From Candidatus Limnocylindrales bacterium (lineage in GTDB: Bacteria; Chloroflexota; Limnocylindria; Limnocylindrales; CSP1-4): 24,000 nucleotides of DNA. The stretch covers positions 3,828-27,827 of the forward strand of contig JBBRYO010000008.1 in NCBI GenBank assembly GCA_038237595.1, written 5' to 3'. The translations under genes were made by a program, and so were the position numbers. How positions within the stretch are numbered: the first letter of the stretch is position 1; every line of letters begins with the position of its first letter. A model generated the notes under the pieces. It did no database searches, was not told the origin of the DNA, and saw only the letters and a program-made list of their open reading frames with translations. Below are positions 1 to 24,000 of the stretch, piece after piece.

Positions 1-395
1 GCGAGCTCATCGTCCTGACCGAGACCGGGCGCGGCAAGCGCACCGCGCTGACCGAGTTCAGGCAGAAGCACCGCGGCGGCCAGGGCGTTCGCCTCATCCC
101 GCTGGAAGGCTCCAAGACCGGCAACGTGGCCGCCATTCAGCTCGTGACCGAGGAGGCCGAGGAGCTGATGCTGATCAGCGCAGCCGGCCAGGTCGTCCGC
201 ACCGACGTCCACAGCGTCAGCCGCCAGAGCAGCTCGGCACGCGGCGTGATCGTGATGCGGCTCAACGAAGGCGACGAGGTGGCCGGCATTGCGGTTTTCC
301 GCGCAGGCTTGGCGGAGCAGCGCGGGATGGCCGACAATGACGACCCCGGCCTCGATGGCGGTGAAGGCCCGGGGAGTAACGGAGCAGGTGAGTGA
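1..395 (+). CDS. gyrA: DNA gyrase subunit A, C-terminal fragment (5' end lies outside the window)
   Basis: The frame opening at nt 3 reads ELIVLTETGRGKRTALTEFRQKHRGGQGVRLIPL...ELMLISAAGQVVRTDVHSVSRQSSSARGVIVMRLNEGDEVAGIAV. These are the repeated GyrA C-terminal beta-pinwheel blade motifs (GxGKRT, GRGGxG, QGVxxxxL). An acidic/Gly tail follows, with TGA at 393-395. Confidence 0.85.
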   Translation, partial: ELIVLTETGRGKRTALTEFRQKHRGGQGVRLIPLEGSKTGNVAAIQLVTEEAEELMLISAAGQVVRTDVHSVSRQSSSARGVIVMRLNEGDEVAGIAVFRAGLAEQRGMADNDDPGLDGGEGPGSNGAGE

Positions 396-420
396 TCTTC
401 AGATCCGCCGAGGACGCGGC

Positions 421-1509
421 ATGAGCGCCTTCGGCATCACCGAGCCGAGTCGCGTCGGGGAGACGCTGGATCTGTACACCGGCAACGCCAACCCCAGGCT
501 GTCGAACAAGATCGCCCGTTACCTTGGCATCCGGCTGGGACGTTGCGAGGTGTTCGAGTTCGCCAACGAGAACATCTTCGTGAAGATCCTCGACAACGTC
601 CGCGAAAAGGACGTGTTCCTGGTCCAGCCCACCTGCTCGCCCGTGCAGAAGTCGATCATGGAGCTGCTGATCATGATCGACGCCTTCAAGCGCGCGAGCG
701 CCGGGCGCATCACGGCCGTCGTCCCGTACTACGCCTACGGCCGTTCCGACAAGAAGGACCAGCCGCGCGTCCCGATCACCGCCCGGCTCGTAGCCGACAT
801 GATCAGCGTGGCGGGCGCCGACCGGCTGCTCACCATGGACCTGCACCAGGGCCAGATCCAGGGCTTCTTCAACATCCCGGTGGACGAGCTGACCGCGGTC
901 CACCTGCTGAGCAACTACTTCATCCACAAGGATCTGCACGACATGGTCGTGGTCACCGACCTCGGCTTCGCCAAGCGTGCCCGCACGTTTGCGGAGCTGC
1001 TCGACGCCCCCCTTGCGATCATCGAAAAACGGCGCCAGGACAACGACGATCGTGCCGAGGTCCTGAACGTCATCGGCGAGGTCAAGGGCAAGCGCGCGAT
1101 CGTCGTCGACGACGAGATCGACACGGCCGGCACCCTCATGGAGATCACTCGCGCGCTCGAGCGGGAGGGCGTCACCGAGATCTACGCCTGCGCCACCCAT
1201 GGCGTCCTTTCGGATCCTGCCGTGGATCGGATCCGCGACTCGAACCTGACCGAGGTCGTGGTCACGGACACGATCCCCGTGCCGCCGGCCAAGCAGCTGC
1301 GCAAGATCAAGGTCCTCTCGGTCGCGCCGTTGATCGGTGAGGCCATCAGCCGCATCCACGGCGGCGAGTCCGTCGGCGCGCTTTTTTCCTCTGAGATCCA
1401 GCTCGTGCAGGAGATGCTCCTGTGGGGCGACACCGGGGATGAAGAGGAGCCGCCCTTTCCGGAAGCCGTAGAGCCGGGTGAAGTGATTCCAGCCGGATCC
1501 AACGCCTGA
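421..1509 (+). CDS. prs: Ribose-phosphate pyrophosphokinase (PRPP synthetase) with an extra acidic/proline-rich C-terminal tail
   Basis: ATG at 421 lies 6 nt after GAGGA (410-414). Prs hallmarks are present: FANENIFVKILDNVREKDVFLVQ, VVPYYAYGRSDKKD flexible loop, RAIVVDDEIDTAGT PRPP loop. The upstream part of the 289-start ORF overlaps gyrA and was discarded. Confidence 0.9.
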   Translation: MSAFGITEPSRVGETLDLYTGNANPRLSNKIARYLGIRLGRCEVFEFANENIFVKILDNVREKDVFLVQPTCSPVQKSIMELLIMIDAFKRASAGRITAVVPYYAYGRSDKKDQPRVPITARLVADMISVAGADRLLTMDLHQGQIQGFFNIPVDELTAVHLLSNYFIHKDLHDMVVVTDLGFAKRARTFAELLDAPLAIIEKRRQDNDDRAEVLNVIGEVKGKRAIVVDDEIDTAGTLMEITRALEREGVTEIYACATHGVLSDPAVDRIRDSNLTEVVVTDTIPVPPAKQLRKIKVLSVAPLIGEAISRIHGGESVGALFSSEIQLVQEMLLWGDTGDEEEPPFPEAVEPGEVIPAGSNA

Positions 1510-1537
1510 ACCGCCACCCCATCGAACGGGAGCCCTG

Positions 1538-1768
1538 ATGTCACTCCAGGCAAAGCCACCGACGCCCGATGGCAGCATCGAACGCGCCCCCGGCGTCAAG
1601 CGCGACTACCGCCGCAGCCTGCGCTCGCGGCGCTGGGCAGCGGCCGAGCTGGCAAACCCGGAAGTGAACACCGCCAACCCGTGGCTTGCCGTCGGGCTGA
1701 TCGCCCTGCTCGCGGCGGGGACCTTCGTGATCCTGGTGCTGGGGTACGCGACGCACTTCTTCGGTTAG
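1538..1768 (+). CDS. Small hypothetical membrane protein (76 aa; basic N-terminus, single C-terminal TM helix)
   Basis: ATG is preceded by GGGAG at 5-nt spacing. Third codon positions are strongly G/C. Hydrophobic segment PWLAVGLIALLAAGTFVILVLGY. No family recognised. Confidence 0.6.
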   Translation: MSLQAKPPTPDGSIERAPGVKRDYRRSLRSRRWAAAELANPEVNTANPWLAVGLIALLAAGTFVILVLGYATHFFG

Positions 1769-1784
1769 CCGCGCGCCGCGCGGC
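1768..1784. terminator. GC-rich hairpin between convergent genes (candidate bidirectional terminator)
   Basis: GCCGCGC (1768-1774) / GCGCGGC (1778-1784), 7-bp stem with 3-nt loop, between the 1538-1768 (+) and 1806-2456 (-) stops. No U-tract. Confidence 0.3.
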
Positions 1785-1805
1785 GGATGAATGGCCGCCG
1801 GCGGG

Positions 1806-2456
1806 TCAGTAGCCGAGCGACTCGCGGACCAGGATGACCGTCGTGCGTCCGGGAGTCGCCTCCTGGTTCACGACCAGCAGCTTGCCGACCAGGCTTCCCA
1901 TCCCGTAGGCGACACGTGCCCGCGCGTCCTCGAGCGGAAGGCTGTGCTCATCGATGCGGCGAAACGCCTCGTCAAGGTCCGAAACGATCTTGTTCGTGCC
2001 GGCGACGATGATCACCCTGCCCGCCCCGGAGGCATAGGGACCGAGCTGGCTGCCCGACATGGACGCGGTCACCAGTGACCCCGTCTCCGTGACGGCGTGG
2101 ACGCTGCCCAGCATGTACGCGGGTGCGCTCGTGAGCTTGCGGATCTCGGCGCCCTGGGTCGTGCGGTCCATCGAGAACATGCGCGGCCGCACTGCGTCGT
2201 AGCGACCGGAATGGTTGATCTCCGCCGTGACGCCGATCTCGTCGAGGGTCGTCGAGGAGGCGTGATGGACTTCTGCGCCGTCGGGGATCAGCGCCAGGAC
2301 GGCCTCACGCGCGGCGGCGGCATCGTCGACGACGTGGACGTCGAACCCGTGCTCCCGGAGCGCGCTGACGGTCGATTCGACCTGGGCTTCAGTTGCCGTT
2401 GCGCTCCAGAGGGCGCCGGCCTCGACGATCGGGCGAGCGAGAGTGGTGCTCGACAT
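1806..2456 (-). CDS. LUD-domain protein (LutC/YkgG-like, lactate-utilisation-protein family)
   Basis: 216 aa. The layout resembles LUD/DUF162 proteins (GFDVHVV...AEVHHASSTTLDEIG...VIIVAGTNKIVSDLDEAFRRI...). AGGAG sits about 8 nt upstream of the ATG at 2456. Confidence 0.75.
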   Translation of the reverse strand: MSSTTLARPIVEAGALWSATATEAQVESTVSALREHGFDVHVVDDAAAAREAVLALIPDGAEVHHASSTTLDEIGVTAEINHSGRYDAVRPRMFSMDRTTQGAEIRKLTSAPAYMLGSVHAVTETGSLVTASMSGSQLGPYASGAGRVIIVAGTNKIVSDLDEAFRRIDEHSLPLEDARARVAYGMGSLVGKLLVVNQEATPGRTTVILVRESLGY

Positions 2457-2536
2457 GGGATGTAGCTCCTGTTCGTTCTCGGCGCTGGAGACTGGTGCAG
2501 CCGGTCAAGCCCGGCCTGTCCGTTGCCGTTTCATTT

Positions 2537-2583
2537 GTTGCAAGCGCAACCATATGCCCAGATAGTTGGGCTGTCAATAGTTG
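2537..2583. promoter_or_regulatory. Array of GTTG(C)/(G)CAAC half-sites in the LUD-MarR divergent spacer (candidate MarR operator)
   Basis: Perfect inverted repeat GTTGC-aagc-GCAAC at 2537-2550. CAAC (2547-2550) faces GTTG (2565-2568). Direct repeat ATAGTTG at 2562-2568 and 2577-2583, the second overlapping the annotated TTG start. Confidence 0.3.
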
Positions 2584-3135
2584 CAGCCAGAACTGCCGTA
2601 CGCGTATGCTTGCCTCGTGACCGAACGAACCACGGCAACGGAACGCGACCTGGACGCGGCACTCGGTCAACTCCAAGGCGGAGAGCGCGGCCGGCCCGGC
2701 ACGCCGGCCGGCGAAGCCTGGGGCGCCTTCCTGCGGGCTCACGCCAGCCTCATGCGGGTGCTGGACAGCGAGCTCGTGCGTGACGCCGACCTGTCGCTCT
2801 CCGATTTCGACGTGCTCATCCAGCTCGGCATGGCCGAGGGCGCGCGCCTGCGCATGAGCGAGCTGGCGCGACAGGCCCTCATCAGCCGCAGCGGCATGAC
2901 GCGCCGCGCCGGACAACTCGAGGAGCGCGGTCTCGTGACGCGCCAACCCGATGCGTCGGACCGGCGGTCGGTGGTCCTCACCCTCACCGACGCGGGGGCG
3001 CAGGTGCTGCGAGGGGCGCTGCCCATCCACTTCGGCGGCGTCCACGCGCATTTCCTGGATCGCCTGACCGACGATGAGCTCAACCAGCTCCGGGAAGTTC
3101 TCGAGAAGGTCGTGATCGACTGCGACTTCGGCTAG
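2581..3135 (+). CDS. MarR-family transcriptional regulator
   Basis: Winged-HTH MarR pattern: LSLSDFDVLIQLGMAEGARLRMSELARQALISRSGMTRRAGQLEERGLVTRQPDASDRRSVVLTLTDAG. Start is uncertain: TTG 2581 or in-frame GTG 2617, neither with a clear SD. Confidence 0.85.
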   Translation: MQPELPYAYACLVTERTTATERDLDAALGQLQGGERGRPGTPAGEAWGAFLRAHASLMRVLDSELVRDADLSLSDFDVLIQLGMAEGARLRMSELARQALISRSGMTRRAGQLEERGLVTRQPDASDRRSVVLTLTDAGAQVLRGALPIHFGGVHAHFLDRLTDDELNQLREVLEKVVIDCDFG

Positions 3136-3958
3136 TCGAGCAGGCGCTCCCGGAGCCGCTCGATGTCCTCCGGCGTGACCCCGCCGCCCAGCAGGTATGC
3201 CTCGGCGCTCCCGTACTGCTCGCGGACGTGGCGCAGCGTGTCCAGCATGGCGTCACGCGTTGGCGTGGCGAGCCAAGTGAGGCGCTCCCGCTCAGCTGGA
3301 TCGCTGCTCATGCTGTCCAGCCACTCGGAGATGAGGGGCGAGAGGTTCGCGGCGGTCACGGCGTAGTCGTCGGCGATCGCCTCATCGGGAACCCCCGCCA
3401 GTGACAGGAGGATGGCCACGATCGCTCCCGTGCGGTCCTTTCCAGCGTGGCAGTGGACGAGGACGCCGCCGTCGGGCGCACGAGAGATCGTCATCGCGAT
3501 CGCCGCGAGACCGCGCCGGTGGCTGTCGATGTCGAGGCGGTTGAGCTCCTCGCGACTCCCCGCCGCCTGGTACGCAGCTCTGATCTCGATGTCGCCATCC
3601 GGGCCGCGGCTCGTGTTGAAGGGCACGTTGGTGTAGCTCGGCTGGTCCGGGTCCGGGAGCCCGCCCCGGAAGGGATAGGTGTCGCCGTCCTGCGCCACCT
3701 CCTCGGGGAGCCGCACATCGACGAGGGTCTTGATCCCGTGCCCCACGAGCGCCTTCTGCCCGGCCGGGGTCAGGCGCGGCAGCAGGTCCGAGCGGACCAG
3801 GGCACCCCAGCGGATGCGTCGCCCGTCAGCCGCCGGCAAGCCACCCAGGTCGCGGGCGTTGAGCAGCCCTTCCCACGCCAGGTTGCGAGATCGGGGTGAA
3901 TCAGATGCCGGCTGGCCTTCCTGCCTGTCGTCGGGCGAGAGTCCGGGATCGCCCGAGG

Positions 3959-3974
<16 letters not shown>
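3132..3974 (-). CDS. Protein-tyrosine phosphatase, Y_phosphatase3-like (CX5R active site)
   Basis: NARDLGG motif and HCHAGKDRTG (HCxAGxDRT P-loop). Only the 3' part of the 537-aa ORF is credible. There is no ATG/GTG/TTG in frame between the secA stop (3959) and the conserved domain, so the nearest canonical start is GTG at 3974, inside the secA 3' end. Confidence 0.8.
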
Positions 3975-7000
<3,026 letters not shown>

Positions 7001-7009
7001 GGGACGGGA

Positions 7010-7015
7010 AGTATA
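7010..7015 (-). promoter_or_regulatory. Candidate -10 box (TATACT) 9 nt upstream of the secA ATG, which would give a leaderless or near-leaderless mRNA
   Basis: The minus strand reads cgcgccTATACTtcccgtcccATG. No SD lies between the box and the ATG. No convincing -35. Confidence 0.3.
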
Positions 7016-7045
7016 GGCGCGGAGCTGTTTTCCCGGCCTTACCCC

Positions 7046-7074
7046 TTGAGCAAGAGCGCCTCCCTCCCTATACT
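7046..7074 (+). promoter_or_regulatory. Candidate sigma70-type promoter for the Cys-rich ORF/prfB operon
   Basis: TTGAGC (7046-7051), 17-nt spacer, TATACT (7069-7074). Sits in the 164-bp secA-divergent spacer. Confidence 0.4.
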
Positions 7075-7164
7075 CGGTCAAACCCGCCGGAGGTAGCCCT
7101 CCAGCGTCGTCATACGGTCGGGGTCCTGCCCAGATCCCGACCCTGTGAGGGGAGAGAGGGTGTT

Positions 7165-7416
7165 GTGAAGCCGTTCCCGGCGGTGTCGACCGAGGTTGAG
7201 CTCGGCGATGAATCGTTCACCGATCTCATTGCCTGCGAGCGCGATTGCCGCAGCTGCAGTTACGCGGCATGGCTCGATTGCGACGGCAACTGTGGAGTCT
7301 GCCCCCACAACGGCTATTGTCCGTGTGTGAACCCCGTCGTCGCTCGGAGCAAGACCGCGTTGAAGATCATCGAACTGCGGCCGATCCTGCTCCAGGACCT
7401 TCGCGCGAGGAACTAG
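7165..7416 (+). CDS. Hypothetical cysteine-rich small protein (83 aa; C-x3-C-x2-C-x7-C-x3-C-x2-C-x5-C-x-C)
   Basis: GTG 7165 lies 4 nt after the purine tract GAGGGGAGAGAGGG (7147-7160). 66 of 83 codons end in G/C by hand count. Sequence: VKPFPAVSTEVELGDESFTDLIACERDCRSCSYAAWLDCDGNCGVCPHNGYCPCVNPVVARSKTALKIIELRPILLQDLRARN. TAG 7414-7416 is immediately followed by the prfB ATG. No family recognised. Confidence 0.6.
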   Translation: MKPFPAVSTEVELGDESFTDLIACERDCRSCSYAAWLDCDGNCGVCPHNGYCPCVNPVVARSKTALKIIELRPILLQDLRARN

Positions 7417-8530
7417 ATGGAGCACGCGCTCATCCGCGACCTCGCCGCTCGGATCCATGCGACCTCGGGGAGGCTTTGACCTCCCCGTAAAGGAAGAGCG
7501 CCTGCGGGCGCTCGACGAGCAGACCAGCGCACCCGATTTCTGGTCCGACCAGCGCGCGGCCCAGTCCGCTCTGCGCACGGCCGAGAGCCTGCGGGACGAG
7601 CTCGGGACGTGGCAGGACCTTCGCTCGCGCGCGAACGACCTGCTGGAATTGGCCGACCTGGCAGACACGGATCCCGAGCTGGAGTCAGGCGTGGAGGGCG
7701 AGTACGAGACGCTCTCCCGGGACTACGACACGCACCGCACGAGCCTGCTGTTCAGCGGTCCCTACGACGATCGCAGCGCGATCATCTCGATCAGCGCCGG
7801 TGCGGGCGGCACCGAAGCCACCGACTGGGCCGAGATGCTCCTTCGCATGTACTTGCGCTGGGCTGAGCGGCACCGCTACGGGACGGAGATCCTCGACCAG
7901 CTCGAAGGCGAGGAGGCCGGCCTGAAGAGCGCCACGGTCGCGGTCGAGGGACCCTCCGCCTACGGCTTCCTGCGCGCCGAGCGTGGCGTGCACCGCCTGG
8001 TGCGCATCAGCCCGTTCGACTCGCAGAAGCGGCGCCACACCACCTTCGCGCTGGTGGAGGTGCTGCCCGAGGTGGCCGATGACACGGAGGTCGGCGAGAT
8101 CCCGGACGACGATCTCAAGATCGACACGTTCCGCGCGCAGGGAGCGGGCGGGCAGCACGTCAACAAGACCGACTCGGCCGTTCGCATCACGCATCTCCCC
8201 ACCGGCATCACCGCGCAGAGCCAGAACGAGCGGTCGCAGCACCAGAACCGCGAGCTCGCGATGAAGATCCTGCGGGCGCGGCTGCTGGAGCAGCGCATCG
8301 CGGAACGCGAGAAGGATCTGGCGAAGCTGCGGGGTGAACACGTGGAAGCCGGCTGGGGCAACCAGATCCGCAGCTACGTCCTCCACCCCTACCAGATGGT
8401 CAAGGACCACCGCACCGAGCACGAGACCAGCGACACGGCCGGGGTACTCGACGGGGAACTGGATCGCTTCATGCTCGCCGAGCTCGAGCGCCTGGCCACC
8501 GAGAGCGGAGTGGGGGCGGACGCAGCTTGA
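7417..8530 (+). CDS. prfB: Peptide chain release factor 2, made by programmed +1 frameshift: join(7417..7476,7478..8530)
   Basis: Frame 0 reads MEHALIRDLAARIHATSGRL then in-frame TGA (7477-7479). The +1 frame continues DLPVKEERLRALDEQTSAPDFW... and contains the RF2 SPF tripeptide (RISPFDSQ) and GGQ (AGGQHVNKTDSAVRITH). GAGGAA sits 4 nt upstream of the ATG. Confidence 0.95.
7466..7480 (+). promoter_or_regulatory. RF2 autoregulatory +1 frameshift site (internal SD-like GGGG, 3-nt spacer AGG, then CTT TGA C)
   Basis: tcGGGGAGGCTTTGAC aligns position by position with E. coli AGGGGGTATCTTTGAC: the GGGG run, a 3-nt spacer, the slippery CTT, TGA and the following C. Confidence 0.9.
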
Positions 8531-9477
8531 GCCGCGCCGCGCCCGCATACCGGCCCATCGAGCCGGCCGACATCGAAGCCTGCCTCGAGATCTTCTACGC
8601 GGCCTCGGAGGACCTCCACGCCCGGCAGGGCCAGCCTGTACTGCCGCGCAACCCGAGGCGATTGCGCGCCCTGTTCGAGCACCTGTTGAGGACAGACCCC
8701 GAGCGGGCGTGGCTGGCGGAATCGGGTGCCGGCGGTGTGCCCGTCGGCTTCGGCATGGCCCACCGGCGCGACGGTCACTGGTTTCTGGCGTTCCTCTTCG
8801 TGCTGCCCGACTGGCAGGGGCAGAAGATCGGCCGCGAGCTCGTCGAGCGCTGCCTGCCGCCGGCTGCCGAGCGCGACCGGATGGCCGTGTGCGTGGAGTC
8901 CGTGCAGCCGGTCTCGACCGCGCTGTACACAACGTTCGGGATGACGCCACGGGTGCCGCTCTACGTGATGACGGGGTCGCTGAAAGCGGGCGCGCTGCCG
9001 GATGGGGCGAACTCACCGGGCGGGCTCGAGGCGCTCGCCTTCGAGGCGCTCGCCGGCGACGGGCCCGGCGGCCACGCGCAGCTGGCAGCTCATGTCGGGA
9101 CGCTCGATCGCGAGCTGCTCGGTTATGAGCGGCCCGAGGAGCACCGCTTCTGGCGGACGCTCGAGGCGAAGGGCTTCCTGTACTTCCGAGGCGGCGAGAC
9201 GGAGGCGGCCGGCTACGGCTACGCGGAGGCGAGCGGGCGAGTGGGTCCCGTGGCCGTCCGGGACCCCGATCTTCTGCCCAACGTCCTCGGCCACCTCGTG
9301 CGGGTCGTGAAGCCGCTGGGCGGTTGGCAGGTGATGGTGCCAGGCCCGGCGCGCGAGGCGTGGCTGCCGCTGCTCGGGGCCGGGCTGCGGATCGACGGCC
9401 CACCGGCGATCTACAGCTCAACCTGGGCTGGCCCGCCGTTCGACCGCTACCTGCCCCTCAACTTCGCGCTGCTGTGA
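8527..9477 (+). CDS. GNAT-family N-acetyltransferase (N-terminal GNAT fold plus a C-terminal domain)
   Basis: YRPIEPADIEACLEIF...FLFVLPDWQGQKIGRELVERCL (Q/RxxGxG/A-type acetyl-CoA loop). TTG 8527 is the only plausible start and overlaps the prfB TGA (cTTGA). Confidence 0.8.
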   Translation: MSRAAPAYRPIEPADIEACLEIFYAASEDLHARQGQPVLPRNPRRLRALFEHLLRTDPERAWLAESGAGGVPVGFGMAHRRDGHWFLAFLFVLPDWQGQKIGRELVERCLPPAAERDRMAVCVESVQPVSTALYTTFGMTPRVPLYVMTGSLKAGALPDGANSPGGLEALAFEALAGDGPGGHAQLAAHVGTLDRELLGYERPEEHRFWRTLEAKGFLYFRGGETEAAGYGYAEASGRVGPVAVRDPDLLPNVLGHLVRVVKPLGGWQVMVPGPAREAWLPLLGAGLRIDGPPAIYSSTWAGPPFDRYLPLNFALL

Positions 9478-11915
9478 GCACGGAGCACGCCCGGGTCGTC
9501 GTCATCGGCGGCGGCGTCGGTGGCACGAGCATCGCCTACCACCTGACGCTGCTCGGCTGGAACGACGTGGTCCTGCTCGAGCGCGCGGACCTGACGAGCG
9601 GATCGACGTTCCACTCGGCAGGGCTGGTCGGGCAGCTGCGCAGCACCACGAGCCTGACGCGGATGATGATGTATGGCACCGACCTCTACCGTCGCCTGCT
9701 GGACGAGACCGGCGTCGATCCCGGCTGGCACGAGGTCGGCTCCCTGCGTTTGGCGAGCACGCCCGAGCGGATGGAGGAGCTGCGACGCCAGGCGGCCTGG
9801 GCGCGGACCTTCGGGCTGCCGCTGGAACTGATCGGGCCGGACGAGGCAAAGCGCGCCTTCCCCCTCATGTCGGCGGATGGGGTACTCGGGGCCATCTTCC
9901 TGCCGACGGATGGGTGGCTGGATCCCTCGGGGCTGGCGCTCGCCATGGCAGCCGGTGCTCGCGCCGGCGGAGCGATCATCCGGACGCAGACGAGGGTCGT
10001 GGGGATCGCTGTTGAACGGGGGCGCGTGACCGGCGTCGACGTTGACTGCCGCGGCGAGCGCTCGACGATCAGCGCGGAGGTGGTCGTCAACGCCGCCGGA
10101 ATGTTCGCGCCCGAGATTGGCCGCCTCGCTGGCGTGACCGTGCCGATCATCCCGATGGCACACCAGTACGTCTTCACGGAACGCATCGATGGCGTCAGCG
10201 CCGGACTTCCAGCCCTCCGCGATCCCGACAATCTGTGCTACTTCCGCGAAGAGGTCGGCGGCCTGTGCATGGGCGGCTACGAGCGGATCCCGGCGCCGTG
10301 GTCGCTCGACGGCGTGCCTGCGGACTTCAACGGCAAGCTCCTGGCTCCCGACTGGCCGCGCTTCGAGGAGATCATGGCCGGCGCCATCCGCCGCGTGCCG
10401 GCCATCGCGGACGCCGGCATCAGCCGGCTGATCAACGGGCCTGAGGCCTTCACGCCGGACAACGAGTTCATCCTCGGCGAGTCGGACGTGCGGGGGTTCT
10501 TCGTGGCGGCCGGCTTCTGCGCGCACGGGATCGCGGGGGCGGGCGGCATCGGCCATCAGATGGCGCAGTGGATCGTCGAGGGCGAGCCAGAGCTCGATCT
10601 CTGGAAGATGGACATCCGCCGCTTCGGGCCGCAGTACCGCTCTCCCGCCTACGCCCTCGCGCGCACGACCGAGGTCTACGCCACCTACTACGACATCCAC
10701 TATCCCAACGAGGAGCACCGTGCGGGACGGCCGCTGCGCCTCTCCCCGGCCTACGAGGAGCTCGTTGCGCTGGACGCCGAGTTCGGGGAGAAAGGCGGCT
10801 GGGAGCGACCCAACTGGTTCGCCTCGAACGAGGCCGCCGGGGACGAGCGGCTTCGGCCGCGGGGCTGGGCGGGCCAGCACTGGTCGCCGGCAATCGGCGC
10901 GGAGGCGCTTGCCACCCGGAACGCGGCCGCGCTCTTCGACGAGAGCAGCTTCGCCAAGCTTGAGGTGACCGGACGCGGCGCGCTGTCGCTGCTCCAGCAC
11001 CTGTGCGCCAACGACATGGATCGCCCGGTGGGTGCCGTCACCTACACGCAGATGCTGAACCGCCGCGGCGGCATCGAGGCCGATTTCACCGTCACGCGGC
11101 TGGCGGAGGCGCGTTTCCTGATCGTGACCGGCACGGCCTTCGGAAACCACGACCAGACATGGATCGTGAAGCACCTGCCGGACGATGGCTCCGCGGAGGT
11201 CCGGGACATCACGTCGTCCCGGGCGTGCCTCGGCCTTTGGGGGCCACGGGCACGCGACATCCTCGGGCCGCTCACCAATGCCGACCTCGGCAACGAGGCC
11301 TTCCCGTACCTGACCGCGCAGGAAATCACGGTCGGGTTCGTGCCCTGTCTCGCGCTGAGGGTGACCTACGTCGGGGAGCTCGGCTGGGAGCTGTATCCGC
11401 CTGCCGAGTACGGCCGCGCTCTCTGGCGATTGATCTGGGATGCCGGGCGGGAGCACGGCCTCCTTGCGGGCGGCTACCGCGCGATCGAGGCGCTGCGGCT
11501 CGAGAAGGGCTACCGCGTCTGGTCGAGCGACATCACGCCGGAGGAGACGCCCGACGAGGCCGGACTCGCATTCGCGGTCAAGGCCGACAAGCCGGGCGGC
11601 TTTCTCGGTCGTGACGCGCTCATGGAGCGGCGGGCGGCACCGCTCACGAGGCGGCTCCGCTGCCTTGTTCTGGACGAGCCGCTCGCCGTGTGCCTCGGCA
11701 ACGAACCGGTACGCCTCGAGGGGGAGGTCTGCGGTCGGGTCACCTCAGGTGGCTACGGCTTCGCGGTCGAGCTTAGCATCGCGTACGCCTATCTCCTGCC
11801 CGAGCGCTCCAAGCCCGGCGCGCGCGTCGAGATCGACGTCTTCGGCGAATGGATCGGGGCGAGCGTCGAGCGCGAACCGCTCTACGACCCGTCGGGCGAG
11901 CGGATCCGCGCATGA
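9474..11915 (+). CDS. FAD-dependent oxidoreductase fused to an aminomethyltransferase (GcvT) folate-binding domain; dimethylglycine/sarcosine dehydrogenase/oxidase-like
   Basis: N-terminal Rossmann motif RVVVIGGGVGGTSIAYHL...SGSTFHSAGL. The C-terminal GcvT-like region includes LFDESSFAKLEVTG, RLEKGY and PLYDP. GTG 9474 overlaps the GNAT stop (GTGA). The upstream part of the 863-aa ORF is an alternate frame of the GNAT gene. Confidence 0.85.
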   Translation: MSTEHARVVVIGGGVGGTSIAYHLTLLGWNDVVLLERADLTSGSTFHSAGLVGQLRSTTSLTRMMMYGTDLYRRLLDETGVDPGWHEVGSLRLASTPERMEELRRQAAWARTFGLPLELIGPDEAKRAFPLMSADGVLGAIFLPTDGWLDPSGLALAMAAGARAGGAIIRTQTRVVGIAVERGRVTGVDVDCRGERSTISAEVVVNAAGMFAPEIGRLAGVTVPIIPMAHQYVFTERIDGVSAGLPALRDPDNLCYFREEVGGLCMGGYERIPAPWSLDGVPADFNGKLLAPDWPRFEEIMAGAIRRVPAIADAGISRLINGPEAFTPDNEFILGESDVRGFFVAAGFCAHGIAGAGGIGHQMAQWIVEGEPELDLWKMDIRRFGPQYRSPAYALARTTEVYATYYDIHYPNEEHRAGRPLRLSPAYEELVALDAEFGEKGGWERPNWFASNEAAGDERLRPRGWAGQHWSPAIGAEALATRNAAALFDESSFAKLEVTGRGALSLLQHLCANDMDRPVGAVTYTQMLNRRGGIEADFTVTRLAEARFLIVTGTAFGNHDQTWIVKHLPDDGSAEVRDITSSRACLGLWGPRARDILGPLTNADLGNEAFPYLTAQEITVGFVPCLALRVTYVGELGWELYPPAEYGRALWRLIWDAGREHGLLAGGYRAIEALRLEKGYRVWSSDITPEETPDEAGLAFAVKADKPGGFLGRDALMERRAAPLTRRLRCLVLDEPLAVCLGNEPVRLEGEVCGRVTSGGYGFAVELSIAYAYLLPERSKPGARVEIDVFGEWIGASVEREPLYDPSGERIRA

Positions 11916-12769
11916 GCGCGTCGTTCGCGCCGCCGCCCGCCGGGACTCCCATGGCGGGCTGGCTGAGGCTGGCACTCGAGCTCAGTGATGAGGCCGACGT
12001 CATCGCCCTTGCCCATTTCCGGCGCGACATGCGGATCGAGACCAAGCCCGACCGCTCGTTCGTCACGGAAATCGACCAGGCCATCGAGGCCGCCATCCGC
12101 CGCCGGCTCGAGGTGGCCCACCCGGACCACGGCCTGGTCGGCGAGGAATACGGCGAGGATCGAGGGTCGGCACGGCGGCGCTGGTACATCGACCCGATCG
12201 ACGCGACCCACAACTACATGCGCGGCATCCCGATCTTCGGCACGCTGCTGGCGCTCGAGGAGGACGGCGAGATCGTGCTCGGCGTTATGAGCGCGCCGGC
12301 CCTCGGCAGCCGCTGGCTGGCGTGGCGCGGAGGCGGTGCGTGGGCCGTCGACCAGCTGAGCGGCGGCGTCCACGAACTCGCGAACGCGCGCCAGCTGCAC
12401 GTCTCGGGGATCGCGCGCCTGGAGGACGCGCAGCTGCTCTTTTCGCCGCCCGGCGAAGGCGATACGGCGGCCTGGGCTCCCGGCCTTGACGAGACGCTGC
12501 GGACCGTCTGGCGCTCGCGTGGGTTCGGCGATTTCTGGAGCTATGCCCTGGTCGCGGAGGGCGCGGCCGAGGCCATGGTCGAGGAGGGCATGCACACCTG
12601 GGACCTTGCCGCGGCCATGGTGATCCTCGAGGAGGCCGGAGGAAGGCTCACCGACCTCGACGGAAATCGCACGATTCATGGTCGTGGCGCGCTCGCCTCG
12701 AATGGTTCACTGCACGAGGCTCTGCTCGTTTCGCTGCTGAAACCCGCCCGAGGCCACGAATCCGCTTGA
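11912..12769 (+). CDS. Inositol-monophosphatase-family phosphatase, HisN-like (possible histidinol-phosphatase)
   Basis: LALELSDEADVIALAHF...ETKPDRSFVTEIDQAIE...GLVGEEYG...WYIDPIDATHNYMRG...WDLAAAMVILEEAGG. ATG 11912 overlaps the preceding TGA (ATGA). Confidence 0.8.
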   Translation: MSASFAPPPAGTPMAGWLRLALELSDEADVIALAHFRRDMRIETKPDRSFVTEIDQAIEAAIRRRLEVAHPDHGLVGEEYGEDRGSARRRWYIDPIDATHNYMRGIPIFGTLLALEEDGEIVLGVMSAPALGSRWLAWRGGGAWAVDQLSGGVHELANARQLHVSGIARLEDAQLLFSPPGEGDTAAWAPGLDETLRTVWRSRGFGDFWSYALVAEGAAEAMVEEGMHTWDLAAAMVILEEAGGRLTDLDGNRTIHGRGALASNGSLHEALLVSLLKPARGHESA

Positions 12770-12844
12770 CGCGGGGCCGACTGCGGACGATGCTTCCGCG
12801 CAATCCGCGTGAGGGAGCGGAAATGGCGGGGCGAGGAGGGCGGA

Positions 12845-14473
12845 GTGGCGAGCGAACCGACTACGGCTTCAGAACAGGCGGCGCTGGATGATGCGCACCT
12901 TCAATCGTTGGGCATCAAGCCTCAGCTGGACCGGTCGCTGGGGTTCCTGTCCAACTTCGCCGTTGCATTCAGCTACATCTCGGTGTCGACCGGAACGTTC
13001 ACGCTGTTTGCGCTTGGGATCGGAGTGGGAGGGCCGGCTTTCTTCTGGGCATGGCCGCTGGTGATCATCGGCCAGACATTCGTGGCCCTCAATTTCGCCG
13101 AGCTGGCCAGCCACTTCCCGGTTGCAGGTTCGATCTATCAGTGGTCGAAGCGCCTCTCCAACAAGACCCTCGGCTGGTTCACAGGCTGGATGTACTTCTG
13201 GGCCGGCGTGCTCACGACCACGGCCGTTGCGGTGACGGTGCCACTCGTGCTCTCGACGATCCTCAACTTCAAGCTGACCGATCCATCGCCGTTGTCATTC
13301 ATGAACAACCAGGTCTTCTGGGCGCTCATCGCACTGATCACGACCACCCTCATCAATGCGTTCGGCGTTCGACTCATGGCCGCCATCAACAACGTCGGAG
13401 TGGCCGCGGAGATCCTGGGTCTGATCGTATTCGGGCTGATCCTTCTCATCTTCTTCAATCATCAGCCACTGTCCGTTCTGACCCAGTCAGCGAACCTGGA
13501 AGAACTCAACCACTCAGGACCGCTTCCCATCTTCCTTGTGGCCATGTTCATGGCGCTCTTCGTGGTCTACGGCTTCGACACTGCCGGCACCTTTGCAGAG
13601 GAAACCATCGGCGCCGCCAAGCAGGCGCCGCGTGGAATCCTGAGCGCGATCTGGCTGTCCGGACTCGCAGGCGCGATCTTCCTGCTGGCGATCATCCTCT
13701 CCTTCAAGGACATGGGCGCGGCAATTGCCTCGGGCCAGAACTTCGGTCTCCCGATCGCAGACACGTTGATCGCGAACCTGGCCGACTTCGGCAAGGTGTA
13801 CCTGATCGTCATCCTGGTCGCCGTTTACGTCTGCACTATGGCGATCCAGGGGGCAACAACCCGCCTGATGTTCTCGATGGGGCGCGACGGGCGTCTGCCC
13901 TTCAGTGGTGTCTGGGGCCACGTCAGCCCGCGCTTCAAGACGCCAGCCAATGCAGCGGTGGCAGTTGGCGTGCTGGCGGCAATCCCGTTCCTGATGACCG
14001 ACAGCGCGGCCGTGCTGGCGGGCTTCGCCACAGGTTTGATCTACATCAGCTACTTCATGTGCAACCTTGGCGTTCTCATGGCACGGCGCCGTGGCTGGCC
14101 ACACAAGCCGGCCTGGTTCAGCCTGCGGCGATGGGGCACGGTGCTCAACGTCCTTGCGCTGATCTGGGGTGGCGCAATGATCATCAACTTCTCCCTGTGG
14201 CGAAGTGACCTGTTCGGATCGTTTGGAACAGCCACCTACAACCTCGCGGACGGCACGCCATATGCCCTACGGGACCTCACCAACCCCTATCTGAACGAGC
14301 TCGTGGTCAACGGCTCCAAACTGAGCTTCTTCCCGGCCATTCCGTTCTTCGAGGCGACCGTTCTGCTCATCGTGGTGACTGGCTTGGCCTACTACGTCGC
14401 CGTGGAACGGAGCCGGATCGCTCGGGAAAAGGTGGAAACCGACGCCGCCACCGGCGAGGCGGTCATCGCCTGA
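12845..14473 (+). CDS. APC-superfamily amino acid/amine permease (about 12 predicted TM segments)
   Basis: FPVAGSIYQWSKRL motif and many hydrophobic helices. GTG 12845 is preferred over the ORF-track GTG at 12809 because GAGGAGGG (12833-12840) sits 4 nt upstream. Substrate cannot be told from sequence alone. Confidence 0.85.
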   Translation: MASEPTTASEQAALDDAHLQSLGIKPQLDRSLGFLSNFAVAFSYISVSTGTFTLFALGIGVGGPAFFWAWPLVIIGQTFVALNFAELASHFPVAGSIYQWSKRLSNKTLGWFTGWMYFWAGVLTTTAVAVTVPLVLSTILNFKLTDPSPLSFMNNQVFWALIALITTTLINAFGVRLMAAINNVGVAAEILGLIVFGLILLIFFNHQPLSVLTQSANLEELNHSGPLPIFLVAMFMALFVVYGFDTAGTFAEETIGAAKQAPRGILSAIWLSGLAGAIFLLAIILSFKDMGAAIASGQNFGLPIADTLIANLADFGKVYLIVILVAVYVCTMAIQGATTRLMFSMGRDGRLPFSGVWGHVSPRFKTPANAAVAVGVLAAIPFLMTDSAAVLAGFATGLIYISYFMCNLGVLMARRRGWPHKPAWFSLRRWGTVLNVLALIWGGAMIINFSLWRSDLFGSFGTATYNLADGTPYALRDLTNPYLNELVVNGSKLSFFPAIPFFEATVLLIVVTGLAYYVAVERSRIAREKVETDAATGEAVIA

Positions 14474-14481
14474 CGGCAGTC

Positions 14482-15444
14482 ATGGCGGACGACGAGCTCG
14501 AGGGCGAGCTCCGCGAGCGACTCATCGCCGCCATGCAGCGGGTGCCCGAGCTCGTCGGGCGCCCGCTCCACCTCACCGCGCTGTCCGGCGGCATCACCAA
14601 CCGCAACTTCCGCGTGGACATTGACACGGACGACGCGATGGGCGCGTACGTCATACGCCTTGGCGGCAACGACACGCACCTGCTCGGTATCAGCCGCGAG
14701 GTGGAGCACGCGGCCACCGTGGCCGCGGCGGGGGTGGGGGTCGGGCCCGAAGTGGTTGCGTACCTACGGCCCGAGGGGTACCTGCTGACGCGGTTCATCG
14801 AGGGCGGTCCGATCTCGGACGAGGAGGTCCACCGGCCGGCCACGATCCGCCGGGTCGCCGATTCGCTGCGGCGCATCCACGACGGCCCGGCAATCCCGGG
14901 GATCTTCATGCCGTACCGCATCGGCGAGGCGTACTGCGCGCTGGCCGCGGCACGGGGCGTCCCGATCCCCGCCATCTACGAGGAGGCCCACGAGCAGGTC
15001 CGACTAATCGAGATCGCGCTCCTCCAGCATCCCATTGCCATGCGGCCGTGCCACAACGACCTGCTGAATGCCAACTTCATCGACGACGGCGCCAGGATCC
15101 GCATCGTGGACTGGGAGTACGCCGGCATGGGGGACCCGTTCTTTGACCTTGGCAACTTCTCGGTGAACCACGGCCTCTCGCCGGCGGAGGACGCGGTGCT
15201 GCTCGAGGCCTACGCCGGCGACCTGCATCCCGACCGATTGGCCCGGCTGCGCCTGATGCGCGTCATGTCCGACTTTCGCGAGGGAATGTGGGGCGTGCTC
15301 CAGCAGGCCATCAGCTCGCTGGACGTCGACTTCGTCAGCTACGCCAACCATCACCTGACCAGGCTGCTGGCAAACGCAGCTGAGCCGGTCTTCGCGGAGG
15401 CCATCGAGGCCGTCGCCCGGGCTGATCGCAGGTCGCGACCCTAG
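14482..15444 (+). CDS. Choline/ethanolamine-kinase-family (APH-fold) phosphotransferase
   Basis: LSGGITNRNFRV nucleotide-binding motif, Brenner motif HNDLLNANFI, and IVDWEYAGMGDPFFDLGNF (choline-kinase motif). Starts 8 nt after the permease stop. Confidence 0.8.
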   Translation: MADDELEGELRERLIAAMQRVPELVGRPLHLTALSGGITNRNFRVDIDTDDAMGAYVIRLGGNDTHLLGISREVEHAATVAAAGVGVGPEVVAYLRPEGYLLTRFIEGGPISDEEVHRPATIRRVADSLRRIHDGPAIPGIFMPYRIGEAYCALAAARGVPIPAIYEEAHEQVRLIEIALLQHPIAMRPCHNDLLNANFIDDGARIRIVDWEYAGMGDPFFDLGNFSVNHGLSPAEDAVLLEAYAGDLHPDRLARLRLMRVMSDFREGMWGVLQQAISSLDVDFVSYANHHLTRLLANAAEPVFAEAIEAVARADRRSRP

Positions 15445-15629
15445 CGGGTTCCGGCCAGGAAGCGCCAGGGAACGTTCGCGAGGACCTGGCGAAACCCGAC
15501 CATCCGTCCGGGCGCTTGGACCGCCTGTGCTACGCTCGTTCGCCTGCGGGCCACGCTCGCCAACCCTCGAGCACCGCATCAAGCCGTCGGGATGGTTGTC
15601 GCTTCCGCGGCTGGTTTCTCGGAGCGCCA

Positions 15630-16499
15630 GTGACCGATTCACCCTACCGAGCCGGGCTGCGAGCCACTTCCCCGTCAGGGATTGCGAGCGCCAACGAGGC
15701 TGTTGCTGTCGACGCGCCCGAGGCTCAGCCGGCTGAGGGAGAGCGCGAACCGCGCCTGCTTCGCCCCTTCCAGCCTGCCGACGGACGATCAGAGGCGGCA
15801 CGCCCGACCCGTGCGTCGATCAAGCTCGACGAGGTCAGCAAGGTCTACCCCAACGGCAAGACAGCCCTCAACGACGTGGACCTCGTCGTCCCCGAGGGGG
15901 ATTTCGTGTTCCTCGTGGGGCCGTCGGGCGCCGGCAAGAGCACGCTCATCAAGCTCGTCGTCCACGACGAGGAAGCGACACACGGCATCGTTCAGGTGGC
16001 CGGCCACGACCTCTCGCGGATGAAGCGCGGAGACATCCCGAAGCTGCGACGCCGGATCGGGATCGTGTTCCAGGACTTCAAGCTCCTGCCGCGCAAGACT
16101 GTTCGCGAGAACGTCTCGTTCGCGCTGGAGGTCACGGGCACCCCTCGCCGGCAGATCCGCGCCACCGTCGACCGCGTCCTGGCGCTCGTCGGGCTGACCG
16201 ACCAGGTCGATCAGCGGCCGGGCCAGCTCTCCGGCGGCGAGCAGCAGCGCACGGCGATCGCTCGCGCGATGGTCCACGACCCGCGGCTGATCATCGCCGA
16301 CGAGCCGACCGGCAACCTGGATCCGCTCATCAGCTGGGAGATCATCCAGCTGCTGCTGCGCATCAACGACCTCGGCACCACCGTGCTGATGGCCACGCAC
16401 AACGCGGAGGTCGTGACCGCGCTGCGCAAGCGCGTCGTCGCGCTCGAGGCCGGCAGGATCGTGCGGGACGAGGTGGGCGGCTACCACCGTGACTACTGA
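15630..16499 (+). CDS. ftsE: Cell-division ABC ATPase FtsE (start uncertain; apparent disordered N-terminal extension of about 63 aa)
   Basis: [10 protein letters not shown]...GPSGAGKST (Walker A)...LSGGEQQR (signature)...[12 protein letters not shown] (Walker B). The conserved core begins near 15819, but no ATG/GTG/TTG lies in frame there. The nearest canonical start is GTG 15630, 5 nt after GGAG. Confidence 0.85.
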
Positions 16500-16526
16500 G
16501 GCGGATGTGAGCCGGGGGAACGCGCC

Positions 16527-17426
16527 GTGATCGGCTTCGTCGCCTTCACTATCAAGCAGGGCTTCCAGGGCCTGTGGCGAAACCGGGTCATGAGCTTCGC
16601 CGCGGCGGCCACCATGGCCATGATGCTCATGCTCCTGGCCGGCCTGGTGATCGTGCTCACGATCATGCAGCTGGGCGCCGTCTACATCGAGAGCAAGGTC
16701 GAAGTTCGCGCGCAGCTCAACGACGGCGTCACGCAGCAGCGGGTCGACGAGCTCACGGGGCAGCTGCGGGCCCTGCCCGAGGTCTCGAGCGTGGGCTACA
16801 TCAGCAAGGAGCAGGCTCTCGAGGAGTTCCGGCTCCAGCGCGCGCGAGCCGGCGAGGACGATCTCTCGCAGTACCTCGGCTACAACCCTTTCCCGGCGCA
16901 GCTGACCATCAAACTCCTCGATCCCAAGCAGTCGTCCGAAGTGCACCAGACACTGGATGCGGCCGTCGGGGTGGTGGCCAAGGTGCTCGACGACCAGAGC
17001 GACATCGACAAGCTGATCAACCTGATCGCCACGTTGCGCACCGTGGGCGTCGTGGTGCTGGCGGTGGTGGGCGTGGCGGTGCTGCTGATCGTGGTCAACG
17101 CCATCCGCATGGCGTTGATGTCGCGCGCCGAGGAGATCGAGATCATGCGGCTGGTCGGGGCCTCCGACCGCTTCATCCGCTGGCCGTTCGTCTTCGAGGG
17201 CCTGCTCGTCGGACTCGTCGCAGCCGGGGTCACGCTGGGCCTGCTTACCCTGGGCTCCGACACCATCAGCCAGCTCGTCTCCGCTGCGATTCCGGATCCC
17301 ACGGCCGTGCCGCCGGGAACGAGCCGCACGCTGGCCATCCAGCTCGCCTCACTGACGCTCGGCACCAGCCTGATCCTCGGCGGCGCCGGAGCCTGGATCT
17401 CGGTCCGCGCCTACCTGCGCCGCTGA
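16527..17426 (+). CDS. ftsX: Cell-division permease-like protein FtsX
   Basis: FTIKQGFQGLWRNRVMSFAA N-terminus, a large extracytoplasmic loop, then three C-terminal TM helices (FtsX topology). GTG start lies 7 nt after GGGGGA. Confidence 0.9.
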   Translation: MIGFVAFTIKQGFQGLWRNRVMSFAAAATMAMMLMLLAGLVIVLTIMQLGAVYIESKVEVRAQLNDGVTQQRVDELTGQLRALPEVSSVGYISKEQALEEFRLQRARAGEDDLSQYLGYNPFPAQLTIKLLDPKQSSEVHQTLDAAVGVVAKVLDDQSDIDKLINLIATLRTVGVVVLAVVGVAVLLIVVNAIRMALMSRAEEIEIMRLVGASDRFIRWPFVFEGLLVGLVAAGVTLGLLTLGSDTISQLVSAAIPDPTAVPPGTSRTLAIQLASLTLGTSLILGGAGAWISVRAYLRR

Positions 17427-17556
17427 GGCACAAGAAGGCGAAGAATCGACAACCTGCATCCCGGAGGGCTCGTCCAGACGTAGATTCAACAGCAGCCTCA
17501 GCGCCGGGCGACACCCCAGAAACGCCCGCCACCGTCACGCACTCCCGGAGATCCAG

Positions 17557-19032
17557 ATGTCCACGGTCCTCGATAACGACAGGCCCGGGCCCGCCCCCGC
17601 CACACCCGTCCAGGAGGCAGATCCCTCCGACGACACGCCTTCCGATCCACTGCCGGAGCTGATCCCGCTCGAGCCTTCAGCTGTCCACCCCCAGGCGCCC
17701 GCGACGAGCTTTCGACGGTCGCGAGTGGCGATCGCGGTGTCGCTCCTCGTGGTCGGGGTGCTGGCTGGGTCGGGGCTCTTCCTCGCCGGATTCACGCTGG
17801 GCGCACAGCACGAGCGCTCCCCCGGCACCAGCGTCGACGACCAGGCCCTCTTCGATCCCTACTGGCAGGCCTACCACAAGGTCGTCGACGAATACGTGGG
17901 CACGTTCACGACCAAGCAGCTGGTCGAAGGCTCGATCAAGGGCATGTTCCAGGCCCTGGGCGACCCGTATTCCTCGTACATGACCTCGGACGAGTACAAG
18001 GCCAGCCTGTCGGGCATCAGCGGGCAGTTCGAGGGCATCGGCGCGGAGATGAGCGCACTGGACGCCAAAGGCCAGGCTTGCACGCCGCTGGGGACCGCCT
18101 GCTTCCTTGATGTCGTCCGCGTCATACGCAAATCTCCAGCCGAGAAGGCGGGCCTGCTCGCGGGCGACGTCGTGACGGCCGTCGACGCCACGTCCGTTTC
18201 AGGCCAGACGGTCGATCAGTCGGTTGCGAAGATCCGGGGTCCGCGCAACACCGCCGTGAAGCTGTCCCTGCTGCGAGCCGGCAGGGCCTTCGACCTCTCG
18301 ATCACCCGCGACGTCATCCAATCGGAGGACGTCACAAGCGCCGCGCTCGCCAACGGCACGGTCGGCTACCTGAAGATCTCGGGCTTCAGCTCGGGCGCGG
18401 CGGCCGATTTCCAGTCGTTGCTCAAGGATCAGCTTGCGGGTGGCATCAAGAGCTACATCGTCGACCTGCGCGACGATCCGGGCGGCTTCGTGGACGCGGC
18501 ACTGAAGGTCGCCAGCCAGTTCGTCGGCTCGGGTCCCATCTACTGGGAGGAGCACGCCGGGGGCGTCCAGACCGCACAGCTCGCCGAGGCGGGCGGCATC
18601 GCCACGGATCCCTCCATCCGACTGGTCGTGCTCGTCAACGGCGGCTCGGCCAGCGCATCGGAGATCCTCGCGGGCGCGCTCCACGACACCGGGCGGGCCA
18701 CACTGGTCGGCGCCAGGACGTTCGGCAAGGGCACGATCCAGCAATGGATCCAGCTGCCGAACGACAGCGGCGGCTTCCGGCTCTCGATCGCGAAATGGCT
18801 GACGCCCGACAAGACGTGGATCCACGGCGTGGGCATCATGCCGGACGTGGTCGTGCCCGTCCCGGATGGCACGCCGCAGGGCGAGGATCCGCAGCTCGCC
18901 AAGGCGCTCGACCTTCTGACGGCGCCCGGATCGAGTTCGACGGCGGGGGCCGCGGGCGGCGCATCCCCGGAACCGACGTCGGCCCCGAAGCCTGCCGGGT
19001 ACGTTCGCCTCCTGGTGCCGCTCGCCGTCTGA
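17557..19032 (+). CDS. S41-family C-terminal processing peptidase (Ctp/Prc-like) with N-terminal membrane anchor and PDZ domain
   Basis: VLVNGGSASASEILAGAL (catalytic Ser region), RTFGKGTIQ (catalytic Lys), PDZ-like VVRVIRKSPAEKAGLLAGDVVTAVD. GGAG sits 6 nt upstream of the ATG. Confidence 0.9.
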   Translation: MSTVLDNDRPGPAPATPVQEADPSDDTPSDPLPELIPLEPSAVHPQAPATSFRRSRVAIAVSLLVVGVLAGSGLFLAGFTLGAQHERSPGTSVDDQALFDPYWQAYHKVVDEYVGTFTTKQLVEGSIKGMFQALGDPYSSYMTSDEYKASLSGISGQFEGIGAEMSALDAKGQACTPLGTACFLDVVRVIRKSPAEKAGLLAGDVVTAVDATSVSGQTVDQSVAKIRGPRNTAVKLSLLRAGRAFDLSITRDVIQSEDVTSAALANGTVGYLKISGFSSGAAADFQSLLKDQLAGGIKSYIVDLRDDPGGFVDAALKVASQFVGSGPIYWEEHAGGVQTAQLAEAGGIATDPSIRLVVLVNGGSASASEILAGALHDTGRATLVGARTFGKGTIQQWIQLPNDSGGFRLSIAKWLTPDKTWIHGVGIMPDVVVPVPDGTPQGEDPQLAKALDLLTAPGSSSTAGAAGGASPEPTSAPKPAGYVRLLVPLAV

Positions 19033-19087
19033 TCCCCCGACGCCAGCCGAGTCCGGCGGACTGTACGGTTCCGCCGTACGTCACCGC

Positions 19088-19116
19088 TTGCACAGGCAGG
19101 GTCGTTCGGGTAAGGT
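19088..19116 (+). promoter_or_regulatory. Candidate promoter of an orphan small transcription unit
   Basis: TTGCAC (19088-19093), exactly 17-nt spacer, TAAGGT (19111-19116). Confidence 0.45.
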
Positions 19117-19121
19117 GCTCG

Positions 19122-19256
19122 AGAACGAAAGGAGGTGATGTGCAGTGATCGACAGTAAGCAGCGCTGCACCACCTCGGAGGATCGGCGCTAAGTCGACCC
19201 GACCGGGTGGTGAAAGCAGCCACGAAAACGCCGGCCCGTCTTGGGCCGGCGTTCGT
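19122..19256 (+). ncRNA. Candidate structured small RNA or leader (family not recognised), with optional micro-ORFs
   Basis: Bounded by the promoter above and the intrinsic-terminator hairpin below. It contains GAAAGGAGGTGAT (19127-19139). A 12-bp interrupted helix pairs 19132-19137/19171-19176 and 19140-19145/19165-19170. The alternative 7-8-bp helix pairs 19168-19175 with 19205-19212. Confidence 0.4.
19227..19253 (+). terminator. Intrinsic-terminator-like hairpin
   Basis: AACGCCGGCCC-gtctt-GGGCCGGCGTT, an 11-bp stem (9 consecutive G/C-containing pairs) with a 5-nt loop. The trailing sequence TTCGTGCGT is only a weak U-tract. Confidence 0.6.
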
Positions 19257-19355
19257 GCGTCCGGACGAATCCGTCCGCCACCACACCGATTGACCGCCGC
19301 GCCACCCTGCCGCGGCTTCAGTCGCTTCCAGCCCGACCATCCAGGAGCCTCGAAG

Positions 19356-19826
19356 ATGAGCGAGACCGTCGCCATCAACCGCAAAGCACGCTACGAGTTC
19401 AGCATCGAGGACACCCTCGAGGCTGGCATTGTGCTGACCGGCACGGAGATCAAGAGCATCCGCGACGGAAAGGCCAACCTCCAGGACGCATACGCCCGGA
19501 TCGAGCGCGGAGAGGCTTGGCTGGTGGGCGCCCACATCGCGCCGTGGGCCGGCGGCAACCGCAACAACCACGAGCCGCGCCGCGACCGGAAGCTGTTGCT
19601 CCATCGCGTCCAGATCGACCAGCTGCTCGGCAAGACAAAGGCGAAGGGTCTCACGCTCATCCCGTTGCGGCTCTACATCACCGATCGCGGCCGGGCGAAG
19701 CTGGAGCTGGCGCTGGCCCGCGGCAAGCAGCTCCATGACAAGCGCCGCGACATCGCCGATCGAGATGCGCGCCGGGACATGCAACGACAGCTGGCTGACG
19801 TGACACGCGGTCGGAACGACGGGTGA
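19356..19826 (+). CDS. smpB: SsrA-binding protein SmpB
   Basis: NRKARYEFSIEDTLEAGIVLTGTEIKSIRDGKANLQDAYA...NHEPRRDRKLLLHR...LIPLRLY. AGGAG sits 8 nt upstream of ATG 19356. Confidence 0.95.
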   Translation: MSETVAINRKARYEFSIEDTLEAGIVLTGTEIKSIRDGKANLQDAYARIERGEAWLVGAHIAPWAGGNRNNHEPRRDRKLLLHRVQIDQLLGKTKAKGLTLIPLRLYITDRGRAKLELALARGKQLHDKRRDIADRDARRDMQRQLADVTRGRNDG

Positions 19827-19847
19827 CCGCGGGCTGACCGAGCGCAT

Positions 19848-19870
19848 CCGAGCCGCGGCTCGGCTTGTTG
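19848..19870 (+). terminator. Candidate intrinsic terminator after smpB
   Basis: CCGAGC-cgcg-GCTCGG (19848-19863) followed by CTTGTTG. Confidence 0.5.
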
Positions 19871-19882
19871 TAGGGTGCGGGC

Positions 19883-21400
19883 GTGAGCGGCGATCGGGTC
19901 ATCCTCGCCCTGGACCAGGGCACGACATCGTCACGTGCCATTGCCGTCGACGCGAGGGGAAGGATCGTCGCCTCCGCACAGCGCGACTTTCCCCAGAAGT
20001 ACCCGAGCCCCGGGCACGTGACCCACGATCCAGAACAGATCTGGGGCAGCCAGCTCGAAGCCGCGCGCGAAGTGGTGGCTGCGGTCGGAGGGGCGGCGTT
20101 CATCGCGGCCATCGGCATCACGAACCAGCGCGAGACGACGGTCGTCTGGGATCGCGCCACCGGGCTCCCGGTCGCGGACGCCATCGTCTGGCAGAGCCGC
20201 ATCACGGCACCCTTCTGCGAAGAGCTGCGCAGGCGCGGCGTCGAGCCGCTCGTACGGTCGCGAACCGGCCTGCCGCTCGACGCGTACTTCTCGGGACCGA
20301 AGATCCGCCACATCCTGGACGCCGAGCTGCCGTTGCGGTCCCGCGCCGTGGCCGGGGAGCTGTGCTTCGGGACCGTCGACTCGTTCCTGCTGTGGCGGCT
20401 GACCGGCGGACGTGTGCACGCCACGGACGTCTCGAATGCAAGCCGGACGCTCCTCTTCGATATCCACCGCCTCCGCTGGGACGAGGAGCTGCTCGCCCTG
20501 ATGGAGGTCCCGGCGGCGGTCCTGCCGGCCGTCCACGCAACGAGCGAGGTTTTTGGCGAGACCTCCCCGGACCTCTTCGGTTCGAGCATCCCGATCGCCG
20601 CCATGGCGGGCGACCAGCAGGCGGCGACCTTCGGGCAGGCTTGCCTCCACGCCGGACAGGCGAAGACGACCTACGGCACGGGCGCCTTTCTGCTGCTCAC
20701 GACCGAGGGCCTGGCCGTCGAGTCGAGCCACGGCCTCCTGACCACGATCGGCTGGCAGCTGGCCGCGGGTGCGCCGGTGAGCTACGCGCTCGAAGGTTCG
20801 GTGTTCGTCGCGGGGGCGGCGGTGCAGTGGCTGCGGGACGGGCTGCACGGCATCGCATCGGCGGCCGAGATCGAGGCGCTGGCGACGTCGGTGCCGGACA
20901 GCGGCGGCGTTGTGTTCGTGCCTGCTTTCGTGGGCCTGGGCGCCCCGTACTGGGACCCGGACGCTCGCGGTGCGATGTTCGGCCTGACGCGCGGCACCGG
21001 GCTCGGCGAGATCGCCCGGGCCACGCTCGAGTCCATCTGCTTCCAGGTCCGCGACGTCATCGATGCCATGTCCGCCGACACAGGTTCCGCCCTCGACGTA
21101 CTGCGTGTCGACGGGGGCGCGGCGGTCAACGGCACGCTCCTCCAACTCCAGGCAGACGTCCTCGGCGTCCCTGTGGAGCGCCCGGCGTCGACCGAATCGA
21201 CCGCGCTCGGCGCCGCATACCTGGCGGGCCTTGCCGTCGGGTTCTGGAAGGATCCGTCCGAGATCGAGGCAAACTGGCGGCTCGATCGCCGTTTCGAGCC
21301 GCGGATGGCGGCGGGCGAGCGCGACCGGAGCTACGAACGCTGGCAGCAGGCCGTCGCTGCGACGCGCGCCTGGTCGGGCTCCCCGGCCACGAACCGGTGA
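19883..21400 (+). CDS. glpK: Glycerol kinase
   Basis: [14 protein letters not shown]...[17 protein letters not shown]...AIVWQSR...[10 protein letters not shown]...FGGY-family C-terminus. GTG 19883 lies 6 nt after TAGGGT (19871-19876) with no clear SD. Confidence 0.95.
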
Positions 21401-23043
21401 GCGACGTCGCATCGCCCGCTTTGCTGGAGGGGCGCCGGCGCGACCTGCAGACCCTGGCCCGCGAGGAATGGGACCTCGTGGTCGTCGGCGGCGGGATCGT
21501 CGGGACGGGAGTGCTCCTGGATGCCGCGTCGCGCGGCCTCCGCGCGGCTCTCGTCGAGCAGGAGGACATCGCCTCGGGCACGTCGTCCAAGAGCTCCCGG
21601 CTCATCCACGGCGGGCTGCGCTACCTGGAGCAGTTCCACTTCGGACTGGTGCGCGAGGCGCTGTCCGAGCGATCCCGCCTGATGCGATTGGCTCCGCACC
21701 TGGTGCGCCCCGAGCGGTTCTTGTTCCCGGTGTACGGGCTGCCGGCGGTGCACAGGGTCTTCTACGGAAGCGGGATGGTCCTCTACGACCGGCTCGGATC
21801 CGCACGGGACGTTGGCCGCTCGCGGCATCTCGGAGCCGCGGCGACCCTGGAGCTCGCCCCAGACCTGCGCCGGGCGGGGTTGCGCGGGGGCATCCTCTAT
21901 CACGATGCCGTCGAGGACGACGCCAGGTTCGCCCTCGCGGTCACGCGCACTGCGATTGGACGCGGAGCACTGGCGCTGACCCGCGTGCGGGCGACCGGCG
22001 TCCGTTCAGAAGGCGGCATGCTCACGGGACTCGAGCTCAGGGACGTGCTCTCGGGCGACCCGCTCAGCGTGAAGACGCGGCGGGTCGTTGACGCCACTGG
22101 TGTCTGGGCGGCGCGTGCGGATCGCGCCTTTGCCGGCACGCCCGCCACGCTGGTCCCCTCGCGAGGCTCGCACCTCATCGTCCGGCGCGAACGGATCCCG
22201 CTCCGGCATGGGCTCACCATCCGCGTGCCCGGCAAGGTCGTCTTCGTCATTCCGTGGAACGCGCGTTGGCTCATCGGCACGACCGACCAGCCCGACGCCG
22301 GGATCCCGGAGCACGTTTCCGCCACGCCCGCCGAGGTCGACGAGCTGCTGGCGGCCGTCAATGGGACGCTCCGCGTGGACCTGGCGCGCGGCGACCTGGT
22401 GGGCACGTACGCCGGCTTCCGCCCGCTGGTTGGAAACGCCCGACGCGGATCGACCGTGACGGTCAGCCGCGAGCACCGGGTCCAGGTCGATCGACCGGGC
22501 CTCGTGCGCGTGAGCGGCGGCAAGTACACCACCTACCGGGTGATGGCGGCCGACGCCGTCGATGCAGCGCTCGGGGGAGAGGCGAAAGGCAGGCCATCGA
22601 AGACCGATGACCTTCCAATCATTGGCGCGAGCGATCCGACCGGGCTGAGCGCACTGGCTGCCGACCTCTCGACGTTGGGGTTGGAGGCGACGGTCGCGGA
22701 GCGCCTGGTCGCACGGCACGGCACCGAGGCCGCCGAGGTGGTCGAGCTCGGCAAGGCGACTGACACCCTGCGCCGCCTCGGCCCTGGCATTGACCAGCTC
22801 GAAGCCGAGGTCATCTGGGCCCTGCGCAGCGAGCTTGCCCTCGGGCTCGACGACGTGCTGGCCCGCCGCATGCGCCTCGCCCAGGAGCTGCCGGATCGTG
22901 GAGCCTCGATCGTCGAGCGCGTTTCGAGCCTGGTCGGCGCCGAGCTCGGCTGGGACGAGCCGCGGCGCACCGCCGAGGTCGCGCGCTACCTCGACTTGGC
23001 CCTCGCGGAATATGGCGTGCCTGCGGCGGCGGCGGAGCGCTAG
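21397..23043 (+). CDS. glpD: FAD-dependent glycerol-3-phosphate dehydrogenase/oxidase
   Basis: [58 protein letters not shown] 21397 overlaps the glpK TGA (GTGA). The upstream 345 codons of the 893-aa ORF are an alternate frame of glpK. Confidence 0.9.
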
Positions 23044-23075
23044 CTCGCTGCTTCTGCGGACCCCCAAAGGGACCA

Positions 23076-23104
23076 TCGACCGAGCGGACGTTCGCTGCTA
23101 GAAT
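23076..23104 (+). promoter_or_regulatory. Candidate ssrA promoter
   Basis: TCGACC (23076-23081), 17-nt spacer, TAGAAT (23099-23104), ending 8 nt before the mature tmRNA 5' G. Confidence 0.45.
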
Positions 23105-23112
23105 CCCCGGAT

Positions 23113-23484
23113 GGGGATGCGTGGTCTCGACAGGGCCAGATTCCCGAGGAACGCGAGTCGAGGTTGCTATCTGGCCTCGTTAAAAAGGTAGCAAAACGAA
23201 GTAACTGGCAATCGCCAGCCGACTCTCGCTCTCGCTGCTTAGGCAGTAGAGTGAGCGTGGAAGCAGCCTCCTCCCCGTGGGCTGTGGAAGCGTCATTCAG
23301 CGGGGATGCGCCTTCGAGTAGCGTCGCGTAGTCGGAGGCAAAGCCCGAAAGGGGACGTGACTGGAACGGTCAGGATGCTGCCGATGGCAGCCTGATCGCT
23401 CGACGATAAAGCATCGGACACACTCGTAGTGGTCCTCGGCTGAAGGTTCTGGACGGGGAGTTCGACTCTCCCCCATCTCCACCA
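23113..23484 (+). ncRNA. ssrA: Transfer-messenger RNA (tmRNA)
   Basis: 5' GGGGAUG pairs with 3' CAUCUCC-A-CCA, including the G3:U alanine identity pair. T-arm GGGGAGTTCGACTCTCCCC. The internal tag frame ends ...GGC AAT CGC CAG CCG ACT CTC GCT CTC GCT GCT TAG (GNRQPTLALAA*, 23207-23242). Confidence 0.95.
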
Positions 23485-23525
23485 TCGAATACCGAACGAA
23501 AGCCCGGATGCGTGTCCATAACCTG

Positions 23526-23552
23526 ATGAGTTGTCATGAAATGACAGTTCAT
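23526..23552 (+). repeat. AT-rich 12-bp inverted repeat/hairpin 42 nt downstream of tmRNA
   Basis: ATGAGTTGTCAT-gaa-ATGACAGTTCAT: 10 Watson-Crick pairs plus 2 G:U pairs when read as plus-strand RNA. It sits in a locally low-GC patch and has no U-tract. Confidence 0.35.
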
Positions 23553-23989
23553 GGGTAGAAGGCGGCAGCCATCATGGCCGGAGCGTCCACCGCCGAGGTG
23601 GATGAGGCCACCTGAGCGGAAACCAGGACAAGCCGAATCGACCCGACGAGCACGACGCAGAGACACGTGAGTTCGGCGGTCATCTGCCGCGGACGGCCTG
23701 TGCGAAGTGCGCCGCCCGAGGCAAGACGTGGCCGGCGCGAAGCACGTGCACAGCTGGCCCTCGCCGAGGGCGAATGACTGGTCGGCCAACTTGATCGAGG
23801 CGCGCGGGCGCCGCACCGGGTTACCGTGATCGTCGTGCCAGTTGCCCTGCCGGACCCACCGCCTTGCAGGGTGGACCAGATGTCCAGATGCAACTCGACC
23901 TGATCGACACGCACGATCTGGCTATTGAGCACGCGCCGGACGTCCCGGATGACCACGCGCATGGGCGCGTCGTGTCGCACGTACGCCAT
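23549..23989 (-). pseudogene. Unidentified minus-strand ORF whose coding signal appears to switch frames (possible decayed gene)
   Basis: ATG 23989 is preceded by GAGAAGGA. The first 56 or so codons have high G/C third positions (46/56 by hand). From about 23865 to 23735 the best third-position signal (29/30 G/C) is instead in the frame of ORF 23370-23816. No family recognised. The ORF may also extend beyond the window edge. Confidence 0.3.
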
Positions 23990-24000
23990 CAGTCCTTCTC

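Follow-up and report, generated by a model that had tools for sequence, protein, structure and literature searches.

A conserved eight-cysteine mini-protein, putatively metal-binding, encoded directly upstream of prfB in Limnocylindria

Limnocylindria is a class of Chloroflexota, ancient, abundant and wholly uncultivated, whose members live in soils, sediments and lakes (PMC13212565). In a 24,000-nucleotide stretch of DNA from a member of this class, here called the window, a short cysteine-rich open reading frame lies between secA and prfB, the gene for release factor RF2. The locus raises the question of whether this reading frame is a gene and, if so, what a protein of this kind might be doing next to a translation factor.

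The ORF, here named Cys8, is located on the plus strand and runs from GTG 7165 to TAG 7416 (7165..7416), comprising 83 sense codons and the stop. A purine-rich Shine-Dalgarno tract, GAGGGGAGAGAGGG (7147..7160, plus strand), is placed 4 nt 5' of the GTG, while the stop codon (TAG, 7414-7416) abuts ATG 7417 of prfB to give TAGATG. The predicted protein consists of three parts: an acidic N-terminal segment of variable sequence, only weakly conserved in alignments (residues 1-19, 7222 being the first nucleotide beyond it; 7165..7221, plus strand), an invariant core presumed to be the metal-binding domain (residues 20-55; 7222..7329, plus strand), and a basic C-terminal tail, NPVVARSKTALKIIELRPILLQDLRARN (residues 56-83; 7330..7413, plus strand), with a net charge of +4 when computed from V55. 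The core, DLIA-C-ERD-C-RS-C-SYAAWLD-C-DGN-C-GV-C-PHNGY-C-P-C-V, contains eight cysteines within 31 residues (24, 28, 31, 39, 43, 46, 52 and 54), laid out as two CX3CX2C units followed by CPC. Digestion with trypsin would release the peptide TALKIIELRPILLQDLR from this protein. A sequence-only reading of the locus had described the start, the purine tract, the number of codons, the cysteine positions and the TAGATG junction, and was correct in every one of these, as it was in counting 66 of the 83 codons as ending in G or C.

The length of the ORF and its third-position GC content are by themselves within chance expectation. The window is 68% GC and contains 51 ORFs of at least 50 amino acids in 7 kb, including an antisense ORF of 196 amino acids (7078-7668) that covers the same DNA. 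Since spurious long ORFs are this common, Cys8 could be a chance ORF, or its conservation could reflect an RNA element or the antisense frame. Length and GC3 being insufficient, the ORF is accepted as a gene because it is conserved. Over 60 codons in 80 genomes, the variability at codon positions 1, 2 and 3 is 0.067, 0.040 and 0.30, so that in the plus frame the third position is 5-7 times as variable as the first two, pN/pS is 0.12 and the Jukes-Cantor dN/dS is 0.067. In addition, the start codon and the Shine-Dalgarno tract are conserved, the reading frame is unbroken in 167 of 167 loci examined, and Rfam gives no match for 6800-7700. The substitution pattern effectively refutes a chance ORF or an RNA or antisense constraint, to which only a negligible probability is given, and ORF 7165-7416 is almost certainly a real protein-coding gene.

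A relative of Cys8 is present in no fewer than 593 species-level genomes, nearly all of them Chloroflexota/Limnocylindria MAGs, and every genome that carries the gene is a MAG. One search returned 499 homologous protein clusters and another 692, with more than 1,000 overall, while no relative was found in viral contigs. Within the reach of the searches, the family is restricted to Limnocylindria, whose most conserved small proteins include Cys8. Members are 65-103 residues long and fall into three subfamilies (A, B and C) and one singleton locus (L085), all sharing the core C-E-x2-C-x2-C-x7-C-D-G-x-C-x2-C-x5-C-P-C. P0175, the most divergent member and the query used for a cultured or annotated relative, is a singleton.

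In an alignment of 150 sequences from the three subfamilies, all eight cysteines are invariant together with E25, Y33, L37, D40, Y51 and P53. S32 and G41, invariant among 59 sequences, are more than 90% conserved among the 150, and H48 is replaced by Arg in subfamilies B and C. The acidic N-terminal segment is missing from subfamily C and from the singleton, where 6 residues precede the first cysteine. The minimal architecture is a 31-residue eight-cysteine module followed by a basic tail of 27-29 residues. The length of the tail and its net charge of +2 to +4 are maintained in all four subfamilies, counting the singleton, whereas its sequence differs from one subfamily to another. Codon-position variability is 0.051/0.050/0.317 in the core and 0.094/0.044/0.296 in the tail, a pattern by which the tail, too, is judged to be selected at the protein level. 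The 60 residues of core and tail show a mean pairwise identity of 88%, compared with 70% for RF2 of the same genomes, and they surpass RF2 in conservation in 99.8% of the 600 genome pairs compared. By this measure, purifying selection on the Cys8 protein is very strong and exceeds that on RF2.

The sequence-only reading had proposed that the ORF encodes a genuine small protein in which a CX3CX2C unit is duplicated, and the invariance of all eight cysteines and the strongly purifying selection confirm this; the substitution scoring that it called for (dN/dS as given above) points to selection at the amino-acid level. In its expectation for related genomes, the frame and the eight cysteines are indeed kept, while neither the TAG stop nor TAGATG as such is conserved across the family. 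Frameshifts, premature stops or loss of cysteines in orthologues, or a match to a described family, were the outcomes that it named as contrary, and none of these was found.

It had also been unable to place the protein in any known family, and the searches of Pfam, NCBIfam, PHROGs and the PDB, the last by sequence and by profile, bear this out. The window protein matches no Pfam or NCBIfam family at E <= 10. A Pfam scan of 59 members yielded only stray matches, to Rsm22 (E = 0.3) and FeoB_associated (E = 6.9), besides a GH1 match that stems from an over-extended gene call. Representatives of the subfamilies have no NCBIfam and no meaningful PHROGs match. In the PDB, phmmer gave no match (best E = 0.29) and the best profile hit was a fragment of beta-galactosidase (E = 3). 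Kinship to CDGSH/mitoNEET proteins, prompted by the CDG element and a matching 15-residue span, was rejected, as hhalign gave a probability of 0.2% over 6 columns with human mitoNEET and no zf-CDGSH profile matched the window protein or the 59 members. Copies of the protein in the databases are all labelled "hypothetical protein", and no description of it was found in the literature on Limnocylindria or on a cysteine-rich ORF upstream of prfB. The product is read as a genuine cytoplasmic mini-protein, the founder of a family not described before.

The downstream gene is a canonical prfB. Its frame 0 (7417..7479, plus strand) has 20 codons and an in-frame TGA, MEHALIRDLAARIHATSGRL, and is followed by the +1 frame (7478..8530, plus strand), which encodes the RF2 body with PCRF and RF-1 domains and the SPF and GGQ motifs, the latter visible when the protein is aligned to B. 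subtilis RF2. The two frames are joined at a programmed +1 frameshift site read from the sequence (7467..7480, plus strand), with an internal Shine-Dalgarno GGGGAGG and CTT TGA C. The protein scores 472.6 bits against TIGR00020 (cut-off 370) and aligns over its full length with the RF2 structures of B. subtilis and E. coli, with no large insertions or deletions.

Cys8 is found directly 5' of the prfB +1 frameshift site in all of the approximately 160 loci with enough downstream DNA; these loci were chosen by the presence of the mini-protein. In each of them CTTTGA lies 37-144 nt past the Cys8 stop, and in subfamily A the frameshift site is 59-99 nt past it in 79 of 80 loci. Of the 80 genome loci, 79 have a prfB start that overlaps, abuts or closely trails the Cys8 stop, and the same holds for every metagenome locus whose downstream DNA is long enough. 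Relative to that stop, the prfB start ranges from -26 to +42 nt, apart from one outlier at +81. In subfamily A it is mostly at +2/+3, with one clade at +22 to +42; in subfamily C it is mostly at +6 to +16 and includes the outlier; subfamily B has a TTG 11 nt ahead of the stop, and the singleton an ATG 26 nt ahead of it. The genes around the loci include secA, lgt, nfi, prfB, a GNAT gene and ftsE/ftsX, among which prfB is the sole constant neighbour. The upstream gene is secA on the minus strand in the window, and lgt, secA on the plus strand or nfi in other subfamilies. The placement between secA and prfB in the sequence-only reading was thus right as to position; secA (3959..7000, minus strand, five SecA domains in Pfam) is divergent from Cys8, and hence lies outside its transcript and is not a constant part of the unit.

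Two forms of physical union of Cys8 with RF2 were considered and rejected. Fusion by read-through or frameshifting would be allowed by the agreement of the frames in the window, but the offsets elsewhere (+2, +3, +6 to +10 and +22 to +42) are mixed. Apparent fusions of Cys8 to RF2 or other domains (P0130, P0135, P0147, P0148, P0165, P0189, P0263, P0265 and P0347) are frameshifted, chimeric or over-extended gene calls, and confirm only the adjacency to prfB.

Signals in the 5' region suggest that the two genes are expressed together. A consensus scan detects a promoter-like site for a Cys8-prfB transcript, TTGAGC-17 nt-TATACT (7046..7074, plus strand), of which the -35 TTG and the -10 TATACT change little or not at all among 12 subfamily-A loci, while the flanking DNA varies. 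Just past the presumed transcription start, a 5' UTR stem-loop with CCGGAGG and CCTCCAG arms (7088..7105, plus strand) is part of the minimum free energy fold of 7081-7170 (-41.2 kcal/mol, z = -2.8). Across 10 loci its consensus is a hairpin of 9 pairs, 3 of which show compensatory changes, and one may guess that it acts in mRNA stability. An GAGGGAGAGAGGG-like tract and the GTG AAG CCG start are kept in 11 of 12 aligned loci, and no plus-strand terminator is found in 6900-8700, including between Cys8 and prfB. By these features, Cys8 and prfB form a two-gene unit in which Cys8 comes first and which has a promoter-like site, hairpin and strong Shine-Dalgarno sequence of its own. Co-transcription and probable translational coupling, as proposed in the sequence-only reading, are likewise supported by the promoter-like site, the lack of a terminator and the proximity of start and stop. 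A GAGGA element in the last Cys8 codons (7407..7411, plus strand), 5 nt 5' of ATG 7417, may serve prfB as a Shine-Dalgarno-like sequence. Ribosomes that end Cys8 translation would re-initiate on prfB, and by such re-initiation both proteins would be produced together from one mRNA.

An arrangement of this kind could also mean that Cys8 is a cis-acting regulatory uORF whose translation, or whose stalling in the nascent chain or in termination at the stop codon, would set prfB initiation, the peptide itself being secondary; such a uORF might sense the supply of cysteine, metal or release factor. There are precedents in SecM, a regulatory ORF ahead of secA, and in TnaC, an RF2-sensitive leader peptide whose stalling acts on RF2-mediated release, and Cys8 resembles both in lying immediately 5' of, and coupled to, a gene of translation or secretion. 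The position of the Cys8 stop on or beside the prfB start in nearly all loci would fit this explanation, as would the choice of stop codon in subfamily A (TAG in 64 of 80 loci and TGA in 14, vs 26% TAG in neighbouring genes), because an RF1-specific TAG would insulate prfB initiation from RF2 shortage. However, the 83 loci of subfamily C have 47 TGA, 33 TAG and 3 TAA stops, so that a strictly RF1-specific TAG was rejected as a conserved regulatory feature and is a curiosity at the subfamily level. Unlike in arrest peptides, what is conserved across subfamilies is a cysteine core resembling a folded domain, while the residues at the C-terminus, which would fill the exit tunnel at termination, are completely different and tail, stop codon and spacing all vary. 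Amino-acid-level selection extends over the whole 60-residue stretch, and prfB has a variable start spacing and the GAGGA element of its own. A regulatory uORF is thus considered improbable.

The eight invariant cysteines make metal binding likely, and the Cys8 protein is expected with good confidence to bind metal. The thiolates would hold it in a pair of tetrathiolate Zn sites, in a small cluster of Zn and thiolates or in Fe-S clusters, and the metal would organize a fold that is otherwise poor in regular secondary structure. AlphaFold2 gave no usable model, with a pLDDT of 46 from the 59-sequence alignment and 51 from the 150-sequence alignment.

Several known cysteine motifs are similar to that of Cys8 in part. 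In the ZAS proteins such as RsrA, H-x3-C-x2-C places ligands at i, i+4 and i+7 on one face of a helix, and the first unit of Cys8, C24-x3-C28-x2-C31, also falls in a possibly helical stretch. Cys8 differs in having Cys in place of the defining His, in the duplication of the motif and in the CPC that follows; it has no anti-sigma domain, sigma-factor neighbour or zf-HC2 profile match. The 2x[4Fe-4S] ferredoxins are of comparable size (about 55-80 residues) and have eight cysteines as two triads with remote fourth ligands and a Cys-Pro past the triad, but their motif is CxxCxxCxxxCP twice, as opposed to CxxxCxxC twice plus CxC. None of the 59 members matches a Fer4 family, nor does the PDB profile search find one. 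The CXC/tesmin-type, pre-SET Zn3Cys9, GAL4-type and metallothionein-type proteins contain dense cysteine arrays that bind several Zn ions via bridging thiolates. A Y-C-x-C element of these arrays recurs in Cys8 as Y51-C52-P53-C54, a likeness that is a lead only. The domains are eukaryotic, associated with DNA or chromatin and differently spaced overall, with 9 Cys against the 8 conserved here. No profile of the CXC, pre-SET, GAL4 or metallothionein type matched. In radical SAM enzymes CxxxCxxC is part of a partial TIM-barrel of about 200 or more residues, whereas Cys8 has this spacing twice in only 65-83 residues; neither the window protein nor the 59 members match Radical_SAM.

The small size, the density of cysteines and the CX3CX2C-type spacing, which recalls peptides handled by radical SAM enzymes, would also be in line with a precursor of a modified or secreted cysteine-rich peptide, either SCIFF/ranthipeptide-like or disulfide-knotted. 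No maturase, transporter or protease is a constant neighbour, this being prfB only. The protein has neither a signal peptide nor a leader/core split, it matches no RiPP-precursor profile of NCBIfam or Pfam, and it is near-invariant over hundreds of species, the opposite of the variability of RiPP cores. A peptide precursor is therefore very improbable.

A more serious alternative, although an unlikely one, is a housekeeping metalloprotein, such as a miniature ferredoxin-like carrier or a buffer or chaperone for zinc or another metal, without a mechanistic tie to RF2. The head of the prfB mRNA would then merely supply constitutive, growth-linked expression. The eight cysteines could ligate two [4Fe-4S] clusters (3+1, each by a CX3CX2C unit and one Cys of the CPC) or several Zn or Cu ions. 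Operons of translation factors can include functionally unrelated genes, as illustrated by the GNAT gene that overlaps the prfB stop in the window. No peculiarity of RF2 was detected, and its alignment to the B. subtilis and E. coli proteins reveals no lineage-specific insertion hinting at a docking site, which counts against a partnership of the two proteins. On the other hand, the linkage to prfB has outlasted all rearrangements of the flanks in four divergent subfamilies, with the overlap of start and stop kept. Profiles of Fer4, metallothionein and other metal families are unmatched at E <= 10 in 59 members, and a basic tail of conserved length has no obvious use in an electron carrier.

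The reading preferred here, tentatively and at somewhat less than even probability, is that Cys8 is a new family of small metalloproteins made together with RF2 and probably acting with RF2 or the ribosome. It is a candidate for a new partner in translation termination because its gene adjoins prfB and outdoes RF2 in conservation. The protein would assist or modulate termination or ribosome rescue, the basic tail contacting RNA or RF2. That it is a functional partner of RF2 or of translation is, taken separately, put at slightly below even chances or a little lower. The link to termination rests on synteny with prfB, and an operon position can mirror a shared expression level and not function. 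The low pLDDT leaves the preferred reading without structural support, and a subfamily-specific tail sequence would be unexpected if the tail touches universally conserved rRNA.

Small proteins that cooperate with release factors are known from other bacteria. ArfA of E. coli, BrfA of B. subtilis and ArfT of Francisella are proteins of about 40-72 residues, lineage-restricted and mutually dissimilar in sequence, which work solely via a release factor and employ a C-terminal extension of positive charge; with such extensions, ArfA, BrfA, ArfB and SmpB probe the mRNA channel (PMC6881298). Cys8 is likewise small, lineage-restricted and genetically tied to RF2, with a basic tail of 27-29 residues. 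There is no similarity in sequence to ArfA, BrfA or ArfT, and no Pfam match at E <= 10. These three proteins lack a cysteine cluster and none is encoded beside prfB, whereas Cys8 has both features. The mRNAs of ArfA and BrfA lack a stop codon, owing to an internal RNase III site or a terminator, and trans-translation hence represses both proteins; the Cys8 ORF has no terminator on the plus strand, and its transcription must pass through to prfB.

A second parallel is Trm112, a small Cys4 zinc protein of eukaryotes and archaea that activates Mtq2, a methyltransferase acting on release factors. Both are small proteins tied to a class-I release factor, the metal of Cys8 being putative, but Trm112 uses CxxC knuckles and matches Pfam Trm112p, which Cys8 does not, and Cys8 is not regularly accompanied by a methyltransferase gene.

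A bolder form of the preferred reading, clearly less probable than the general one, is that Cys8 is a lineage-specific cofactor of RF2 unknown to date, in which a metal-cluster module with a basic tail, stoichiometric with RF2, modulates or extends the action of RF2 on the ribosome. The module would possibly sense redox state or metal, and its action could be, for example, stop-codon-independent rescue or quality control. Such a cofactor would be a new answer to the task for which ArfA, BrfA and ArfT arose independently. As a corollary, the RF1-specific UAG stop in most subfamily-A genomes would shield prfB initiation from RF2 shortage.

The unbroken coupling to prfB suggests a hypothesis that is directly open to test: class-I release factors of bacteria may have metalloproteins as dedicated partners. 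If this holds, Cys8 would be a new player in translation termination or ribosome rescue, and termination might be linked to the state of metal or redox supply in the cell. Otherwise, the family still presents a new and very small eight-cysteine putative metal-binding fold beyond current structure prediction, and a clean case of an orphan gene that is specific to one lineage and has become fixed there under extreme constraint.

The 83-codon Cys8 gene, which encodes a cysteine-rich mini-protein, starts with GTG at 7165 on the forward strand and ends with TAG at 7414–7416; it is preceded by the purine tract GAGGGGAGAGAGGG (7147–7160, forward strand) as SD sequence, and start and tract are kept in 11 of 12 aligned loci. 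The sequence-only reading placed it between secA and prfB, the gene of release factor 2 (RF2). This position is correct, but secA (3959–7000) lies on the opposite strand, so the Cys8 ORF heads a divergent unit of its own and does not lie within an operon running from secA to prfB. A promoter-like TTGAGC-17-TATACT (7046–7074, forward strand), the hexamers of which are invariant or nearly so in 12 related loci, is followed by a GC-rich hairpin of 9 bp at the beginning of the 5' UTR (7088–7105) that is shared by 10 loci, where three of its pairs show compensatory changes; mRNA stabilisation or regulation are guesses at its role. The 82-nt leader folds well (-41.2 kcal/mol, z = -2.8), and apart from the promoter hexamers and this one hairpin the DNA further upstream is unconserved in the aligned loci.

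Frame 0 of prfB opens with ATG at 7417, directly after the Cys8 TAG, and runs for 20 codons (MEHALIRDLAARIHATSGRL) on the forward strand until it is closed by the +1 frameshift signal (7467–7480, forward strand), an internal SD GGGGAGG followed by CTT TGA C, which is the textbook recoding signal of prfB. The RF2 body continues in the +1 frame (7478–8530, forward strand) with PCRF and RF-1 domains; it scores 472.6 bits against TIGR00020 (cut-off 370) and aligns end to end with the RF2 structures of B. subtilis and E. coli.

The window is 68% GC and contains 51 ORFs of at least 50 amino acids in 7 kb, so neither ORF length nor GC3 proves anything, even though the earlier count of 66 of 83 codons ending in G or C was reproduced. 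An antisense ORF of 196 amino acids (7078–7668, reverse strand) covers the same bases, and a second one of 578 (7685–9421, reverse strand) overlies the prfB region. Both were rejected as true genes and are GC-rich artefacts, since the substitution pattern by codon position favours the forward frame. For 60 codons from D20 in 80 genomes, pS is 0.57, pN is 0.069 and the Jukes-Cantor dN/dS is 0.067, while the minor-allele fractions at codon positions 1, 2 and 3 in 80 genomes are 0.067, 0.040 and 0.30. Orthologous frameshifts or stops, which the sequence-only reading had named as contrary evidence, were not found; each of the 167 loci examined has an uninterrupted frame. These comparative data are decisive and show that the Cys8 ORF is a real, extremely constrained protein. 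The same pattern recurs in the Cys core and in the tail taken separately, which indicates that the tail is constrained as protein and is not an RNA element. A mainly cis-regulatory uORF is improbable, and an artefact or a RiPP-type peptide is very improbable even when the two are taken together.

The family comprises three subfamilies and one singleton. Subfamily A, that of the window, reads ...DLIACERDCRxCSYAAxLDCDGNCGxCPHNGYCPCVNPVVARSKTALRIIELRPxLLQDLRARN, subfamily B ...YEDLIxCERDCMRCSYAxTLDCDGNCGxCPRQxYCPCVNPAKxRSK...ELPxV..LGRN, and subfamily C has the consensus MKEWIVCEDNCLKCSYGATLDCDGDCPRCPRNTYCPCVTFVSFAAGKLAPVAQPVTTTFERPRKR, while the singleton P0175, from a 50% GC contig, is MKEWIICEQDCLQCKYGATLECDGICERCDRILHCPCLQVQTEPVKVEVLRAIRKYENGRNKRNIG. 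The cysteines were correctly located by the first reading, and all eight (C24, C28, C31, C39, C43, C46, C52 and C54) are invariant in 150 sequences, as are I22, E25, Y33, L37, D40, Y51 and P53; S32 and G41 are invariant in a 59-sequence alignment. E25 and D40 each directly follow the first Cys of a repeat, whereas His48, replaced by Arg in subfamilies B and C, drops out as a conserved ligand. The first 19 residues of subfamily A form an acidic segment that varies in sequence and is absent in subfamily C and the singleton, so that the minimal protein consists of about six residues, the 31-residue Cys8 module and the tail. The tail keeps a length of 27–29 residues and a net charge of +2 to +4 across subfamilies; its sequence differs between them but is almost invariant within each. 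Core and tail show 88% mean pairwise identity versus 70% for RF2 of the same genomes, and were more conserved than RF2 in 99.8% of 600 sampled genome pairs.

P0175 is the most divergent member, a singleton among 5.8 billion clusters; its locus (L085, JGI 3300009943) belongs to an organism of much lower GC content, with a zf_Tbcl zinc-finger gene nearby. The subfamily C call P0167, on a 1254-nt Logan contig, has a 100-residue N-terminal extension with SHLRDCERC, a ZAS-like H-x3-C-x2-C motif, and is probably over-extended into the upstream gene.

The only constant neighbour of the Cys8 gene across subfamilies is prfB. Upstream lie secA on the other strand in the window, secA on the same strand in subfamily B, two lgt genes in subfamily C and endonuclease V (nfi) in the singleton. 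The CTTTGA frameshift site is found 59–99 nt past the Cys8 stop in 79 of 80 subfamily-A loci, the remaining contig ending before that position, and in every related locus with sufficient downstream DNA. In most subfamily-A loci prfB starts at +2 (one-base overlap, TGATG/TAGTG) or +3 (TAGATG/TAGGTG), and in one clade 22–42 nt downstream. In subfamily C the start is mostly 6–16 nt past the first base of the stop, with the exception of one locus (L115, +81). In subfamily B a TTG start precedes the Cys8 stop by 11 nt, the ORF ending ...LGRN where prfB opens MDEI, and in the singleton the ATG precedes it by 26 nt. Adjacency to prfB, but not the exact TAGATG of the window, is therefore conserved, as offsets and stops vary between loci. 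Across the class, the Cys8 gene leads the prfB unit as its first cistron, with a start/stop geometry compatible with coupling. No forward-strand terminator was found between the two genes, and GAGGA lies 5 nt ahead of the prfB ATG within the final Cys8 codons. Together with the close or overlapping starts, this anatomy supports well the predicted co-transcription and termination-reinitiation coupling, as the first reading had proposed. Eight apparent Cys8 “fusion” proteins (P0130, P0135, P0147, P0148, P0165, P0189, P0263 and P0265) are miscalls across the junction, either frameshifted or chimeric.

UAG is read only by RF1, and an upstream cistron terminated by RF1 would keep ribosome delivery to prfB independent of RF2, an arrangement that would suit a gene under autoregulation. 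Of the 80 subfamily-A loci, which are phylogenetically non-independent, 64 end the Cys8 gene with TAG, while 438 neighbouring genes use 26% TAG and 71.5% TGA. The 83 subfamily C loci have 47 TGA, 33 TAG and 3 TAA, which rules out TAG as a defining family feature and leaves at most a subfamily-level tendency. The bias in subfamily A may reflect selection for RF2-independent termination beside the prfB start, or phylogenetic inertia.

The profile searches suggested earlier gave no match in Pfam, NCBIfam or PHROGs for the window protein and subfamily representatives, and 59 members scanned individually at E ≤ 10 gave no credible family match. Nothing credible was found in the PDB (best E = 0.29 by sequence and 3 by family profile), nor was there an Rfam match at the Cys8 region; a CDGSH relationship was dropped at an hhalign probability of 0.2%. 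The spacing, CxxxCxxC twice plus CxC, is indeed not that of ferredoxins, zinc ribbons, WhiB or ZAS. By sequence, the protein fits no described family, and the libraries searched contain no such Cys pattern; small cysteine-rich presumed metalloproteins that are co-expressed with a translation factor are, in general, a familiar kind. AlphaFold2 reached a pLDDT of 46 with 59 sequences and 51 with 150 (a shallow alignment, Neff 2.3), and folding is probably metal-dependent.

That Cys8 is a real, ultra-conserved protein found class-wide and tied to prfB is strongly supported, while its metal content and function are inferred. Eight invariant cytoplasmic cysteines, in a stretch of 31 residues that offers little hydrophobic core, very likely bind metal. 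They could form two Zn(Cys)4 sites, a bridged Zn-thiolate cluster to which the invariant E25 and D40 may contribute, or two Fe-S clusters with 3+1 ligation, each CX3CX2C unit being joined by one Cys of the CPC; the choice among the three is beyond the reach of sequence alone. The mini-protein and RF2 would be synthesised from one mRNA, and the persistence of the prfB linkage through all flank rearrangements argues for action with RF2 or on the ribosome. Such a partnership is tentatively proposed from this context and falls somewhat short of probable. An unrelated housekeeping metalloprotein is less likely.

The basic tail of Cys8, conserved in length, recalls the C-terminal extensions of ArfA, BrfA, ArfB and SmpB, which serve to probe the mRNA channel when it is empty (PMC6881298). 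The RF-dependent rescue factors are likewise small, lineage-restricted and mutually unrelated. However, the Cys8 gene lacks both an internal terminator and any device for making a non-stop mRNA, its tail diverges between subfamilies and the RF2 of the window is canonical, all of which speak against simple membership in that class.

A word-indexed search gave 499 homologous clusters at 90% identity, and exhaustive phmmer of 1.84 billion representatives gave 59 at the 50% level. At least 593 species (one genome per GTDB species) have a Cys8 relative; none was found in the viral contigs searched. Nearly all genome matches are MAGs labelled Chloroflexota, Candidatus Limnocylindrales or Limnocylindria, the last being an abundant, uncultivated class-level lineage (PMC13212565), and one Ca. 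Limnocylindrales MAG (L001), which is 99% identical, probably represents the source lineage. Every named database copy is a “hypothetical protein”, and the protein, though called in many MAGs, is neither named, modelled nor discussed in the literature searched. A few matches are labelled Patescibacteria, Saccharimonadales, Methylomirabilota or Alphaproteobacteria (locus L069, protein P0253 at loci L086/L087, and proteins P0311 and P0314). These are probably mis-binned contigs: the P0253 neighbourhood (L086, L087), secA-Cys8-prfB-ftsEX-ctpB-smpB, is of Limnocylindria type, and L069 has the prfB frameshift site 3' of the Cys8 gene.

In the C-terminal part (3959–4400, reverse strand) of the SecA of the window, a protein of 1013 amino acids, the wing/scaffold domain is separated from the C-terminal SEC-C zinc motif (CWCGSGKKFKKCHGA) by some 130 residues of linker, which is of low complexity and rich in Ala, Gly, Ser and Pro. 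On the other side, a GNAT acetyltransferase gene (8527–9477) has a TTG start overlapping the prfB stop (8527–8530), and thus may be a third coupled cistron in the window genome; its place 3' of prfB is taken by ftsE/ftsX or a YtxH gene in subfamilies B and C.

Follow-up and report, generated by a model that had tools for sequence, protein, structure and literature searches.

A conserved leader before smpB in Limnocylindria-like Chloroflexota as a candidate ribosome-dependent attenuator

SmpB and tmRNA constitute the main ribosome-rescue system of bacteria, and the spacer between ctp and smpB in the window (the whole 24 kb stretch of DNA analyzed here) raises the question of what a promoter-to-terminator unit is doing directly before smpB. 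A preliminary description had called it an orphan RNA unit, and all sequence features listed there were found where it had placed them (Table 1). The spacer measures 323 bp, as described, from the ctp stop codon at 19032 to the smpB ATG at 19356, and Pfam assigns its flanks to S41 peptidase (upstream) and SmpB. The promoter had been read correctly in letters and position; a generic consensus scan does not call this site, whose -10 hexamer is TAAGGT, and the promoter consensus of the family described below is cTTGCgC-N17-TAcGGT. Transcription is predicted to start near G19123. The minimum-free-energy fold of the whole unit reaches -66.4 kcal/mol (z = -3.5).

Table 1. Features of the smpB leader and its surroundings (window coordinates).
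Feature	Coordinates	Strand	Description
Unit	19088-19256	+	Lies within the ctp-smpB spacer
Promoter-like site	19088-19116	+	-35 TTGCAC (19088-93), 17-nt spacer, -10 TAAGGT (19111-16)
Segment 1, extended SD	19127-19139	+	GAAAGGAGGUGAU; complementary over 13 nt to the 16S 3' tail in its canonical form
Upstream micro-ORF	19145-19192	+	GTG start, 15 codons (MIDSKQRCTTSEDRR), TAA stop
Hairpin B	19164-19217	+	CACCACC:GGGUGGUG base, two inner stems, apical loop with stop codon
Segment 2, anti-SD-like strand	19165-19176	+	CUGCACCACCUC; within codons 8-11 of the micro-ORF (Cys-Thr-Thr-Ser); nucleotides nearly invariant
Internal SD-like GGAGG	19177-19181	+	Inside micro-ORF; 9 nt between GGAG (19177-80) and stop
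Segment 3	19203-19212	+	CCGGGUGGUG; alternative partners are segment 2 in hairpin B and the T 5' arm in the candidate antiterminator
Hairpin T	19221-19257	+	Core CGCCGGCCC / GGGCCGGCG (19229-37 / 19243-51), lower stem CACGA/UCGUG, tail UUCGUGCGU
T-to-smpB variable spacer	19258-19355	+	Contains smpB SD AGGAG (19344-48)
smpB	19356-19826	+	Pfam SmpB, E = 5e-59; gene 3' of leader

The element proved to be conserved in relatives. About 190 loci carry it, class-wide in Limnocylindria-like Chloroflexota, and 120 metagenome contigs with the element were retrieved through the DNA pattern alone. It precedes smpB in every Limnocylindria-like locus with sufficient flank, and of the 173 loci with sufficient downstream DNA, 170 have smpB after the element in the same orientation. 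Each contig examined has one copy, in a fixed cis position. In two loci (L105 and L188) the upstream neighbor is not ctp, yet the element still precedes smpB; in L171 a gene is inserted before smpB and the element remains at the 5' end. On one contig (L196), the element is intact though the downstream smpB is inverted. The spacer between hairpin T and smpB varies from 18 to 241 nt (median 65, 156 loci) and is only 18-24 nt long in seven loci. Of 185 loci, 180 have a promoter-like motif, defined as TTGnnn-N16-18-TAnnnT, in the 50 nt preceding the element, and no such motif occurs in any of the 156 T-to-smpB spacers; therefore smpB must be transcribed through the element. Judged from this arrangement, the smpB transcript begins with the unit as its 5' leader, and the label "orphan" has to be dropped. 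Since the spacer holds no smpB promoter, the adjacency to smpB that had been noted is a physical link beyond mere position.

No family of Rfam (release 15) matches the element at gathering score. In the window, only tmRNA (23113-23484) passes the threshold, and the best sub-threshold match on the element (STnc450, 22.6 bits, gathering score 37) covers the T hairpin only; the earlier impression that no Rfam family could be recognized agrees with this search at both thresholds. The covariance model gave no match near smpB in Caldilineae, Gemmatimonadota, Longimicrobiaceae or Acidimicrobiia loci. With about 190 members and a covariance model, the element represents a new RNA family that is usable in annotation pipelines.

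Close to its 5' end the leader carries GAAAGGAGGTGAT (19127-39), which matches, as had been proposed, the complement of the canonical 16S 3' tail over 13 nt, the tail assumed for Limnocylindria being ...GAUCACCUCCUUUC, inferred from the canonical anti-SD CCUCCUUU(C) reported for other Chloroflexota classes (PMC10783764). No 16S gene lies within any locus of the comparison set. This is the sole such match in the window, even at up to two mismatches, with 0.21 expected by chance. Segment 1 is invariant in 93 model-aligned sequences, save for A/G at 19138, and its first 5 nt are unpaired in all predicted states. A remnant of a minus-strand 16S 3' end was considered and rejected, since only 13 nt match and the flanks, when read against the 16S consensus, are unlike helix 45.

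Segment 1 precedes the smpB ATG by 229 nt and lies some 5 nt from the predicted 5' end. Such a 16S-complementary, SD-like sequence in the 5' UTR, remote from the main start, could be a 5' stabilizer of the STAB-SD type: a 30S subunit on the extended SD, or a ribosome on the mini-ORF, would shield smpB mRNA from 5'-end-dependent decay, and hairpins B and T would be stabilizing or insulating hairpins rather than parts of an attenuator. Its GAAAGGAGG is also the sequence reported for the STAB-SD of Bacillus thuringiensis cry3A (Agaisse and Lereclus 1996), and the weak U tract of hairpin T (see below) fits a non-terminating hairpin. However, a STAB-SD needs no ORF and opens none, whereas here a conserved start codon follows GGAGG by 9 nt, and frame, length and stop-in-loop geometry are conserved as well. 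Nor does a stabilizer need an internal strand that sequesters the SD, or states of nearly equal energy. We consider it an improbable explanation of the element, which is compatible with an attenuator as an additional role.

The sequestering strand is segment 2, which has two alternative partners, segment 1 in helix A and segment 3 in hairpin B. In helix A, GAGGTG/GTGCAG (19132-45) pairs with CTGCAC/CACCTC (19165-76); this SD:anti-SD helix folds as previously described (-21.1 kcal/mol, z = -3.3), is invariant and has 99% of cells paired. No compensatory changes were found in helix A, and its support consists of conserved complementarity. The alternative pairing of the anti-SD-like strand, CACCACC (19168-74) with GGGTGGTG (19205-12), belongs to the minimum-free-energy fold of the whole unit. 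The competition that had been suggested between the two helices is real, the A state and the SD-free state being nearly isoenergetic (-2.0 +/- 2.6 kcal/mol, 145 sequences). The SD sequestered in this way is that of the micro-ORF, not that of smpB; in an SD-sequestering riboswitch or RNA thermometer it would be that of the controlled gene, set free by a ligand or heat. No aptamer-like conserved junction was seen in the element.

Three micro-ORFs had been listed (19140-48, 19138-58 and 19145-92), and all can be read in the sequence; the last of them, the 15-codon GTG ORF, is the conserved one. The GTG-CAG-TGA ORF (19140) and the six-codon ATG ORF (19138) were discarded, as their frames are not conserved. 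The conserved GTG or ATG, placed 9 nt after the GGAGG of the SD, opens a frame of 14-17 codons, which is kept in 169 of 170 distinct sequences; the two remaining frames across it are random. GTG starts (155) outnumber ATG (15), stop codons are TAG (121), TAA (41) or TGA (8), and indels occur in multiples of three. The smpB leader has, downstream of its promoter motif, a short ORF with its own SD, as expected of an attenuator. In 165 of 174 sequences the stop codon falls in the loop of hairpin B, and in 157 of 174 a GGAG/GAGG stands exactly 9 nt before it.

Such an ORF could also belong to an independent small gene or dual-function small RNA, with smpB expressed by constitutive leak through T and no helix-based regulation. 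Promoter, strong SD, a peptide of 15-16 aa and hairpin T, very stable and directly after the ORF, would form a self-contained unit; the ORF is conserved including its start and stop codons, and the L196 contig keeps the unit intact without a co-oriented smpB. Codon 3 is coding-like, encoding Asp or Glu with most variation at the third position (entropies 0.76, 0.49 and 1.42), but the other codons have no excess of third-position variation. The peptide, 15 aa long and hydrophilic, is poorly conserved outside C-T-[TA]-S, and we know of no family that it fits. Its C-T-[TA]-S codons are invariant also at synonymous sites, pointing to a constraint at the RNA level; the same RNA strand serves helices A and B. 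Its C-terminal residues track the covarying stems of hairpin B, and the internal GGAG is retained despite a changed reading-frame meaning (L171 and L103). A small gene would also not account for why T is invariant, why states A and B are isoenergetic and why the unit keeps its place before smpB in about 170 loci. We therefore regard this explanation as unlikely, if somewhat less so than the stabilizer.

Inspection of the peptide revealed no run of one amino acid, no RLR, no polyproline and no other arrest motif known to us. Two further designs were rejected. Programmed frameshifting or read-through from the micro-ORF into smpB does not agree with a spacer of 18 to 241 nt that has no conserved frame, and a non-stop (arfA-like) design does not agree with the conserved stop codon, although RNase III cleavage of hairpin B could conceivably produce a non-stop RNA.

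Of the two options in the preliminary description, a structured small RNA that mimics or sequesters an SD/anti-SD pair and a switchable leader carrying a micro-ORF, the second is favored by the comparative data, whereas a trans-acting mimic found no support. The single strands resembling an SD or anti-SD might let a terminated 135-nt RNA act in trans on ribosomes or other mRNAs, as a sponge or mimic, given that the element has both the 13-nt SD and a CACCUC anti-SD mimic, that L196 keeps it without a co-oriented smpB, and that attenuator-type units release short stable RNAs, rli80 having first been annotated as a small RNA (PMC6310831). However, no target was identified, the single copy per examined contig in a fixed cis position argues against such a role, and the conserved ORF frame would be unexplained. 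A trans-acting RNA thus appears very improbable.

Hairpin B was predicted in all 67 sequences of the first set (-27 to -42 kcal/mol). Hairpin T is conserved, GC-rich and 10-15 bp long, spanning 19228-19252 (19221-19257 when extended), with 98% of cells paired. In an alignment fitted to the B/T structure, compensatory changes were found in 10 of 17 main-stem pairs of hairpin B (helices 3 and 4), in 7 of 13 pairs of hairpin T and, for B and T together, in 19 of 35 pairs. Of the two competing helices, covariation was found in hairpin B and not in helix A. Over B and T, 90.5% of cells are paired, compared with 33-47% in slid controls, and none of 500 shuffles reaches the observed values.

Hairpin T had been described as a strong hairpin terminator. 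The hairpin is present and terminator-like, but its U tract is weak, with the tail UUCGUGCGU in place of a U run, and a terminator scan did not call it; in L171 the tail is poorer still in U. By eye, hairpin T showed no fold resembling a T-arm, as might be expected of a tRNA-like mimic recognized by SmpB. Sequence conservation of T (0.74, versus 0.44 for the region after smpB) suggests that it is conserved beyond the needs of a plain terminator. Double pairing constraints, chained from the 16S-complementary SD, would explain this. One link of such a chain, which the preliminary description had missed, is a possible antiterminator formed by GGGUGGUG and the 5' arm of the T hairpin. Its register is paired in 89% of cells, compared with 29-59% in slid controls, and no compensatory changes were found in it, the evidence being conserved complementarity. 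The computed duplex energy of segment 3 and the T 5' arm is -9.5 kcal/mol, versus -9.2 kcal/mol for mononucleotide shuffles of segment 3, and a specifically selected antiterminator duplex was rejected on these grounds. Because the energy equals that of the shuffles, we retain the antiterminator only as a candidate at the level of composition and conserved complementarity.

The leader contains overlapping complementary segments, namely the SD, the anti-SD strand, GGGUGG, the T 5' arm and the T 3' arm. When the growing chain was folded, helix A appeared first, then B, then A together with the antiterminator, and then T. In nascent-RNA folding of 174 sequences, under a thermodynamic model in which ribosome footprints and timing are assumptions, the pairing probability of the T 5' arm was 0.75 with the ribosome absent, elongating or terminating, and fell to 0.38 when the SD and start codon were masked. 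The model thus predicts that a 30S subunit sitting on the 13-nt SD favors T, and that the antiterminator is favored when no ribosome is present or when one is within the ORF.

These properties suggest that the conserved 135-nt leader probably tunes smpB to the ribosome state of the cell. As to how, we give about even chances to a ribosome-dependent attenuator, similar in design to rli80-hflXr and centered on the translated upstream ORF of 15-16 codons. Its five segments would be the 13-nt SD (1), the anti-SD-like strand in the ORF (2), segment 3 and the two arms of T (4 and 5), linked by a chain of mutually exclusive pairings: 1 with 2 would form helix A, 2 with 3 hairpin B (the anti-antiterminator), 3 with 4 the antiterminator, and 4 with 5 T. 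If a 30S subunit or initiation complex occupied the SD and start codon during transcription, segment 2 would be free to capture segment 3, T would form, and most transcripts would stop before smpB. If no ribosome were loaded, helix A would form and segment 3 would pair with the T 5' arm; the same pairing would follow if a ribosome in the ORF or at its end covered segment 2. With segment 3 and the T 5' arm paired, polymerase would read through into smpB, and the output of rescue factor would therefore rise whenever free ribosomes become scarce or ribosomes dwell on the leader.

A more specific version, which we put forward tentatively and hold to be less probable than the attenuator as such, is that the leader senses translational capacity with the ribosome itself as ligand. 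Occupancy of the SD by 30S would lead to the terminator, and absence of free 30S, or a ribosome retained within the micro-ORF or at its stop, to read-through; the GGAG at its fixed distance of 9 nt from the stop codon would assist in retaining it there. The 13-nt SD with its 5-nt single-stranded toehold would then be the place where the 16S 3' tail and the internal anti-SD mimic compete.

We found no cis-regulatory leader or uORF described for smpB in the literature searched. If the proposal is true, trans-translation would have its first described cis-regulatory RNA, and the leader would close a homeostatic loop in which SmpB is induced while ribosomes are tied up. At least one large uncultured lineage of soil and freshwater would then regulate trans-translation by ribosome status, paralleling hflXr of Listeria. 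An SD that serves as a switch strand would also provide a small natural "ribosome as ligand" device, which is testable with reporters and reusable in synthetic biology.

Attenuators of the Yanofsky model (trp, his, thr and pheST type) combine a translated leader ORF, alternative hairpins and a terminator. The smpB leader resembles them in its short leader ORF, its overlapping hairpins (1:2, 2:3, 3:4) and the terminator-like hairpin before the gene. Unlike them, it shows no stretch of regulatory codons that would correspond to a biosynthetic product, would control a translation quality-control factor, uses its SD as a competing strand, and has five segments versus four. The attenuator of Escherichia coli ampC (Jaurin et al. 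1981) reportedly has a leader RBS and minimal ORF, proposed to set terminator read-through by ribosome abundance. In both proposals ribosome binding to the leader sets read-through, but with opposite sign, as binding in ampC was proposed to keep termination from occurring; the two leaders have no sequence relationship, and that of ampC lacks a conserved 15-codon ORF.

In ermC/ermB-type leaders, occupancy of the leader peptide by a ribosome rearranges downstream hairpins (PMC6310831). Our proposal likewise has ORF occupancy shift downstream hairpins; however, the rearrangement in ermC/ermB frees the RBS of the resistance gene, whereas the smpB RBS is outside the conserved pairings, in the variable, unconserved spacer 18-241 nt after T. 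In the STAB-SD concept, an additional SD in the 5' UTR binds 30S, which prolongs mRNA half-life (PMC12970973, citing Agaisse and Lereclus 1996). Both have a GAAAGGAGG fully complementary to the 16S 3' end in the 5' UTR, at a long distance before the start codon of the main gene, and in both the proposed 30S binding does not serve translation of that gene. In the smpB leader, by contrast, a conserved start codon and its ORF follow the SD at the right distance, an internal anti-SD strand is able to sequester this SD, and a terminator-like hairpin lies downstream of it. The arfA gene is expressed from a non-stop mRNA, with tmRNA tagging the product, and its expression, like that proposed here, is wired to the ribosome-rescue state (PMC10107115). 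The smpB leader differs in its conserved stop codon and in that the proposed control is transcription read-through.

The closest parallel is the rli80-hflXr system of Listeria monocytogenes, in which rli80, with its 14-aa ORF, controls the gene of a ribosome-splitting factor through ribosome-dependent attenuation (PMC6310831). There, a short, constitutively transcribed leader RNA has an ORF that overlaps an anti-antiterminator and is followed by an antiterminator and a terminator; occupancy of the ORF by a ribosome leads to read-through, and the hflXr product recycles stalled ribosomes (PMC6310831). The smpB leader has the same order of parts: an ORF of 15-16 codons overlapping segment 2, then segment 3, T and smpB. 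The two have no sequence or Rfam relationship; the smpB leader lacks the RLR arrest motif and has a weak U tract, and the gene proposed to be regulated is smpB of trans-translation and not an HflX homolog. The smpB leader also has an extra first layer, in which the 13-nt SD pairs with the anti-antiterminator, and thus the unloaded leader is predicted to be ON instead of OFF.

The RNA unit of approximately 135 nt in the ctp-smpB spacer (19088-19256) is a new, class-wide RNA family without an Rfam match. As the preliminary description had anticipated, Rfam searches found no family matching it, either at the gathering threshold or up to E = 10, and the best sub-threshold match was confined to its terminal hairpin. 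A SmpB protein scan with one genome per species returned 80 loci, the 73 closest of which were Chloroflexota MAGs, many labelled Candidatus Limnocylindrales. Every closest Chloroflexota locus with enough upstream sequence carried the element 180-280 nt before smpB, in the form AAAGGAGGTGATGTGCAGTG or the variant AAAGGAGGTGGTGTG(C/T)AATG. Metagenome contigs scanned by DNA pattern alone, blind to smpB, yielded 120 additional loci. smpB was co-oriented 150-400 nt downstream of the element in 170 of the 173 loci with enough downstream DNA, and ctp was upstream in nearly all of these 173. Other genes replaced ctp in two loci (L105 and L188), where the element was still found with smpB; in locus L171 (324-1400), leader and smpB were separated by an inserted ORF (hydrolase-like, roughly 190 aa), and the element was still located at the 5' end. 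The family covariance model gave no match near smpB in outgroup loci (Caldilineae, Gemmatimonadota, Longimicrobiaceae and Acidimicrobiia). A trans-acting RNA fits poorly with an element that is single-copy and fixed in position, and no target was found for it.

The covariance model also matched the reverse strand of the terminator-like hairpin T in many loci (19227-19253 (-) in the window) at 23-30 bits. These matches were ruled out as second copies; they occur because the T stem is nearly palindromic. One typical Limnocylindria-type leader with smpB (L062, DASPHN010000114.1) was filed under a 'Candidatus Saccharimonadales' MAG, probably through a binning error.

Sequence features of the element in the window were all as originally described (table). 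The 13-nt SD was unique in the window even with up to two mismatches (expected matches 0.21). Folding gave -21.1 kcal/mol (z = -3.3) for helix A by itself, in which the SD (segment 1) pairs with the anti-SD-like strand (segment 2), and -66.4 kcal/mol (z = -3.5) for the complete unit. Pfam identified the flanking genes as an S41 C-terminal processing peptidase (ctp) and SmpB, with FtsX upstream and an FGGY kinase downstream. The gene order is ftsX - ctp (S41) - leader - smpB - glpK - glpD - ssrA; glpK and a glpD-like gene lie in the 3.3 kb between smpB and the downstream tmRNA gene.

Features of the smpB leader and the tmRNA gene in the window
Feature	Sequence or detail	Position	Strand	Evidence
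Promoter-like site	TTGCAC, 17 nt, TAAGGT	within 19088-19256		sequence check
13-nt SD	GAAAGGAGGTGAT	19127-39		sequence check
Helix A strands	GAGGTG/GTGCAG, pairing-competent with CTGCAC/CACCTC			sequence check
Alternative pairing	CACCACC with GGGTGGTG			sequence check
GC-rich hairpin		19228-52		sequence check
Tiny ORFs	three in element			sequence check
tmRNA gene	tag peptide GNRQPTLALAA (ARAGORN)	23113-23484	+	Rfam, 123.6 bits

The motif and hairpin earlier taken for promoter and terminator are present, but a generic scan of the window called neither. Within the family, 180 of 185 loci had TTGnnn-N16-18-TAnnnT in the 50 nt preceding the element, with the consensus cTTGCgC-N17-TAcGGT, whose position places the predicted start at the G of GAACGAAAGGAGG. 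The spacer from T to the smpB start codon was 18-241 nt long (median 65), only 18-24 nt in seven loci, and the same motif was found in none of 156 such spacers. Thus, there is neither room nor signal for a separate smpB promoter. Judging by these sequences, transcription of smpB must pass through the element, which is not an orphan unit, as first supposed, but the smpB leader.

Among the three tiny frames, only that starting at GTG 19145 was conserved, the other two being random-like. It was kept at 14-17 codons in 169 of 170 distinct sequences (start codon GTG in 155 and ATG in 15), with all three stop codons in use and length differences in multiples of three. The sole broken frame, in a MAG sequence (L053, 2799-2940), has a 1-nt insertion (CGTCAGCTGC in place of CGTAGCTGC) that may be an assembly error. 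The peptide is weakly conserved (M-[I/S/T]-[D/E]-..-C-T-[T/A]-S-x-[E/G]-...). Codons for C-T-T-S, the same nucleotides as the anti-SD strand, were unchanged even at synonymous positions, and the GGAG that follows was kept even when the frame of reading differs; we read this as a sign that having a translated frame of set length counts for more than the peptide sequence. In 157 of 174 family members, GGAG/GAGG preceded the stop codon by exactly 9 nt (19177-19192 in the window), a spacing that would let a terminating ribosome retain an SD:anti-SD contact. The stop codon itself was placed in the loop capping hairpin B in 165 of 174 sequences.

The window peptide reads R-C-T-T-S (19163-19177), and most relatives have S-C-T-T-S. 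The conserved S-C-T-T is reminiscent of the way thiopeptide core peptides begin; as the locus has neither a leader peptide nor neighbouring biosynthetic genes, this likeness was treated as coincidence.

Conservation of the ORF would also suit a self-contained gene, for a micro-protein or a dual-function RNA, from which transcription leaks constitutively into smpB, as would locus L196 (5808-6870). Here an intact leader follows ctp, and smpB is inverted approximately 380 nt downstream, with no second leader in front and preceded by an unidentified ORF of its own orientation. A recent inversion or a misassembly could account for this arrangement, or else the unit may be able to stand alone. Invariance at the RNA level and the fixed cis position argue against such a self-contained gene.

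Hairpin B, formed by the CACCRCC:GGGUGG pairing of segment 2 with the G-rich segment 3, two inner stems and an apical loop, was predicted in 67 of 67 first-set sequences. In a model-based alignment of 93 sequences, itself fitted to the structure, B and T together had 90.5% of cells paired (shuffles 84.4%, slid controls 33-47%) and compensatory changes in 19 of 35 pairs; none of 500 shuffles reached any measure. Compensatory changes in T were already seen in the initial MAFFT-based RNAalifold run. Covariation, suggested earlier as a check on both competing helices, was thus found for hairpin B but not for helix A, which was paired in 99% of cells, varied solely via G-U wobbles and showed no covariation for or against it in the same alignment or RNAalifold. 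Constraining the SD to pair in helix A or to stay single-stranded gave near-equal full-length energies (-2.0 +/- 2.6 kcal/mol, 145 sequences). The A/B switch involves a partner change for 6 bp only, CACCUC pairing with GAGGUG or GGGUGG. Conservation of the T region (0.74, versus 0.44 for the region after smpB) would be explained by a double-constraint chain anchored on the 16S-complementary SD.

Individual loci varied in T. The stem is GAGAGCCGGCCC/GGGUCGGCUCUC in L171, with compensatory changes and a tail nearly without U, and GAAAGCGGGCCC/GGGCCCGCUUUC in L103. One copy of GAACG lies at the predicted 5' end (19123-19127) and, in most relatives, a second lies at the T 5' base (CGAACGCCGG); both are complementary to CGUUC of the T tail (19249-19254). 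L016 and L086 are among members whose best predicted fold shuts the whole RNA by a 5'/3' helix.

Nascent RNA was folded just to the T loop, representing the state at the termination decision. In all cases where segment 2 was unavailable, segment 3 (CGGGUGGUG) paired with the T 5' arm (CGCCGGCCCG). Pairing probability of this arm (174 sequences) was 0.75 without a ribosome and stayed at 0.73-0.76 when a 30-nt mask standing for a ribosome was placed at any ORF position or on the stop codon; masking SD and start codon lowered it to 0.38, through formation of hairpin B. When the window sequence was folded as a growing chain, the predicted state was A at 56-86 nt, B at 92-98 nt, A plus antiterminator at 104-124 nt and T from 128 nt onward. 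The antiterminator register had 89% of cells paired versus 29-59% when slid. The segment 3:T 5' arm duplex gained no stability over shuffled segment 3 (-9.5 versus -9.2 kcal/mol), and the alignment contained no compensatory changes in it. On these comparisons, the conserved feature is G-rich/C-rich complementarity, not a demonstrably selected antiterminator helix.

These predictions suggest a leader-peptide attenuator plus one additional layer. A 30S or initiation complex on the 13-nt SD would leave segment 2 free for segment 3, T would form and transcription would mostly stop; the first five SD bases, unpaired in all predicted states, could serve as a toehold. With no ribosome loaded, helix A would form, segment 3 would block the T 5' arm and polymerase would continue into smpB. 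A ribosome over segment 2, in the ORF or waiting at its stop, would likewise leave segment 3 to block the T 5' arm and allow read-through. SmpB levels would then increase under a shortage of free ribosomes or when ribosomes linger on the leader. T is a putative terminator, with a weak tail (UUCGUGCGU). The 16S tail of the clade was taken as canonical from other Chloroflexota classes (PMC10783764), the fetched loci containing no 16S gene.

The element also carries a GAAAGGAGG core, as STAB-SD does. A STAB-SD-like 5' stabilizer, a concept set out in PMC12970973, is compatible with attenuation as an additional role, but leaves the ORF and the internal anti-SD strand unexplained.

The preliminary alternative of a switchable leader with a micro-ORF thus stands in part, through its conserved frame and competing helices. 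Most likely, the element represents ribosome-dependent attenuation in a new form, acting on smpB, a trans-translation gene. No published smpB leader was found in the literature searched. Among experimentally established systems, the nearest is rli80-hflXr, in which the gene for a ribosome-splitting factor is controlled by a 14-aa ORF that overlaps an anti-antiterminator (PMC6310831).
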